Origin: Patescibacteria group bacterium
GTDB lineage: Bacteria > Patescibacteriota > Patescibacteriia > Magasanikbacterales > GWA2-37-8
Assembly (NCBI GenBank): GCA_028688375.1
Contig: JAQTYG010000001.1
Location: 183,420-247,419 of the forward strand
DNA: 64,000 nucleotides
Direction: 5' to 3'
Made by a program: the position numbers and the translations under genes. The notes under the pieces were generated by a model, which searched no databases, was not told where the DNA came from, and saw only the letters and a list, made by a program, of their open reading frames with translations. Within the stretch, counting starts at the first letter, position 1; every line of letters starts with the position of its first letter. Of the stretch, positions 1 through 64,000 are shown in pieces.

Positions 1-536
1 TGGCTGAGGGCTTTAACCGAATAAGCCCGATAACCTGAATGCCACTCAGATAAATGCCCGCCGGTCATCACGTTTTCAAAGAAAGTAAGGATTTTGTTAC
101 CGATAAATTTGTACAATGGCATGCCGCCCTTGCGCGCCGCGCCTTTAACCAGCATGCGCGAACCAAAAACCGCCTCTACCCTATCTTCCAAAAGCGGGCT
201 GATTATTTCCGGCAATGCTTCGGGCGCGTATTGTCCGTCGCCGTGCAGCATCACCACGATATCATAACCTCTTTTGATCGCGTAATCATAGCCGCGTTTT
301 TGATTGCCGCCATAACCCAAATTGGCATGATTGCGAAAAATTGACAGTTTTTCAAAACCGTTTTCTCTTTTCCATTCCTCGACCACTAAATTAGTATTAT
401 CCGGCGAATGGTTGTCAAAAACAAAAATTTCCTCCACCATTTCTTTGGTGTCAGCGGGAATTCTATCCAATACCTTGGTAATTGTTGATGCGGCATTATA
501 CGCGACAATCAGTAAGGCGATCCTTTTTTTATTCAT
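1..536 (-). CDS. Glycosyltransferase family 2 (dolichyl-phosphate mannosyltransferase-like), partial; N-terminal part only, runs off the window edge; tandem paralog of the next gene
   Basis: Manual minus-strand translation from ATG at 536..534 gives MNKKRIALLIVAYNAASTITKVLDRIPADTKEMVEEIFVFDNHSPDNTNLVVEEW..., about 80 percent aa identity to the 546..1337 product. Absent from the ORF track because there is no in-window stop. The 54..344 and 331..558 plus-strand ORFs are antisense to it. Confidence 0.7.
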   Translation of the reverse strand, partial: MNKKRIALLIVAYNAASTITKVLDRIPADTKEMVEEIFVFDNHSPDNTNLVVEEWKRENGFEKLSIFRNHANLGYGGNQKRGYDYAIKRGYDIVVMLHGDGQYAPEALPEIISPLLEDRVEAVFGSRMLVKGAARKGGMPLYKFIGNKILTFFENVMTGGHLSEWHSGYRAYSVKALS

Positions 537-545
537 AATAAAAGA

Positions 546-1337
546 CTATTTTTGTTGATAAATAGAAGCAGAAGTATTTTTTTCGAATTTCGCGTACTTT
601 TTTATTCCGAACTTGTGCAATTTATATTGGCAAATAATCTTAAAAAGATTAGCGGCGTATTTCATACCATTCACATAACAAATTTCGTCACCGTAATATG
701 TCGGAACCGGTACTTCCACTATTCTGAAATTATGATCCAAAAACTGGATAATTATTTCACTGTCAAAATGAAAATCGTTCGTGTTCTCTTGCAAGGGAAC
801 CGCGGCCAAGGCCTTGGTGGCGTAAGCTCGATAACCGGAGTGCCATTCGGATAGATGCGCGCCGGTCGCCCAATTTTCAAAAAAAGTCAGCACTTTGTTA
901 CCTACATATTTATATAGGGGCATGCCACCGCGCCGCGCCGCGCCTTTAACCAACATACGCGAACCAAAGACGGCTTCGGCCCGATCGGCGATCAACGGCG
1001 CCAAAATTTCCGGCAATGCTTCGGGCGCGTATTGTCCGTCGCCGTGCAGCATCACCACGATGTCATAACCTCTTTTGACCGCGTAATCATAGCCGCGTTT
1101 TTGATTGCCGCCGTAACCCAAATTAACTGGGTTGCGGAAAACAGTCAACTTTTCCAAGCCGGTTTTTCTCTTCCACTCTTCAGCTACTAAGTGGGTATCA
1201 TCTTTGGAAGCATCGTCAAAAACAAAAATTTCTTCCACCATTTCTTTAACTTCCGTCGGAATACGGTCCAGTACCCGGCTGATGGTGGTGGTGGCGTTAT
1301 AAGCGATAACAAAAATGGCAATTTTCTTTTTGTCCAT
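546..1337 (-). CDS. Glycosyltransferase family 2 (DPM1/GtrB-like)
   Basis: N-terminal GT-A signature IAIFVIAYNATTTISRVLDRIP...FVFDDASKDDT; 263 aa; typical DPM1-like length. Confidence 0.75.
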   Translation of the reverse strand: MDKKKIAIFVIAYNATTTISRVLDRIPTEVKEMVEEIFVFDDASKDDTHLVAEEWKRKTGLEKLTVFRNPVNLGYGGNQKRGYDYAVKRGYDIVVMLHGDGQYAPEALPEILAPLIADRAEAVFGSRMLVKGAARRGGMPLYKYVGNKVLTFFENWATGAHLSEWHSGYRAYATKALAAVPLQENTNDFHFDSEIIIQFLDHNFRIVEVPVPTYYGDEICYVNGMKYAANLFKIICQYKLHKFGIKKYAKFEKNTSASIYQQK

Positions 1338-1350
1338 ACGACTATTTTAT

Positions 1351-2253
1351 TTAAAATAACTGCTTTTTTTTTACTCGACAAATTATTTCGTAAGAATCGA
1401 AAAGATTCAGCGGGATAATTATTTTTTTCAATATCGCCGGGGGTTTGAATCTTAAGATTTTCGGCAGATATTGGCCCGCTCTCTCCAAAAAATAACTCAG
1501 AGTAAAATACCAATTCGGCCGACTCGTCTTCACCAATTCAAAACCGGCTTTATCCAACAATAATTTAAGCGTCTGTAAATTAAAATAATTAATGTGCGCG
1601 ATACGGTAATCCCACCATTTCCAACCCATAATTTTTGCAAAAAATGAACCCACATCCGGTGTCGTCAAAAGCAGGAACCCGTCGTCTTTTAAAACAGCTT
1701 TGACGTTTAACAATACACCGACCGGATCATCCACGTGCTCAATTACATCAACTAGAGTCGCGACATCATATCCGGTCCCCGCGTCCGGATGCGGTAGGGT
1801 GCCCAAAAGTACCGGCAATTTAAGTTCAACCGCTCTTTGTTGCAGCCAAACCGATGGTTCTACGCCGACGGCGTTATAACCAACCCTCTGCGCCTTTTCC
1901 ACTAAAATGCCGCTACCGGCGCCAATATCAATCAACCGGCCGGCTGGCACATATTTTTTTAAACCAGCGAGAATTTTTTTAGCTTGAAGGCCCCGCGGTT
2001 CTCTGGTATTTTCGTATTCCACATCTTCCAGCCCTTCGTAATAACGTCCGATTTCAGCCGTGTCCAAATTTTGTAAAAACCCGCAATCACCGCAACTAAA
2101 CAAATCCAGCGACTGACCATAGTGGGAATCGGTGATAGAAAAATTAACGCTGCTCAACTCGGTTGTCAGGTCGGATTTTTTGGCTAAAACCAGTTTATTA
2201 GAGCCGCATAACCGGCACTTTTTATCGCTCGGTGGCGAGGCCATATCGTTCAT
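1351..2253 (-). CDS. Class I SAM-dependent methyltransferase with N-terminal Cys4 zinc ribbon
   Basis: CRLCGS...CGDCGF zinc-ribbon pair followed by a SAM-binding glycine loop LIDIGAGSGILVEKA and an acidic residue; common in O-antigen/glycan clusters. Confidence 0.65.
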   Translation of the reverse strand: MNDMASPPSDKKCRLCGSNKLVLAKKSDLTTELSSVNFSITDSHYGQSLDLFSCGDCGFLQNLDTAEIGRYYEGLEDVEYENTREPRGLQAKKILAGLKKYVPAGRLIDIGAGSGILVEKAQRVGYNAVGVEPSVWLQQRAVELKLPVLLGTLPHPDAGTGYDVATLVDVIEHVDDPVGVLLNVKAVLKDDGFLLLTTPDVGSFFAKIMGWKWWDYRIAHINYFNLQTLKLLLDKAGFELVKTSRPNWYFTLSYFLERAGQYLPKILRFKPPAILKKIIIPLNLFDSYEIICRVKKKQLF

Positions 2254-2255
2254 AT

Positions 2256-4166
2256 TTATTTTTTTACCGATAGATCTAACATGAAATTCTTACCATCATC
2301 ATATAATACTTTTCGGTTTTTGTATAATTCCATTAAATTATCTTGGAAATCAAAACTATGCTCAGTTTCGGCCCGAAGCCAGGGATTAACATGGACCCGC
2401 AACATGCCGCTGTTCGCCTCTTTGGTAAAATTAGCTTCATTGCCGTAGGAATAAGCCACATATTTCACCCCGACCGACAATAAATAATCGGCCATTTTTT
2501 CACTCCCTTCTCTAAAAGGCAACCCCGGCGGCAAACTGGACCCTCCGGGTAAATCAATTATAAAAATGTTATTCCTCTTAAAATCAAACAAGAAATTTCT
2601 GTCTAATCTGGCTAAAATAATTTCCTGAGGCGGCACAGAGTTTTGCAGACTTTTATATTGACCCAATTCCTCGGCGCTAATCATCTCCGTGTTCAACAGG
2701 CCGATTTTTACGCCATTATCAAAACTAATGTTCCTTTCAAATTCACCCTCCCAAACAATCGCCTTCTGAATATAAACACCGAGCATAAAAACGGCCACCA
2801 TCATGGCATAAATGGAATATTTACCAACGTCATTGAGGACGCTCTTGTTTTCTTTTAACAAAGAGACTAGGAGAATTAAAATGGTGGGCACGACAAAAGA
2901 AAATATATAATAACCCAGCGAATAAGCGCCGACACCATAAATCACAGCCGCGATACCGACTAAGGAACTGACAAAAATGCACAGCAACATCCGCCTGTTG
3001 ACGTTGGTATTTTTAAATGTCAAATAACCTAAAATAATAAGGGGTAAAGTAACATTCAAGCAAGCGAAAATTTCCACTGCGACCCTAATAATGCTATACA
3101 CGTTGAGGGTCAAGTGTGGCCCGGCAAAATTGCCGTAACTCGCGCCGTGATATCCCGCGCCCAAAAACGGATAAAATAAAGTACCGGAAGATTCAAGCAT
3201 GGAAATCATCCAGGGTACCAGGGCGACGGCAAAAAGCGCCAAAACTAACAACGCGTTAAGCAGAATAATTTTTTTATTCTGACGATAAAAAGTCAGGCAA
3301 AAAAAGCAGCAGAACAAGAAGGCCGCCGGAATAATTAGGTTTGTTTTAAGAACAACCAGAGCGGATACCGTCAAACAAAGAACGGCGGTCAATTGCGACC
3401 TGCTTAAATCCCGGGTAAAACACAGTATTCTAAAAATGGCAAAGAAGAAAGCCGCGGCCAATAAAAAGCAGGTTGCATTAACGCTCGGACTGGGTATGAT
3501 GGACACTAAAAAGATAATCAGCAAAGACGCGTTTTTATTTAATTTAGCGTCTTTAAAACATTCGAGTAACAATATTATCAGTAACAAGAGGCCGATGCCG
3601 TTATCCACCAAATGGAGATTTTTAAACGAAGCGAAAGATAACACGGTCGCGTTTAGCAGGTGGCCGCCGCCCAAAGATGGAGCTATTCTTCTCTCGCTAA
3701 AAGGATCCTCGCCTAAATGGCCGGTTTGAATCATCTTCGCCGGAAAAACCAAATAGCCGTGATAGTCGTCGCTCCCGTGAAAAGGAAAAAATGACACAGC
3801 CGTGGCGTATCTGGCTAAAATTATCAGAAAGACAACGGCCGCCACGGCGGCAAATTTTTTATTATTCTTAATAAAGGCCCAGACACCGATTAAATAACCG
3901 ACGGTTGTTTTTATATTTTTTATAAACAAACCAAGCGTTACCAATAAACCAAGAGACAAAAGGCTCCAAAGCGTTGTTCTTGAAATCATTTCAAAAAGAT
4001 TGAGGTAACCGCCGATAATCATAAAAATGGCCACGCCCAAAATAACATATAAACCGAAATCAAGACGCTTTTTATTAAAAAATAAAAAAGTTACTATCTG
4101 ACCAAGGCCGGCAAAAGCCAGGAGTAGCGCCAGGCCGGCGAAAAATACGAGGAAATATGATGACAT
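2256..4166 (-). CDS. Large polytopic membrane protein (at least 12 predicted TM helices) with a C-terminal soluble domain; possible glycan polymerase or membrane glycosyltransferase
   Basis: Translation is dominated by hydrophobic helices (FLVFFAGLALLLAFAGL, LYVILGVAIFMIIGGYL, etc.) and ends in a roughly 180 aa hydrophilic tail; lies inside the glycan cluster. Confidence 0.4.
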   Translation of the reverse strand: MSSYFLVFFAGLALLLAFAGLGQIVTFLFFNKKRLDFGLYVILGVAIFMIIGGYLNLFEMISRTTLWSLLSLGLLVTLGLFIKNIKTTVGYLIGVWAFIKNNKKFAAVAAVVFLIILARYATAVSFFPFHGSDDYHGYLVFPAKMIQTGHLGEDPFSERRIAPSLGGGHLLNATVLSFASFKNLHLVDNGIGLLLLIILLLECFKDAKLNKNASLLIIFLVSIIPSPSVNATCFLLAAAFFFAIFRILCFTRDLSRSQLTAVLCLTVSALVVLKTNLIIPAAFLFCCFFCLTFYRQNKKIILLNALLVLALFAVALVPWMISMLESSGTLFYPFLGAGYHGASYGNFAGPHLTLNVYSIIRVAVEIFACLNVTLPLIILGYLTFKNTNVNRRMLLCIFVSSLVGIAAVIYGVGAYSLGYYIFSFVVPTILILLVSLLKENKSVLNDVGKYSIYAMMVAVFMLGVYIQKAIVWEGEFERNISFDNGVKIGLLNTEMISAEELGQYKSLQNSVPPQEIILARLDRNFLFDFKRNNIFIIDLPGGSSLPPGLPFREGSEKMADYLLSVGVKYVAYSYGNEANFTKEANSGMLRVHVNPWLRAETEHSFDFQDNLMELYKNRKVLYDDGKNFMLDLSVKK

Positions 4167-4167
4167 A

Positions 4168-5103
4168 TTAATTTGGTTGAATTAGTTTAATAAAATTTTC
4201 GGCGCATTTACGGTCGATCAAATTTTCCCGCACATAATCACGCGCGGAAAAATTATCCAAACTATCCATAAAAATTTGTAAACGCTTTTTGAAATCGTCA
4301 GTACCGGAAAAAAACATTCCCGATCGCGCGCTTAAATACGGCGCGCTAATCACCGGATCGCGCCATCGATAGTGTTCGAACCGACAACTTCCGCCATTCC
4401 ATACGAGAGTCGGCACGTTTCTCGCCCAGGCCTCTTGCAGAGCCAATCCCTGGCTTTCCGATTCGGAAACATAGACCATGAATTTAGCTCCGGCCAGTAA
4501 TCTATGATAGTCTTTTTGTTTAAAATGTCCATAGGTAAGGACATCTATTTTAATGGGTAAATTCTTCAATTCTTTCAAAATATGGCCGGGCAATTTGTCA
4601 TCCGAACAATTCTTAAAATATACCACGGCGCCGACCCGGTCGGTTTCATTCAAATTTTCCGGTAAGGCCACTCCCGCCGGCCACACCTTAATTTTATCCG
4701 CTAAAAAAGGGCTGATTGATAAATAAAAATCTCTGACCCAATCGGATGGCTGTAATATCAAATCAATTTCCGGGGTGTTAATTATGCCGTTAAAATCATC
4801 GGGCCCCACGACTAGATTCGGCCCGGCCACCAATTTTTTAAATTTGCCCGCCTTTTTTTCTTTAATCGCCCACTGCAGTGCCACGATACTACCGTTCACA
4901 AAAACCGTATCCCCCGTTTTAATCTCTGCAATTTTAGGATTGATCAGATATGGATATTTTAATTCGTTTAAACCACGCAGCAAACTTCTCAGAACTGCTT
5001 CCGGCCCCCTATTTTTATTTAATAATTTTTTAATCACGCCACGATAGACTTCTTGAGAAAAAAATCCGGCGCTTGGTGATTTTGTTAAAATAATTAAAGA
5101 CAT
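4168..5103 (-). CDS. Glycosyltransferase, GT-B fold (GT4/GT1-like)
   Basis: C-terminal E-x7-E donor-binding motif ESESQGLALQEAWARNVPTLVW is typical of GT4 retaining glycosyltransferases. Confidence 0.5.
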   Translation of the reverse strand: MSLIILTKSPSAGFFSQEVYRGVIKKLLNKNRGPEAVLRSLLRGLNELKYPYLINPKIAEIKTGDTVFVNGSIVALQWAIKEKKAGKFKKLVAGPNLVVGPDDFNGIINTPEIDLILQPSDWVRDFYLSISPFLADKIKVWPAGVALPENLNETDRVGAVVYFKNCSDDKLPGHILKELKNLPIKIDVLTYGHFKQKDYHRLLAGAKFMVYVSESESQGLALQEAWARNVPTLVWNGGSCRFEHYRWRDPVISAPYLSARSGMFFSGTDDFKKRLQIFMDSLDNFSARDYVRENLIDRKCAENFIKLIQPN

Positions 5104-5122
5104 TTTGAGTGGCTCAAATAAA

Positions 5123-6193
5123 TTAGGCCCGCGATTTTTTAGTCTTACTTTTTACAAAATATCTAATTTTAAAATCTTCTAAAAATTTAATCATTTTAAA
5201 TGGACGATATAATCTCGCCAAAAATTTCTTTATGGCGTTTCGCCTTTTAATATATTTTGCTACAATTTTCTCGTATTTTTCCAATTCAACTGCTTTCGCG
5301 GGATTGATATTTCTCCGCCCGGCCGAATTAAACGGTTGATCTATGATGTGTTTTAAAAATTCCTCGAAACCCATTCTCACGGCGGCAAAATTATAGCCCG
5401 GTACAGTTACCGGCTCATTAATAATGCTCAAATATAAGTCATCATTATTATCGACTTCCTTAACTCGTTCTACTACTTGATCGAAAGTAGCATAACGGTG
5501 ACAATTGATAAAGCGTTTTTCGTTAAACTCTTTACCTATTTCAGGATTACCCCAATAAATCGGGATCGTTCTTGCCGCCAATGAACTAACTATTTTTTCT
5601 GTGGTATATCCAAAATTGGAAGAATTTTCGAAAGCAACGGAAAATTTATGTTTTGTCTCAAATTCTAATTTATTCTCCACTCTACGACCAATATTATTCA
5701 GACAGCGACCGCCAGCATTTACTTTTTTATAGTTACTTAGTTTATCGAAAAAAATTTTTCGGGCTGGACCGGCGAGATAATTTGAATAAACAAAACTGCA
5801 AAAATCCGTTTTCTTTAATAAATCCTGTTTAGTAAACCGATTCGTTTCTTTAAAATCGGTATCAATACCCAAAGCCAGCTCATCCCTGTGGTAAAAAACA
5901 TCTATTAAATACCACGGCAGCCTATAATATCTATCTCGAAAATTTAAATAATCATAGCCAACGGCGTAGTCACACAAATTAAAATTGGGGTGAACATTCT
6001 CTCCGGTATAAAATATTTTTATACAACCATCATATTTTAAGTGTTGAAAAGATGAATCATTAAAAAATACATATTCCGGTTTTTCTGAAAATTCAACATC
6101 GTAATATTTTTTTAATATTTTATAAATAAAATGCTCTCGTAACTCATCGTCGCGCTTATTAAATTCGCAAATTTTGATTCGAATTTTTTTCAT
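5123..6193 (-). CDS. Alpha-1,3-fucosyltransferase-like glycosyltransferase (GT10)
   Basis: HKFSVAFENSSNFGYTTEKIVSSLAARTIPIYWG matches the conserved GT10 FucT motif FxxAFENSxxxxYxTEK followed by the PVxxG block. Confidence 0.6.
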   Translation of the reverse strand: MKKIRIKICEFNKRDDELREHFIYKILKKYYDVEFSEKPEYVFFNDSSFQHLKYDGCIKIFYTGENVHPNFNLCDYAVGYDYLNFRDRYYRLPWYLIDVFYHRDELALGIDTDFKETNRFTKQDLLKKTDFCSFVYSNYLAGPARKIFFDKLSNYKKVNAGGRCLNNIGRRVENKLEFETKHKFSVAFENSSNFGYTTEKIVSSLAARTIPIYWGNPEIGKEFNEKRFINCHRYATFDQVVERVKEVDNNDDLYLSIINEPVTVPGYNFAAVRMGFEEFLKHIIDQPFNSAGRRNINPAKAVELEKYEKIVAKYIKRRNAIKKFLARLYRPFKMIKFLEDFKIRYFVKSKTKKSRA

Positions 6194-6194
6194 A

Positions 6195-7154
6195 TTATTT
6201 TATAATCGCGATAATTTGGTTCAAATATTTTTCGTCCCGGCACTCTTCGGGGTTGCGCTCGTTAATTTCATTAAAATATTTAAACGGCACTTTTACTTGT
6301 TTATCCGCTTTGCGCGAAAACATTTCATACTCCATATCTATGTGGCCGATATCAATCACGCGATACCCTAATTTAAACAAATCATAAGCCAAAACTTTAG
6401 CCGTAGGTCCCAATGAAATTAATATCAATTTATCTTTACCGATTTTTATTACCTCATTTTTTATGGCTTCATACTTATCGTAAGCGTCGGTTGGCGGACA
6501 CAATATCCGTTGCAAGGATTTAACATTATCAAATAAATTGTTCCCCACACCCAAACGGCTTTTCTCGCCTTCAATCAAAACCACATCCTTATCTTCCCAA
6601 ATGGAGAATAATTTTTTAAATCTTTCCGCGGCTTTGGATTTATCTTTGAACGCCAAATAAAAGCGCGTCATTCCGGTATTGCCATATGTTCGATCAAACG
6701 ATAACGCACTTTTCCAGGCCGGCCCGTATCTATATATATGATGTACGCCAAACCGATAAGCGTAATATTCCTGCCAATCCTGTCTTTCCCACATATCCGG
6801 AAGCGTAAATAAAAGGCCGTTAACATCGGTTTTTAAAATCATTTCCAACTTTGCCGCCAAATCGGCATCGTATCGTTGGAAACCTAAATCCAAACCGTCG
6901 ATCAAAGAAATCTCACCGTCGCCAAAGCGTATCACGGAGAGATTTTTCTGAATTATTAGATCAATGGTGTCATCCACTGACAATACACGGGGGCGTTTAC
7001 GATTCGGCCGAAAATAGATATTGAAATAATATAAAGCAAAAGCCAGACGCCAACCGATTATTTGGCGAATTTTTAACGGCGTGACGCCTCTTATTGTCTG
7101 AACAATTGATTGGATTAACGTTCTTTTCATAAAATACCCGGAACTTCTAATCAA
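6195..7154 (-). CDS. Putative glycosyltransferase (DUF1792/GT-D-like)
   Basis: RFGDGEISLIDG (DXE-containing) motif and about 320 aa size resemble GT-D/DUF1792 proteins; overlaps neighbours in an operon. Low certainty without an HMM search. Confidence 0.35.
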   Translation of the reverse strand: MIRSSGYFMKRTLIQSIVQTIRGVTPLKIRQIIGWRLAFALYYFNIYFRPNRKRPRVLSVDDTIDLIIQKNLSVIRFGDGEISLIDGLDLGFQRYDADLAAKLEMILKTDVNGLLFTLPDMWERQDWQEYYAYRFGVHHIYRYGPAWKSALSFDRTYGNTGMTRFYLAFKDKSKAAERFKKLFSIWEDKDVVLIEGEKSRLGVGNNLFDNVKSLQRILCPPTDAYDKYEAIKNEVIKIGKDKLILISLGPTAKVLAYDLFKLGYRVIDIGHIDMEYEMFSRKADKQVKVPFKYFNEINERNPEECRDEKYLNQIIAIIK

Positions 7155-7977
7155 AATCTTTTAACATTTTTTCCTTTAACACGCTGTAATTTCCCTCTAT
7201 TGATTCTAAAGAAATTCCTCTCTCCAATTCATACAATCTCGCGTAAGACATTAATCTGAAAAAGGAATAACTTAAAACAATAATCAAGCCCAGAGAGCCA
7301 TTTTTTAAACTTTTTCTATATATCCACCAATATCTGATCATGCCCGCCAACATTCTAAGAACACTAAACTTTTTACCGCGACGATACTTCTCCAGCGCTT
7401 CCTCCTCAGCATAGCGCCAGTGGCTACCGACAAACTTACCTATATTATAAACACTGAAATGCTTTAAAGCGAATTCTTCTTTATCCGGCAACTTCAAGAT
7501 TTGCTTTTTAGTGCCTAAAAATTTCCCCATGCCGTGGATATTATTCTGACTGTAGTCCATAAAATCTTTATGGTAAAAGAAGGGCGAATATCCTTTATGC
7601 GCGTAATGTCGCGTATTGCCCCAAAGATAGGTATAAAGCGGGATCAGCACCATTTTTACTTTATTCTGCATCGAAATTTCCGTCAGTTTTTCTAATAAAC
7701 TTTTCGGTGCCAAATTATCAACATAGCCCCAATAAATCCAATCGGTCTGAATTTTTCTTTTAATAAATTCGAAATTTTCTTGTGTTTCCACCTGAGGCTT
7801 GTCACTGAACGGACGCAAAACAAACTGCGCCCCGGCCTTTTCGCATAGTTCCTTAGTTTGGTCGGTGCTACCGCCATCCAAAACGATAACCGCCCCATAA
7901 TTTTTAAGGTTCCTGATAGCGTATAAAATTCTTTTCTCTTCGTTGCGCGCGAAAAGCACAAAAGTAATATTACTCAT
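7147..7977 (-). CDS. Glycosyltransferase family 2
   Basis: N-terminal ITFVLFARNEEKRILYAIRNL...VLDGGSTDQT GT-A fold signature (DGGSTD = DxD-type motif). Confidence 0.65.
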   Translation of the reverse strand: MSNITFVLFARNEEKRILYAIRNLKNYGAVIVLDGGSTDQTKELCEKAGAQFVLRPFSDKPQVETQENFEFIKRKIQTDWIYWGYVDNLAPKSLLEKLTEISMQNKVKMVLIPLYTYLWGNTRHYAHKGYSPFFYHKDFMDYSQNNIHGMGKFLGTKKQILKLPDKEEFALKHFSVYNIGKFVGSHWRYAEEEALEKYRRGKKFSVLRMLAGMIRYWWIYRKSLKNGSLGLIIVLSYSFFRLMSYARLYELERGISLESIEGNYSVLKEKMLKDFD

Positions 7978-7981
7978 AAAG

Positions 7982-8884
7982 TTAGTTAAAAATATCGCGA
8001 AAAAAATCTACCGTTTGACGGAATCCTTCGCGCCAATTAGTAGCGGCTTGCCAATCAATTTTTTTATTATTTGACAAATCCGCGTGAGAATCCATTATTT
8101 CATCTTTTCGGTAGTCCAATTTACCGAATTGTAAAGACGTTCCACTGTTCGTAATTTCTTTCAAATATTCCACGGCTTCCTTAATAGAAACAGAGCCGCC
8201 GCTGCCGATGCCGAATTCTTCAAAATTTGATAAATTGCTTTGGTGGGTATGCGCGTTAAAAAACGCTTGAGCCACATCGTTAACGAACACGAAGTCGCGT
8301 TTTTGTTCACCGTTTGTTAACGGAATATTTTCAACTTCATTCAACAACTCTTTAACAATGGAGGGGACAAATTTTTTCAGGCCATCATTCGGTCCATACA
8401 TCTGTTCTATTCTTAAATTAAAAAATTTCATTTTGAGATATCTCGTGGCGCGTTTCGCAATGACTAAAAAATTTTTCTTAGTTTCAACATAATAATTTTC
8501 GTTATTCTCAAAAAGTATTTTTTCGTTAAAAAAAGTGTCGGCATTTATAAAACAGCCCACCTTCGCTTTTTCGCCAGCTACTAAAAGGCGGAGGGGAAGA
8601 AGTAAATTTGCTTCTGCTATCTCCGACCACGCCTCCCTCTCCCTGCCATAACAGGTGGCTACGTGAATAATAGTACTGACATCGTATTGGGAAAAACATT
8701 TTTCCACCTCAAATTTATCTAAAGATACCACAACTAACCCAGGGTGATTGGCAAACTTTTTAAGACGCGACGACGAAGAATCGTCGCGAGCCAAAATAAC
8801 CGTGCGATAGCCGTTGGCCAAAAATAATTCCACTATTTTCGAACCAAGGAAGCCGGTGCCGCCAGTTATTAAAATGGTTTGCAT
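7982..8884 (-). CDS. NAD(P)-dependent epimerase/dehydratase family (extended SDR)
   Basis: Rossmann motif ILITGGTGFLGSKIV at the N-terminus and YVETKK catalytic YxxxK. Confidence 0.65.
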   Translation of the reverse strand: MQTILITGGTGFLGSKIVELFLANGYRTVILARDDSSSSRLKKFANHPGLVVVSLDKFEVEKCFSQYDVSTIIHVATCYGREREAWSEIAEANLLLPLRLLVAGEKAKVGCFINADTFFNEKILFENNENYYVETKKNFLVIAKRATRYLKMKFFNLRIEQMYGPNDGLKKFVPSIVKELLNEVENIPLTNGEQKRDFVFVNDVAQAFFNAHTHQSNLSNFEEFGIGSGGSVSIKEAVEYLKEITNSGTSLQFGKLDYRKDEIMDSHADLSNNKKIDWQAATNWREGFRQTVDFFRDIFN

Positions 8885-8893
8885 ATAATAAAA

Positions 8894-9778
8894 TTATTTT
8901 CTTAATCCAATTACTCGTAAAGTGGCCTTGGCTAATTCTTTAAAGGCTACCCAGCAACTGTGCCACAAAAAAAACGCCTCTACTCGATAACGCGGTATAT
9001 CTAAGTCGTAAAAATCGCTGATCCATAGAATACTTTTAATAGTCGCGCGGTTACGCTTTAAATTGGTTTCCAACCCCGTATACGAATCCCAGCGCAAGTT
9101 GTCATTTCGTGTTTTGATTAATGGCTCCGCTAATAACGCAAACCTGCTATCTTTAAAAACATTTAACAAAATAAAAAAATGAACAATGTTGGTGCCAATA
9201 AAAATTTCTTTATTGGCAAAATTTGTCCAAGCTTTTCGGAAAAAAAGCTGCGTAGACATGCTGCTAAAAAATCCCACTAAATCCATATAATTTTTAATGG
9301 ATTTAACAAAATCTGACAAATTGGGATAGACGATATCTTGAGTGATCTGATGATTAGGGAAGGGTAGGACGGGGTTTTTCAGCCAATGGTCATAGCCCCA
9401 ACAATTAAGCATGAGGTACGGAGCTCTGATCGTTTTAATTTTTTGAATTATGACTGAAAAACTTTCCGGGAAAAAAGCGTCGTCGTCGCCAATGGTTAGA
9501 CAATATTCTCCCGAACTTTTCTCTACTGCTTTTAATAAATTGCGATCAAAACCTATATTTTTTTCATTTCTAAAAAATTTAATATTACTAAATTTCTTTT
9601 GGAAACTTTCTACCAGGGAGGCGGTTCCGTCCGTACTGGCGTTGTCGCAAATCACAACTTCGACCTGTTCGAACAGATCTCTGTCTTTAAACTGAGAAAC
9701 GATACTTTCTAAATTTTCTTTTAGGCACTCCGCCCGATTAAGGGTGGGTATACAGATGCTTAAGACCGGATTTTCCAT
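8894..9778 (-). CDS. Glycosyltransferase family 2
   Basis: LSICIPTLNRAECLKENLESIVSQ...VVICDNASTDGT is a classic GT2 N-terminus. Confidence 0.75.
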   Translation of the reverse strand: MENPVLSICIPTLNRAECLKENLESIVSQFKDRDLFEQVEVVICDNASTDGTASLVESFQKKFSNIKFFRNEKNIGFDRNLLKAVEKSSGEYCLTIGDDDAFFPESFSVIIQKIKTIRAPYLMLNCWGYDHWLKNPVLPFPNHQITQDIVYPNLSDFVKSIKNYMDLVGFFSSMSTQLFFRKAWTNFANKEIFIGTNIVHFFILLNVFKDSRFALLAEPLIKTRNDNLRWDSYTGLETNLKRNRATIKSILWISDFYDLDIPRYRVEAFFLWHSCWVAFKELAKATLRVIGLRK

Positions 9779-9831
9779 AAATATTATAAAATTGATTGCA
9801 TAAATTTCGAAAAATGACCATTATGATAAAT

Positions 9832-11784
9832 TTATTCAATATATCGTTCTTTAATTTTATGCTGGCCGTGAAAAAATTTCCCCCCTTTTCTTCCATACCA
9901 AATAATTTCTCTGGCATAAGAGGGTAAATCTCCGCCGAATTCTTCAATATCATGAAAAAGGAGCTTATTTTTTTTATAAACCAAACTGGGTTTATCGGTT
10001 CCACGATAAAACTCATTAAAATACTTGTTGAAATCCCAATTTAAATCCAATTCCGAGGCAGAACGGCGAAAAGGATCAATCAACATTTTGGCGGAATATT
10101 TTATGAGATCGGAAATTTTTTCCTCTTCCTCTTTTCCAAAGTACGATGACAGATATTTTTTTAATTCTTCATAAAATCTTTCTTTGGCTACGATGATATT
10201 GAGAAATGAGCCTTCTTCCGTGGGCCAGCTAATGGCGCCAAATTTTTCAATCACGAATTCCCAGCTTCCACCGTTTATAACACCGTCGATAATACGGGAA
10301 ATTAGGTTCACTTCACGGCCAATAATAGACCCCGGAGAATTCTCGCCGTGTTTTATTAAATCATTATAAAATTGCGCATAAGAAATAGAGCGCTCATTGT
10401 GAGCGAATATGGCGGCGTGTTGCGTTAAGCCTAAACAATGAAAGCACTGAACGGCCCAAGAAAAAATACACGATTTTTTCCAATCTTCCGTAGACATCGC
10501 ATTTGTGCCAATCACAATTTCATCATACTCCTGAATATTATTCGCGCTGGGCACGGAATGAGAGAGGACGGCGGGTACACGCACGGATTTGATGCCGTAA
10601 AATTCTTTATATTTTTTATCACCCATCAAAGAATTGGGTAAAATTTCGCAATTATACACGTTGATTGAGCTGTGTTGTCCGTTTACCAAAAGAGTATCGA
10701 GCCCGGCGCAAAAAGTATCGCGAGATTCGTTAGGTAATCCTAAAATAATTTCCGTGTAAGTTGAGATATTCTCGTTGTTATATTGCCGGAGTAGCTCCTT
10801 GAAATTGTCTATGCGCAAGTTGATTCTTCCCACCGCCTTTAGAGTTTCGGCGTTTAAACTCTGAAATGACAGAGTGACACCCTTGCACATTTTATTTTCA
10901 TTAAGCTTTTTATTCATTTCAAAAATAGCCTGATTGCTATTTTTAGCATAAGCGGTTCTAAATTTCTTCGGAAAATCGTATTTATTTTTAATTTCAATAA
11001 ACTTATCAACAAAATCGTTGTCTCGTTGCAAAATACCGAAATTCGAATCACACCCCATAACAAATTCAATTTTATTTTTACCGAACCACTCTATTTCGTC
11101 CTTCACTCGCTGTTCGTCAAAAGGGACGATGGTTTTGCAATTTGTTAGGGGCGACCCCCAATCACAATAGGCGCAGCCATATGGGCAGCCCCGATTGGTT
11201 TCCAAACTGGCGGTAAAAGAATAAGGTAGTTTTATTATGCCATCAAAAACTCCGCTTAAATACGGGGACGGAATTTTATTGATATTAATTTTTTTCTGTT
11301 CTTTCTTAGTTTTAAAGGTTTCTCCACCCAAGTTAACGCTCAAATTGCTAATTCTGCGAAAATCTTTACCGGGCGAGAGAAGAGCTAATAATATTTCAGC
11401 GAAAGCAACCTCTCCATCACCATGTACTAAAATATCAACATAATTATGCCGCGCGAAAAAATTTTCTGATTCAAAAGGAATCTGGTGGCCGCCAAACACC
11501 ACCAAACAGCTCGGATATTTGGATTTTACCGCCTCTGCTAATTTTTTATTATACTCGAAATTCCAAATATACGAAGATAGGCCCAGAACCTTCGGATCGT
11601 TCAATTTCTTCACCACAATCTCAATATCTTCTTTTAAAAATAAAGGGGGGTTAAATTCGAAATTCTCTCTCAAACCATCAATCGAGAGGCAATAGCTCGC
11701 AATCATGCCGACAGAATAAGGCAAAAAGACGTTGTTGCCGTATTTGTCGCCAACCTGTCCCAAATAAACGTTTCTTTTTTCCAT
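9832..11784 (-). CDS. B12-binding domain radical SAM protein (class B radical SAM, likely C-methyltransferase or related)
   Basis: N-terminal cobalamin-binding-like segment (VVFGGHQIPFE...DILVHGDGEVAF) followed by NRGCPYGCAYCDWGS (CxxxCxxC radical SAM cluster motif); 650 aa. Confidence 0.7.
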   Translation of the reverse strand: MEKRNVYLGQVGDKYGNNVFLPYSVGMIASYCLSIDGLRENFEFNPPLFLKEDIEIVVKKLNDPKVLGLSSYIWNFEYNKKLAEAVKSKYPSCLVVFGGHQIPFESENFFARHNYVDILVHGDGEVAFAEILLALLSPGKDFRRISNLSVNLGGETFKTKKEQKKININKIPSPYLSGVFDGIIKLPYSFTASLETNRGCPYGCAYCDWGSPLTNCKTIVPFDEQRVKDEIEWFGKNKIEFVMGCDSNFGILQRDNDFVDKFIEIKNKYDFPKKFRTAYAKNSNQAIFEMNKKLNENKMCKGVTLSFQSLNAETLKAVGRINLRIDNFKELLRQYNNENISTYTEIILGLPNESRDTFCAGLDTLLVNGQHSSINVYNCEILPNSLMGDKKYKEFYGIKSVRVPAVLSHSVPSANNIQEYDEIVIGTNAMSTEDWKKSCIFSWAVQCFHCLGLTQHAAIFAHNERSISYAQFYNDLIKHGENSPGSIIGREVNLISRIIDGVINGGSWEFVIEKFGAISWPTEEGSFLNIIVAKERFYEELKKYLSSYFGKEEEEKISDLIKYSAKMLIDPFRRSASELDLNWDFNKYFNEFYRGTDKPSLVYKKNKLLFHDIEEFGGDLPSYAREIIWYGRKGGKFFHGQHKIKERYIE

Positions 11785-11801
11785 AGTTTAACTTGCGCAA
11801 T

Positions 11802-13115
11802 CTAAATTTTTACGGACAACTCAATAAAATCGTTCAAATTATCCGCGATATAATCAATCATTTCTCGATTAATCAACGGACCGACACCGATCCAAAAACT
11901 GTTCGCCATGATAAAATCGGTGTTTTGCAGCGCTTCAGCGATCCGATGACCGCAATTATCGCCAATAAAATACGGTTGTTTAGTAATATTCCCCGCAAAA
12001 AGTAATCTGGTGCCGATTTTTTTATCATTTAAATATTTCAATAATTTCGTTCTGTCAATCCCTGTGTTTTCTTTGATGGTTAATATAAATCCGAACCAAC
12101 TGGGATTAGCGCTCGGTAGACATCGGGGTAAAATAAAATAGTTATTAAACCTGCTTAACTGTTCTGATAAAAATTTAAAATTTTCACGTCGCTTGCTAAC
12201 AAAAGTGTTTATTTTTTTCATTTGGGCCAAACCCAACGCCGCCTGGATATCGGTCATTTTTAAATTATATCCCATCTCGCTATAAATATACTTGTGGTCA
12301 TAGCCGTGAGGTAAATTACCCAATTGCCAATTAAATCTGTTTTTGCAGGTGTCATCTTTTCCGGTTGGACACCAGCAATCTCTCCCCCAATCTCTAAAAG
12401 ATCTGATGATTTTATTTAGCAAAGCATCGTTCGTCAGCACCGCTCCGCCTTCGGCGGTAGTGATATGGTGGGCGGGATAAAAACTCAGGGTTGAAATATG
12501 GCCATAACTACCGGTTTTTTTCTGTTTATATTCCGAACCCAAAGCATCGCAGTTGTCTTCGATGAGCCACAACTTTTTTTCTTCGCAGAATTTAGCGACG
12601 CTATCGATTTCGTATGGATTACCCAGAGTATGAGCGATGAAGACGGCTTTTGTTTTTTCAGAAAAAGCTTTTTTGATAGATTCTAAACTTGGATTATAGG
12701 AACCGATTTCCACGTCTACAAATACCGGAATCAACCCGTTCTGTATAATCGGATTAATCGTCGTGGGAAAACCGGCGGCGACGGTAATCACTTCGTCACC
12801 CGGTTTTAATCTTTTGCTTTCCGGTAACTTTTTCGAGGTGAGCGCGGTTAAGGCCAATAGATTCGCCGATGATCCGGAATTAACCAAGGAACAAAAATTA
12901 ACTCCAACGTAGGAAGCCAGCTCCGATTCTAACCTCGCCGAATACTCGCCTTCCGTCCACCAACCTTCCAATACCGCTTCAATCGCCAGAATTAACTCCT
13001 GCTCATCGAAAACCTTACCTGAAATAGGCACGGCCGATTGTCCGGGGATAAATTTTTTTTCGGGAAACCTTTCTTTAAATTCCTGAATTATGTTTTTTTT
13101 CAATTCGTCTCTCAT
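11802..13115 (-). CDS. rfbH: CDP-6-deoxy-D-xylo-4-hexulose 3-dehydrase (E1, RfbH/DdhC family; PMP-dependent DegT/AHBA-synthase fold with [2Fe-2S] motif)
   Basis: 437 aa (canonical RfbH length); SLVNSGSSANLLAL and the Lys-containing region; C-x-C-x7-C iron-sulfur motif DCWCPTGKDDTC characteristic of E1. Confidence 0.75.
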   Translation of the reverse strand: MRDELKKNIIQEFKERFPEKKFIPGQSAVPISGKVFDEQELILAIEAVLEGWWTEGEYSARLESELASYVGVNFCSLVNSGSSANLLALTALTSKKLPESKRLKPGDEVITVAAGFPTTINPIIQNGLIPVFVDVEIGSYNPSLESIKKAFSEKTKAVFIAHTLGNPYEIDSVAKFCEEKKLWLIEDNCDALGSEYKQKKTGSYGHISTLSFYPAHHITTAEGGAVLTNDALLNKIIRSFRDWGRDCWCPTGKDDTCKNRFNWQLGNLPHGYDHKYIYSEMGYNLKMTDIQAALGLAQMKKINTFVSKRRENFKFLSEQLSRFNNYFILPRCLPSANPSWFGFILTIKENTGIDRTKLLKYLNDKKIGTRLLFAGNITKQPYFIGDNCGHRIAEALQNTDFIMANSFWIGVGPLINREMIDYIADNLNDFIELSVKI

Positions 13116-13123
13116 ATTATTTA

Positions 13124-14005
13124 TCAGATAAAAAATTTATTAATATCCAACTTTTGGCATATCTTTTCGTAGTATGCGAACATCTCGGCAATCGCCTCTC
13201 GAAAATCAGTATAATCAATCGGGCCAAATTCATTCATAAATTTCTTGATATCACCGGAGTACTCACGGTTCAGCCCGTTTTCTATAATTTTGATGTCTGT
13301 TTTATTGCCACCATATTCGTTGATAATATTGGCTAAAGACAAAAGATCGATCGTTTGCCCGCGGCCGATATTATAACAGATGCTGGCTGGCTTTACGGTT
13401 ATGAACCGTTCTAAAATTTTTACCAAATCTTTGATAAAGATATAATCGAAATAAACGTTTTTTTTAATCACAATCGGCAAACCAAGAATTTTTCTACAAA
13501 TTGCGTTAGAAATAAATCTAGTTTCATAATCTTCATATTTACCGAAGATGCCAAAAAAACGGAGATGGGTAATCTTATGGTTATTTTCGGCAATTTTTGC
13601 CATTACAAATTTTGCCAAACCATATTCATCAACCGGAATACTTCGGCCAAAACATTCTTCAGAAATTAGATGCAGATCTTTTCTCTTGTCGTATTCTGCT
13701 CCGGAGCCAAAAACAATCATCCGTTTAAAGTATGCCTCGGTATTTAACAAATTAAAATACATTAATAAATTCTTTTGCAAAATACCGGGAAGATTATTCG
13801 TATTTCTATTTCCCCCAACAGTGGCAGCGTGGATAACCAGATCTGGCTGATTTATTTTCATAAAATTCAACACCGCCTCGGTATCTAGCAAATCCAGAGC
13901 GTCTTCATCGGGTGATAAAAATTCGTATTTAGCCCCTAAAATTTCTAATATATTTTTCCCTAAAAAGCCGCTTCCACCGGTTAGAAAAATTTTTAATTTA
14001 GGCAT
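13124..14005 (-). CDS. NAD(P)-dependent sugar 4-ketoreductase/epimerase (extended SDR; RfbJ/RfbS/Rmd-like)
   Basis: KIFLTGGSGFLGKNI Rossmann motif and YGLAK catalytic motif; 293 aa; position between E1 and the transketolase-like genes. Confidence 0.55.
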   Translation of the reverse strand: MPKLKIFLTGGSGFLGKNILEILGAKYEFLSPDEDALDLLDTEAVLNFMKINQPDLVIHAATVGGNRNTNNLPGILQKNLLMYFNLLNTEAYFKRMIVFGSGAEYDKRKDLHLISEECFGRSIPVDEYGLAKFVMAKIAENNHKITHLRFFGIFGKYEDYETRFISNAICRKILGLPIVIKKNVYFDYIFIKDLVKILERFITVKPASICYNIGRGQTIDLLSLANIINEYGGNKTDIKIIENGLNREYSGDIKKFMNEFGPIDYTDFREAIAEMFAYYEKICQKLDINKFFI

Positions 14006-14928
14006 AGAGGTATGATTTTTTGTTCAATTTTTTGAGCGGATAACCCGGCTTGATCGCGCATGTAATCCTGCGTGCCAATAAAATTAAAATACTTATCTTC
14101 GACACCCAATCGTACCAATTTAATATTAAGATTTTCTTCAGCGATAATTTCCGCCATGGTCGAACCTAACCCCCCCAAAATAGTGTGTTCTTCAACCGTG
14201 ATCACCGAGTGGCGATTTCGCAAAATATCTACTATTTTTTCTCTGTTAATCGGTTTTAAAAAGGGACAACTATAAAGTGCCACATTCTCCCCTCTTTCGA
14301 CTAAATCGCTGGCGGCCCTATAGGCTTCTGACAATATGCTACCGCAAGAAAAAATCGCCACGCCGCCGTTCTTTTTATTCTTATAAATCTCCACCAAATC
14401 TCCTAATTTGATACTCTCATAATCCAAATTACTAATAACATTTTTTTCTCCGCCACGATTTAGCCTGATATAACTTGGCCCGCCGGTTATCACCGCTTTT
14501 TTTATTACTTGGACTGCTTCGTTCGGATCGGCCGGACACATTACCTTCATGTTAGGCAGGGCTCTCATGATAGCCAGATCCTCCACGGCGTTATGGGTCG
14601 TGCCTGAAGTGCCATAAGCGAAACCGCCTCCTACGCCAAGAATCGTCACATCCAAATTCTGATAACACAAATCCACTCTAATCTGTTCAAAGCATCTCAT
14701 GATGGCGAACGGAGCGATACTATAAAGAAACACTTTTTTACCACTTAATGCTAAGCCGGCCGCTACACCGATCATATTTTGTTCAGCGATTCCAATATTA
14801 AAAAACCTATCCGGAAATTCCATTTTAAATTTCTCCACCACCGAATAACCCAAATCGGCGGTTATTAAAATAATATCCTGATTCTTCCGCGCTTCTCCAA
14901 TAATATATTCTACGACAGTATTTCTCAT
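13993..14928 (-). CDS. Transketolase-like protein, C-terminal (pyrimidine-binding/C-terminal domain) subunit of a split transketolase
   Basis: 311 aa; ILITADLGYSV...GIAEQNMIGVAAGLALSGKK resembles the transketolase Pyr/C-terminal half; overlaps upstream partner; a canonical full-length tkt exists at 49248..51491. Confidence 0.7.
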   Translation of the reverse strand: MRNTVVEYIIGEARKNQDIILITADLGYSVVEKFKMEFPDRFFNIGIAEQNMIGVAAGLALSGKKVFLYSIAPFAIMRCFEQIRVDLCYQNLDVTILGVGGGFAYGTSGTTHNAVEDLAIMRALPNMKVMCPADPNEAVQVIKKAVITGGPSYIRLNRGGEKNVISNLDYESIKLGDLVEIYKNKKNGGVAIFSCGSILSEAYRAASDLVERGENVALYSCPFLKPINREKIVDILRNRHSVITVEEHTILGGLGSTMAEIIAEENLNIKLVRLGVEDKYFNFIGTQDYMRDQAGLSAQKIEQKIIPLCLN

Positions 14929-14930
14929 AA

Positions 14931-15743
14931 TTAAGATTCGAGCTCTTTTAAAGCTTGCCTATATTGTTCATCGGAAGGGCTCTTGTAATGCCAATCGACT
15001 GAGTTTTCCATAAAACTCACGCCTTTGCCTTTTGTTGTTTTGGCAATTATTACTAAGGGGCGAGAACTATTATTAGACCGGCCCAAAGCGGTCGTTAATT
15101 CCATATAATCATGACCGCTAGTTTCGCGCACTTCGCAGCCAAAAGCCCTGAATTTATCCGCTAAATTATCTTGCGAAATAATCTCTCTTGATTCGCCCAT
15201 ACCCTGTTGATTATTAAAATCAATAATTATTGTTAAATTATCCAATCGCTTCTGCACTGCAAACATTGTCGCCTCCCACACGGAGCCCTCGTCGCACTCG
15301 CCATCACCCATCAAACAAAATATTTTTCTGTTACTATTTTTATCAATTTTCGCCCCTAAGGCCAGTCCGGTGGCGATCGGGAGTCCATGACCCAATGAAC
15401 CGGAAGAGATTTCAATTCCCGGGATACTGCCTCTAATTACATGGCCGGCAAATTGCGTTCCATCAGCGGCGTACTTGTCAATAACGGTGGTATCGCAGAA
15501 ACCGGACTCGACTAAAATTGCATAAAGCGCTACAGCCGCATGGCCCTTACTTAAAATAAAAATATCGCGGTTGTGCGCTTCCGTGTTGTTCGGGTTGATG
15601 TTCATCACTTCAAAATATAGAGCTACAAGTATTTCCACAATGCTAAAACACGAACCGATGTGTGAATTTTTCGTACGATAAATCGCCCGCAAAATATTTT
15701 TTCGGATATTCACCGCTCTTTTTTTAAAATCATCGTACGGCAT
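14931..15743 (-). CDS. Transketolase-like protein, N-terminal (thiamine diphosphate-binding) subunit of a split transketolase
   Basis: GHIGSCFSIVEILVALY, LSKGHAAVALYA, GSLGHGLPIATGLALG and GDGECDEGSVWEA (ThDP/Mg binding GDG...E...N-like block). Confidence 0.7.
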   Translation of the reverse strand: MPYDDFKKRAVNIRKNILRAIYRTKNSHIGSCFSIVEILVALYFEVMNINPNNTEAHNRDIFILSKGHAAVALYAILVESGFCDTTVIDKYAADGTQFAGHVIRGSIPGIEISSGSLGHGLPIATGLALGAKIDKNSNRKIFCLMGDGECDEGSVWEATMFAVQKRLDNLTIIIDFNNQQGMGESREIISQDNLADKFRAFGCEVRETSGHDYMELTTALGRSNNSSRPLVIIAKTTKGKGVSFMENSVDWHYKSPSDEQYRQALKELES

Positions 15744-15759
15744 AATTTAAAATACCATG

Positions 15760-16833
15760 TTATTCGCCGAAATATTCCGCGATCTGGCTGTCCGTAAATT
15801 TACTCGGATCTTCTTTCCCGCCATAAAATTTCTCATACCAACTAAAAGTCTTTTCCAAACTCTGGGTCAAACTCCACTTAGGATGCCAGTCTAATAAAAT
15901 ACCCGCCTTGCTCGCGTCTAATTTAAGCAAATTAGCTTCATGCTTAGAGGCATCTTCAGCAACTTCGAAAACGCCTTGTTGTAATATGGAAATGCCTTTT
16001 TCGACTAATTCTTCAACACGCACGAGGCCGTCCTCTCCGGGACCAAAATTCCAGGCGCCGGACAAGTCTCCATGACCGACAAACATTTTTTTGCCAAGCA
16101 ACAAATAACCGCCCAGCGGTTCTAACACATGTTGCCACGGTCTAACCGCTTTAGGATTTCTAATTATCACCGATTCTTTACGCTCAAAAATTGCTCTAAC
16201 CATATCAGGAATCAATCGATCTCTGGCCCAATCACCCCCGCCGATAACATTGCCGGCTCTGGCGACAGCCACTAAAGTGTCGTGCTTTTGGCCAAAGTCG
16301 CTTGGATTAAAAAACGATCTTATATAGGAGCTCGTCACAATGTCCGCCGCGGCCTTACTCGCACTATATGGGTCATAACCCCCAAGCGCATCCGTTTCTT
16401 TATAAGGATAGTCCTGCTCTTTATTTTCATAAACTTTATCAGTGGTAATAATTACTGCCGATTTCACTCCGCCGGCTTCTTTAATCGCCTGTAAAATATT
16501 AGCCGTACCAATAATATTGGTGGAGAAGGTGGCTAGCGGGTCATCGTAGCTATCCCGAACAATTGGCTGAGCCGCCAGATGAAAAACTATTTCCGGTTTT
16601 TCTATCTCAAAAATATTCTTGATTTTGTTAAAATCACGGATATCGGTAAAATAATTTTTCTTTATTTTTCCAGCCAATTCTAATGTTTCAAACAAGTTAG
16701 GCGCAGTGTCTGGCGGTAAAGAAACACCGACGACTGTCGCGCCCCAATTGACAAGAATCCGGGTTAACCACGAACCTTTGAATCCCGTGTGACCGGTGAT
16801 TAAGATTTTTTTACCACAATAAAATTCTTTCAT
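15760..16833 (-). CDS. rfbG: CDP-glucose 4,6-dehydratase
   Basis: FYCGKKILITGHTGFKGSWLTRILVNWGATVVGVSLPPDT is the hallmark RfbG/DdhB N-terminus; 357 aa. Confidence 0.8.
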   Translation of the reverse strand: MKEFYCGKKILITGHTGFKGSWLTRILVNWGATVVGVSLPPDTAPNLFETLELAGKIKKNYFTDIRDFNKIKNIFEIEKPEIVFHLAAQPIVRDSYDDPLATFSTNIIGTANILQAIKEAGGVKSAVIITTDKVYENKEQDYPYKETDALGGYDPYSASKAAADIVTSSYIRSFFNPSDFGQKHDTLVAVARAGNVIGGGDWARDRLIPDMVRAIFERKESVIIRNPKAVRPWQHVLEPLGGYLLLGKKMFVGHGDLSGAWNFGPGEDGLVRVEELVEKGISILQQGVFEVAEDASKHEANLLKLDASKAGILLDWHPKWSLTQSLEKTFSWYEKFYGGKEDPSKFTDSQIAEYFGE

Positions 16834-16843
16834 ATTATTTATA

Positions 16844-17635
16844 CTAATCCCAAATTTTCCAAAAAGGGTCCTTATGCCAATGTTCGTTCATTTCCTCAAC
16901 TTCTTTATGCGTATCCATGCACTTCCATTTTCCGTCATGACAAAAGACAGATAATTGGCCGGATTTAGCCAGTTTTGGGAATACGCTTTCAATCATGCTA
17001 TCCGGTTCGATCATATCCAATACCTCTCGCTTAAAAACCATAAAACCGCCGTTAATCAAATTTTTTTCCGCGGAGGGCTCCTCTTCAGCGGTTACTTTAT
17101 GTTGAGAAAAATCAACCACTTTCTTGGCCTCACGATCGATATCTAAATAGCCAAAACGGCTAGCCGGTCGAACCGCAGTTATGGTGGCAATAGTATTTTG
17201 GTTTTGATGAAATTTTACTAATTCGGGTATATTTACATCCGCCACCCCATCCCCATAAGTAACCATAAAATAATCGTCGGAGCCGATATAGTTTTTTAAA
17301 CGTCTAATTCTTTCACCGGTTAAACTATCCGTACCGGTTTCAGCGAACACTATCCTAAAGTCATCGCAATCATTGTTGTGGAATGTCGTAGCGCCGGTTT
17401 TAGTATCAAGTGTAAAATCGTTCACAAATGCCCGCCAGTTCAAAAAATAATCTTTAATCATGTTGCTCTTGTAGCCGAGCGCTAAAATAAAATCATTAAA
17501 GCCGTAATGCGCGTATATCTTCATGATATGCCAAAGGATCGGCTTTCCGCCGACTTCCACCAAAGGCTTGGGTTTAAATTCCGTTTCCTCCTTCATACGA
17601 GTGCCCGTGCCGCCACAAAGTATAATGGTTTTCAT
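16844..17635 (-). CDS. rfbF: Glucose-1-phosphate cytidylyltransferase
   Basis: MKTIILCGGTGTRMKEETEFKPKPLVEVGGKPILWHIMKIY is the hallmark RfbF/DdhA N-terminus; 263 aa. Confidence 0.8.
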   Translation of the reverse strand: MKTIILCGGTGTRMKEETEFKPKPLVEVGGKPILWHIMKIYAHYGFNDFILALGYKSNMIKDYFLNWRAFVNDFTLDTKTGATTFHNNDCDDFRIVFAETGTDSLTGERIRRLKNYIGSDDYFMVTYGDGVADVNIPELVKFHQNQNTIATITAVRPASRFGYLDIDREAKKVVDFSQHKVTAEEEPSAEKNLINGGFMVFKREVLDMIEPDSMIESVFPKLAKSGQLSVFCHDGKWKCMDTHKEVEEMNEHWHKDPFWKIWD

Positions 17636-18516
17636 ATGATAGATAACTTCTTTTTAATAAATAAATTAATATTTTTTATCATTATGATCAAGCCAATGAG
17701 CGCTCTGTTGAATACGAATAATGTGCTTGTTCTTTGGTGCAAATATTTTATTTTTAAATTATCCAAATGCGTATAGCTCAACCTTAATTGCCAAATATAC
17801 TGTTCTGAAGAACGGTTGTTCTCGCCATGATACAAATCTAACGGCTGAATCTTGACTTCATTATTAAAATATTTTCTAAAAAATATATTTACTAGAGTCA
17901 TATCGTGTCGAAAAATCTCGCAATCTCTACTAAATATATTTTTATCCTTACCTTTATTTCTCCACTGATCGTTTGGTGAAAAACCAAGAGCCAGGCCCGC
18001 TCGAGCTGAATCGTAAATTTTTTTAAATATTTCGCTAATCCTGGGAGTGTTTTTAAAACCAATTATGCCCGCGTGAACTACAGTTAGACCATCATACCGT
18101 TCATCCAAATCAAAAATCGATTTATAACTGGTTGGCACAATTTTTTTAAACAATTGTTCTTGATCAATCAAAAGCACGTCTTCCTGTTCAATGACGGAGA
18201 AAACCTCGTCTAATGATCTTAAAACTTGGCACCCAGCATCGAGATAAAAATTTAACCGCGCTAAAGGATGGGCAAAAATATAGGCCTTCCAAGTATAGCA
18301 GCCTCGCCAATGATGGCAAAATTCCGGCATTTTTACTACCTTGACATTATCAACCGACTCAAGTTCTCGGCGAAAAATCGGCAATAAGCCGAGGTCATAA
18401 ACAAAAATAGTCGGGTGATTCGGATAAATCAATTTTATCGAGGATAACAAATTTATTACTGAGGGAAAAAATTTGTTTGAAGCAGAAGTTATAATCGCTT
18501 TTTCTAACATAAACAA
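17632..18516 (-). CDS. Hypothetical protein, possibly a nucleotide-diphospho-sugar transferase-like glycosyltransferase
   Basis: ATGA overlap with rfbF start (translational coupling); no confident motif. Confidence 0.3.
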   Translation of the reverse strand: MFMLEKAIITSASNKFFPSVINLLSSIKLIYPNHPTIFVYDLGLLPIFRRELESVDNVKVVKMPEFCHHWRGCYTWKAYIFAHPLARLNFYLDAGCQVLRSLDEVFSVIEQEDVLLIDQEQLFKKIVPTSYKSIFDLDERYDGLTVVHAGIIGFKNTPRISEIFKKIYDSARAGLALGFSPNDQWRNKGKDKNIFSRDCEIFRHDMTLVNIFFRKYFNNEVKIQPLDLYHGENNRSSEQYIWQLRLSYTHLDNLKIKYLHQRTSTLFVFNRALIGLIIMIKNINLFIKKKLSII

Positions 18517-18526
18517 TTTTTTAGAA

Positions 18527-19873
18527 TTACTTGAAAAACATCCCTCTCAAAATTAAAACGCCCTGTCTCCGTGTTGATTTAAATAAAAGGGCGCAAAAAG
18601 GAATGAGGGAATAAGAAATCAGAGTGGCAAAAGCCGCGCCGTTAATCCCGAACCGGGGAATGAAAATAAAATTCAATACAATATTAATCGTCATGCCCAG
18701 TAAATTTATTAAAAAAGATATTTTTGTCTTTTTTTCTCCGATTAAAGCCTGGTTAAGGACCGTGCTTATCGCCACGGCGATGCCGGCCCAAACATAAATC
18801 GACAGAACCGCGGCAGCGGATAAATAATTTTGACCGTAAGCGATTTGGATGATTATTTTAGAAAATAGCGCCATCGGTACCACAAAAATTAAAGACAGAT
18901 AAAACGCTAAACCATATAATCGAGAGAGTCTTTCCTCGTATCTTTCATGGCTAACTGCAACCGCGTTAAGCACCGCTGGAAAAATCGATCCGACGATAAT
19001 AGTGGGAAAAAAATACCATAATTCTGATAAGCGAACCGCCACATCGTAAAATCCGACCGCCGCATTGTCTAAAAGATGTTTGATCATCACCTGATCGATT
19101 CTGGAAAAAATACCCGCGAAGGCAGAGGAAAAAATTAACGGCCAAGAATGCGCTAACAAATCTTTACAGGTTTGTCCGGAAAATTTCCAACTAAATTGAC
19201 CTAATTTATTTCCAACAAAGATAATTACATAGCCTATGGCGTAAAAAACGCTTTCTAAAAAGAAAATGGCGACAAAATAAATCAAATCAAATTTTAAATA
19301 AACGCAGAAAATTTTAAGTGCGGACAAAACCAGACTAACAACTAAGGAGGTGATCACCACCGGTTTGGAAAAAACTTTGGCTTGAAAAAAAGTATTGATT
19401 ATGCCGAAAGACTGAAAGATAAAAGACAAGGAGACGATAAAAATCAAAAAATTAGTATAAAAATCATTGTGATTAAATAAAAAAGTAATTAAAACCAAAA
19501 CGATAGTTAGACAGGCGCCCATTATTTTAAGAACAAAAGCGGACCCCATCAATTCTTTCTTTTTCTCCGGCTCTTTAATTAAATCAACATACAGTATGGC
19601 TTCAATCCCCAAGCCGGCTAAAAAAGAAAATAGGCCAACATAACTAATGACATAACTTACCAAACCATATTTATCCGGACCCAAAGAGCGCACGATATAT
19701 ATATTTACCAAAAAAGCCACGGCGCTAGCCAAAACTTTACCAATCAGATTCCAACCGCTATTAGAAAAATAGCGTTTTAAACCCTGCGATCTCAATTCGA
19801 ATAACCAGCTTTCCGGTAAAAAAAAGCGCGCTATTTTTTTAACAAGTAATTTAATTGGCTTGACAATATTCAT
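18527..19873 (-). CDS. Polysaccharide biosynthesis protein / Wzx-like flippase (MOP superfamily)
   Basis: 448 aa with about 12 TM helices, N-terminal KR-rich cytoplasmic segment; typical Wzx architecture and cluster context. Confidence 0.6.
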   Translation of the reverse strand: MNIVKPIKLLVKKIARFFLPESWLFELRSQGLKRYFSNSGWNLIGKVLASAVAFLVNIYIVRSLGPDKYGLVSYVISYVGLFSFLAGLGIEAILYVDLIKEPEKKKELMGSAFVLKIMGACLTIVLVLITFLFNHNDFYTNFLIFIVSLSFIFQSFGIINTFFQAKVFSKPVVITSLVVSLVLSALKIFCVYLKFDLIYFVAIFFLESVFYAIGYVIIFVGNKLGQFSWKFSGQTCKDLLAHSWPLIFSSAFAGIFSRIDQVMIKHLLDNAAVGFYDVAVRLSELWYFFPTIIVGSIFPAVLNAVAVSHERYEERLSRLYGLAFYLSLIFVVPMALFSKIIIQIAYGQNYLSAAAVLSIYVWAGIAVAISTVLNQALIGEKKTKISFLINLLGMTINIVLNFIFIPRFGINGAAFATLISYSLIPFCALLFKSTRRQGVLILRGMFFK

Positions 19874-19889
19874 AAATATTTTCCACGAT

Positions 19890-20825
19890 TCACTTTTGTT
19901 GTTTTAAAAAATATTCAATGGTTTTCTTTAAACCGTCTTCAAAATTAACAACCGGTTGCCACCCTAAGTACATTTTGGCTTTGGTGTTATCCAGCCGATT
20001 ACGCAACATCTCGCCGGGTCTATCCGGATTATATTCCGGGACAGCCTCGGGCTTCCCTAACAAGTCGGCGATTTTTTTATATAAAACATTCAGACTAATT
20101 TCATTGCTGTTGCCTAAATTAAATATCGGAATAATTTTCTCATCGCTCTCATAATCTAAAGCCAATAAATTAGCTCTTATCACGTCCCCGACATAAGTAT
20201 AATCTCTAGTCTTGGTGCCGTCGCCATAAATAGCCGCTCTCTTCCCGACATTAATAGACCGGATGTAATCAGCCATCGCGCCTCCCGTTTGACGCGGACC
20301 AAAAATGGTGGCAAATCTAAAAATTACGCAATTTAGCCCAAAAACATGACTATAAAATTGGACATAATTTTCTACGGCAAATTTTGAAATGATATATGGG
20401 TTATCCGGCATCACGGGCTCTGTTTCTTTGGTCGGTAAATTATTGGTGTTGCCATAAACAAAACCGGTGGAAGAAAAAATCACCTTCTTGGCTCCATACT
20501 GTTTTGAAAACTCCAGAGTTTTCAAACTACCCGTGATGCTACGAGAATCAAATATCGGATCTTCTACAGATTTTGGCACATTGGTATTGAAACCGAACAT
20601 ATACACAATCTCCGGCCGTTCTTTTTTAAAAACGTCTTCAAAATTTGGGTCATTCATATCTAATTCGTAAAACTCGGCTTTCAAATTTATGTTTTCGCGC
20701 TTGCCGGTGCTCAAATTATCAACCACGACGACTTTCGCTCCTTTCTCCAACAGAGCGTCTACCAAATGCGAACCGATAAATCCGGCTCCTCCGGTAACTA
20801 AAATTGTCTTGTTCTCTAAATTCAT
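19890..20825 (-). CDS. NAD-dependent epimerase/dehydratase (GalE/UDP-sugar epimerase-like SDR)
   Basis: ILVTGGAGFIGSHLV Rossmann motif and YIISK catalytic motif; 311 aa. Confidence 0.65.
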   Translation of the reverse strand: MNLENKTILVTGGAGFIGSHLVDALLEKGAKVVVVDNLSTGKRENINLKAEFYELDMNDPNFEDVFKKERPEIVYMFGFNTNVPKSVEDPIFDSRSITGSLKTLEFSKQYGAKKVIFSSTGFVYGNTNNLPTKETEPVMPDNPYIISKFAVENYVQFYSHVFGLNCVIFRFATIFGPRQTGGAMADYIRSINVGKRAAIYGDGTKTRDYTYVGDVIRANLLALDYESDEKIIPIFNLGNSNEISLNVLYKKIADLLGKPEAVPEYNPDRPGEMLRNRLDNTKAKMYLGWQPVVNFEDGLKKTIEYFLKQQK

Positions 20826-20827
20826 AA

Positions 20828-21487
20828 TTATTTTTTTCTAAACACTGACAATGAATCCTGAACTTCTAAAAATTCTAACGCCGGACTATTTTTTAATTCA
20901 GCAACTAACTTAATCGGTCCGGGCCAACCAATGAACCCGCCCGGTATAGTGGATGTCACCGGCGCGGAATCGTGAAAAGCCACCGTACCGCCTGACTGTA
21001 ATAAAGGAAACCATTGTAAAAAATCCTGTCTAACCGCTTCGTAGGTATGATCGCCATCGATAAAAATAAAATCGAATGGCTGTCGCCAGTTTTTCACCAC
21101 ATTAAAACTATAATCTTTAAAAAAATAAAATTTCGGATAAAAATTTAGGTTTTGCTTTATTTTTTCTTCATTTCCGATTAACCTCTCGTTCATACTGTCT
21201 GGAATAATCGGGTCAATTCCGTAAATGGGCGCTTGGGCCACTTTCGCCATTTCACGGGTGGTTAGGCCATCTAAAACACCTACCTCTACGATACCCACCC
21301 TCGCAATACAGGCATATTTTTGTAAAGTTTTCACTTCTAAATCAGTACTGAAACGATTGCCTTCTTTCGGGGTTTTGGGGAACAAACCCAGCCTAGTTTT
21401 AACCACATTTTTTATCACATGCGCAAACAGGCGCGGGTTACGCTTTAAAATATCAATTTTGTCTATAATTTTTTCTTTCAAATTCAT
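20828..21487 (-). CDS. Class I SAM-dependent methyltransferase (TylF/CmcI-like O-methyltransferase fold)
   Basis: VGVLDGLTTREMAKV and DFIFIDGDHTYEAVRQDF ... VAFHD resemble macrocin-O-methyltransferase-like family members. Confidence 0.5.
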   Translation of the reverse strand: MNLKEKIIDKIDILKRNPRLFAHVIKNVVKTRLGLFPKTPKEGNRFSTDLEVKTLQKYACIARVGIVEVGVLDGLTTREMAKVAQAPIYGIDPIIPDSMNERLIGNEEKIKQNLNFYPKFYFFKDYSFNVVKNWRQPFDFIFIDGDHTYEAVRQDFLQWFPLLQSGGTVAFHDSAPVTSTIPGGFIGWPGPIKLVAELKNSPALEFLEVQDSLSVFRKK

Positions 21488-21497
21488 AAGCGATTTT

Positions 21498-22565
21498 TTA
21501 ATACAATCTCAGCCGTATCAATATCCATTTCAACGGCAATTTAATGTACTTAGAAATAAAATGAACACCAAAGGCCAAATGTCGTTTTCGATTGGTGTAA
21601 TATTTTTTTATAGCACTTTGCTTTTCTTCGGGCGAAATTGTGATGCCGGGTACTAAAAACGGACGCGATAATTTTAAACGGTAATATTCTTTTGATTCAC
21701 GAAATTGCCCCAAAAATATCTCGTGTTTTTTGTAAAGATAATGTACGTTGCGTGCATAAATTGCTTCAAGTCCCGGAGTACCGGTTGTTTTATTATGCAT
21801 AGTTCCCCATTCAACCTCGGATTGAAATTTTAAGGCGAACACATAATTACGCAATCCCGCCTCAAGACAACGCAATGAAATATCATGACAAGACCAACCA
21901 ACCGGAGCCAACTGTTCATCCATAATTCCAATTTTATTTACGACTTCGCATGATAAGCACTGCGGACTGCCGATCGCCACCATGCGTTCAATCATTTCAT
22001 GCGGCGATAAAGGAATTGGGGACATGCCGGTGCCGTAAGCGCTTTCAATAATATTCCGCTCTTCAATTACCGGCTTTCTGCTTCTAAAATATTCACAAAT
22101 TTCCGGTCTGTCTTTTAAATAAATATTTACTCCGTGTCGGAAACCGAGATAACCAATATTAGAATATCCAAAATGATTATAAATTTTGAAAACCAAATTT
22201 TCCAAATCATAATCTTTTATTATTACATCATCCTGCACAATGATATTACACCCCGGCTCATTCTGCGACGCCGCGCGCAATCCGGCATTAATCTTTCTAA
22301 GTTCATGCACATCGGGAGTCAAAACTTTTGTAATTGGAACTTGGGGGTTCTTTTGAATAATTTCATCTATAATTTTTTCTGTATCATCCGTAGGACGGTC
22401 AAATACCGGATAAATATAACTATTTTCTTTACAACAAGCAAGAACCCCCTCCAAAACTTTGCCGATAAGCTCTTCCTTGTTGTGGATTGTAATAATGTAA
22501 TTAAATCGAAAATTCTTCACATTGATAGATAATAAATATTTTAATTGTGAATTGATATTTACCAA
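21498..22565 (-). CDS. Hypothetical protein, possible GT2-like glycosyltransferase
   Basis: N-terminal pattern YIITIHNKEELIGKVLEGVL...FDRPTDDTEKII resembles GT-A N-termini; weak. Confidence 0.3.
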   Translation of the reverse strand: MVNINSQLKYLLSINVKNFRFNYIITIHNKEELIGKVLEGVLACCKENSYIYPVFDRPTDDTEKIIDEIIQKNPQVPITKVLTPDVHELRKINAGLRAASQNEPGCNIIVQDDVIIKDYDLENLVFKIYNHFGYSNIGYLGFRHGVNIYLKDRPEICEYFRSRKPVIEERNIIESAYGTGMSPIPLSPHEMIERMVAIGSPQCLSCEVVNKIGIMDEQLAPVGWSCHDISLRCLEAGLRNYVFALKFQSEVEWGTMHNKTTGTPGLEAIYARNVHYLYKKHEIFLGQFRESKEYYRLKLSRPFLVPGITISPEEKQSAIKKYYTNRKRHLAFGVHFISKYIKLPLKWILIRLRLY

Positions 22566-22810
22566 TCCTTTGTTTTCTCAATGGTTTTCATTTTAACTTT
22601 TTGATAGATATCTGTGGCCCTCACATCAATTTCCGACGAAAGCATTTTTAATAATTCGTGACCCAAAATACGATATTGCTTACCGATTTTATTTGCCTTG
22701 AGCAGGCCGCTTTTCAACATCCGTTTAACCGTACTTTTACTCACCTTGAGAAGGCGTTCGGTTTCTACCGGTGTATATACTTCATTTGGCTTAATTTCCA
22801 TATTCTGCAA
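22559..22810 (-). CDS. Helix-turn-helix DNA-binding protein (excisionase/MerR-like HTH_17 family)
   Basis: 83 aa; ETERLLKVSKSTVKRMLKSGLLKANKIGKQYRI matches the excisionase-family HTH; embedded in the glycan operon with a 7 nt overlap upstream. Confidence 0.55.
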   Translation of the reverse strand: MQNMEIKPNEVYTPVETERLLKVSKSTVKRMLKSGLLKANKIGKQYRILGHELLKMLSSEIDVRATDIYQKVKMKTIEKTKDW

Positions 22811-22827
22811 TATCTATAATCGCATAT

Positions 22828-23697
22828 TTAAACCATTTGGCCGCGAATAATTGCTAAATTGTGTTCCAAATTATTGAAATTAAAATCAAACTTTTCTACC
22901 GCTAATTTATTAATCGTGGAACAATTCATCGGGCGCTTCGCAATTTGACCGAGCGATTTCGTGCCAACCGGCACGAGCAAATTTTTATCCCAACCAAAAT
23001 AATCACAAATTTTTACGGCGAAATCATATCGTCCGAATATTTCATTGCCAGTAGCGACAAATTTACCGACGACATCACTGGCTATGGCTTTTTTTATTAG
23101 ACGACACAAATCTAGAACAAAAGTCGGATTGCTGATTTGGTCAGTCATTATTCGCATGGCTTTTCCATCTTTCATATTACGATATAATTGCATAAAAAAA
23201 TTCATACCATCCGGGTCCCAGCCGTAAATAACCGTTGGCCTAAATATGATGTAATTTTTTAAAGCGGACACGATTTTTTCCCCTTCAACTTTCGTTTCGC
23301 CGTAATACTGCGCGGGATTAACCGCGTCATTTTCATCATAGCCGCCTTTCTTCCCGTCATAAACGTAATCGGATGAAATGTAAATTATCTTTTTATCGTG
23401 GTGCGCCGACCAAGCGGCCAGTATTTTTGTCGGCAAGACGTTGCACTTGTCCGCGAGCTCTTTTTCCATTTCGCATTTTTCCACATTAGACAAAGCCGCG
23501 AGGTGAACGATGACATCGGGTTGAAAACCATCTAAGATGTTTTTCAGAGCCGCCCTGTCGCTCACGTCAATCACTTTATCCACGAATTCGTTTTTTACGA
23601 TATCTATTCCGCAAATTTCAAAATCCGGCTTCAAAATTGAATAAAGATTTTTGCCGACAAAACCGCCGGAGCCGGTAATTAAAATCTTTTTACTCAT
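22828..23697 (-). CDS. rfbD: dTDP-4-dehydrorhamnose reductase-like (RmlD family SDR)
   Basis: KILITGSGGFVGKNL; 289 aa; adjacent to a cupin 3,5-epimerase. Confidence 0.65.
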   Translation of the reverse strand: MSKKILITGSGGFVGKNLYSILKPDFEICGIDIVKNEFVDKVIDVSDRAALKNILDGFQPDVIVHLAALSNVEKCEMEKELADKCNVLPTKILAAWSAHHDKKIIYISSDYVYDGKKGGYDENDAVNPAQYYGETKVEGEKIVSALKNYIIFRPTVIYGWDPDGMNFFMQLYRNMKDGKAMRIMTDQISNPTFVLDLCRLIKKAIASDVVGKFVATGNEIFGRYDFAVKICDYFGWDKNLLVPVGTKSLGQIAKRPMNCSTINKLAVEKFDFNFNNLEHNLAIIRGQMV

Positions 23698-24217
23698 ATT
23701 TTATTTCCCAGTTATAGGGAATTTCTTTTGAAAACGGGTCCATTCTTTTTATTTCGTCCGGAGAATGGGGATGAGTGGCACAGTTAGCGACAATCGCCTC
23801 TTCAACGCCGATACCTTTGAAACCGTTCCAAACACCTGGCGGAATTGCCACCAAACTATAATTTTTATCACCAATGAATATCACTTGTAATTCGCCTTTA
23901 GTCGAAGAATCTTCCCGCGCGTCAAACAAAACGACTTTGATATTGCCCTTAACCACCGCGTAATTTAACGTCATTTCCGTATGCAGATGCCAACCCTTGA
24001 CTACCCCTGGATATACGGTAGAAAAATACATTTCACCAAATTGCTTAAATTCCGGGTCAGTGACTTTGAGCATATGCATAATGCTGCCACGTTCATCGGC
24101 AATCTTACGCAAAGGTTTAATAATAACTCCGTCTATCATATTTATTGTATTAATGTGATTAAAAGCCCAATAATTTGAATAAAAAATGACACATAGATAG
24201 TCTAACAGAGGTGTCAT
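23690..24217 (-). CDS. rfbC: dTDP-4-dehydrorhamnose 3,5-epimerase-like (RmlC cupin)
   Basis: MIDGVIIKPLRKIADERGS...YFSTVYPGVVKGWHLH matches the RmlC family; true start is probably the internal Met at 24139 (protein starting MIDGV), because the upstream extension is hydrophobic nonsense. Confidence 0.7.
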   Translation of the reverse strand: MTPLLDYLCVIFYSNYWAFNHINTINMIDGVIIKPLRKIADERGSIMHMLKVTDPEFKQFGEMYFSTVYPGVVKGWHLHTEMTLNYAVVKGNIKVVLFDAREDSSTKGELQVIFIGDKNYSLVAIPPGVWNGFKGIGVEEAIVANCATHPHSPDEIKRMDPFSKEIPYNWEIKYE

Positions 24218-24236
24218 TAGGTGTCAAAAGGTGTCA
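24210..24236. promoter_or_regulatory. Three phased direct repeats GGTGTCA (TGACACC on the coding strand) at exact 10 bp spacing, immediately upstream of rmlC
   Basis: ggtgtcattaggtgtcaaaaggtgtcagg read directly; helical-turn phasing suggests a transcription-factor operator. Confidence 0.4.
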
Positions 24237-24250
24237 GGAAGAGTTATCCA

Positions 24251-24288
24251 CAGGGCACTAGAGAAAGCTTCGCTTTCACAGTGCCCTG
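24251..24288. repeat. Perfect nested hairpin (CAGGGCACT ... AGTGCCCTG with inner GAAAGC-TTC-GCTTTC) between fcl and rmlC
   Basis: Inverted repeats read directly; sits at the boundary where GC content shifts from about 50 percent to AT-rich. Confidence 0.5.
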
Positions 24289-24320
24289 CAGGCAGGGCGG
24301 GGTATACACCACTTCCGGAC

Positions 24321-25277
24321 TTATGCGGGGCGAGGCGCTTTATACCACTCATAAACGGACTTAACCCCCTCTTTCAGCCCGATCTTTTGCTTCCAGCCCA
24401 AAGCATTAATTTTGGAGATGTCCAATAATTTTTGTGGGGTGCCGTCCGGTTTGGAATCGTCCCAGACTACTTCTCCCTTACAATCGACGACTTGCTTTAT
24501 CAATTCGGCCAGCTCTCTGATGGTCACATCATTACCGGCGCCCAAATTAAAATATATTTCCCCCTTCTCGCTTTGTTCTTTAGTCGGATTGAAATTGTTC
24601 ATTAAAAAAACACAACCATCGGCCATATCATCCACGTGTAAAAATTCTCGATGCGGAGCGCCGGTCCCCCAAACCTCTACTGTCGGCGCGTTATTTATTT
24701 TTGCTTCGTGAAATTTACGAATCAGCGCCGGAATGACGTGAGAGTTTTTTAAATCAAAATTATCGTTCGGACCGTATAAATTTGTCGGCATGACAGCGAA
24801 AAAATCGGTGCCGTATTGCCGATTATAGCTCTGGCACATTTTTATTCCGGCAATTTTAGCCAGAGCGTAAGAATCGTTGGTCGGCTCAAGTTTGCCGGTC
24901 ATTAAGTATTCCTCTTTAATCGGTTGGGGGCATTCGCGCGGGTAAATACAGGAAGAACCGAGAAATAATAATTTTTTTACGCCGTTTAGATAAGACTGGT
25001 GAATGATATTATTTTGGATCTGTAAATTTTCGTAAATAAACTGCGCCGGATAAGTGTTGTTGGCTAAAATTCCACCGACTTTGGCCGCGGCCAAGAAAAC
25101 ATACTCCGGTTTGGCTTCAGAAAAAAAATCGGCCACAGCTGATTGATTGGTCAAATCCAATTCGACCAAAGTACGGAATATCAAATTGGTATAGCCTTCG
25201 GCCTGAAGCCGGCGCACTAAAGCCGAGCCGACCAAGCCGGTATGCCCCGCCACATAAATTTTAGCGTTCTTCTCCAT
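24321..25277 (-). CDS. fcl: GDP-L-fucose synthase (GDP-4-keto-6-deoxy-D-mannose 3,5-epimerase/4-reductase)
   Basis: [31 protein letters not shown] is a near-canonical Fcl/WcaG N-terminus; 318 aa. Confidence 0.8.
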
Positions 25278-25282
25278 AATAT

Positions 25283-26347
25283 TTACTCCCTCCCCCTCTT
25301 ATTCTCCCCCTCTGGCAGGGGGAGAGAAGCGCCCTCCGCTTCACACATGATTTTCACCAGCTCTACGAACTTTACTTTCGGTTCCCAACCAAATGCTTGT
25401 TTGGCCTTGGTGGCGTCGCCCAACAGAAAATCCACTTCCGCCGGACGATAATACTCCGGATCAATGGCAATAATCACCTGGCCGGTTTTTTTATCCACGC
25501 CTTTTTCTTCCAGACCACTCCCCTGCCAAATCAATTCAAAACCGAAATATTTAGCCGCTTCTTCGGCGAACTCCCGCACGCTATGCGATTCGCCGGTGGC
25601 AATAACATAATCGTCCGGCTTATCTTGCTGGAGCATCTGCCACATCGCCTCCACATAATCTTTGGCGTAACCCCAATCGCGTTTGGCTTCCAAGTTGCCG
25701 AGGAATAATTTTTCTTGTTTACCGGCTTTTATTTGCGCTAAACCGTGAGTAATTTTTTTCGTAACGAAAGTTCCGCCTCGACGCGGTGATTCATGGTTGA
25801 AAAGAATGCCGTTGCAAATAAACATGCCGTAGGACTCCCGATAATTCACCGCGATATTATGCGCGTAAACCTTGGCGCAACCATACGGACTGCGGGGATA
25901 AAAAGGTGTAGTTTCTTTTTGCGGCGTCTCCAACACTTTACCAAACATTTCTGAAGAACCGGCTTGATAAAATTTTGTTTTAAAACCGGTGTCGCGAATG
26001 GCATCCAGCAAACGCAGGGTGCCCACCCCGTCGGCATCAGCCGTATACTCCGGTAATTCAAAACTGACTTTAACGTGGCTTTGCGCGCCCAAATTGTACA
26101 CCTCGTCCGGTTTAACTTTTTCTATAATGCGGTTGAGGTTACTGCCATCAGTTAAATCACCATAATGCAGGAACATTTTTGCGCCCTGGTTATGCGGGTC
26201 GCTATAAATATGGTCAATTCGTCCGGTGTTGAAACTGCTGGAGCGGCGGATAATACCGTGCACTTCATAACCCTTATCCAACAAAAACTCCGCTAGGTAA
26301 GAGCCATCTTGGCCGGTGATACCGGTGATAAGCGCTTTTTTAGGCAT
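25283..26347 (-). CDS. gmd: GDP-mannose 4,6-dehydratase with a C-terminal extension encoded by an inserted palindromic repeat
   Basis: [35 protein letters not shown] is the canonical Gmd N-terminus; the last 17 codons ([16 protein letters not shown]) derive from repeat family C. Confidence 0.8.
25286..25340. repeat. Intragenic palindromic repeat element family C, copy 1 (CTCCCTCCCCCTCTTATTCTCCCCCTCTGGCAGGGGGAGAGAAGCGCC)
   Basis: 45/48 nt identical to 31337..31384; contains the TCTCCCCCT/AGGGGGAGA inverted repeat; lies inside the gmd 3' end, in frame. Confidence 0.75.
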
Positions 26348-26360
26348 AAAATAATTATGA

Positions 26361-28511
26361 TTATTTTTTAGTCGCAGCGGCCGCGGTGGAGGTGCCGTTG
26401 GGGAATATTTGATTAATGTAATCTTTGTCTTGGTCCGTAAAAACCGCTTTATTCTTGTCGGCCAAAGTCCAAACCGACGGTATTTTTTCCGGCTGTCCGG
26501 TCAATTGGTAGATATAGGCTAAACGCCAGTAACCTTCTCCCGGACGCGGATTGTCAGCAATGGTTTGCAATAATAAACTAACCGCTTCATCCGGTTTATT
26601 TATCTGCGTATCCAACATGGCCAGCGCATAGATAATTTGCTGACGATGCGGAGAGTTAACTAGCGCTTGGCGTAAATAATTTTCCGATTCTTGAACGTAA
26701 AGTTGGTTATTTTCGATATACGCCTTGAATTGCGCCAATTGATAGAGGTTTAGATAGTTGCGCACATCTAAGGGATGGAGAATCGTATTCTTATTCAATT
26801 CGGCATAACAAAAATCCAAAACGCTTTTTATTATTTCATTGTTTAAGCTTTTCTGCTTTTCCGCGGCGTATAACATTTGCACGGCCGAACGACTCAAGTC
26901 GCTTCTAATATCATCAATATGAGGCGACCCGACAGAGACGGCGATTTTCATTTTTTCCAAACTGGCTGATGGATTAAGCGAAAGGGTTTTGATCGCATCC
27001 AACGTGGCCATGTTCGCCCGAGCCGGTTGGATATTAAAAATAAGGATGACGATAAAAGTCAGCAGGCCGACGGTGCAGACCGCGCCCAAACTAATCCGTT
27101 CGTTCGGTTCCGTTTTATAATTTTTATTTTTCTCGTTTCCCGCTATTTGCTCTTTATCGGTTGTAAGCTGATTAATCATCGCCAACCAACACATGAAATA
27201 TAGATACGAAGTAATATTTTCAAACACGGTAAGGTTACTGACAAAATGCGCGGCTAAAAATCCGCAACCAATCGCCAAAAGATGAACATCGATGCGTTCT
27301 CGCCGATAAGCTTGGATCAGCGCGATGGCCGCCACGATAAACAACGCGAAATACGTTAAAAAACCGACCGCACCCTGCACCGCTAATGTGTTCATGACAA
27401 TGTTGTGCGCGTTATCGAACCACGTTTCACTATAACCAAAATCCAGCGAGCGAGCGGTGTAATTGTAATTAAACGCGTAGAAATAATTATTCGGACCCCA
27501 GCCGAAAAACGGCCGTTGTAAAAAGCTTTCCCAAGCAATTTCCCAGGCCACCCAGCGCGGAGTCGCTTTGACATCTGTCCAGGAGGTATTTACCGCGCGG
27601 CCCACAGCCGGCATATTACTAACAAAATCAGTTTTGCGATAATTGTAAAGCAAGCCGACGATCAACACTACCAAAATCATTAAACCGAATAAAGAATATC
27701 GAGTTTTCGGATGTCCGCGAAGAGCCAGGGCGTAGGTAAAAATACACGCGCCGACGCCGGCCAGCAAACCCAATACCGCTCCTCTGGTACCACTGTAAAG
27801 GAGGCCGAGAAAAGCAAAGAACATCAAAAATAAATATATGCCTTGCCAAATTCTATTTTTATCTTTTACAAAAAGTAGAAACGCCAAAAACAAGAGGAAT
27901 AAACCATAGCCACCAACATAAATCGGGTTGCCTAGAGTACTGCCGACACGGCCGCTGCCCCCATTCAAAAGCAAATCCGGATTGGCGATTTGCAAAGCGC
28001 CGACAAACATAACGAGCGAGCCGGCTAAAAGAAGGACCCGCAACAACCATTTCCAATCAGTCCAAGTTTTAAAAAACTGGCTGGCCAATAAATAAAAAAC
28101 AAAGTAATGAAGGATGGTATAAAAGCCAAGCATTCTCTCGTGATTATCCCAAAAACTATGATAGGCGTCCGCGCCGACAAAAGTGGAGATGCCAAAACTA
28201 ATGACATAAAACGCGACCACGGCCGCGGTCAACGGCGTAAAACGCGGTTTGTATTCTTGCCAATTGATGATCAGAAGCAAAATATAAGCGCCGAGCATTA
28301 TTTCCACTAAAGAGCGGAACACCACTATTTTCGGCACGATAAAAGGGAAAATAAACGAACTGGGAATAACGATAAGCGGTACAAAAAAACTGACGTAAAT
28401 CAGGGCCTTGATAACAAATTCTAATTTCTTGCGATTCATATTAAATAAGGATAAAAAACCGGCCAGAACCCGGTTTATTCTTCTGGATCCCCGCCTGCGC
28501 GAGGATGACAA
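26361..28511 (-). CDS. O-antigen ligase/polymerase-like (Wzy_C-type) polytopic membrane protein with C-terminal TPR repeats
   Basis: Many TM helices; periplasmic loop [11 protein letters not shown] resembles the O-antigen ligase family motif; C-terminal about 250 aa TPR-like ([12 protein letters not shown]). Real start is probably the internal MNRKK. Confidence 0.5.
28478..28508. repeat. REP-like hairpin element family A (degenerate copy): CTGGATCCCCGCCTGCGCGAGGATGACA
   Basis: Matches the consensus CTGGATTCCCGCC-TKCGC-GGGAATGACA seen at 46637, 49256, 58753 and 42180. Confidence 0.55.
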
Positions 28512-28622
28512 ATTAATGATATTATTTTACGCAAAAACGGGCTAAACGTCAAATGGTAGTCGCGTATTGATTGTGCGGGGAAAATATGATACCCTAAGTA
28601 CTCGGACGACGAACAAAAAAAT

Positions 28623-29078
28623 ATGCAATACCGGACAAAAAATGAAAGTGAGACGGCGGAAGTTGGCAGAAAAACGGCAGCCGAACTCAACGGCGGTGAT
28701 ATCTTGTGTTTATACGGAGATCTGGGAGCCGGCAAGACAACCCTGGTAAAAGGGTTGGCCCGAGGGCTAGGACTTCGGCGCCGGATCACCAGCCCGACGT
28801 TCGCGCTAATGAATATATACGACGTACGAACCGCGAAAGACGCGGCGGTGCGCAAATTGGTTCACATCGACACCTACCGCTTGGAGAATGAGCGGGAATT
28901 AGTTGAAATCGGAATTGAAGATTATCTGGGCGCGCCGAACACGATTTGCGTGATTGAGTGGCCGGAAAAAATTAAGGGATTGCTTAAAAATAAAAAAACG
29001 CTCAATGTGCGGATTGAGCATACAAAAACCGGAAGGACGATCGTAGTAAACAGAAATTTGAAAACAGAAAACAGGTAA
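28623..29078 (+). CDS. tsaE: tRNA threonylcarbamoyladenosine biosynthesis ATPase TsaE
   Basis: GDLGAGKTTLVKGLARGLG Walker A and SPTFALMNIYD are typical of TsaE/YjeE; 151 aa. Confidence 0.8.
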   Translation: MQYRTKNESETAEVGRKTAAELNGGDILCLYGDLGAGKTTLVKGLARGLGLRRRITSPTFALMNIYDVRTAKDAAVRKLVHIDTYRLENERELVEIGIEDYLGAPNTICVIEWPEKIKGLLKNKKTLNVRIEHTKTGRTIVVNRNLKTENR

Positions 29079-29093
29079 GTGACGATTTTCTGT

Positions 29094-29648
29094 TTACTGC
29101 TTTCTAATTACTGTTTTCTTTTGGCTATACCGGCATCCACAATAATTCTGCCGATAAATGCCTCTCTCTTCGACTAGTTTCTTTGCCTTGATCTGTCGCC
29201 CAGATTTCTTCCAATCTTCCGGGTAAAACTTGATGCCAAATTCATCCGCCAGCGCCCAGCCGATCGGGTTTATCACCTCGGCTTTTTTGTTTCGGCCCAT
29301 GGTCAGTGAGGTGGCAAACAAACTAAAACCATGTTGCGCGGCGTATTCGGCCGTTCGGCGCAGGCGCAAACCAAAACAAACCGGACAGCGCTCCCCCATC
29401 TCAGGCTCATGTTCCAGCCCGGCGACAGCCTTATCCCATTTGGTCGACTCATAATCAGCGTCCACCATCGAGATTTGCCATTCGTCACACACGCGTACCA
29501 CTTCGGCCTTGCGTTTTAAATATTCCGCTTCGGGATAAATGTTGGGATTATAAAAAAAGACGGTCAGAACGTATTTTGACCGGAGCTCATCAATGACGGC
29601 AATGGAGCAGGGCGCACAGCAGACGTGCAACAATAATTTTATTGGCAT
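29094..29648 (-). CDS. queH: Epoxyqueuosine reductase QueH (DUF208)
   Basis: KLLLHVCCAPCS and CGCRYS cysteine motifs. The ORF track extends to 29681 with a TTG start; the ATG at 29648 (MPIKLLLHVCCAPC) is the more plausible start. Confidence 0.75.
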   Translation of the reverse strand: MPIKLLLHVCCAPCSIAVIDELRSKYVLTVFFYNPNIYPEAEYLKRKAEVVRVCDEWQISMVDADYESTKWDKAVAGLEHEPEMGERCPVCFGLRLRRTAEYAAQHGFSLFATSLTMGRNKKAEVINPIGWALADEFGIKFYPEDWKKSGRQIKAKKLVEERGIYRQNYCGCRYSQKKTVIRKQ

Positions 29649-29659
29649 AAAATTCTTAA

Positions 29660-29770
29660 AATCCCAATAACCAATTCCCAATGACCAAAAAATGACTAAA
29701 ATTCAAATGACCAATTGGATATTGGGATTTGTGATTTGATTGGTCATTGGACATTAGAGCTTGGTCATTA
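29660..29770. promoter_or_regulatory. Array of ATGACCAA / TTGGTCAT direct and inverted repeats in the queH upstream region
   Basis: atgaccaa (29681), aatgaccaat (29706), attggtcatt (29739), ttggtcatt (29761); palindromic half-sites suggest a dimeric regulator operator. Confidence 0.4.
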
Positions 29771-31006
29771 TCCTAAGTACTTCTTTCCTCGCAATTCCTT
29801 CGGAAGGTACTCTTGGTCTTCCTTATAATCAAACTCCGGAGAATATTTATAGTCCTTGCCGTAACCGATTTCTTTCATAAACTTGGTCGGCGCATTGCGC
29901 AAATGCAACGGCACACCGAGATGCGAGGTGGCGCGAGCGTCCTCGGCCGCCGCGCCGTAGGCCGTATATAACAAATTAGATTTTTTTGACTTGGCGCAAT
30001 AGACCACGGCCTGGGCCAAATGCACGGTGCACTCCGGATAACCGATTTTATGGCAAGCGTCGTAAGCGGCATTGGCCTGGATCATGGCCTCGCCGTTGGC
30101 CATACCGATATCTTCGCTGGCGAATCGCAATACTCGACGCGCCACGTAAAGCGGGTCGGCTCCGCCTTCCAGCATGCGCGCCAACCAATACAAAGCGGCG
30201 TCCGGATCGCTGCCGCGCATGGATTTGTGCAGAGCGGAAATGAGATTGTAAAACTCTTCGCCTTTTTTATCAAAAATCAAATGGGTTTTTTGCAAAGCCT
30301 CTTTGATATCCTCTTTGGTAATTTTAATAGACGACTTACCTCCTTTAACTTGCGCCTTCACCGCCAGCTCCAAACCGTTCAACGCCACGCGCGCGTCACC
30401 GCCGGCCAGCTCGGCTAATATTTCAATGACCTGGTCGTCAATTTTAATATTCAAATTTCCCAGACCGCTGTCTTTGTCGGCTAAAGCGCGCCGGATAATA
30501 GCCGTGATATCCGCCGGCGCGAGTGATTTTAAAATAAATACGCGCGACCGCGACAGCAGCGCGCCGATGATTTCAAACGACGGATTTTCCGTGGTGGCGC
30601 CGATTAAAATCAACGTCCCTTTTTCCACGTAAGGCAACAGCGCGTCTTGTTGGGCCTTATTCCAACGATGGATTTCATCAATAAACAAAACCGTGCGCCG
30701 GCCCTCGGCCAATTTTTCCTTGGCTTCTGCCACCACTCGGCGCAACTCTTCTTTACCGCTCATCACCGCGGAAATCTGCACAAAATGCGCGTGGGATTTT
30801 TCCGCCACAATGCCGGCTAAAGTGGTCTTCCCCACTCCGGGCGGACCCCAAAAAATAAGCGAGGAAACATCGTCGCTTTCCACTAATTTTCGCAGGAGAC
30901 GCCCCGCGCCGACCACCTCCTCCTGCCCGAAAAAATCTTCAAAATTTTTCGGCCGCATTCTGTCGGCGAGCGGCGCTGTATTTTTACTCGCTGGCCTCTC
31001 GCTCAT
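29768..31006 (-). CDS. rarA: Replication-associated recombination protein A (AAA+ ATPase)
   Basis: FWGPPGVGKTTLAGIVAEKS Walker A, LFIDEIHRWNKAQQDALLPYVE (Walker B/sensor), 412 aa; MgsA/RarA architecture. Confidence 0.8.
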   Translation of the reverse strand: MSERPASKNTAPLADRMRPKNFEDFFGQEEVVGAGRLLRKLVESDDVSSLIFWGPPGVGKTTLAGIVAEKSHAHFVQISAVMSGKEELRRVVAEAKEKLAEGRRTVLFIDEIHRWNKAQQDALLPYVEKGTLILIGATTENPSFEIIGALLSRSRVFILKSLAPADITAIIRRALADKDSGLGNLNIKIDDQVIEILAELAGGDARVALNGLELAVKAQVKGGKSSIKITKEDIKEALQKTHLIFDKKGEEFYNLISALHKSMRGSDPDAALYWLARMLEGGADPLYVARRVLRFASEDIGMANGEAMIQANAAYDACHKIGYPECTVHLAQAVVYCAKSKKSNLLYTAYGAAAEDARATSHLGVPLHLRNAPTKFMKEIGYGKDYKYSPEFDYKEDQEYLPKELRGKKYLG

Positions 31007-31015
31007 ATGATGATG

Positions 31016-33169
31016 TTATGTTTTTTCTTGTGGCGTCGAAGCGATTTGCTCTGCCAACTCCTGTAAAATTTCTTCACGCGTGCGCTCGAAACCGGCGTCA
31101 TCCAAAATCACGAACCCGCCGTCGGCCTCTTCTTTCACCACGAAAGAATCGGGCACAATATCGCTTAAAAATTTACGCGCCGCGCCGGCGGCCATCTCGG
31201 ACGACATCCCTTCGCTCTTAAAACGGTGGCTTAGCGACAATTCGGCCTGGCGCCGCGCCGTCTCAATCGCTTTAGAAACTTCCGCGCCCTGTTCGGCTCT
31301 TTTTATGGCGCCCAGATGTTCGCGCAAGCGTTGGTCCTCCCTCCCCCTCTTTTTCTCCCCCTCGGGCAGGGGGAGAGACGCGCCGTCTTCTCGCCCGCTT
31401 TCTCCGTCAGCTCGTTCCGCGCTACCGACCGCGGTTTTGACTACCCGGCTGTTGGTGGCTTTTTGCAATTCCAACAGCAAATCATTGATATCTTCTCCGT
31501 TCGGCAAAGCTACTGTCACTTCATCCCCGCCGACTAAAGTAAAAATTTTATCTTTAGAATAATATCGGCCACAAACCTCCGCCACCTTGGCGCGCACCTC
31601 GCGCATTCTTTTTGTGGTGCTGTCCCCGGCTTTCAACGAGGCCTCGGCTAAACTTATTTTACCCGCATCAATGTCGTTCAACAAACGCTCATATTCCAAA
31701 AGCAAATCCACGCCCAAATCCATCACGTCAATGGAGACATACACCGCGTCCGGCATTTTCATCGCCTCGGAATGAAAAATTTCCGGCGAGGCGCAGGTCG
31801 CGTCTTTTTGATCTACTTTCAAAATGGCCGCGACGGCTTGGCGGTCGGCTTGATTAAGGTCCTTCATTTTCGCCAAATCAATCAAGCGCCGGGTTTTATC
31901 GACTTTGTTTTTCAAGGTATCGTCGGCCGAACCAGGCAATGAATTTTTCCCGGCAATTTCATCGGCGGTAAGCGGTTTGAATAAATCTAACAAATTAACT
32001 CGGCGAATATATTGTTCAACTTTTTTTACCGCTTCTTCTTGGCCGGGCGCCGGTTCAAATTTATTTTTTCTGATCGCCCTGACTAAATCACGATTGATCG
32101 TCCGCCGGCCGTCCACGGTTTGCCAAACCTCAAACGGCAAGCCGTTTTTATCTTTAATTACACCGGCCAATTCTTTACCCGAAGCGATAATATTTCCGAT
32201 TTCAGCTTTAATAAATTTAGCGTCATATTCCCCGCCGTATTTTTTCTGCTCGCCATGCCGTAAAACCTGCGCCATCTGTTGGCTTTCGGCCACGGCCAAA
32301 GCGGCCGGGGTGTAGTCGCCGGATTTTGGCGAAGCGCCAACTTTGCTGGCGCCAAAAGTCGCTTTAAAACCCCACTGGCCGAGCTTGTTTTTAAAACTAT
32401 CCAATTTTTTTAATTTGGCTTCTTTGGCCGCCGGCGCCAGGGACGAATTTTTTAATTCTGTTTCTTTGGTTTTGATAGTTTCCAGAATCACTTTTACCAT
32501 GGCCTGATCCAATTGCCGACCGAGAGCGTTCATAATGTCGGCGGTTTTATCCGGGCCGCCCAATTCTTTTATTTTTTCTTGGTTCGGTTTCAAAATCCCA
32601 CTGCGAAAATCCTGATGCAAAATTTCCAGTCCATGGTGTTCGGCCAGCGAAGCCATGTAGTTTTTTCTGTGGTCAATAATTTCGTCAGTTAACTGTTGAC
32701 CGAATAATTCGTCGTTAAAATATTTGACGGAAAAAATACCGGCCGGCATGGAAAAATATATGGCCGTATCGCCCTGGCGCAATTCGCTAAAAATCTTTTG
32801 CCAGCTGCGCGACTCCAAGGACGAGGCGATATTGGCTGATTCGCGATCTGTCAGCTCTGCCATCTCTCCACCCGCCAATTTATTAATAAATTCCGCCCGC
32901 GCCAAAGCGCCACGAGTGCGTTCCAGCGTCGCCGAGTCAACCAATTCCGTTTCCACCCGCCGTTGATATTCGCGCGTTTTCTTTTTGTCCGGACTGACTA
33001 ATTCCACCACTGCTGCGCCCTCGTCAAGACCGTCAATCATCAGGCGGTCCACCGCGTTCTCCACATCCGCTTCAGATATTTCAATCTCCCGTCCTTGAGG
33101 GGCGATTTCCGGCGACTGGGGATAAATTTCTTTCTCAGGCAAAATTGCCGCGGCTTTGTTATTGGTCAT
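31016..33169 (-). CDS. Hypothetical 717 aa protein, coiled-coil/charged N-terminal region and a C-terminal degenerate GGDEF-like (nucleotide cyclase fold) domain; carries an in-frame repeat insertion
   Basis: VSIDVMDLGVD ... GDSTTKRMREV ... LVGGDEVTVALP parallels the DxD...GDE...GGDEF blocks of diguanylate cyclases (GGDEV instead of GGDEF); segment [16 protein letters not shown] comes from repeat family C. Confidence 0.35.
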   Translation of the reverse strand: MTNNKAAAILPEKEIYPQSPEIAPQGREIEISEADVENAVDRLMIDGLDEGAAVVELVSPDKKKTREYQRRVETELVDSATLERTRGALARAEFINKLAGGEMAELTDRESANIASSLESRSWQKIFSELRQGDTAIYFSMPAGIFSVKYFNDELFGQQLTDEIIDHRKNYMASLAEHHGLEILHQDFRSGILKPNQEKIKELGGPDKTADIMNALGRQLDQAMVKVILETIKTKETELKNSSLAPAAKEAKLKKLDSFKNKLGQWGFKATFGASKVGASPKSGDYTPAALAVAESQQMAQVLRHGEQKKYGGEYDAKFIKAEIGNIIASGKELAGVIKDKNGLPFEVWQTVDGRRTINRDLVRAIRKNKFEPAPGQEEAVKKVEQYIRRVNLLDLFKPLTADEIAGKNSLPGSADDTLKNKVDKTRRLIDLAKMKDLNQADRQAVAAILKVDQKDATCASPEIFHSEAMKMPDAVYVSIDVMDLGVDLLLEYERLLNDIDAGKISLAEASLKAGDSTTKRMREVRAKVAEVCGRYYSKDKIFTLVGGDEVTVALPNGEDINDLLLELQKATNSRVVKTAVGSAERADGESGREDGASLPLPEGEKKRGREDQRLREHLGAIKRAEQGAEVSKAIETARRQAELSLSHRFKSEGMSSEMAAGAARKFLSDIVPDSFVVKEEADGGFVILDDAGFERTREEILQELAEQIASTPQEKT
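31337..31384. repeat. Intragenic palindromic repeat element family C, copy 2
   Basis: tccctccccctctttttctccccctcgggcagggggagagacgcgcc; near-identical to 25286..25340; translated in frame within the 717 aa ORF. Confidence 0.75.
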
Positions 33170-33492
33170 AAATGTTTAATTTTTTTAACAAGATCTTTTA
33201 TCGCCGTTGAATCTACCGCTAATTTCTGCGCGGCCCGGGCGGATAAAACTTTCTGTCTCGCTCGCGCGCCGACAGCCAAGACTCGTTCCGCGAATTTCGG
33301 ATCTTCGGTCTGGCGTTTTTTAATCTCTTCTTTTTGGAAAGCGATCACTTCCAGCAAAATTTTTGCCAGATGCTCAAGGCCGGACGGCGGTAATTCTCCC
33401 GCCCGATTCAAAATTTCCGCCTTAAAGGACGGGGCAAAAATAAAGATTCGGCGCAATAATTCACCGATGTTTTTAGCTTTTTTTTCCTCCAT
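33166..33492 (-). CDS. Hypothetical small protein (108 aa), translationally coupled to the 717 aa gene
   Basis: ATGA stop/start overlap at 33166..33169; AGGAG Shine-Dalgarno 9 nt upstream; charged helical protein, no recognisable motif. Confidence 0.45.
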   Translation of the reverse strand: MEEKKAKNIGELLRRIFIFAPSFKAEILNRAGELPPSGLEHLAKILLEVIAFQKEEIKKRQTEDPKFAERVLAVGARARQKVLSARAAQKLAVDSTAIKDLVKKIKHL

Positions 33493-33533
33493 ACGTTATG
33501 CTCCTATTTTATCACTTTACACCAACGGGGTCA

Positions 33534-33575
33534 AAAAAACCCGCCCCGCATTTTGCGGGGCGGGGCGGGCTTTTT
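33534..33575 (-). terminator. Rho-independent terminator (GC hairpin CCCGCCCCGC-loop-GCGGGGCGGG followed by T7 on the minus strand) downstream of the FN3-repeat protein gene
   Basis: Read directly; a perfect 10 bp GC stem plus a U-tract. Confidence 0.8.
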
Positions 33576-33581
33576 CAGCAT

Positions 33582-36110
33582 TTATTGCGCTGTCTGAAAG
33601 TAATGGAAGCTGCGATAATCAGACCAGGGAGTATAGGTTGAATTATTTAATTTGGCGCGCACTCGGAAACGATAGGTGTTATCTGTGCCCGGCGCCCAAT
33701 AGCTGTAAGAATTACTACCGGTGATATAGGTATTAACAAGCGCCCACTGGCTGGAATAACCGTTGCAATAATCGCAGGCCACTTCCACGTCGTAATTTTG
33801 GGCGTTGCTGACCGAATACCAGCCCAGATTAACCGAGCGCGAACTTTGATTGATCGCCGCGTTGTTGGCCGGAGTATAAACTACCGGCGCATTGCCGTAA
33901 GAATTGCCGTTGGAAGAACCGCCGGCGTTAACCGAGAACTCTCGCCAATCAGACCAATTGGAATAAGCGCCATCGGAAAATTTCGTGCGCACGCGCATTC
34001 GATAATTATTATCGTACGAAAAATACATGGTGGCGAAATTGCTCCAGGCGGTCTGGGTGCGTTCCTCATACCAGCCGGTGCCGGATTTGTAATTGACGTT
34101 TATTTCGTAAGAAACAGAATGGCTATCATTTGACCAAGTGGCGTAAACATTGCGGCCGGTAAATGTCTGGCCGGCGTTCGGCATACTGATCAAAGGCGCG
34201 TCATCTAAATGATCATAACCGCCGCCATACGGCCCAACCATAAACTCTCGCCAATCAGACCAATCGCCGTAGGAATTATCCCAAAATTTAGCGCGAGCGC
34301 GCAAACGATAATAACCGTCATTGGTTACGTTGAAATTTAAACTATTTTGGATAGAGCCGTAAATACCGTCAGGCGTGCCATAGACATACCAGGTATTTCC
34401 AGATTTGTAATTAACCTCTACTGCATAAACATAAGCGCTGGGGACAGCGGTCCAACTGGAATAAACGGTGTGGTAGGTTAAGTACTGATCCTCGGTCGGA
34501 TTATATACGGAAATCCCGTTGGAATTGGAATTGTATTTATAATGGAAATAGCGATAATCAGACCAGGTGGTAAAATTGCCATTGCCTAAATTGGCGCGCA
34601 CGCGAAAATGGCACCAGGTATCGTCGCCGTGAACGGCATATAAATTATAGACGGCGCCGAACGGCAAATACGGATAAATAGTTTCAGTGCCATAGCCGTC
34701 GCAAGTCATTTCTATGATGTAACCGGTAACACCGGACACGCCGCTCCAACTTAAAGACACCATGCGACTGCCATTTTCAACCACGGCATTTTGCGCCGGA
34801 GTATAAATTACGGGGGCGGTAGTGTTATTATTGGTGCCGACGGTAAACTCTCGCCAGTCAGACCAATCGCTGTAGACAGAAGTGGTAAAATGGGCGCGGA
34901 CGCGGAAACGATATTTGTTATCGTCGCTAATATTCAGAGTGGGATTAACGTTGTAGACAGAGGTGTTGCTTTTGTTCACCCAAGCGCCATTGGAAAAATA
35001 ATCAAGATCCATTTCATAAGCCTGTGCGCCGGAATTGCTGGTCCAGCTGGCATTCACGAGATGATCATTGAAAACCTGGCCCTGCCACGGCGCGGTGATC
35101 ACCGGCGCGTCGTAATTGTGACTTCCGTTGTCATAATAAAAATGGTTGTATTCGCTCCACCCGCCGTAACTGCCGTTGCGGAAAGCGCGGACGCGGAAAC
35201 TGTATTGGCCAAAAACGCCGGAAGATAAAGTGACAGAAGTGTCGCTCGCGGTAATCGTGTTTTCCACCACCAAAACCCAAAATGAACCATTGTTTCTGGT
35301 CACTTGATATTGGTAAGCGGTGGCGCCGGCCACGACCGACCAATCCAAAGTTACATTATTACTTGTCAAATGGGCTTCATCAGTCGGCAAAAGAAGCGAC
35401 GGGACGGTTAAATCCGTGCCCGAATGCGTATCCACCTTAAAATACCGCCACTCAGACCAGTTGGTGTAGGTGTTGTTGGATAATTGCGCGCGAATTTTCA
35501 CGCGGTAACTGTTATCCCAAATGCCTTCGCCGATCACGTAATTATTGCTGGTTTGATAATCAACAAAATTTTTCCAAACGCCGTTGGAAGAATATTCCAC
35601 CGTAATAAAATAGGTTTGCGCGCTGACGACCGAGTTCCAATGGAAATCCGTGGAGTCCCAATCCATCGTTTGGTTGGCGCCTGGCACGGTAATCACCGGA
35701 GCGGTGGTCACCGGAGTTTGGGCGGAAGTATTAAATCTAAAATATTTATAATCAGACCAGTAACCGGCGGTAGCGCCATCATAAGCGCGGACACGCCAGC
35801 GGAATTGGTTGTCGCCCGGCATGGTTACGGTCAAAGTTCTGGCCGTAGTAGAATAGGTTTTAGCGCCCTGCCATTTGTTGGTTTTGCTGACGCAAACATC
35901 GCAGGTCACTTCCACTTCATACTTGGTGGCGTGGGAGACACTATCCCAGGTGAAGGTGGTTTGACGCGGATAATTAGTCAAGGTTTGATTGGACGCCGGA
36001 GCGGTCAAGTACGGAGCCGATAAAACCGAGGCCTTGGCCGTACCGACAGCAAAAAACGACGCCACAAAAATGACGGCGAGCCAAGCAACGATTTGGGGAT
36101 ATTTACGCAT
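33582..36110 (-). CDS. Secreted/cell-surface protein with about 8 tandem fibronectin type III-like repeats
   Basis: N-terminal signal peptide MRKYPQIVAWLAVIFVASFFAVGTAKA; recurrent about 95 aa units each ending Y/F-RFRVRA ... WSDWREF / WSDYRYF. Confidence 0.7.
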   Translation of the reverse strand: MRKYPQIVAWLAVIFVASFFAVGTAKASVLSAPYLTAPASNQTLTNYPRQTTFTWDSVSHATKYEVEVTCDVCVSKTNKWQGAKTYSTTARTLTVTMPGDNQFRWRVRAYDGATAGYWSDYKYFRFNTSAQTPVTTAPVITVPGANQTMDWDSTDFHWNSVVSAQTYFITVEYSSNGVWKNFVDYQTSNNYVIGEGIWDNSYRVKIRAQLSNNTYTNWSEWRYFKVDTHSGTDLTVPSLLLPTDEAHLTSNNVTLDWSVVAGATAYQYQVTRNNGSFWVLVVENTITASDTSVTLSSGVFGQYSFRVRAFRNGSYGGWSEYNHFYYDNGSHNYDAPVITAPWQGQVFNDHLVNASWTSNSGAQAYEMDLDYFSNGAWVNKSNTSVYNVNPTLNISDDNKYRFRVRAHFTTSVYSDWSDWREFTVGTNNNTTAPVIYTPAQNAVVENGSRMVSLSWSGVSGVTGYIIEMTCDGYGTETIYPYLPFGAVYNLYAVHGDDTWCHFRVRANLGNGNFTTWSDYRYFHYKYNSNSNGISVYNPTEDQYLTYHTVYSSWTAVPSAYVYAVEVNYKSGNTWYVYGTPDGIYGSIQNSLNFNVTNDGYYRLRARAKFWDNSYGDWSDWREFMVGPYGGGYDHLDDAPLISMPNAGQTFTGRNVYATWSNDSHSVSYEINVNYKSGTGWYEERTQTAWSNFATMYFSYDNNYRMRVRTKFSDGAYSNWSDWREFSVNAGGSSNGNSYGNAPVVYTPANNAAINQSSRSVNLGWYSVSNAQNYDVEVACDYCNGYSSQWALVNTYITGSNSYSYWAPGTDNTYRFRVRAKLNNSTYTPWSDYRSFHYFQTAQ

Positions 36111-36114
36111 AGGC

Positions 36115-36160
36115 TTGTTTATTAGTTTATTGGTTAATTGGTTTATTAGTAATTAGGAAT
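36115..36160. promoter_or_regulatory. AT-rich short direct repeats (TTTATTAGT / TTAATTGG) upstream of the FN3-protein gene, possible UP element or binding-site array
   Basis: gtttattagtttattggttaattggtttattagtaattagg read directly. Confidence 0.25.
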
Positions 36161-36202
36161 ACGCTTAGTTTAGCAAAAAGTGACTTACTAACATAGCACA
36201 TC

Positions 36203-36231
36203 TTGACAAAAATGTCAATACATGCTATATT
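36203..36231 (+). promoter_or_regulatory. Near-consensus sigma70 promoter (TTGACA-17-TATATT) whose -35 is embedded in the palindrome TTGACAAAAATGTCAA
   Basis: Read directly; drives the GC-rich two-gene cassette starting at 36304. Confidence 0.65.
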
Positions 36232-36303
36232 TCTCTGTTCTAGCTCTTTGCCCAATTCAAGGGAATCAGGCCGTTTTTACGGCTTTCAACAAAGGAGCGA
36301 GCC

Positions 36304-36546
36304 ATGAAAAGGGTTTATTACTACCACTTTCCTGGTGGTCCGGGCGGGATCTTCGGAGCCAGCCCCTACGGCCAGATCATGATCCGCGACCTGGCGGATG
36401 GCGGGAAGGAGACGTACAGCGAGTATCTCACTGATATCGAGCTCCTGATCCTCCTGCTGAATGAACTGGCGAAGGACCCGCGGTGCAACAAGAACGACAT
36501 CGCTCGGGCCAAGGCCGAGATCCAGCGGAAGCTGGGCAAGAAGTAG
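36304..36546 (+). CDS. Hypothetical small protein (80 aa), GC-rich cassette gene 1
   Basis: AAAGGAG Shine-Dalgarno 7 nt upstream of ATG; about 60 percent GC versus under 40 percent in flanks; no recognisable domain. Confidence 0.55.
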   Translation: MKRVYYYHFPGGPGGIFGASPYGQIMIRDLADGGKETYSEYLTDIELLILLLNELAKDPRCNKNDIARAKAEIQRKLGKK

Positions 36547-36548
36547 CC

Positions 36549-37016
36549 ATGGAGACCACGCACGCCCACACCAACTTGTGCGAATGCGGACTATGCTGTG
36601 AGGGCAACCCGCATGTCTACATCGAGCTCAAAAACAAAAAACAGCGCCATGGGCCATTCGAATCGGCCTTCGAGGCGCTGATATTCCTCTTCGGGCGAAC
36701 CGCCAGCAAGGTGGTCACCAAAGAGGAGACCGGAAAGGAGGTCCTGACCGCCGATCTGGACAAGAAAGAGGCGGTCGAGATCGGCCAGTGGATTCTGAAC
36801 ATCCTGCCCCACGGCCGGACCGACACCACCACCGCCGCCACCGAGCTCAAGCGCGAGCTCGAACGCCACCACAACGGACAGTCCGTCCGCCTGCTTGAAC
36901 TGGCGGACGCTATGTTCGCTCCCCTGTTGGAAGGGGAAAAGTCCTTTGATAAGCTCCCACCGCCCCGAGAGCGCGAGAAGCTCTCGCTACGATACGTCGT
37001 GGCTACCGGCGGTTGA
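36549..37016 (+). CDS. Hypothetical protein (155 aa) with N-terminal Cys cluster (CECGLCCEGNPH), GC-rich cassette gene 2
   Basis: ATG immediately after the gene 1 stop (the ORF track's longer 36483 start overlaps gene 1 and is less likely); followed by a terminator at 37040. Confidence 0.5.
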   Translation: METTHAHTNLCECGLCCEGNPHVYIELKNKKQRHGPFESAFEALIFLFGRTASKVVTKEETGKEVLTADLDKKEAVEIGQWILNILPHGRTDTTTAATELKRELERHHNGQSVRLLELADAMFAPLLEGEKSFDKLPPPREREKLSLRYVVATGG

Positions 37017-37039
37017 GCTTCCGACCCACCCGCACCCCC

Positions 37040-37077
37040 GGCCGTCCTGACACATGTTAGGACGGCCTTTCTCTTTT
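37040..37077 (+). terminator. Rho-independent terminator (GGCCGTCCT-loop-AGGACGGCC followed by TTTCTCTTTT)
   Basis: Read directly, 9 bp perfect stem plus a U-rich tract. Confidence 0.7.
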
Positions 37078-37086
37078 ATACACGGA

Positions 37087-37115
37087 TTGACTTTGGCCGA
37101 TTTTTACGCTATAAT
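37087..37115 (+). promoter_or_regulatory. Near-consensus sigma70 promoter TTGACT-17-TATAAT
   Basis: Read directly; no ORF follows, only a structured approximately 130 nt segment ending in a terminator. Confidence 0.6.
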
Positions 37116-37217
37116 TTTTTAGCTATTATAATCCGCCCGTTTAGGAACGGGCAACGAACATGGCCCGTTCGTCTATCAGTTAGGACACGGCCCTCTCAAG
37201 GCTGAAAGACGGGTGCG

Positions 37218-37236
37218 ATTCCCGTACGGGCTACAA
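37218..37236. repeat. 19 nt direct repeat ATTCCCGTACGGGCTACAA, copy 1 (tRNA-3'-end-like)
   Basis: Identical 19-mer recurs at 37449..37467. Confidence 0.6.
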
Positions 37237-37245
37237 AATTAAAAG

Positions 37246-37270
37246 GTCCAGCGCAAGCTGGGTTTTTTAA
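37246..37270 (+). terminator. Rho-independent terminator CCAGC-GCAA-GCTGG followed by GTTTTTTAATTTT
   Basis: Read directly (GNRA-like tetraloop hairpin plus U-tract). Confidence 0.65.
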
Positions 37271-37296
37271 TTTTGTAATTTGTCCAGGGAATCGCA

Positions 37297-37317
37297 CCTG
37301 CCTGCCGGCAGGCAGGC
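37297..37317. repeat. GC-rich palindromic repeat family D (CCTGCCTGCCGGCAGGCAGGC), left flank of the AT-rich defense island
   Basis: 20/21 identical to 42257..42277; core TGCCTGCCGGCAGGCA is a perfect palindrome. Confidence 0.55.
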
Positions 37318-37448
37318 GGGCAGGAGCGAGCAACGAAGTTTTTGCGGAAGCAAAAACGAGGAAGCGAGAGTCGGCGGACTTCCAGTGAAAGTCCGCCGCT
37401 GCCCAGGACAAGGAGCCGAGCCGATTGTGGTCGGCTCGGCGACGCGGA

Positions 37449-37467
37449 ATTCCCGTACGGGCTACAA
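37449..37467. repeat. 19 nt direct repeat ATTCCCGTACGGGCTACAA, copy 2
   Basis: Identical to 37218..37236; preceded by several GC hairpins (GGCGGACTT..AAGTCCGCC, GCCGAGCCGA..TCGGCTCGGC). Confidence 0.6.
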
Positions 37468-37544
37468 CTGGCTTTTTGCTGAGGTTCCAGTTCACCAGCA
37501 CACTTTTTGCCCACTCGCTTTTGGCGGGACGATTTCAAGTTTTT

Positions 37545-37925
37545 TTATTTTTTGACAACATTGTCCTTGTTAAACAAAAAACCCACTACTATCAATGCTA
37601 ACCCGATCGTTTTTAAAAAACTCTCTCCAACAAAAAATGGCACAATATAACCTTCGTTAAAGCTCATCCATTTAAATCCTACTGCCACTATAACAAAAAA
37701 ATCAAAAACAACAATTGAAATGATAACCCGTAATAACCAATCAGACCATGTCCTTCTCATGCCCATTATATCCAGTCTTTCGCGAGCCAAAATTTGCGCA
37801 ATTATTTTATCCTGCTCCAGCTGGCTCATTTTCCTTTGTGTTTCTAAATCAGGCCCAACAATATCGTAAGTCGTTTGTTCCTCCAATATCTTTTTGACTT
37901 CCTCAACTGTTACGCGATTTTCCAT
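37545..37925 (-). CDS. Small membrane protein (126 aa, soluble N-terminal domain plus 2 TM helices); holin-like or membrane anchor
   Basis: WLLRVIISIVVFDFFVIVAVGF and LKTIGLALIVVGFLF hydrophobic helices; overlaps the ImmA-like gene by 16 nt. Confidence 0.45.
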   Translation of the reverse strand: MENRVTVEEVKKILEEQTTYDIVGPDLETQRKMSQLEQDKIIAQILARERLDIMGMRRTWSDWLLRVIISIVVFDFFVIVAVGFKWMSFNEGYIVPFFVGESFLKTIGLALIVVGFLFNKDNVVKK

Positions 37926-38506
37926 AAATTCAGCTTCTTCATTCTGAAAGCCATCATTTCATTTGACACTCCGAACATTTTGGCCAGCAGATCAATATCA
38001 TCTTTTGTAATTTTGTATTTATTTATTATTTCTTCAGCCATGTTTTTAGGCACAAGAATATTAGCGGCAAAACAATTAGCCTCTTGCTCTACCGGGCTAT
38101 AATTTCCATTAATGATTGTTTGTCGCAATAACACATTGTAGTCGGAAGGCTTATGTTCCATTTTAAAGTGTCCCAACTCATGTGCTATAGTGAACATCTG
38201 ACGATTTGCTGGGTCGTCATTGTTAACAAAAATTATCTTCTTTTCAATATCTAAGAAACCAGCGACGGATTGAAGCTTCTCGGGCATTTTAATAAAACGC
38301 AATTCCAGCCCCTCGCCTTTGGCAATTTGAAAAACATTAACAACGGGTTCGGTTACACCATATTTTACCAACAAATCATTGGCTAATTCTTCACATTTTG
38401 GAAAATTTGCCTCGCCCATATAATAATGGTTAATTTTTACTTCTGCTGTTGGTAGTATAGCACAATAAAGAAATTTTGACGATTTTAAATTTTTCTTTAT
38501 GCACAA
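37910..38506 (-). CDS. ImmA/IrrE family zinc metallo-endopeptidase (DUF955)
   Basis: HEXXH motif FTIAHELGHFKMEH plus downstream EQEANCFAANILVP are typical of ImmA/IrrE; real start is probably the internal MGEANFP. Confidence 0.65.
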   Translation of the reverse strand: MCIKKNLKSSKFLYCAILPTAEVKINHYYMGEANFPKCEELANDLLVKYGVTEPVVNVFQIAKGEGLELRFIKMPEKLQSVAGFLDIEKKIIFVNNDDPANRQMFTIAHELGHFKMEHKPSDYNVLLRQTIINGNYSPVEQEANCFAANILVPKNMAEEIINKYKITKDDIDLLAKMFGVSNEMMAFRMKKLNLWKIA

Positions 38507-39289
38507 TCAAGTAAAATCTATAAATTTAGCCTGGTATTTATCCTTCCACTGACTTTTAGAGATAACCCTCTCAGAATAAACACCGGGAGGCGGCCAGTTC
38601 ACCTCCGAAATTTTAATACTACCATCTTGGTACACCTCTTCTACAAACGCAACATGACCTACTGCAGGATTTTTTAAACTTCCGACGAACGACATGGCAC
38701 AACCGGCCTTTGGTTCTTCCAGAATCCTGTACTGGGCACTTCTTTGAAAAATCCCTGCCCATAAGCCCCCATTACGCGGTCTTTCTGCTGGCCATTTGAT
38801 AGTGATGCCCATTTGCTGAATTTTATAATGAACATACTCTACGCACTGAAGATCGTCTCTTCGTGCTCCTCCACCAAACTCATCATTAATAATTTTGCGT
38901 AATTTTATGGAATTTGCATCAGTCGCGAGATTTTTTTCGTGATTATGAAAAGCTGGCACGACATCCTGAAATACTTCTTTTTTCTGCAAATTTTCCAATG
39001 CGATTGGAACGACTTCTACTAAATAAAATTTAGAAACCCAGCCGTTTTTCCCATCAGCATTGACCCTAAACCAGTCGCCATTTTCTTCAACAGCCTCAAC
39101 CTTAGTACTAAAAGCGAGTTTTGCGATAATATTATCGTTGTTAATCTTTTCCGGGCTGGAACGCATGCGTAACCCATCGGAAGCACTGACAAATAACTCT
39201 TTAGTGGAAAATTGTGGAGTTATATCTGCTACATTTGTTTTTTCTTCGAAGTCAAACGTTTGATTGCACTTAGGACAAGTTATCGGCAT
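38507..39289 (-). CDS. Zinc-ribbon - SH3-like - CHAP domain protein (putative peptidoglycan amidase/endopeptidase; endolysin-like, no signal peptide)
   Basis: N-terminal CPKCNQTF zinc ribbon; NGDWFRVNADGKNGWVSKFYL SH3b-like; C-terminal QCVEYVHYKI ... GHVAFVEEV consistent with CHAP Cys/His catalytic residues. Confidence 0.55.
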   Translation of the reverse strand: MPITCPKCNQTFDFEEKTNVADITPQFSTKELFVSASDGLRMRSSPEKINNDNIIAKLAFSTKVEAVEENGDWFRVNADGKNGWVSKFYLVEVVPIALENLQKKEVFQDVVPAFHNHEKNLATDANSIKLRKIINDEFGGGARRDDLQCVEYVHYKIQQMGITIKWPAERPRNGGLWAGIFQRSAQYRILEEPKAGCAMSFVGSLKNPAVGHVAFVEEVYQDGSIKISEVNWPPPGVYSERVISKSQWKDKYQAKFIDFT

Positions 39290-39335
39290 ATAATATTTTC
39301 GGGTTATTTATAATATCATTATACTAGAAAGAATC

Positions 39336-40427
39336 TTATTTTCCAGATTTGGTTCGATTATCTTGCTTACACAACATTTGGCAATTCTCGGCAACAGTTT
39401 TACCACCCTCGTGCCACGGCTTTATATGGTCGGCTTCCATTTCTTCTATTTCAAAACGCTTCTTGCATTTTTTACAAATTCCTTTTTGCCTCTCATACGC
39501 TTCGCGCTTCATTTTGTCCGTAAAAGCACGAATCGAAAGAAATTTTTCTTGTCCCGTTAAAACATACGGGTAAATACCGGATTTTTTTGTAACATCTTCA
39601 TCTTGCATTAACTCTTTGATCTCGGCTTCAAGTTTACCGGCGTTCAATTTCCTATCTTTGAATTGATTATACAGTTCACCCCATTGCACGCCACTCATTT
39701 CTCGGCGATAATTTGTAAAAATTTTACGCACCCACGCAATCACGTCTTGAAAATACTGCCACAATGCTTCCGCATCCTTTTTATTTTGATGTTTGGCCAT
39801 GTAATCTTCTATCTTGCCGTCGTTAATCCACGAAAGTGCTGTTTCTAAATACTCCTGGCGAATTGGCGAGCCGTTAACTAATTGCCCGCCGTCGTTCGCT
39901 AACAAATATGCCGCGCAATTTGATTTGCTGAATTTAAGTTTGGCGTCAGAGAGCCATGGCCCGGTATATACCGCGTTGCGTATTTCTTGGTCAGTCAATT
40001 TTTCACCGGCAATATTAATAATTCTAAACCAGTCCAGTCGTTCTTTGTCTGTACCCTCGCAGAAATATATCATCAGTTCATAATCCAAAATCTGTTTTTG
40101 TTCTTCGTTGGTCAAGTTGTGAAAAAAACGATCATTCAGCGAAAAATCGCCATTAATATATTGCCCGATACTAATGGTGCGCTGTTGGCCGTCCAAAACT
40201 TCGAAATTTCCTTGGTCGGTCTTGACCCAGTACATCACATTAAGCGGAAAGCTATTTTTAATCGTTTCAAGCACGGCATCCCGCTGTTTGCCGGTATAAA
40301 CAAATTCGCGCTGATATTTGGGGCGGATATCCAGCTTACCGCCATACGCGACCACGCCTTCTTCGGCGCTGTCTTTGTAACCAACGACCACTTTACGCAC
40401 CGAAATTTTATGTAATTCAATTTTCAT
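39336..40427 (-). CDS. DUF262 (ParB/GmrSD N-terminal-like) - HNH endonuclease fusion protein; candidate restriction/defense nuclease
   Basis: VLDGQQRT (DGQQR signature of DUF262); C-terminal CKKCKKRFEIEEMEADHIKPWHEGGKTVAENCQMLCKQDNRTK HNH motif. Confidence 0.7.
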   Translation of the reverse strand: MKIELHKISVRKVVVGYKDSAEEGVVAYGGKLDIRPKYQREFVYTGKQRDAVLETIKNSFPLNVMYWVKTDQGNFEVLDGQQRTISIGQYINGDFSLNDRFFHNLTNEEQKQILDYELMIYFCEGTDKERLDWFRIINIAGEKLTDQEIRNAVYTGPWLSDAKLKFSKSNCAAYLLANDGGQLVNGSPIRQEYLETALSWINDGKIEDYMAKHQNKKDAEALWQYFQDVIAWVRKIFTNYRREMSGVQWGELYNQFKDRKLNAGKLEAEIKELMQDEDVTKKSGIYPYVLTGQEKFLSIRAFTDKMKREAYERQKGICKKCKKRFEIEEMEADHIKPWHEGGKTVAENCQMLCKQDNRTKSGK

Positions 40428-40428
40428 A

Positions 40429-41382
40429 TTATTTTTTTACTTTCTTATTTTTAACTAAAATTCTAAAATATGTAAATTTCCCATTTATTGACAGGTCTTT
40501 ATCATCATCGCCCTTACGAAACTTCACAATTTCAAACTGGTCCGGATTATATTTATCAATAAAAGTTATCGGCACACCAATAACGCCGTTATAATCATAG
40601 GGAATATCCGTATATTTGTCTACGTTGATTGCATCATAATTATCATAATGTGGATATTCCTCGGGGTTGTATTTTTTATATAATGTTATAAATTCCTTAT
40701 GCTTTTCAACCTCAAGGCTTGTGAACCAACACGAAGTTGAAACTCGCGCGATTTTCTTACCGTTCTCATCAATATGGTGAAACAATTCCCAATCGTCTGG
40801 CACCATAAAGAACATACCGACGTTAAAATTGGTGTAACCTGTTCGAATTTTGTCTTCTTTGAATAACTTAAAAATTTCTTTATAAGTTATCGCATTGGTA
40901 TTGCCGATAATCAAAAACCTCTTATCGTACTCCATCAGCTGCGCCATATACTCACGAAATAGTGAAAATGGCGGGTTTGTTACTATGATGTCAGCTTGTT
41001 TGAGAAGGTCAATACATTCCTTGCTTCGGAAATCGCCGTCGCTTATCATTTCGGTCATAAATTCATCCGGGTCGGGCATGCGATTACCATTTTTATCCCC
41101 AGCGTATTCCAATTTATAAGGTTTTTTATTGGTAAATAAAGTTGCGCCTTTGAAATGGGTGGCAATCAATTTCTTCAATCCTAAATGTTCAAAATTTCTA
41201 CTGAAATATTTAACAAAGTTACTTTCTCTCGGGTCATCGCAATTACAAAATACCACCTTTCCTCGAAACTGATCTTTATAATGCTTGATTTCATTTTCAA
41301 TATCGGCAAGCTGGGTATAAAACTCGTCTTTCTTTTCTTTACTTGCCTTATGCAAACTTTTATTTGATGATTTAGTTACCAT
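40429..41382 (-). CDS. N6-adenine DNA methyltransferase of the M.EcoRI family
   Basis: KDEFYTQLADIENEIKHYKDQFRGKVVFCNCDDPRESNFVKYF and IIVTNPPFSLFREY (NPPF catalytic motif) closely parallel M.EcoRI-family methylases; 317 aa; 1 nt gap to the downstream gene and 2 nt to the upstream gene. Confidence 0.7.
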   Translation of the reverse strand: MVTKSSNKSLHKASKEKKDEFYTQLADIENEIKHYKDQFRGKVVFCNCDDPRESNFVKYFSRNFEHLGLKKLIATHFKGATLFTNKKPYKLEYAGDKNGNRMPDPDEFMTEMISDGDFRSKECIDLLKQADIIVTNPPFSLFREYMAQLMEYDKRFLIIGNTNAITYKEIFKLFKEDKIRTGYTNFNVGMFFMVPDDWELFHHIDENGKKIARVSTSCWFTSLEVEKHKEFITLYKKYNPEEYPHYDNYDAINVDKYTDIPYDYNGVIGVPITFIDKYNPDQFEIVKFRKGDDDKDLSINGKFTYFRILVKNKKVKK

Positions 41383-41384
41383 AA

Positions 41385-42134
41385 TTATCTTCTTGTTATC
41401 AAGTCATACGCCAAGCTGGCGAGTGATATATAATGAATTGCTAAATTTTTATCCAAATCTTGAGCGGGAGTATGCGCTTTTTCATTCCGCAAAAATTGGA
41501 TGGACATATGTAAAAATTTTACTCCCTCAAAAAAATCTTTTTCCGCGTCATTTTTCGGTTTCCGCCCAAAAATTATTTCTTGGTTCGATTCCGCAAACGC
41601 CTCGTGCGCTTTTTCTTTGCCGGTAATATCTCTGAGCTTTTGACGAACGATTTTATACGCTTCTTCTACGGCGTTAAAATAATGCCCACTATTCAGAAAT
41701 TTTTGAACATGGTCAAAAACTTCTTTTTGCAAAATTATATTGATATTACCGTTCTTAAAGGTGGCTTGGGATATATTTTCAACTTTCACTTTTACCCCAA
41801 GAAGTTTTTCGCCAATGTTTTTAGCGGCGGTCATTCTGTCGGCTGGAAAATCATCTCGTTTCAAATTATCCAATAAAATCTGATTTTCAATATATTCAAT
41901 GAGTTTCAAAATACTTTTTCCAACGATTTTATCGTCTGCGTTCGTCCATAGGCCACGGAGACGATTTGCTTTTGAACCGCTGGCATAATTGTACCTTTGA
42001 TTGTAAATATCAATGCCGATGTCATCTCTAAAAAATTCACCCATTGTTCGGTCGGAAAAATTCAAAACATAACCACTGCCCATCTGGAGTAGTTTTTCAA
42101 GTGTCTGTTTTTCGAGTGTAGTCAGTTCTGCCAT
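41385..42134 (-). CDS. HEPN domain protein (TIGR02391/Swt1-like, Rx4-6H motif); Abi-like RNase candidate
   Basis: C-terminal FLRNEKAHTP provides the HEPN R-x4-H motif; first gene of the three-gene operon; sigma70-like promoter (TTGCGA-16/17-TAGAAT) immediately upstream at about 42140..42175. Confidence 0.55.
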   Translation of the reverse strand: MAELTTLEKQTLEKLLQMGSGYVLNFSDRTMGEFFRDDIGIDIYNQRYNYASGSKANRLRGLWTNADDKIVGKSILKLIEYIENQILLDNLKRDDFPADRMTAAKNIGEKLLGVKVKVENISQATFKNGNINIILQKEVFDHVQKFLNSGHYFNAVEEAYKIVRQKLRDITGKEKAHEAFAESNQEIIFGRKPKNDAEKDFFEGVKFLHMSIQFLRNEKAHTPAQDLDKNLAIHYISLASLAYDLITRR

Positions 42135-42139
42135 AATCT

Positions 42140-42480
42140 TATTCTATTCTATACTTATTAGAAAGATTCGCAATATATTTCTGGATTCCCGCCAGAGTTT
42201 ATCCTCGCGAAAGCGGGGGCGGGAATGACAGGGCTTCGCCGCGACCTCACCCCAGCCCTGCCTACCGGCAGGCAGGCCTCTCCTTATCAAGGAGAGGGGC
42301 GCCGGAGGGATTCCTCCACTACGGTCGGAATGACAGGACTTCCCCTCGCCCCCTCTTTATATAAGAGGGGGAAAGATCCTTCGCTTCGCTCAGGATGACA
42401 AGTGGCGGGAATGACAGGGTGACGAGAAGATCCTTCTCTCCGCTCAGGGTGACACCGCAAATTGCGGTGTCACTTTCTCT
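42140..42480. repeat. Repeat-dense intergenic region: at least five REP-like elements (families A, B, D plus the CTCTCCTTATCAAGGAGAGG hairpin and the GTGACACCGC-AAATT-GCGGTGTCAC hairpin)
   Basis: Family A at 42180..42232, D at 42257..42277, B-type at 42371..42400 and 42424..42454, perfect 10 bp hairpin at 42451..42473. Confidence 0.6.
42257..42277. repeat. GC-rich palindromic repeat family D (CCTGCCTACCGGCAGGCAGGC), right flank of the defense island
   Basis: 20/21 identical to 37297..37317. Confidence 0.55.
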
Positions 42481-43762
42481 CCCACTCCCCCGTCTGCCTG
42501 ACTAAAAGTTCAGACGCGCGGAGCGGTTCGGCCATTAATTCTTTGACGATTTTTTCCATCCGTACACCCTGCGAGCCTTTGATTAAAACTACATCGCCTT
42601 CTTTGATGGCGTCTTGTAAAAATTTCCCGGCGCTGGCACTGTCGGCAAAAGTCACCACGCGGTGTTCTTCCATCCCAGCCTCGCGCGCCGCTTGGGCCGT
42701 TTGTTTGGACGCCTCCCCCACCGTCACCAAGACATCAACCCCCAATTCCGCCACGCGCCGGCCGATATCACGATGGGCGCTTTCCGTTTCCAAACCCAGC
42801 TCCAGCATATCGCCGAGCACGGCGTAACGTTCGGCGTCGGCCTTGATGTCAATATTTTTAAGCGTCTTCAGCGCCGAGATGGTCGGTTCGGGCGAAGAAT
42901 TATAGCTGTCATCAATCAGCATGGTTTTTTTAATGCCCGGAATCAAACACATATGCCCGGCCAATGGTTTCAAATCGCGCAACGCGCCGGCCGCTTCCAC
43001 AAAATTCACGCCGAAAATATGGCCGATGGCCAGACCGGCCAAAGCCGCCGGAATCAAATGTTCGGCCATGGCGCCGGGTAAAAATACCGGCACGATGTTG
43101 CCCCGAAAATTAACCTTGAAATTCAAACCGGTCGGCCAGTTGGTCTCCGGGTCGGGAATAATATTGACATCAGTCGCCTGAAAATCCGCACCGTCTTTAA
43201 AACCGAAAGTGACCACCTCGGCTTTAGTTTTGGCGTTTTGCATCACCAGGTCATTGTCATAATTCAGCACGGCAAAACCTTCTTCGGTCAGATGAGAAAC
43301 AATGACACGCTTCTCCTGAATAATTTTTTTGAGGGTTTTAAAAAATTCTATATGCACCGGCGCGATGTAGGTCAACACGCCGACTTTACACGGCGCGGTC
43401 TCCACCAAATATTGAATGTCGCCCGGCTTATCCGAGCCCATTTCCAACACTAAAATTTCCGGATAATTTTCCGTTTTCCCGCCAATTAATTTTAACGCCC
43501 GGCCAAAAACTTTCAACCAACCGAAAATCGACCGGCCCGGAGTTTTATCAACACCGATAACGGTCAAGGGCAAGCCGATTTCGTTATTATAATTTTTAAC
43601 ATTGGCGCGAACGTTGAAACGCGTCCGCAGCACCGCCACCGCCGCTTCTTTGGTGGAAGTTTTGCCGATGGAACCGGTGATGCCGACAACATCGGGGCGA
43701 TATTTTTTTAAAATCGCCTTTGCTAATAATTTTAGGATGAGTTGGAGAAGGGATTTTAACAT
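42470..43762 (-). CDS. murF: UDP-N-acetylmuramoyl-tripeptide--D-alanyl-D-alanine ligase
   Basis: DVVGITGSIGKTSTKE P-loop, Mur ligase middle/C-terminal conservation; 430 aa. Confidence 0.8.
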   Translation of the reverse strand: MLKSLLQLILKLLAKAILKKYRPDVVGITGSIGKTSTKEAAVAVLRTRFNVRANVKNYNNEIGLPLTVIGVDKTPGRSIFGWLKVFGRALKLIGGKTENYPEILVLEMGSDKPGDIQYLVETAPCKVGVLTYIAPVHIEFFKTLKKIIQEKRVIVSHLTEEGFAVLNYDNDLVMQNAKTKAEVVTFGFKDGADFQATDVNIIPDPETNWPTGLNFKVNFRGNIVPVFLPGAMAEHLIPAALAGLAIGHIFGVNFVEAAGALRDLKPLAGHMCLIPGIKKTMLIDDSYNSSPEPTISALKTLKNIDIKADAERYAVLGDMLELGLETESAHRDIGRRVAELGVDVLVTVGEASKQTAQAAREAGMEEHRVVTFADSASAGKFLQDAIKEGDVVLIKGSQGVRMEKIVKELMAEPLRASELLVRQTGEWERK

Positions 43763-43768
43763 AAATTA

Positions 43769-45502
43769 TTATTTATCCTTTTGGATATTGTAATATTTCA
43801 AAGCGAAATCGGCCACGTCTTTGAATACCACCGCGGCGGTGGATTCCGCCCATTGGCGTTCCGGTTTTTCAAACTTTACCACCATGACAAATTTTATATC
43901 ACTGCCGGTCGGGGCGTAACCGCAAAAAGTATGGTTGGTTTCTTCGGTGTAACCGCCCGGTCCGGGAATTTGCGCCGTGCCGGTTTTGCCGGCGACATAA
44001 TATCCGCCCATTTTCACCGTGGCCCGATAAGTTTTTTCCACCACCGAAGTAAGCATGCCGGTAATCAATTTGGAAGCGCGCGGAGAAATAGCTTGCGCCA
44101 CCACGGTCGGGTCTGTTTTTTCCACTTTGCCGTTGGAGTACCTAATTTCTTTAATCAAATATGGTTTAAGCACCTGCCCGCCGTTGGCTAGGGCCGAATA
44201 GGCTACCGCCAATTGCAACGGGGTCACGGTTATGCCTTGCCCGAACGATGCTTGGGCGGTGGAAAGAACGGACTTTTTTTCCAAAGAGGAAATGTTGCCC
44301 GGCATTTCCGTATCCAACGGAACGCCCGTTTGCTGGCCAAAGCCGAATTTTTCAATATACGATTTCATGGTCTCCTGCGGCATTTTCTCCGACACCCAAA
44401 TCATACCCGTATTGATGGAATTTTCCAAGACCTCGGTCATGGTGACGCGCGGACCGTAACATTTGCCCAGCGCGTTGTGAATGGTGTATTTGCCGAACTG
44501 GCGCTCGCACGGGTCGGAAAAAGTGGTATTAGGCGAGACCAGCCCCTGGTCCAAAACCGACGACATCACAATCGGTTTAAAAACCGAACCCGGTTCATAA
44601 GGCGTAAAAATCGCCGTGTTATTAAACGCCTCCATATTTTTAACCTCGGAAAAATTATTCGGGTCATAACCGGGCAAGCTACACATGGCGATAATGGCGC
44701 CGGTGGCCGGGTCCATCATCACCAGCGAAGCGCTTTGGGCGTTGAACGCTTTCAGGCCTTCGGCCAGCCGACTACAAGCTTTGTACTGAATGGCGCGGTC
44801 AATGGTCAACACTAAATCAGCGCCGTTCTCCGCTTCCACCGAAGTCAAGCCGGCCAAAGAAATCCAACCGCCACCTTCCGCTCTTTCCCCGGAAAAAAAG
44901 CCCGTTTTGCCGGCCAAGGTTTTATTCCAATAACCTTCCACGCCGTATTTACCGGCCAAATTGTCTTCCTGGTCAAAAGCGCAAAATCCGAGCGCGCCGG
45001 CGCTACTGGCGCCTTCCGGATAATAACGATAAATTTCCGTGGTGGCATAAATGCCAGTCAATTTCGCCGCCTCCAGCTGGCTCCATTGTTCTTCCGGAAT
45101 TTTCCGCGCGATTGGTTCATAGGGGTCGTCGGCCTTGCTTAATTTAGCGCGCAACTCTTCCAGCGCTTCGTCGGGTAAAGCGAGCACGGTTTTAATTTTT
45201 TGCGCCGTCGCGTCCACTGCCTCTTTTTTTATTTCTTTAGGCACGGCGTAAATTTTGTAATAGGCGCGATTAATCGCCGCCGGATAAGTGTCGCCGTTGC
45301 GCGAGTCGGAAAAATAAATTTGGCCTCGGGCCGGATGAATTTTTTGATAAATCTCGTGCGTGTCCAAAGCCATGGTGGCGTAATAATCATGTTGCAAAAT
45401 CTGCAACCGGAACAGCTGGATCACCACCAACAAAATCGCCAAGCCGAAAATCAGCGAGAGGTAGCGAATTTCACGATATTGTTCGGCGTGATGAGTGAAC
45501 AT
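43769..45502 (-). CDS. ftsI: Penicillin-binding protein 2/FtsI-type peptidoglycan D,D-transpeptidase
   Basis: N-terminal TM anchor; EPGSVFKP (SxxK), SINT (SxN) and KTGTA (KTG) active-site triad motifs. Confidence 0.8.
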   Translation of the reverse strand: MFTHHAEQYREIRYLSLIFGLAILLVVIQLFRLQILQHDYYATMALDTHEIYQKIHPARGQIYFSDSRNGDTYPAAINRAYYKIYAVPKEIKKEAVDATAQKIKTVLALPDEALEELRAKLSKADDPYEPIARKIPEEQWSQLEAAKLTGIYATTEIYRYYPEGASSAGALGFCAFDQEDNLAGKYGVEGYWNKTLAGKTGFFSGERAEGGGWISLAGLTSVEAENGADLVLTIDRAIQYKACSRLAEGLKAFNAQSASLVMMDPATGAIIAMCSLPGYDPNNFSEVKNMEAFNNTAIFTPYEPGSVFKPIVMSSVLDQGLVSPNTTFSDPCERQFGKYTIHNALGKCYGPRVTMTEVLENSINTGMIWVSEKMPQETMKSYIEKFGFGQQTGVPLDTEMPGNISSLEKKSVLSTAQASFGQGITVTPLQLAVAYSALANGGQVLKPYLIKEIRYSNGKVEKTDPTVVAQAISPRASKLITGMLTSVVEKTYRATVKMGGYYVAGKTGTAQIPGPGGYTEETNHTFCGYAPTGSDIKFVMVVKFEKPERQWAESTAAVVFKDVADFALKYYNIQKDK

Positions 45503-45534
45503 GGATTAAGGAGTAAGGAGTAAGGAATAACGGT

Positions 45535-45580
45535 TGCCGAAGGGATCCTTCCCCCGCATCTTGCGGGGTCAGGATGACAG
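45535..45580. repeat. REP-like element family B (CCGAAGGGATCCTTC-hairpin-TCAGGATGACA) preceded by tandem AGGAGTA repeats
   Basis: Shares its 5' block and 3' GGATGACA with copies at 42371, 42424 and intragenic 61280. Confidence 0.55.
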
Positions 45581-46624
45581 ACGGGTGACGACGGATTTGT
45601 TCGCCAGTTGACCGCAGGCGGCGGAAATATCGGCCCCTTGTGAAACGCGCATGGTGGCGATAAAACCTTTGGCCAGCAAGCGGTCGCGCCAATTTTTAAT
45701 CAGCGTTTCAGAGGCGCTGGTCCATTTTTTATCCGTGGCGTTATACGGAATTAAATTTATTCTCACCCGGCCGAGACGGGAGGCAAAATCGGCCAAGGCC
45801 TTAAAATGTTTAGCGTCGTCATTAATGCCGGCGAGAAATAAATATTCCAAACCGAGGAAATGCGTGCGATTGCCGAAACGAGCATGATATTTTTTCGCCC
45901 AATCAGTCATAAACTCAAAAAACTTCGGCGGTTGGGACGGAATAATTTTTTTGCGCTCGCCCTCAATGGCGCTGTGCAACGACAGAGCAAAACGCACGGC
46001 GGGAAAATCTTTATCTGCCACCATTTTCTCCATGCCGGCTATCACCCCGCCGGTGGAAATGGTGATTTTAGTCGGACCGACATCGGTATATTTTAAAATT
46101 AAATTAATCGCTTTTTTGACTTCATCGTAATTCAACAGCGGTTCGCCTTGGCCCATAAAAACAATGTTGTCCACTCGTCCGGCGCCCTGTTCGGTTAAAT
46201 ATTTTTGCCAAAAACGGTACTGGCCGACAATTTCTTCCGCCGTTAAATTTCTTTTAAACCCGAGCCGGCCGGTGGCGCAAAAAACGCATTTCATGGCGCA
46301 ACCGACTTGCGATGACACGCAAATGGTAAAACGATTCGTCCCGGCTTTGGTTTGTTTTTTGGAAGCCCGGCCGAGCAAAACGGTTTCCACCGCCAAACCG
46401 TCAGCCAAACGCAGGAGGGCTTTTTTCGTGTCATCAATCTTGCTTTCCTCAATCACTAACGGCGCCACGGCTTGCCACGGTATCTCCGCCAATTCTTGGC
46501 GTAAATCTTTGGGCAAGGTGGTGACGGTGGTAAAACCGGTGATGGCCGGATCAAACCAAGCGCGATAAATTTGGTCGCGCCGATAAGCCGGCTGGTCGCT
46601 TAAAATTGTGTCCAAATTTTTCAT
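45569..46624 (-). CDS. rlmN: 23S rRNA (adenine2503-C2)-methyltransferase / tRNA m2A37 methyltransferase
   Basis: Radical SAM motif GCAMKCVFCATG, 351 aa, conserved C-terminal Cys. Confidence 0.8.
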   Translation of the reverse strand: MKNLDTILSDQPAYRRDQIYRAWFDPAITGFTTVTTLPKDLRQELAEIPWQAVAPLVIEESKIDDTKKALLRLADGLAVETVLLGRASKKQTKAGTNRFTICVSSQVGCAMKCVFCATGRLGFKRNLTAEEIVGQYRFWQKYLTEQGAGRVDNIVFMGQGEPLLNYDEVKKAINLILKYTDVGPTKITISTGGVIAGMEKMVADKDFPAVRFALSLHSAIEGERKKIIPSQPPKFFEFMTDWAKKYHARFGNRTHFLGLEYLFLAGINDDAKHFKALADFASRLGRVRINLIPYNATDKKWTSASETLIKNWRDRLLAKGFIATMRVSQGADISAACGQLANKSVVTRLSS

Positions 46625-46636
46625 GATAAATAGTGT

Positions 46637-46664
46637 CTGGATTCCCGCCTGCGCGGGAATGACA
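46637..46664. repeat. REP-like hairpin family A: CTGGATTCCCGCCTGCGCGGGAATGACA
   Basis: Stem ATTCCCGC/GCGGGAAT; intergenic between the P-type ATPase and rlmN. Confidence 0.65.
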
Positions 46665-46675
46665 AGGTGAAAAAA

Positions 46676-49189
46676 TTAATTGTCTTCTCTACCCCGGATA
46701 ACCACAAAACCGGCGAAAACCGAAACGATAAACGAAACAACAAAAATCAGACCAAACGTTAGCCAAGAAATTGTCGCCAAATGAAATAACCCGCGCAAAA
46801 ACGGCACGAAAAAAATCACGGTTAAACCCAGAAAAGTGGCCAAAGAAATTATCGCCAAAGTTAAGTTGTTTTTTATCTGTTGCCATTCGCGCGTGGTGAA
46901 AATCAGCATAATCTGCGACACCACCAGCGAACCAAAAGCTAGAGTGGTGCCGGTAAAAAAGTCGTGGCGGATAAAGCCGAAATAACAGTACAGGCCAAAA
47001 CTGACGATAAAAATAGCCAGCGCCTGAACCACCACTTGTTTCCAAAGCCTGGGGTTGATGAGAGGTTCATCCACCGGACGCGGGGGCACGCGCATCACGT
47101 TGCGCGGAGCTTTTTCTTTTTCAAAACCCAGCACCGCCGCCGGATCGCAAATTAATTCTAAGAAAATTATATGGATGGGGAGAAAAATTAACGGCTGGCC
47201 AAAAAACAACGGGATGACGGCCAACCCGACAATCGGTAAATGAAAAGATAGCAAAAACATAAAAGCCTGTTGCATGTTGCGGTAGGTTTTTCGACCCTCT
47301 TTGACCGCGCGGGCGATGGTGGCAAAATTATCGTCCATCAGTACGATACCGGCCGCCTGGCGCGCCACTTCCGTGCCTTTCTGACCCATGGCCACGCCGA
47401 TGTTGGCCTTTTTCAAAGCCGGCGCGTCATTGACGCCGTCGCCGGTCATGGCCACTACTTCGCCGTTTTTTTGCAAGGCTTCCACGATTAAAAATTTTTG
47501 GTCCGGCCGAACGCGGGCGAAAATGTTATGTTCCGCCACGGTTTTTCGCAAAGCGGACGGCGACATTTTTTCCAGTTCATCCCCGCTGATAATCATGTCG
47601 TCGTGCTTCAGACCGACCTGTTCCGCCACATTGTGCGCTGTCATTTTGTTATCACCGGTAATCATCATCACCCGAATGCCGGCTTCCTGGCACATCTGGA
47701 TCGCCTCGCGCACGCGTGAACGCGGGGGGTCGCTCATGGCCAGCAGGCCGACGAAATTCATGGCGGTCGGGGCGATGATTGACTCACGGTCGCAATTTTT
47801 TACCGCCAAAGCGATGACGCGCAAACCGGCCGCGGCAAATTCTTCATAAACGGCCAATTTTTGTTTTTTCTCCGCTTCGGATAACGCGCAATTACCGATG
47901 ATCACTTCCGGCGCGCCGACCGAATATTGGGCGCAAGCGCCGGTAATTTTATCGCGCCAAATATGGTGGACCATTTTGGTGTGGGCGTCAAAAGGACTGT
48001 CTTTAAGCAGTTCAAAACCATCAAAAAATTCCTGGACATTGACGCCAATTTTGGCGGTAAAATTTTGCGCTTCAATTTCCAGCGGGTCGGTGGCGATGCG
48101 TTCCAACGAAAGAATCGCCGGCTTCATCAAATCAACCAGCGCCGTCGGGTCGGACATGGTTTTTATCTCAAACGCCTTGTGGTTGTAGAAAACCCGCTCC
48201 AATGACATGCGGCCTTCGGTCAGTGTGCCGGTTTTGTCGGTACAAATTACCGTGGCCGAACCAAGGGTTTCCACCATCGCCATTTCGCGCACCAAGGCGT
48301 TTTTCTTAGCCAAACGCCAGACGCCCAGAATCAAGAAAACGCTGAAAACAACGGGAAATTCCTCGGGAATCAAGGACATGGCCATGGTCAAAGCGCCCAG
48401 AGTCGCTTCTTTCCAGCCCTGAGCCAACGCTAAAATTAAACCGACGGTGCCGGACGAGAGCATGGCGACGATGGCGATGCTCCGGATTAAATGATTAATT
48501 TTTTTCTGCAACGGGGTTTTTTCTTTAATGATTTTTTCCAACAACGAACCGAGCCGGCCGTATTGGGTGTGCAGGCCGGTGGAATCAACAAATAATTCAC
48601 CCCCACCTTGAGTCACCAGCGTGCCTTGAAATAATTTATGCTCGCCGGCAATGTCGGCCGGTTTGTCCGGCAAAGATTTTTTCGTGGCCGGGGATGATTC
48701 GCCGGTCAGAACCGCTTCATCCACCAGCAGGCCGGGTCCGGAAAACAAAAAGCCATCGGCCGGCAATTTATCTCCGGCGGTCAGATGCACCAGATCGCCG
48801 GGCACGAGATTTTTTATATCTAAAGTAATAAGACGACCACCACGATAAACTTTGCATTGTTCGCTGATCATTTTATCCAATTCGGCCACGGCTTGGTCGG
48901 TTCTCTTTTGTTGAAAATATTGCATCAAACCGATTGGGATAATGGACAGAAAGAAAACCGCCGTTTCCACCAGATCGCCGATGAAATAATAAACCACGGC
49001 GGTGATGATGATTAGCAGCATCATCGGTTCGGAAAAAATATCCCAGAGCATTTTCAGGCGGGTTTTTCTTTTTATTCTCGGCCGTTCATTGGGGCCGTAT
49101 TTGACAGCGAGTTCGGCGGCCTGCTTAACTGACAAACCGCGGTAGGTGTTTTTCTCGCTCCAAATTGATTGAATAATTTCTGTGTTCAT
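46676..49189 (-). CDS. P-type cation-transporting ATPase (P2-type, Ca2+/Mg2+-like)
   Basis: ICTDKTGTLTEG phosphorylation motif, MTGDGVNDAPAL hinge motif, 10 TM architecture, 837 aa. Confidence 0.8.
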   Translation of the reverse strand: MNTEIIQSIWSEKNTYRGLSVKQAAELAVKYGPNERPRIKRKTRLKMLWDIFSEPMMLLIIITAVVYYFIGDLVETAVFFLSIIPIGLMQYFQQKRTDQAVAELDKMISEQCKVYRGGRLITLDIKNLVPGDLVHLTAGDKLPADGFLFSGPGLLVDEAVLTGESSPATKKSLPDKPADIAGEHKLFQGTLVTQGGGELFVDSTGLHTQYGRLGSLLEKIIKEKTPLQKKINHLIRSIAIVAMLSSGTVGLILALAQGWKEATLGALTMAMSLIPEEFPVVFSVFLILGVWRLAKKNALVREMAMVETLGSATVICTDKTGTLTEGRMSLERVFYNHKAFEIKTMSDPTALVDLMKPAILSLERIATDPLEIEAQNFTAKIGVNVQEFFDGFELLKDSPFDAHTKMVHHIWRDKITGACAQYSVGAPEVIIGNCALSEAEKKQKLAVYEEFAAAGLRVIALAVKNCDRESIIAPTAMNFVGLLAMSDPPRSRVREAIQMCQEAGIRVMMITGDNKMTAHNVAEQVGLKHDDMIISGDELEKMSPSALRKTVAEHNIFARVRPDQKFLIVEALQKNGEVVAMTGDGVNDAPALKKANIGVAMGQKGTEVARQAAGIVLMDDNFATIARAVKEGRKTYRNMQQAFMFLLSFHLPIVGLAVIPLFFGQPLIFLPIHIIFLELICDPAAVLGFEKEKAPRNVMRVPPRPVDEPLINPRLWKQVVVQALAIFIVSFGLYCYFGFIRHDFFTGTTLAFGSLVVSQIMLIFTTREWQQIKNNLTLAIISLATFLGLTVIFFVPFLRGLFHLATISWLTFGLIFVVSFIVSVFAGFVVIRGREDN

Positions 49190-49247
49190 GTGGTTTTAAA
49201 TAGCTCTCGTTGTCACCCCCGACCCGATCGGGGGTCCAGGAACTCGC

Positions 49248-51491
49248 TTACTTTTCTGGATTCCCGCCTTCGCGGGAATGACAAATATGTACATTTTTTT
49301 TAACGAGGCTCTCCGTGTCCAAACCAGCTTGACCGTAGACTTCCGTCGCTCGGCCGGATTTAAGAAAATGATCCACGCCGATGAGGCGGTTCTGATAACC
49401 GGCCGGTTGGATAAACTCGCGGGTAAATTCATTCCAGCCGTTGTGCAGAGCGATAACAGTGGCCCTTTCTTCATCGGATAAAATGGCTTGCGCTTTTTTC
49501 GGATCGGTTTTTTCCAGTTCCACAAATAATTCCGGCGAAGTGACGACAACGATTTTTACGTCCAATTTTTGTTTGGCTAAATCGGGCAGGGCTAGTAAAA
49601 CATTTTGCAGAAGCGTGGCGCCACAAACCGCCAGCGCGATTTTTTTGCCGGCGCCGGTGTATTCTTTATAGATGTAAGCGCCATCGCAGGCGGATGAGGC
49701 CGGCGTATTTTTTCTGTCTAACACCGGAGTCTCCGAACGGGACAGGGCCAAAACAATCGGCTCGCCTTTCTCCAAAGCGAAAAACAGCATCTCAATTACT
49801 TCATTGGCATCGGTCGGCTTGTAAACTTTTATCCCGGGATAAGCGTCAAACAAAGACATCCAATACATGCCCTGGTGGGTCGGGCCGTCTTCGCCTGTTT
49901 CCGGGCCGTCATGTGTGGCCAGAGCGATAAAAAAGCCCTGTGTAGCCGGATTGGCGGCATTGGCCACCAGCGCCAAATGCACGGCGTGACCATACATAGC
50001 GGTAAAAACGCCGTAAGTGCCGAACACTGATACCGGCCGGAAACCGCCGGGTAAAACATCCTGCGTCAAGGCCATAGACATCATGGCCATATTTTGTTCA
50101 GCGATGCCAAAACGAATGCCCCGGCCGAACTTATTTTGCGCGTTGATGATGCCATAAACATGCTCCGACTGGCCGAGCAAAACCGATTTGCTCAAATCCC
50201 CCGCTCCGGCGTAAAAAAACGCGGTCTGCTCCATCAACCATTTGCACCAGAGCTCGGAGGCCTGGCGCATGCTAATTTTGTCGCCGGGCTTGAAGGCAAG
50301 TTCGGGCGGGAGGTTTTTCGGACGCTTGATGCCACGCGGATTTATCAGCGGACGATTGGGCAAAGTTTTTTTCATCCGCGCTATCAGTTCAGATTCCGGT
50401 TCAATTTTGTCCGCGCCTTTTTCCAATTGCCAATCAATAAACGAAGCATCGTCTTCAGTCAACGCGTCCAAAATCTTTTGAATATCACGGGCGACATTTC
50501 CCTTTTCTCCGGGCGCGCTAAAACCAAGCTGTTTCAAAATTTTTACATAATCTTCATGGTCGGTCGGCGAACCATGCGAGGCAGTGGTGTTTTCTTTGGC
50601 GCCGTATTCTTTGCCTTTGATAGTGTGGGCGATAATTGCTGTCGGCCGGCTGTTGTCAAAACCTTGGCGGGCGATGGCGTAGGCGTAAAGAAGTTCGTTG
50701 ACATTGTGGCCATTTGCTTCAATCACATTCCAACCAAAACCGAGCCAATAATTCAAATACGGCGCGCTCATGGCTTCTTCAATCGGGCCGTCAATACCAA
50801 AATGATTGTAATCAAGTGAGACGATAATATTGTCGGTGGCGGTGGCGACCAAAACATTGCGCGCTTCAAAAGTCATGCCCTCTTCGCTCTCGGCATCGCC
50901 CATCATCACCCAAACTTTGGTCGGCAGACCGCAACTGGCGTGCGCGATAGCCATACCGCCGGCGGCGGAAAAACCATGGCCGGACGGACCGGTGCAATAG
51001 TCGGCATAGGGATATTGGCTTTCGGCATGACCGGGCGGACCGTCCAAACGGCGGAATTGCGACAAGTGTTCGGGCAGAACGCAATTAACCACGGCTTCAG
51101 AAAATTGGCGACCGGCTCGGCGCATGGCTTCATAGTATAGCGCCTGTCCGCCGTACAAAAGCGGGGTGCAGTGGCCGGCGCTCCAAATCAACCGGTCTCG
51201 GCCGGGATGTTTGGGGTCGGCCGGATCAAAGGCCAGCGAACCGCCCAGGGTAAGCGCTAAAAATTGTTCCACTTTGGAGCTACTGCCCCCGGGATGGCCG
51301 GACCGGGCGCCTTCCACGGTGGCAAAAATAAGGCCACGGAGAATTTTGGCCAGACGGTCTAAACGAGAAATGTCTAGGCCGTTATATGGCTCCAATTCAG
51401 CGTCTTGCAATTTAATATATGTAGCGCCGTCGTTTTTTCCGTTTACTGTCAATTTTTTCAGGTCTTTGGCAACAAGGGGGTTAAGGGGCAT
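49248..51491 (-). CDS. tkt: Transketolase (full length, with an approximately 60 aa N-terminal extension)
   Basis: GHPGGS ThDP motif, GDG..EG block, FGIAEQNMAMM pyrimidine-binding region; 747 aa. Confidence 0.8.
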   Translation of the reverse strand: MPLNPLVAKDLKKLTVNGKNDGATYIKLQDAELEPYNGLDISRLDRLAKILRGLIFATVEGARSGHPGGSSSKVEQFLALTLGGSLAFDPADPKHPGRDRLIWSAGHCTPLLYGGQALYYEAMRRAGRQFSEAVVNCVLPEHLSQFRRLDGPPGHAESQYPYADYCTGPSGHGFSAAGGMAIAHASCGLPTKVWVMMGDAESEEGMTFEARNVLVATATDNIIVSLDYNHFGIDGPIEEAMSAPYLNYWLGFGWNVIEANGHNVNELLYAYAIARQGFDNSRPTAIIAHTIKGKEYGAKENTTASHGSPTDHEDYVKILKQLGFSAPGEKGNVARDIQKILDALTEDDASFIDWQLEKGADKIEPESELIARMKKTLPNRPLINPRGIKRPKNLPPELAFKPGDKISMRQASELWCKWLMEQTAFFYAGAGDLSKSVLLGQSEHVYGIINAQNKFGRGIRFGIAEQNMAMMSMALTQDVLPGGFRPVSVFGTYGVFTAMYGHAVHLALVANAANPATQGFFIALATHDGPETGEDGPTHQGMYWMSLFDAYPGIKVYKPTDANEVIEMLFFALEKGEPIVLALSRSETPVLDRKNTPASSACDGAYIYKEYTGAGKKIALAVCGATLLQNVLLALPDLAKQKLDVKIVVVTSPELFVELEKTDPKKAQAILSDEERATVIALHNGWNEFTREFIQPAGYQNRLIGVDHFLKSGRATEVYGQAGLDTESLVKKNVHICHSREGGNPEK
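49256..49283. repeat. REP-like hairpin family A: CTGGATTCCCGCCTTCGCGGGAATGACA
   Basis: Between the tkt stop and the ATPase start; preceded by an 8 bp GC hairpin ACCCCCGA..TCGGGGGT. Confidence 0.65.
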
Positions 51492-51723
51492 ATTTTGTTT
51501 GAATAATACAAAAAAGTCAGCTATTTAGCTGCTTATATTTTACCATTTTTCCGGGCGGACAACAAGAAAAACCGGGTTGCCAATTGACGACGAACTGTAT
51601 ATAATGATATCCACCAAGTATAATTGACAGCCGTCGCCTTTTATGTTAAATTTTAATGTCAGTTTTAGCCGTTCTTTGACAGAATATTTTTAGAAGGAAC
51701 AACCAAAAAAGGAGGGAAATGAA

Positions 51724-52251
51724 ATGAAAGAGGAAAAAACAGTGGTAAGGGCCTACCTGGCCAATCAGTTTGGGTTCTCGGAAACCGGCCGGTACGTGCT
51801 TGACAGCCTCATCAAGCCGAGGATCACGGCCATGGGCATTGTGATTCTCGACCCGTTTGAGGAGTGCGGAAAGGAACTGGACTTCGCCCATCTTGCCCGC
51901 TTGAAGCGCCATGATAAGGTGACGGCCTATTGGACGGAATTCAACGCGAAAGTGACGCACATAAACAACGCGCTGATGCGCGACTCCAACTGCCTCCTGG
52001 CCGTCTTGGACGGCGGGCACGCGATTGACGACGGCGTCGCAAGCGAAATCGGCTACTACGCCGGCATTCGACAGGGAAAAATTTTCGCCGTCAGAAGCGA
52101 TTTTCGCTGTGGCGAAAACATGGCGGCGGCCATCAACCCCCAAATTCTCGGCTACATCCAACAAAGCGGCGGTTCTCTGTCCGTCTGTCCCGATGCCATG
52201 AAAAAATGGTTCGCGGCCATTCAGACGTGGAAAGAGATGCTCGCGCGGTAG
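51724..52251 (+). CDS. Nucleoside 2-deoxyribosyltransferase family protein
   Basis: AAGGAGGG Shine-Dalgarno; VLDGGHAIDDGVASEIGYYAG matches the NDT family D-x-G-x-x-x-E-x-G-Y-A motif. The opposite-strand 218 aa ORF is rejected. Confidence 0.65.
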   Translation: MKEEKTVVRAYLANQFGFSETGRYVLDSLIKPRITAMGIVILDPFEECGKELDFAHLARLKRHDKVTAYWTEFNAKVTHINNALMRDSNCLLAVLDGGHAIDDGVASEIGYYAGIRQGKIFAVRSDFRCGENMAAAINPQILGYIQQSGGSLSVCPDAMKKWFAAIQTWKEMLAR

Positions 52252-52352
52252 CATGCCGGCTAGAAATCCCCTCCTCATTTCATTCGCCCTTTCGCGAGGC
52301 AAAACGAGCCTTCTCGCCTTGCCTCCTTCTAAAAATATTTTGTATTAAAAGT

Positions 52353-52388
52353 CCGCCACGTGCGTAGTTATGCGTGGCGGGTTTTTTG
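52353..52388 (+). terminator. Rho-independent terminator CCGCCACG-loop-CGTGGCGG followed by GTTTTTT
   Basis: Read directly; downstream of the NDT gene. Confidence 0.65.
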
Positions 52389-52391
52389 TGT

Positions 52392-52427
52392 AAAAAAATG
52401 AGCCCGCGACGGACGACGTCGGAGCTC
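52392..52427 (-). terminator. Rho-independent terminator (GAGCTCCGACG..CGTCGCGGGCTC hairpin followed by a U-tract on the minus strand) after small paralog A
   Basis: Same element recurs at 52907..52943 after paralog B. Confidence 0.55.
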
Positions 52428-52456
52428 GAGAGAAAGAACGGGGGTGTGGCGGTAGG

Positions 52457-52840
52457 CTACTTGGCGAGGTCGGCGGGCACGGGAGGACCTTCGACGACAG
52501 GGAGACCGAGAAGGCGCTGCTGTTCGGGCGTGAGCAGGCTGAGAGCTTTCTTGACCGCTTCGGCCCGGATCGCTTCCTGGTCGCTGAGTTCGACCGGAGT
52601 GTTGTTGAGAACATATCCAGTCTTGCCGTCTTTCGTCAGGACGGACACCTCCACCACATTGCCGTCTCTACCGTACCAGGCCCTCCCCCTACCTTCCGCT
52701 GTGGCCAGGTCTTTGTCGGAGAAATATCCTCCGATATTCCAGCTGTTGCCCATCTCGTTATCGGAGAGTTGTAACATATACCATGTTTCAACTCGCCAAC
52801 CAGCCAGACCTTCTTTGAGCAGTTCCGGCACCATGTTCAT
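52457..52840 (-). CDS. Hypothetical small protein, paralog A (127 aa) of a tandem duplicated cassette
   Basis: AAGGAGG Shine-Dalgarno; shares GWRVETWY, VLTKDGKTG and LLGLP blocks with paralog B; TTGACA-17-TAAAGT promoter at about 52880..52908. Confidence 0.55.
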   Translation of the reverse strand: MNMVPELLKEGLAGWRVETWYMLQLSDNEMGNSWNIGGYFSDKDLATAEGRGRAWYGRDGNVVEVSVLTKDGKTGYVLNNTPVELSDQEAIRAEAVKKALSLLTPEQQRLLGLPVVEGPPVPADLAK

Positions 52841-52906
52841 TCCCTCCTTTTGGGTTGTTGCTGTTTTAGGTTCGAATGCACTTTACTATGAGTGTATTTT
52901 TTTGTC

Positions 52907-52943
52907 AAAAAAAATGAGCCCGCGACGGACGACGTCGGAGCTC
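52907..52943 (-). terminator. Rho-independent terminator after small paralog B (duplicate of 52392..52427), immediately followed by the TTGACA -35 of the paralog A promoter
   Basis: Read directly. Confidence 0.55.
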
Positions 52944-52973
52944 TGAAAGAAGGAGCGGGGGTATGGCGGTAGG

Positions 52974-53345
52974 CTATCTGAGGAAAGGCAGGCCGAGAAG
53001 CTGACACTCTTCGGCGGTGAGTACGGTTCCGATTTTTTTGAGGGCTTCGGCTTTTCTGGCGGCGAGCCGGTTTTCCTCGTCTTCGATCTCGATTACTTCC
53101 CCGCGGAGAGTCCAGCCAGTCTTGTCGTCTTTGGTCAGGACGTGAACCGCTTCCACGACCGCGTCCGAACAAGCTGAGCAGGAACCTCGTTCGTCCCCGT
53201 GTGCGAGGCGAGCCTGATTCTCGCTGGGAAAATACCTCACCTTATCTCCGGCAGGAACCGCGCCGGCAGATAAGGTCATCAGTCCGTACCAGGTTTCCAC
53301 TCGCCAACCGACCTTTTTCAGGTCCTCCATGAGTTCTTCCCACAT
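52974..53345 (-). CDS. Hypothetical small protein, paralog B (123 aa); Cys-containing variant (CSACSD)
   Basis: AAGGAGGG Shine-Dalgarno; TTGACA-17-TAGAGT promoter at about 53395..53425; paralogous to 52457..52840. Confidence 0.55.
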   Translation of the reverse strand: MWEELMEDLKKVGWRVETWYGLMTLSAGAVPAGDKVRYFPSENQARLAHGDERGSCSACSDAVVEAVHVLTKDDKTGWTLRGEVIEIEDEENRLAARKAEALKKIGTVLTAEECQLLGLPFLR

Positions 53346-53431
53346 TTTTCCCTCCTTTTGGGTTGTTACTATTTTGAGTCCGGATTTATTCGCACTCTAA
53401 CCTAAAAAAATGTTTTTGTCAAAAAAAAACG

Positions 53432-55693
53432 CTATTTCTTTAAATACCACAGTCTCCCCTCTTCAAACATTTGGCGCTTCCATTGAAAATAGTTAAAATA
53501 TTCGCACAGCGTGAGCGGAGTCGCGGGGTCGGCGGAAATATTCTCGGCGTCGCAATTCAAATCCGCCGGCAAAGAATAACTCATCCGGCGCGTACCCGAT
53601 ACGTCTTCGTTGATCCAAAGTCCAAACTCGTGCATGCCGAGCAAATCGGGATATTGGTCGCGATCGTCAAAAATGGAATGCCCTTCAAAAGTGTTCGGCC
53701 CATTTAGCCCCAGCAGCTGCAAAATCGTCGGCGCGAAATCCATGGCCGACGCGTAAGTATCCACGTCTTTAGGCAAAATATTCCCCGGCACATACATCAT
53801 AAAAGCCAGCTCGTCGTAAAAATTCATCTTGCCGGTTTCGGCCGGAAAATAATCTTTGGTGTAAGCGGCGGGAAAAACCGCGTGGTCGGCGATGGCCACC
53901 ACGATGGTATTATTCGCGAATTCGCTCGCTTTAAATTGTTCCCAGAATTTTTTGAAAGCGTTGTCAGTGGTGTAAATAGTGTTGAGCAAACGATTTTTTC
54001 CTGCTTCGTATTTTATTTCATCTTTTACCAAATCAAACGGCGGATGCGTGTCCACAGTGGAAAGCATCATCAAGAACGGCTGGGCGCGTTTGGATAATTC
54101 ATCAAAAAATACGGGAAACATTTGGTGGTCGGAATAACCCCAAGCCAATGGCTCGCCGGATATTTTTTTCGCCAGTTCATCCGTGCCCCAAAATTCTTTC
54201 ACGCCCATACTGGCCAAAATCGTATCTTTATTGGCGTAATCTTTATCCACCGCCGTCATATAAAAATTATCGCGCCAGCCGGCCTCATTCAGCGCCTCCG
54301 GCAGACAAAACAAGTGGAGATTCTGTAAATGTTTTTCCATTTCAATTTCATTGTGGCCGGTGGGTGGCAAAAACGAACAAAGCTCGGCCATCAAACCGGT
54401 GACGGTCGGCGTGGAGGGATTATAAACATGGTGGAAAATCGTGGTGGACGAATCCTCGGCCATGGCTTTGAGGCCGGGAGTCAGACCGGCCAAACGCGGA
54501 TTGTAAACTTCGGTCAGCCGGCTGGAAAATGACTCCAAAAAAACAATGATAATGTTCGGTGGCTCGGCCAACAACTTATCGGGTAATAATTTTTTATCGG
54601 ATTGATAAATTTTTTCTTTTTGATTGATGTAAAAATTGTCAGCATTGTAATTCAGGCCGAACCGTTTTAATTTTTCTCTGACTACCGGCGATAATTCCAC
54701 ATTTTTTTCCGCGCCCTTAAAATACGAGTAAAAAGATTTGATGATGGCCGCTTCCGGCGTATTGCGCAGGGAGGCGACGGCGAAAAAAGACAAAACCGCC
54801 AGGCCGATGATGGCAGCGTCAAAAAAATACCAATAGCGGGCGCCGGTCAGACGATGCGAAGCGAGAAATTTTTTGAAAATTAAAACAAACGCGACGCCGG
54901 TGGCTAAAAATAGCGCCGCCGATACCACGGCTGATTTCCAAAAAATAAAGAAGCCCCCGCCCTCGGCGTGCTCCAACATCACCGGACTTAAATAGAGCCC
55001 GGAATTGTAAATGATGCTGGCGTTGGCGAAACTGACCAACAGGGCCAGGACGAACGCCGTTAACCAAAAAATCCAAAACAAATGACGCCAACGATTTTTT
55101 AATCGTAAATACAAAAAACTGGCCAGAGCAAAACCGCCCAGCCAAAACATAGTGAGGGCGAAAGAGCGAAACAGGACGATGTTAAAAAATTTAACATTAG
55201 AATCAAGGATGTAATATTTATAGGCGAAATACTGAAAAACGGCGCTGGTGATAAAAATAAAAACCGACAGAACGAATTGACTGCGGGCGACGACACGCCA
55301 ATTTTGGGTGGCTGGATGTTGACCGAGATAATAATCCAAACGCCAAAATAACAGGCCGAGCACGGCGCCGAACCAAAGCAAACTGATAATTTCCGAACGA
55401 CTGAAAAAAATCAGGAAAAAAAGCGAAGCGATGAAAAAAAATTCATTCAAAAAATTGAAAAACTCGTTGGACCAATAAGCGTGCCGGCCGAAACGGATCA
55501 CCAGATAACGGTAAACTTTTTTAGCGATAAACCAAACCAGCCAGATCGCCAACCAAACCGCCAGCCAGACAATAATAAAACGAACCCGCGGATGGCGCGG
55601 GAAATGATACCATTGCCAGCCGGAGGCGATGATAATACTGGCCGCGGGCGCTAACAGCCGCGGGATTATTTTGTTAAACCAATCAAATTTCAT
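53432..55693 (-). CDS. LTA synthase family protein / phosphoglycerol (sulfatase-type) transferase with N-terminal polytopic membrane domain
   Basis: Multiple N-terminal TM helices; C-terminal alkaline-phosphatase-superfamily blocks IIIVFLESFSS and STVDTHPPF. Confidence 0.65.
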   Translation of the reverse strand: MKFDWFNKIIPRLLAPAASIIIASGWQWYHFPRHPRVRFIIVWLAVWLAIWLVWFIAKKVYRYLVIRFGRHAYWSNEFFNFLNEFFFIASLFFLIFFSRSEIISLLWFGAVLGLLFWRLDYYLGQHPATQNWRVVARSQFVLSVFIFITSAVFQYFAYKYYILDSNVKFFNIVLFRSFALTMFWLGGFALASFLYLRLKNRWRHLFWIFWLTAFVLALLVSFANASIIYNSGLYLSPVMLEHAEGGGFFIFWKSAVVSAALFLATGVAFVLIFKKFLASHRLTGARYWYFFDAAIIGLAVLSFFAVASLRNTPEAAIIKSFYSYFKGAEKNVELSPVVREKLKRFGLNYNADNFYINQKEKIYQSDKKLLPDKLLAEPPNIIIVFLESFSSRLTEVYNPRLAGLTPGLKAMAEDSSTTIFHHVYNPSTPTVTGLMAELCSFLPPTGHNEIEMEKHLQNLHLFCLPEALNEAGWRDNFYMTAVDKDYANKDTILASMGVKEFWGTDELAKKISGEPLAWGYSDHQMFPVFFDELSKRAQPFLMMLSTVDTHPPFDLVKDEIKYEAGKNRLLNTIYTTDNAFKKFWEQFKASEFANNTIVVAIADHAVFPAAYTKDYFPAETGKMNFYDELAFMMYVPGNILPKDVDTYASAMDFAPTILQLLGLNGPNTFEGHSIFDDRDQYPDLLGMHEFGLWINEDVSGTRRMSYSLPADLNCDAENISADPATPLTLCEYFNYFQWKRQMFEEGRLWYLKK

Positions 55694-56053
55694 CTAGCTT
55701 TCAAAATTGTAAGTTTTTTCCTCCCGAACGCGACGCTTATCTTTTTTAATTTTTTCGCGCTGGAGAATTTTGTGTTTCTTCAATTCGCCTTCCAGATAAT
55801 CGCGCACCTTGTCAATCGCTTTGTAGAGATTTTTTTCGTTTTTGGAGGCAAACAAATCCACGCCCGGCACGTCCAGCCGGCATTCGGCGATAAACACCTC
55901 GCCTTTCAGGTGGTGGTCGGTTTCCTTGCCGACTTTTACTTCCGCTTTAATGATTTGATCGTAAAATTTTTCCAAACCACCGATTTTTTTATCCACGTAA
56001 GCCTTGATCGCTTCGGTTAAATCCATGCCCTTGCCACTGATGATGATTTTCAT
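55694..56053 (-). CDS. hpf: Ribosome hibernation promoting factor (RaiA/HPF family)
   Basis: MKIIISGKGMDLTEAIKAYVDKKIGGLEKF matches the YfiA/HPF family; 119 aa. A 12 nt direct repeat ATTGAAGATTTA x2 lies upstream (56058..56082). Confidence 0.75.
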   Translation of the reverse strand: MKIIISGKGMDLTEAIKAYVDKKIGGLEKFYDQIIKAEVKVGKETDHHLKGEVFIAECRLDVPGVDLFASKNEKNLYKAIDKVRDYLEGELKKHKILQREKIKKDKRRVREEKTYNFES

Positions 56054-56098
56054 AAAATTGAAGATTTAGGATTGAAGATTTATGATTAAATTTGGAAT

Positions 56099-57043
56099 TT
56101 ATGGCATGATGATTTCTACTTCCGGTTCAAGCCAGACCCTATACTTATCATACACTCTTCCTTTTATTTCTTCAACCAGAGCGACGACATCGGCTTGAGT
56201 AGCATTGCCGGCGTTGATAATAAAATTGCCGTGTTGCGGAGAAACCTGCGCGCCGCCGATTTTCACGCCTTTTAGGCCGGCTTGTTCCACCAACCAACCG
56301 GCCGGAATCATGCCTCGTTCGCGATAAATCTCCGGTAAGTTGCCGGGCAAAGCGCCCGGCCAATCGCCGGTTTTGATATTTTTAAAAAAACTGCCGGCCG
56401 AAGGCACCGTCGGCAATTTCTGCGACCGACCGAGTAAAATCTCCTGCATTTTTTTAACCACCGACGCTTGGTCGGATGGGATAAGTTTGAAGGTCGCGCG
56501 CAAAACCACTCCCCCATCGCGCTTGAAAATACTATCGCGATAACCGAAGGCGCACTCGGCCGAGGTGAGCGCCGTTGTTTCGCCGTTACGCCACGCTTCA
56601 ACCTGTTTAATATTTTGGGCCATATCCGAACCGTGCGCGCCAGCGTTGCCACGAACCGCTCCGCCGACCGTACCCGGGATGCCGGTCGCCCATTCCAATC
56701 CGGACAAACCGCGCGCCGCGGCTTCGTTGACCGCCGTGGATAACAGCGCGCCAGCTTCAATAATAATTTCGTCTTTGTCCGTCCGACATTTGGCGCAGTC
56801 AATTTTAATCACCACGCCACTAAACCCTTCATCCGGCGCCAGCACGTTTGACCCGCCACCGAGAATAAAAAAATCCTCACCCGCGCCGGATAGGAAATTT
56901 AATAAAGCGGGCAGTTTATCCGCCTCGCTGACTGTCACCACATATTTGGCCGGTCCGCCGATTTTAAAAGTGGTGTGCCGGGATAACAACACGTTAGTCT
57001 TGGTTTTTCCGTATTTTTTCAGCTCGGGATAGAGCAGATCCAT
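56099..57043 (-). CDS. murB: UDP-N-acetylenolpyruvoylglucosamine reductase
   Basis: LSRHTTFKIGGPAKYVV FAD-binding N-terminus and GGSN motif; 314 aa. Confidence 0.8.
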   Translation of the reverse strand: MDLLYPELKKYGKTKTNVLLSRHTTFKIGGPAKYVVTVSEADKLPALLNFLSGAGEDFFILGGGSNVLAPDEGFSGVVIKIDCAKCRTDKDEIIIEAGALLSTAVNEAAARGLSGLEWATGIPGTVGGAVRGNAGAHGSDMAQNIKQVEAWRNGETTALTSAECAFGYRDSIFKRDGGVVLRATFKLIPSDQASVVKKMQEILLGRSQKLPTVPSAGSFFKNIKTGDWPGALPGNLPEIYRERGMIPAGWLVEQAGLKGVKIGGAQVSPQHGNFIINAGNATQADVVALVEEIKGRVYDKYRVWLEPEVEIIMP

Positions 57044-57045
57044 AC

Positions 57046-58743
57046 TTGCTTTTTTCCTTATTTCCAGGTATTATTACCCCATTATATGGGAAAAATATGG
57101 TCTTGGCAAATGAAGTAAAAACAACGCTAAAAAAGAAACTCGGCCGGAAGCGGCTTTTTTATGTCTGCCGAGACGCGGAGCGCGCCGAAGCCGGACTTTT
57201 GCTTGGCCTGGCGAACTTTTTTATCGTGACCAACGACGGCCCCTATAGCCGCCAGCTGGCAAAGAAATACCGGAATATTTTGATTGTCCGAGGAAAGAAA
57301 ATTTTAGGCACGCATGAAATTCTGGCTAATTCCGCGATTAAGAAAAAAATTCGCCGAGGTGATTTTATTTTACTCTTTAAGCAGATGGAAAAAATTGAAA
57401 AAATCTGCGCCGAGCGCGGCTGGGTTTTGCTGAACCCGCCGACGGCGCTGGCCACGCGAGTGGAAGAAAAAATCTCGCAAGTGAAGTGGCTGGGCGCGTT
57501 AAAAAAATATTTGCCGTTGATTAAAATTGATATTTTAAAAAATATTTCCTGGGGCGGAAAAAAATTCATTTTACAATTTAATCGCGCTCACACCGGCGGT
57601 GGCACCATGTTGATTGACACGGCCAAAAAACTGAACGATTTAAAAAAGAAATTTCCGGCGCGCGAGGCGCGACTGGCCAAATTCGTGGCGGGGCCGAGTT
57701 TTACGGCCAACTGCGTTGTGTCGGGCAAAAAGGTTTTGCTTGGCAATATCAGCTACCAAATCACCGGCTTACGGCCGTTTACTGACAATCCCTTCGCCAC
57801 TATCGGCAATGACTGGGCTTTGCCGAAGAAAATTTTGAATAAAGAACAGCTGGGCGCGATTGAAACTATCGCCCGGGCCGTGGGCGCGAAATTAGCGCGT
57901 GATGGTTGGCGCGGACTGTATGGCATTGACGTTTCCATAGACGAAAAAACCGGGCGCGTCTATTTGATTGAAATCAACGCCCGACAACCGGCTTCCACCA
58001 GTTGGGAATCAATCTTACAGAATGAACACCGGATAATGGGTGGATTGACCGTGTTCGAAGCGCACTTATTAGCTTTACTGAAATGCGCCAGCGGACAAAA
58101 AATTATTCCGATTAGCAACGGCGCGCAAATTATTCAACGGGTAACCAAGGATACGCCACGATTGCCGGAGCCGAAACTTTTTAAACCGATTGAATTCCAT
58201 TACATCCGCTACGAAAATACAGAAATTGATAACGATCTTTTGCGGTTGCAGACCGGGTGCGGGGTAATGGCCAAGCATAGTCAGTTAAATCCGCACGGGG
58301 AAGAACTTTCCGTTTTTGTCCGTTTTACCCGAAGCCGACGGGCTTCTAACTGCCCGCGGGCCGGCGCGATCATTACACGGAACGGGCGCATCCTTTTGCT
58401 GAAACGCCACCGTTACGGGTATAATTACTGGGTGGTGCCGGGCGGAACACCCGAAAAAAACGAGAATATGGCCACGACCGCCAGACGAGAAATCCTGGAA
58501 GAAACCGGTTTGCGCGCGATACTTGATACCCAACAACCGCCGCTTCGTATTAACGGTACCCGCGATGAAACTTACTATTTTACGAAATCATTCAACGGGC
58601 GGGCGCGGTTGGGCGGACCGGAAAGAAAAAGTAGTTGTCCGGAAAACCACTACACTTTGAAGTGGGTGCCGATTAAAGAACTTAAAAAAATAAATTTGTT
58701 GCCGGTAGAATTAAAGGAAAAATTGATAAAAATATTGTGTTAA
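57046..58743 (+). CDS. Fusion protein: N-terminal ATP-grasp ligase domain plus C-terminal NUDIX hydrolase domain
   Basis: ATP-grasp-like core ending RVYLIEINARQ; Nudix box GGTPEKNENMATTARREILEETGL (Gx5Ex7REUxEExGU). Start could alternatively be the ATG at 57097 (MVLANEV), which has a GGGAAA RBS. Confidence 0.55.
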   Translation: MLFSLFPGIITPLYGKNMVLANEVKTTLKKKLGRKRLFYVCRDAERAEAGLLLGLANFFIVTNDGPYSRQLAKKYRNILIVRGKKILGTHEILANSAIKKKIRRGDFILLFKQMEKIEKICAERGWVLLNPPTALATRVEEKISQVKWLGALKKYLPLIKIDILKNISWGGKKFILQFNRAHTGGGTMLIDTAKKLNDLKKKFPAREARLAKFVAGPSFTANCVVSGKKVLLGNISYQITGLRPFTDNPFATIGNDWALPKKILNKEQLGAIETIARAVGAKLARDGWRGLYGIDVSIDEKTGRVYLIEINARQPASTSWESILQNEHRIMGGLTVFEAHLLALLKCASGQKIIPISNGAQIIQRVTKDTPRLPEPKLFKPIEFHYIRYENTEIDNDLLRLQTGCGVMAKHSQLNPHGEELSVFVRFTRSRRASNCPRAGAIITRNGRILLLKRHRYGYNYWVVPGGTPEKNENMATTARREILEETGLRAILDTQQPPLRINGTRDETYYFTKSFNGRARLGGPERKSSCPENHYTLKWVPIKELKKINLLPVELKEKLIKILC

Positions 58744-58752
58744 TTTTAATAA

Positions 58753-58780
58753 CTGGATTCCCGCCTTCGCGGGAATGACA
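58753..58780. repeat. REP-like hairpin family A: CTGGATTCCCGCCTTCGCGGGAATGACA, overlapping the start codon of the next gene
   Basis: The ATGACA of the repeat supplies the ATG at 58775. Confidence 0.65.
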
Positions 58781-59602
58781 ATGATTATGTTATCCGCGCG
58801 AGCTGAAAAAGTTATCCGCGATTATTTCAACCTTCCTTTTGAGGGTTTGACTGGCGTGCGCTGTCCTTATTTTAACAACGCCCGGCGCAATCGGCGCGGA
58901 CAACTGCGCGGGCTGATCGGTAAAGGCACACCGGAAGAAATCGCGGAGGAGGCGCGAATCATTTCCACTCAATATCGCCATAATATTTTTGATAAAGATG
59001 GCCACTGCTGTGTGCACGCGACGCATAATGACGAAGAAAAAATTGAAGACGTGAGAAAATTTTTGATTGATAATGATCTGGGAATTGATTGTTCCGGATT
59101 TGTCAGCCATGTCCTGATTGAACATTACAAAGAAACCAGGGGCGTGGATATCGCCCGCCGGTTTCACTTTTGGCCGATAAAAAATTTCTGGCGCTGGCTG
59201 GTGGCGCGTTTGCGTCCGGTGGAAAACATGTCGGTCCGCGTAATGGCTAAGGACGCTAACACTAACAAGATCGCCGATGGGCGAAGCGGTTTTGATTGGT
59301 CGCGCTTAGAATCGGCGGATTTAGTGATCATGATGGAAACCGGACCGAACAAAAAAAGAAACCACGTGTTGCTGATTGAAGACAACGAGGGCTCGGTGAT
59401 TAGATACACGCACGCCCGCGCCTGGTCGGCTGAAGGCAAATACGGACATGGGGTGGCGCGCGGAGAGATCCGTCTAACCAAACCGGGCGGTAATTTGTTG
59501 GAACAAGCCTGGGAAGAACTGGGCCGAGCCGGAGAAGATAATGAAACATTTTTAGAAGCAACAGGGGCTAAACTGTTGGAAGTAAGACGGATAAGAATAT
59601 AG
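58775..59602 (+). CDS. Hypothetical protein with NlpC/P60-like papain-fold cysteine peptidase motif
   Basis: GIDCSGFVSHVL resembles the NlpC/P60 catalytic Cys block; a downstream His (NHVLLI) is present. Weak. Confidence 0.35.
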   Translation: MTMIMLSARAEKVIRDYFNLPFEGLTGVRCPYFNNARRNRRGQLRGLIGKGTPEEIAEEARIISTQYRHNIFDKDGHCCVHATHNDEEKIEDVRKFLIDNDLGIDCSGFVSHVLIEHYKETRGVDIARRFHFWPIKNFWRWLVARLRPVENMSVRVMAKDANTNKIADGRSGFDWSRLESADLVIMMETGPNKKRNHVLLIEDNEGSVIRYTHARAWSAEGKYGHGVARGEIRLTKPGGNLLEQAWEELGRAGEDNETFLEATGAKLLEVRRIRI

Positions 59603-59676
59603 AAGCTGGAAGTTGGAAGATGGAAGAATGACAGGCCGATTAAAAATTAAAAATTACAAAATTAAAAATTTTCACT

Positions 59677-60810
59677 ATGATGTCTTGCCAGCCATTTTCA
59701 CCGGAATTATTGGAGCAGGCATTTTTGTATCTTTTGTGCGCGACCATTGGCGCGTTTATTTTAGCGCCGTTACTAACCAAATTTTTATACAAATTTAAAA
59801 TTACCCGCCGAAGCGAATATGACTTCACTTTGCAGGGCGCGGATCGAGCGGGAAAAGTCGGCACGCCGATCATGGGTGGTTTATTAGTCATTGTGGTGGT
59901 CACGATCATTACTTTACTTTTTAATTGGGAACGCAGTTATACCTATGTGCCGATCGGTGTGATGGGTCTGTCGGCCTTGCTCGGCGCGGCTGATGATTTG
60001 ATGAACATTTTCGGGGCAAAAAGACGCTCTCGTTCGTTCGCTAATACTTGGCTTCTGGTAAGAATACACCGACATTGGTACGCGCGAATTTTTTATTTTT
60101 GCAGTCTGCCCTGGGTGGCTTTTCGCCAGCTGGCCAGCGCGCTCGGTTCACATCCGGGGCGCGGAATTCAGGTGCACGAAAAACTGCTGATGCAATTTAT
60201 CGCCGGCGGAGTGACGGCTTGGTGGATCTATTTTAAACTGGGAGAAAATTGGCGCTCGCTTTGGGTGCCGTTTGACGGCGTGATTAATCTCGGCTGGTGG
60301 ATTATTCCTTTGGTGATTTTACTGGTGATGTTCACGGCCAACGCGGTCAACATCGCCGACGGCTTGGACGGTCTGGCCGGCGGAGCGTTGATTATGACCT
60401 TTCTCGGCCTGATGATTATCAGTTGGATTGAGGGCCGGGTGGCGTTTACTTTGCTCAATGGTACGGTGGTGGGGGCGCTGATTGCTTATACTTACTTTAA
60501 TATCAAACCGGCGCGATTCCAAATGGGCGATGTCGGCACACTGGGATTAGGCGCGCTTTTTGCCATCAACGCCATTGCCGTTAATAAAACCATTCTGATT
60601 CCCCTACTCGGCTTTATTTTTTACGTGGAAGCGATTTCTGTGCTGATCCAAATTTTCTGCCGCCGAATGTTGGGCAAAAGATTTTTCAAAATGGCCCCCA
60701 TTCATCATCACTTTGAGTTTCGCGGTTGGAGTGAGGAAAAAATTGTGATGCGCTTTTGGCTGATTCACTCTTTCTTTGTGATTGTGGCCGTGTGGCTGGC
60801 GTTACATTAA
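59677..60810 (+). CDS. mraY: Phospho-N-acetylmuramoyl-pentapeptide transferase
   Basis: NAVNIADGLDGLAGG and QMGDVGTLGLGA motifs of the MraY/WecA family; 10 TM; 377 aa. Confidence 0.8.
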   Translation: MMSCQPFSPELLEQAFLYLLCATIGAFILAPLLTKFLYKFKITRRSEYDFTLQGADRAGKVGTPIMGGLLVIVVVTIITLLFNWERSYTYVPIGVMGLSALLGAADDLMNIFGAKRRSRSFANTWLLVRIHRHWYARIFYFCSLPWVAFRQLASALGSHPGRGIQVHEKLLMQFIAGGVTAWWIYFKLGENWRSLWVPFDGVINLGWWIIPLVILLVMFTANAVNIADGLDGLAGGALIMTFLGLMIISWIEGRVAFTLLNGTVVGALIAYTYFNIKPARFQMGDVGTLGLGALFAINAIAVNKTILIPLLGFIFYVEAISVLIQIFCRRMLGKRFFKMAPIHHHFEFRGWSEEKIVMRFWLIHSFFVIVAVWLALH

Positions 60811-60895
60811 AACAGTTCTCGGTGCACAGTTCACAGTACACAGTACGCAGTACACGGAAAAAAATGTCATCTGTAAACTGAGAACTGTGAACTCC
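60811..60895. repeat. Long imperfect inverted repeat (CAGTTCTC..GAGAACTG; CACAGTTCACAG..CTGTGAACTGTG) enclosing tandem heptamers CACAGTA-CACAGTA-CGCAGTA
   Basis: Read directly between the mraY stop (60810) and the next gene start (60902). Confidence 0.55.
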
Positions 60896-60901
60896 ATAAT
60901 T

Positions 60902-61591
60902 ATGGACAGATACTTAACCTGGGACGAAAAAACAATCACGGATTTTTCCGATGCCAATGTCAGCGCCCTGTATGAGCGCGGTTTTGTTTTTACGCGCCTG
61001 GGCAAGGGGCAGATGGCGCAGACTAGAAGCGTGCGTGTCGACTTGAACAAATTTGAATTAACCAGCGAAAATCGCCGAGTGTTGAAAAAAACAGAAAACG
61101 TGCGGTTAAATGTTGTGTCGCTCCCCCATCCGAATTATGACTGGCGGATACATAAAATGGGCTTTGATTTTTATACGACAAAATTCGGGCCCGGAACTTT
61201 TTCCGCCAATAAGATCAAGGAACTTTTGATCAGCGAAAATAGTAATTTTAATTTGCTTTTTAAGTACTCTCTCGATGCCCCGAAGGGATCCCTCGACTCC
61301 GCTCGGGATGACAAAAATGAGCCGGTCGGCTACTGTATTTGCTATACCAATTCCGATTGGCTACATTACGCTTATCCGTTTTATGATTTGAATGTCGACG
61401 CGCCGAATTTAGGTATCAGCATGATGACCAAGGCGATTGTCTGGGCCAAGGAAAACGGAAAAAAATATGTTTGTCTCGGTAGCGCGAAAGATGCCGCAGC
61501 GATTTACAAGTTTCAATTTTCCGGCGTGGAATGGTTTGACGGTAAAGAATGGAAAACGGATGTTGAAGAACTAAAAAAAATATTAAAATAA
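60902..61591 (+). CDS. GNAT-fold aminoacyl-tRNA-dependent transferase-like protein (FemAB/DUF2156-like), carrying an in-frame REP insertion
   Basis: C-terminal AAAIYKFQFSGVEW resembles the Fem-family G..YRFK.GFG ending; start chosen at 60902 rather than 60782 to avoid overlap with mraY and the hairpin. Weak. Confidence 0.4.
   Translation: MDRYLTWDEKTITDFSDANVSALYERGFVFTRLGKGQMAQTRSVRVDLNKFELTSENRRVLKKTENVRLNVVSLPHPNYDWRIHKMGFDFYTTKFGPGTFSANKIKELLISENSNFNLLFKYSLDAPKGSLDSARDDKNEPVGYCICYTNSDWLHYAYPFYDLNVDAPNLGISMMTKAIVWAKENGKKYVCLGSAKDAAAIYKFQFSGVEWFDGKEWKTDVEELKKILK
61280..61313. repeat. REP-like element family B inserted in frame within a CDS (CCGAAGGGATCCCTCGACTCCGCTCGGGATGACA, encoding PKGSLDSARDD)
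   Basis: The 5' 15 nt and 3' GGGATGACA match the intergenic copies at 45535 and 42371/42424. Confidence 0.6.
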
Positions 61592-61614
61592 CTATAAAAA
61601 TTGCACTTTGCCAT

Positions 61615-62421
61615 ATGGAAAAATTTAACTCATCCAAACACGGGCATCTTACCAAAGATTTGCCGCTTAGCTTTCTTTCTCTGCCGGTCTATCTTGATTT
61701 TTGCGCGCATATTCTTGAAAGAAACGGCGAGCCAATAATAGTCCGGCAGGACGCTTTATATGAGCACGAATTTCCTTCAATCTTTTTGCCCAAGAACCCT
61801 CAAAATTGGCAACGGGCTTCAATGGCAATGATAACAAAGCATGATATTGAGAAGATTAAAGCACACAGCATCGAAGTTGGCATTGAAACTCCGACGGAAA
61901 CCGAGTTTTTTTATAACACAAATGATTTTGTGAATCCGCGCGGGAAATTAAAGGAGCGCATTAATCAATTTGAAAATAATTACGATTTTGTTTTAAAAAA
62001 TACTTACAGTAAAGATGCGCTCGCAACGTTTTTTAAAACGTGGGAAGGGCAAAAAGAATGCGCCAACGATTGGTTTGAAAAAGAAAGCGCCGACTTTTTC
62101 TTTTATTGTTTGGAAAATCTTGAAAAATATGGCATTGCCCAAGTGTATGTAGAAGTGGAAAACAAATTAGTCGGTTTTGCGTGGGGAGTAAAACATTTAG
62201 GAAATAATTGGGCGGGGTTGCACATGAAGGTTGACTATAACTACAAAGGGCTGAGCCGTTTTATTCATCACGAGAGAGCAAAAATATTTTCCGGGTATGA
62301 TATGTTTACTTTGGGCACGGGTTGCGAGGACCCCGGACTGATTCAGTTCAAAAAAGAACTGAAACCGGTTAAAGAGCAGGAATATTTTTACGTATTCACT
62401 CGCGGAATAATCACTTCATGA
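61615..62421 (+). CDS. GNAT-fold aminoacyl-tRNA-dependent transferase-like protein (DUF2156 / MprF C-terminal-like)
   Basis: 268 aa; the GLIQFKKELKPV ending and central VGFAWGV block resemble DUF2156/Fem family members. Weak. Confidence 0.4.
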   Translation: MEKFNSSKHGHLTKDLPLSFLSLPVYLDFCAHILERNGEPIIVRQDALYEHEFPSIFLPKNPQNWQRASMAMITKHDIEKIKAHSIEVGIETPTETEFFYNTNDFVNPRGKLKERINQFENNYDFVLKNTYSKDALATFFKTWEGQKECANDWFEKESADFFFYCLENLEKYGIAQVYVEVENKLVGFAWGVKHLGNNWAGLHMKVDYNYKGLSRFIHHERAKIFSGYDMFTLGTGCEDPGLIQFKKELKPVKEQEYFYVFTRGIITS

Positions 62422-62422
62422 T

Positions 62423-63283
62423 ATGAAAAATAATTTGGAGCAAAGACTTCTCTCCGATAAAATTGAACAGGAGAAACACATGGAGGAGCTGATTAGAAAT
62501 TTGGACGTTCTGTCTTCAATAGACAGTTTTTCGACACATGAAGACGAGATTAGAGCATATTTAAAAGAAATTTTGGAAAAATTCGAGATGAAATGCGAGG
62601 TGGACGAAAAAGGCAATCTCTGGGGAGAATCGGAAAAAGGAAAACAAAAAAATATCTTAGTGTCGGCACATATGGATAAGGTCGGAGCGGGAAATCCGGT
62701 AGCACATATTGGAAACCGACTAAAGGGACGGCTGGATAACGCGCTCGGTTTATCAATTATCATTGAATTATTAAAAAACGGCTTAAAACCGTCGGTACTT
62801 TTTACCGTTGAAGAAGAATCAGATTACGAAGTTGTAAGAGAGGGTCTGCCCGCGTTTGAAGAGCGAGAGCTCCCGAATGGCCTTTATCATGCCGGCGCAC
62901 GATTCGCGGCGGAACAACTGGTTAAACAACTTGAAAAACCAAGCCTGGCAATAGTGGTGGATGTTACAAGAATGGGAAAGGTGGGCGACGGGCCGATTAT
63001 TTATACTTCTTCCGGCTATAAAAAGCCGGGAACACAATCTTATTTCTCTCCAAAAATTCTAAAAAAGATAGCGAAAATTATAAACCCACTTGGTATCGGC
63101 GTCAGCTATCAGGAGGGAAATCCCAACGATGCCACAGAGATGGCTAGTGTTCCAGGAATGGAGATTCTTGCCGTTGAGATTCCTGTTATAAATAACCATA
63201 CCGCGAATGAAGAAGCCGACCTTGGAGACGTTGAGAAAACAATAAAAATCTTAACTAGTATTATAGAAAATTTTGAATTTTAA
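62423..63283 (+). CDS. M42/M20-like metallopeptidase family protein (short form)
   Basis: SAHMDKVG resembles the M42 (FrvX/glutamyl aminopeptidase) HMDEIG metal-binding block; 286 aa is shorter than canonical. Confidence 0.4.
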   Translation: MKNNLEQRLLSDKIEQEKHMEELIRNLDVLSSIDSFSTHEDEIRAYLKEILEKFEMKCEVDEKGNLWGESEKGKQKNILVSAHMDKVGAGNPVAHIGNRLKGRLDNALGLSIIIELLKNGLKPSVLFTVEEESDYEVVREGLPAFEERELPNGLYHAGARFAAEQLVKQLEKPSLAIVVDVTRMGKVGDGPIIYTSSGYKKPGTQSYFSPKILKKIAKIINPLGIGVSYQEGNPNDATEMASVPGMEILAVEIPVINNHTANEEADLGDVEKTIKILTSIIENFEF

Positions 63284-63324
63284 GTTGTAATTTTGATTTT
63301 TGCCTTTTGCCTTTTGATTTATTT

Positions 63325-64000
63325 ATGAAGCACATCCACTTTATTGGCATTTGCGGGGTCGGCATGAGCGCGCTGGCCATTCTTTGGAAAAAGAAAGGGT
63401 TCAAAGTAACCGGCTCGGACGCGGGATTTTATCCGCCTGTTTCCACTCATCTGGAGGAAAATGGGATTGATTTTTATGCCGGCTGGCATCCGGAAAAAAT
63501 GTCTACGCCGGATTTGGTGGTGGTCGGCAATGTGGCCGGTTCGGTCAATCCGGAGTGGCTCTATGTGCAGGAACATAATATCCCGTATGTTTCCTATCCG
63601 GAATTAATCGCGCAAAACTTAGTGCGTAAAAATTCTATAGTCTGCGCCGGCACTTGGGGTAAAACTTCCACTACCGCGCTCCTCGCCTACATTTTAAAAA
63701 CAGCGAATTTTAAGCCGGCCTATATGTTTGGGGGCTTGTCCCTGAGCCTGCCATATGCCGCCGATGACGAGGGTGGCGACTGGAGTGTGTTGGAAGGAGA
63801 TGAATACAAAACAGGTAAAGACCATCCGGAAGCGAAATTTTTTTCTTACAAACCGACTCATTTGCTCCTGACCGGCCTGGCTTGGGATCACTTTGATATG
63901 TATCCGACCGAGGAATCTTACTACGAAGCTTTTACCAAGCTTTTAGGCGGCATGCCGACAGACGGACTGGCGGTGGTGTGCGCGGACGATGAGAATATCA
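63325..64000 (+). CDS. murC: UDP-N-acetylmuramate--L-alanine ligase, N-terminal part (runs off the window)
   Basis: MKHIHFIGICGVGMSALAIL matches the MurC N-terminus (HFIGIGGxGMSGLA); GTWGKTSTTALLAYIL P-loop; not in the ORF track because there is no stop in the window. Confidence 0.75.
   Translation, partial: MKHIHFIGICGVGMSALAILWKKKGFKVTGSDAGFYPPVSTHLEENGIDFYAGWHPEKMSTPDLVVVGNVAGSVNPEWLYVQEHNIPYVSYPELIAQNLVRKNSIVCAGTWGKTSTTALLAYILKTANFKPAYMFGGLSLSLPYAADDEGGDWSVLEGDEYKTGKDHPEAKFFSYKPTHLLLTGLAWDHFDMYPTEESYYEAFTKLLGGMPTDGLAVVCADDENI

Follow-up and report, generated by a model that had tools for sequence, protein, structure and literature searches.

What would a protein that joins an ATP-grasp ligase to a Nudix hydrolase do among the genes of cell-wall precursor synthesis, and with which partner would it act? 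The question is raised by a gene in the window analyzed here, a stretch of 64,000 nucleotides from the genome of a member of the Magasanikbacteria (Table 1). There the gene is transcribed divergently from murB in a mur cluster that also contains mraY, transferase-like genes and a Mur ligase, as the earlier note on this DNA had described. Few pathways of bacteria have been charted as well as peptidoglycan precursor synthesis, which is a major target of antibiotics, and new cytoplasmic steps are rare. A recent one is that of MurD2/MurL (PMC8788868).

No paper was found in the literature on this ATP-grasp family, nor on ATP-grasp with Nudix or ATP-grasp with NlpC/P60 in a mur context. The domain architecture, which had been called non-standard, is indeed out of the ordinary, but public databases already list hundreds of Patescibacteria proteins that have it, under the label "NUDIX domain-containing protein." In the following, gene order was compared across 80 loci, fusions were counted in 150 representatives clustered at 50% identity, and residue conservation was scored in 118 representatives.

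Table 1. Features of the ATP-grasp–Nudix locus (window coordinates).
Feature	Position	Strand	Remarks
murB (UDP-N-acetylenolpyruvoylglucosamine reductase)	56099..57043	-	Pfam MurB_C, FAD_binding_4; divergent, 53 nt from fusion gene
ATP-grasp–Nudix fusion gene	57097..58743	+	548 aa, NCBI MDD2757986.1; start ATG 57097
Predicted ATP-grasp ligase domain	57097..58341	+	residues 1 to ~415; pre-ATP-grasp, central and C-terminal subdomains
Strand and glycine-rich loop FILQFNRAHTGGGT	57565..57606	+	residues 157-170; holds Q160
Catalytic motif E292-I-N294-A-R296 (ExNxR)	57970..57984	+	aligned to BC E288/N290/R292
Predicted Nudix hydrolase domain	58348..58743	+	residues ~418-548; MutT-like minimal fold
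Nudix box GTPEKNENMATTARREILEETGL	58444..58512	+	residues 450-472; exact fit to GX5EX7REUXEEXGU
Hairpin ATTCCCGC-CTTC-GCGGGAAT	58757..58776	+	read from sequence; overlaps the partner's likely ribosome-binding site
Partner, cytoplasmic NlpC/P60-fold cysteine peptidase	58787..59602	+	271 aa; MDD2757987.1 "hypothetical protein"; ORF open from 58775
mraY (phospho-MurNAc-pentapeptide translocase)	59677..60810	+	Pfam Glycos_transf_4; tblastn to E. coli MraY; seven hydrophobic segments
Ate/Bpt/Fem-like (ATE_C) aminoacyl-tRNA transferase-like gene	60902..61591	+	open from TTG 60782; likely start ATG 60902
LPG_synthase_C-like (MprF C-terminal-like) aminoacyl-tRNA transferase-like gene	61615..62421	+	Pfam PF09924, 28.8 bits
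MurC/Mpl-family ligase, N-terminal part	63325..64000	+	cut by window end; tblastn best to E. coli Mpl

The Fusion Gene and Its Product

The reading frame is uninterrupted on the plus strand from a TTG at 57046 to 58743 (565 codons), which agrees with the 565-aa protein first reported, but the likely product is the 548-aa protein that begins at ATG 57097. This start is favored because the homologs are 545–560 aa long, an independent Logan assembly has the gene called from ATG 57097, 53 nt off murB, and NCBI MDD2757986.1 is an exact match to the 548-aa product. The 17-codon extension upstream is probably not translated, and for the divergent murB a promoter-like site lies at 57109-57081. No transmembrane segments or signal peptides were found in the fusion protein, and the product is predicted to be one cytoplasmic bifunctional protein, a ligase and a pyrophosphohydrolase.

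Since unfused ATP-grasp versions of ~405 aa exist, one might suspect that two separate genes were joined by an error of sequencing or assembly, or by read-through that arose by chance, yet the probability of this is negligible. The frame is continuous and the NCBI record holds a single CDS, at least 53 independently assembled homologs share the same single-polypeptide architecture with end-to-end alignment (43–61% identity), and the two domains have co-evolved (Mantel r 0.62, p ∼0.001). AlphaFold2, in the structure prediction that the earlier note had recommended, gives a single compact, confident fold (pLDDT 93.9, pTM 0.89), and across the 80 loci compared no separate Nudix gene lies between ATP-grasp and partner where the two domains are unfused. 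A frameshift or other artefact was rejected as effectively refuted by the homologs, the model and the NCBI CDS. The fusion is thus real and conserved, and it is found only in the Magasanikbacteria, which are ultra-small bacteria, while the ATP-grasp family as a whole is confined to ∼312 species genomes.

The ATP-Grasp Ligase Domain

That an ATP-grasp and a Nudix domain share one protein was borne out by Pfam, where residues 171-314 match ATP-grasp_3 (PF02655-type) with 24.1 bits against a cut-off of 23.2. Apart from this marginal match, no specific Pfam or NCBIfam family was above cut-off for the ligase domain, NCBIfam PRK06524 "biotin carboxylase" matching with 48.9 bits, and a PDB sequence search with the fusion protein gave matches to the Nudix part only. 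The three-domain alpha/beta ATP-grasp fold is present, and its nucleotide site lies where the central and C-terminal domains meet. In the biotin carboxylase (BC)/PurK/L-amino-acid ligase (LAL) clade, the ExNxR motif provides Mg2+ ligands and an Arg that stabilizes the acyl-phosphate, and here its E and N are retained in 118 of 118 representatives and its R in 116. Residues were mapped by hhalign to AccC, PurK and DdlB of E. coli, each taken as a single sequence (probabilities 1.3%, 3.8%, and 69.8%), and these alignments served residue mapping only. By this low-probability mapping, D278, E292, and N294 (Mg ligands), R296 and K125 are kept in 116–118 of 118 representatives. Q160 aligns with the canonical ATP-binding Lys (BC K159/DdlB K144), the mappings being low-probability but concordant, and it is a Gln in 116/118. 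Gln in place of this Lys is atypical among active ATP-grasp enzymes.

The N-terminal part is therefore predicted, from its sequence and modeled fold, to be a carboxylate-amine ligase of the PurK/biotin-carboxylase/L-amino-acid-ligase clade. It can be likened to BL00235, BacD, RizA, PGM1, BesA, LdmS, and PylC, and to the PurK/PurT/biotin carboxylase core, but differs from L-amino-acid ligases, PurK and BC in that identity is only 9–15%, the strand Lys is replaced by Gln, and an NlpC/P60 partner is obligate.

The expectation of a D-Ala-D-Ala-type enzyme was not upheld: Ddl family models and the fold ranking lend it no support, fold and ExNxR are nearer PurK/BC, and Ddl identity was rejected. There is a precedent for an ATP-grasp ligase among mur genes in E. 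coli, where ddlB directly follows murC, and the enzyme might still be the dipeptide synthetase of this lineage, a non-orthologous Ddl replacement (or D-Ala-X ligase) that supplies MurF and has its place beside murB and murC, where ddl is often found. Canonical murC, murD, murE, murG, and ddl were not found within ±10 kb of 90 loci, nor in the 64-kb window, but this sampling covers ±10 kb around one locus and a canonical ddl may sit elsewhere. In groundwater CPR bacteria as a whole, nearly all peptidoglycan monomer-synthesis enzymes were found (PMC12114108), which also speaks against a replacement, as does the far greater number of MurF-containing Patescibacteria than of genomes with this family. 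With its ExNxR and overall fold nearer PurK/BC than Ddl, and the obligatory NlpC/P60 partner and the fusions to it left unexplained, a dipeptide synthetase is quite improbable.

The Nudix Domain

In the C-terminal part, Pfam NUDIX matches residues 437-548 with 59.4 bits (cut-off 21.1), the Nudix alpha/beta/alpha sandwich fold is present, the textbook Nudix box reported earlier fits the consensus exactly, and its RExxEE core is retained in 53/53 aligned fused proteins. This part is predicted to be a catalytically competent MutT-like Nudix pyrophosphohydrolase, resembling the minimal hydrolases BdRppH, MutT2, the Ap6A hydrolase Ndx1, NUDT15, and AtNUDX1, from which it differs in being fused to an ATP-grasp ligase and in reaching no NCBIfam equivalog cut-off, every match being far below. 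The nearest solved folds are NTP/ApnA/RNA pyrophosphohydrolases and not NDP-sugar hydrolases, which argues against action on a nucleotide-linked cell-wall precursor as first suggested.

Only 27/80 loci and 5/150 of the 50%-identity representatives carry the Nudix domain, and in a tree of the ATP-grasp family the clades lacking it nest among the fused clades, the domain apparently having been lost repeatedly. That a standalone Nudix makes up for the loss was considered and rejected, as no replacement is nearby; a NudE-like Nudix gene 3′ of the Mur ligase, found in 4/21 fused and 6/37 unfused loci, is of a different Nudix type from the fused domain. Because most members are without the Nudix and have no substitute nearby, a tight coupling of ligase and clean-up, as the earlier note proposed, cannot be the core function. 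We infer that the Nudix is an ancient but dispensable add-on, a nucleotide-hydrolyzing accessory.

These results weigh on a reading close to the original one. Asl of enterococci and lactococci is an ATP-grasp D-aspartate ligase that couples D-Asp to the epsilon-amine of Lys in UDP-MurNAc-pentapeptide. The ligase here could be an Asl-like branch or side-chain ligase on UDP-MurNAc-peptide, the Nudix would hydrolyze mis-made or surplus UDP-precursor (UDP-X to UMP and X-phosphate), and the NlpC/P60 enzyme would remove the added residue. The PF02655-type ATP-grasp is in keeping with this, as are the Nudix box, which implies an NDP-X type substrate such as UDP-MurNAc-peptides, and the other branch-forming candidates of the mur cluster, the ATE_C-like and LPG_synthase_C-like genes. 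Clean-up is not integral, however, in a family of which most members have neither Nudix nor nearby substitute, the nearest Nudix folds are of the wrong kind, and to hydrolyze the MraY substrate right beside mraY would work against the pathway if the enzyme were not highly selective, all of which makes this reading unlikely.

The Constant Partner Is an NlpC/P60 Peptidase

The key partner is the gene directly downstream, which the earlier note did not mention. Its product has a papain-like fold with a Cys at a helix N-terminus and His/His on beta-strands (candidate catalytic residues Cys106/His197/His213, numbered from 58775) and its own ∼100-aa N-terminal domain, and no transmembrane segments or signal peptides were found in it. 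The protein has no Pfam match and misses the PF00877 cut-off, and its membership in NlpC/P60 therefore rests on structure, although relatives give faint matches (P0243, E 0.003). A PDB sequence search matched nothing. A putative "ParB/Srx-like" C-terminal domain of the homolog P0244 was dropped as it had no Pfam support.

The gap between the two genes is 43 nt, with the hairpin inside, and the partner adjoins the ATP-grasp gene in 78 of the 80 loci. In 25/150 of the 50%-identity representatives it forms the C-terminal part of one polypeptide with the ATP-grasp, and at two loci (L024, L085) the pair is still together though the mur genes are elsewhere. A triple ATP-grasp–Nudix–NlpC/P60 fusion was sought and none was found, the long forms being due to low-complexity inserts. 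The constant companion of the ATP-grasp is the NlpC/P60 peptidase and not the Nudix, and adjacency together with the fusions shows that the ATP-grasp ligase and the downstream NlpC/P60 peptidase together make up the functional unit.

Gene Neighborhood and the Mur Ligase

With murB divergent in most of the 80 loci, the pair belongs to an operon-like same-strand run of ATP-grasp (with or without Nudix), NlpC/P60, mraY, the ATE_C-like gene and the Mur ligase, which occurs with both fused and unfused forms. In a rearranged locus (L089) that no longer contains murB and mraY, the fused pair still precedes the ATE_C-like gene and the Mur ligase. The ATE_C-like gene, which in most loci keeps its place after mraY and before the Mur ligase, scores 24 bits with Pfam ATE_C, just below the cut-off of 25, and E 2.9e-11 with NCBIfam arginyltransferase. 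It and the LPG_synthase_C-like gene are both of GNAT fold and on the strand of mraY; the latter was absent from the other 80 loci and among the loci compared occurs only in this genome.

The ligase gene that ends the window had been taken for murC. It does belong to the MurC/Mpl family, but of the two E. coli enzymes Mpl appears to be the nearer to it: by tblastn it is 36% identical to Mpl, the best among all E. coli Mur ligases, and Mpl is likewise the best match of the 64 ligase regions across the loci and the window. In BLASTP, 7/7 full-length orthologs are nearer Mpl (177–228 bits) than MurC (84–128). The name "Mpl" is not established, because the NCBIfam murC model slightly outscores mpl (257–261 versus 230–249 bits) and both cut-offs, 335 and 389, are missed, and the identity is putative.

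Neighbors that are clearly unrelated, RaiA, a sulfatase-like gene and transketolase, are also conserved in order in this lineage, and the mur synteny could therefore partly reflect descent and not function. A few genomes have the ATP-grasp/NlpC/P60 pair away from mur genes. The pair might have nothing to do with peptidoglycan, making and breaking an amide of some small metabolite or of a carrier protein, with a mur neighborhood that is inherited order. The product could be a glutathionylspermidine-like thiol/polyamine conjugate. A role outside peptidoglycan is distinctly unlikely. A conserved LysW-like 54-aa protein with a C-terminal DEGK is encoded a few kb downstream; its loading by the ligase was retained as a minor rival only.

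Proposed Role in Stem-Peptide Metabolism

The constant NlpC/P60 neighbor points to an undescribed step of cell-wall-peptide tailoring or salvage. The reading we tentatively favor, as possible though short of probable, is that ligase and amidase form a module for the tailoring or salvage of peptidoglycan stem peptides, the Nudix being a dispensable accessory. The pair would act in the cytoplasm, where the NlpC/P60 enzyme would cut a gamma-D-Glu-type or similar non-ribosomal amide in a free or precursor-bound stem peptide and the ATP-grasp enzyme would form an amide bond via an acyl-phosphate intermediate. The peptide so tailored, repaired or re-built would then be loaded onto UDP-MurNAc by the Mpl-like ligase, before MurF and MraY. 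The Nudix would most likely clear a nucleotide (di/tri)phosphate by-product or a dead-end nucleotide-linked species near the ligase. In architecture the module resembles glutathionylspermidine synthetase-amidase (GspSA) and trypanothione synthetase-amidase, by analogy only. GspSA has an N-terminal CHAP amidase and a C-terminal Gsp synthetase, the reverse of the order here, in which the peptidase follows the ligase in one chain or is a protein of its own. The ligase of this locus is like PurK/BC/LAL and not like Gsp synthetase, the partner is nearer true peptidoglycan NlpC/P60 peptidases, and the genes stand in a cell-wall precursor context with a Nudix sometimes added.

In the cytoplasmic recycling of peptidoglycan peptides by YkfC, MpaA, LdcA, and Mpl, an NlpC/P60 peptidase that has no signal peptide is likewise combined with a UDP-MurNAc:peptide ligase, to which the Mur ligase of this locus is putatively similar. 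To our knowledge, neither an ATP-grasp ligase nor a Nudix domain belongs to any such recycling pathway. YkfC cuts gamma-D-Glu-mDAP in tri- and tetrapeptides when these are free, and the tripeptide is attached again by Mpl (PMC9928106). The partner here differs from YkfC in being without SH3b domains and in its own N-terminal domain. A bolder form of the proposal, which we regard as very doubtful, is an off-line assembly of stem peptides, in which the pair would cut and re-ligate free, possibly host-derived muropeptides (e.g., to swap the diamino acid), the Mpl-like enzyme would be the main or only loader of peptide onto UDP-MurNAc, partly replacing MurC/MurD/MurE, and the fused and NudE-like Nudix enzymes would police nucleotide-linked intermediates.

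On the tailoring or salvage reading, the Nudix fusion is the less important part of the locus, an optional module. The proteins are small, soluble and confidently modeled, so that direct assay is possible. An ultra-small and probably host-dependent lineage keeps an ATP-grasp ligase, an NlpC/P60 peptidase and an Mpl-like ligase in its mur cluster, and these three genes, together with the ligase–peptidase fusions, lead to the testable proposal that such bacteria may tailor or salvage their stem peptides by a step that is as yet undescribed.

A conserved pair of ligase and NlpC/P60 peptidase

The ATP-grasp–Nudix gene of the window is followed by a gene for an NlpC/P60-fold cysteine peptidase without a Pfam match, which has about 420 homologs in the same lineages, every one annotated as hypothetical. 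Cys106 (at a helix N-terminus), His197 and His225 are invariant in this peptidase and His213 is found in 54 of 57 sequences, and neither a TM segment nor a signal peptide was found in it. In 78 of 80 loci sampled from other genomes the gene directly 3′ of ATP-grasp is that of the peptidase, both exceptions being at a contig edge, and the two remain paired even in relocated loci. Moreover, in 25 of 150 representatives the peptidase is an extra C-terminal domain of the ATP-grasp protein, as in P0243 (678 aa), whose C-terminus gives a faint match to PF00877. Such Rosetta-stone fusions indicate that the two enzymes act jointly, and they are likely to be a functional pair. Another protein, P0244 (540 aa), carries in the slot used by Nudix or NlpC/P60 a different C-terminal domain of ~130 aa, which has an LLDGLHRL motif and no Pfam match. 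The 43-nt spacer between the two genes of the window contains a perfect 8-bp hairpin, ATTCCCGC-CTTC-GCGGGAAT, overlapping the likely ribosome-binding site of the peptidase gene, and this might couple or throttle its translation.

Boundaries and authenticity of the fusion gene

The reading frame described in the earlier note was recovered in an ORF scan as 565 codons from a TTG. Translation almost certainly begins at the ATG at 57097, for a product of 548 aa, because homologs are 545–560 aa in length, the gene is called from this ATG, 53 nt from murB, in an independent Logan assembly, and the NCBI protein MDD2757986.1, encoded on a 281-kb contig, matches the 548-aa product exactly. The neighbors of this entry are MDD2757985.1 (MurB), MDD2757987.1 (hypothetical) and MDD2757988.1 (MraY), and the 90% cluster containing it has a 55-aa fragment as its representative. 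The domain assignment in that note, an N-terminal ATP-grasp and a Nudix domain, is borne out by Pfam, narrowly for ATP-grasp_3 (24.1 bits versus a cut-off of 23.2) and with 59.4 bits for NUDIX. The fusion is also genuine. More than 1000 homologs were found, and the ~90 best of them combine ATP-grasp and Nudix over their full length (43–61% identity); they come from Magasanikbacteria, Parcubacteria and other Patescibacteria and represent many independent assemblies. The two domains have correlated distance matrices (r 0.62, Mantel p ~0.001) and concordant nearest neighbors in 34 of 53 proteins, which argues for vertical co-inheritance. A frameshift origin is thus ruled out, the chance of any artefact is negligible given the same two-domain protein in so many independent assemblies, and this is with high confidence a single bifunctional gene.

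The ATP-grasp domain

The NCBIfam model PRK06524 ('biotin carboxylase') matches residues 97–320 with 48.9 bits. In a fold ranking the domain scores high against the biotin carboxylase (BC) of acetyl-CoA carboxylase (25.2), PurT (24.6), PylC (23.4), PurD (23.3), the L-amino-acid ligase BL00235 (23.2) and the peptide ligases 8ynd, PGM1, BesA and LdmS (21–23), with D-Ala-D-Ala ligases lower (about 16); Foldseek concurs, and at the sequence level the domain is 9–15% identical to these proteins. In low-probability profile alignments to the single sequences of E. coli AccC and DdlB, which are concordant, K125, D278 and E292/N294/R296 correspond to BC K116, E276 and E288/N290/R292, and all five are kept in 116–118 of 118 representatives. 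By the same low-probability mapping, the canonical strand ATP-binding Lys (BC K159, DdlB K144) is replaced in 116 of 118 by Gln160, an unusual feature that may alter nucleotide binding. In the window this Gln lies in an FILQ motif, and the Mg2+ ligands are retained.

The Nudix domain

Versions of ~405 aa that lack Nudix are common. Nudix is fused in 27 of 80 species-level loci (GTDB genomes), and in none of the 53 others is the unfused gene followed by a Nudix gene, the next gene beginning 0–135 nt on. Among the best 150 representatives at 50% identity, 120 are ATP-grasp alone, five have Nudix and 25 have another domain. A neighbor-joining tree built on the ATP-grasp domain nests unfused clades among fused ones, which suggests an old fusion followed by repeated loss. 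Hence the Nudix domain, although predicted to be catalytically intact, is optional. It resembles NTP/ApnA pyrophosphohydrolases and is here seen as an accessory that would clear away a by-product of nucleotide nature or a nucleotide-linked dead end. A refined form of the earlier proposal, in which such clean-up serves an Asl-like (D-aspartate ligase) branch ligase on UDP-MurNAc-pentapeptide, is unlikely. In 10 of 58 loci a second, distinct Nudix gene, NudE-like and encoding 189–190 aa, separates the Mpl-like ligase from a LysW-like gene, irrespective of Nudix on the ATP-grasp protein.

Gene neighborhood and peptidoglycan genes

In fused and unfused loci, genes for a sulfatase-like protein, RaiA and MurB on one strand adjoin ATP-grasp(±Nudix), NlpC/P60, mraY, an ATE_C-like transferase and a Mur ligase on the other; next come a LysW-like gene, in opposite orientation, and then a ThrC-like PALP gene. 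RaiA and transketolase, clearly unrelated, are likewise syntenic, so that descent alone could account for part of this order, and a minority of genomes have the pair next to rsmH/mraW or methyltransferases instead. A functional link to the mur genes is argued by the rearranged locus L089, where murB and mraY are gone and yet the ATE_C-like and Mur ligase genes still come after the fused ligase-peptidase, and by the co-directional run with short gaps (43 nt to the peptidase gene, 74 nt from there to mraY). The divergent murB–fusion gene region is only 53 nt, and the best sigma-70-like promoter match of the region (TTGCCA-17-TATAAT, 11/12), directed at murB, overlaps the initial codons of the fusion gene.

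The gene taken as murC in the earlier note does belong to the MurC/Mpl family; MurC is its less likely identity. Full-length orthologs score 177–228 bits against E. coli Mpl versus 84–128 against MurC (7/7, pairwise), and Mpl is the best tblastn match for 64 ligase regions, including the partial gene of the window, while NCBIfam gives murC 257–261 versus mpl 230–249 bits, both under cut-offs. Together these point to a deep member of the MurC/Mpl family with a tendency towards Mpl. In the window murF comes straight after ftsI (PBP2), with no intervening murE. No homologs of MurD, MurE, MurG or Ddl were found there or across 1.48 Mb of related loci, which covered ±10 kb around a single locus in each genome. 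That the ATP-grasp enzyme replaces Ddl and feeds MurF is improbable. The dcw genes are scattered as mini-clusters in this genome.

The LysW-like zinc-ribbon protein (53–54 aa, CPEC...CxxCG) has a C-terminal DEGK invariant in 55/55 copies, and in 51 of 58 loci its gene separates the Mpl-like ligase from the ThrC-like PLP enzyme. The protein may be of the amino-group-carrier type (NCBIfam lysW, 25.9 bits, under cut-off). A non-peptidoglycan metabolite or carrier-protein system, with this protein among the options, is a quite unlikely setting for the pair. In the window, two genes without counterparts in the other 80 loci are inserted between the ATE_C-like and Mur ligase genes, one for an LPG_synthase_C-like transferase, the other for an M20/M42-like peptidase whose weak best match is '[LysW]-lysine hydrolase'. 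Many TPA_asm MAGs with a Patescibacteria-type locus (L021, L023–L025, L028 and others) bear the title 'uncultured Gammaproteobacteria', and one of them that of 'Candidatus Udaeobacter'; these titles look wrong or like placeholders.

Elsewhere in the window, an island directly past murF (GmrSD_N+HNH endonuclease, EcoRI-type adenine methyltransferase with 413 bits, Hypoth_Ymh protein) breaks up the remaining dcw cluster, and a long run encodes nucleotide-sugar dehydratases/epimerases, RmlC/RmlD-like enzymes, a DegT aminotransferase, a split transketolase, a flippase, a Wzy_C ligase and glycosyltransferases.

Coordinates of features in the window and, where a locus is named, in related loci
Feature	Position	Remark
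Surface-polysaccharide synthesis genes	546-28511 (-)	
Large ORF, 717 aa	31016-33169	no Pfam family
Large ORF, 842 aa	33582-36110	no Pfam family; sub-threshold Ig-like match
Defence or restriction island	39336-42134	
ftsI, murF	42470-45502	
Fusion gene ORF	57046..58743 (+)	from TTG
Promoter match	57081-57109 (-)	
Strand and glycine-rich loop with FILQ	57565-57606	
Hairpin	58757-58776	
NlpC/P60 gene, MDD2757987.1, 271 aa	58787..59602	directly downstream of fusion gene
Inserted transferase and peptidase	61615-63283	
Mur ligase, partial	63325..64000	cut by window end
NudE-like Nudix gene	L089:6872-7441; L005:16740-17312	and 8 further loci
LysW-like gene	L002:13523-13687 (-); L089:7463-7627 (-); L090:14659-14823 (-)	examples; past window end

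Proposed function

NlpC/P60 enzymes usually target gamma-D-Glu-diamino-acid or related non-ribosomal bonds. Within the cytoplasm, the signal-less NlpC/P60 enzyme YkfC cleaves tri- and tetrapeptide in free form, and Mpl re-attaches tripeptide to UDP-MurNAc (PMC9928106). Most economically, the pair would be a cytoplasmic ligase/amidase module working on peptidoglycan stem peptides, similar in architecture to glutathionylspermidine synthetase/amidase, and we modestly favor a peptidoglycan peptide as its substrate. An ATP-grasp enzyme of the amino-acid/peptide-ligase clade would re-form or extend the stem peptide, which would then pass to the Mpl-like ligase, MurF and MraY; this specific salvage and re-ligation scheme is tentative and rather doubtful.

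Each component falls in a known superfamily, and there are precedents both for pairs of ligase and amidase and for ATP-grasp enzymes related to peptidoglycan. Database labels of the family are 'NUDIX domain-containing protein', 'ATP-grasp domain-containing protein' and 'hypothetical', and no paper on the family, on fusions of ATP-grasp with Nudix or on mur-cluster pairs of ATP-grasp with NlpC/P60 came up in a literature search. The main point is a conserved ligase-peptidase pair beside an Mpl-like ligase in a probably host-dependent lineage, to which the Nudix fusion is secondary.
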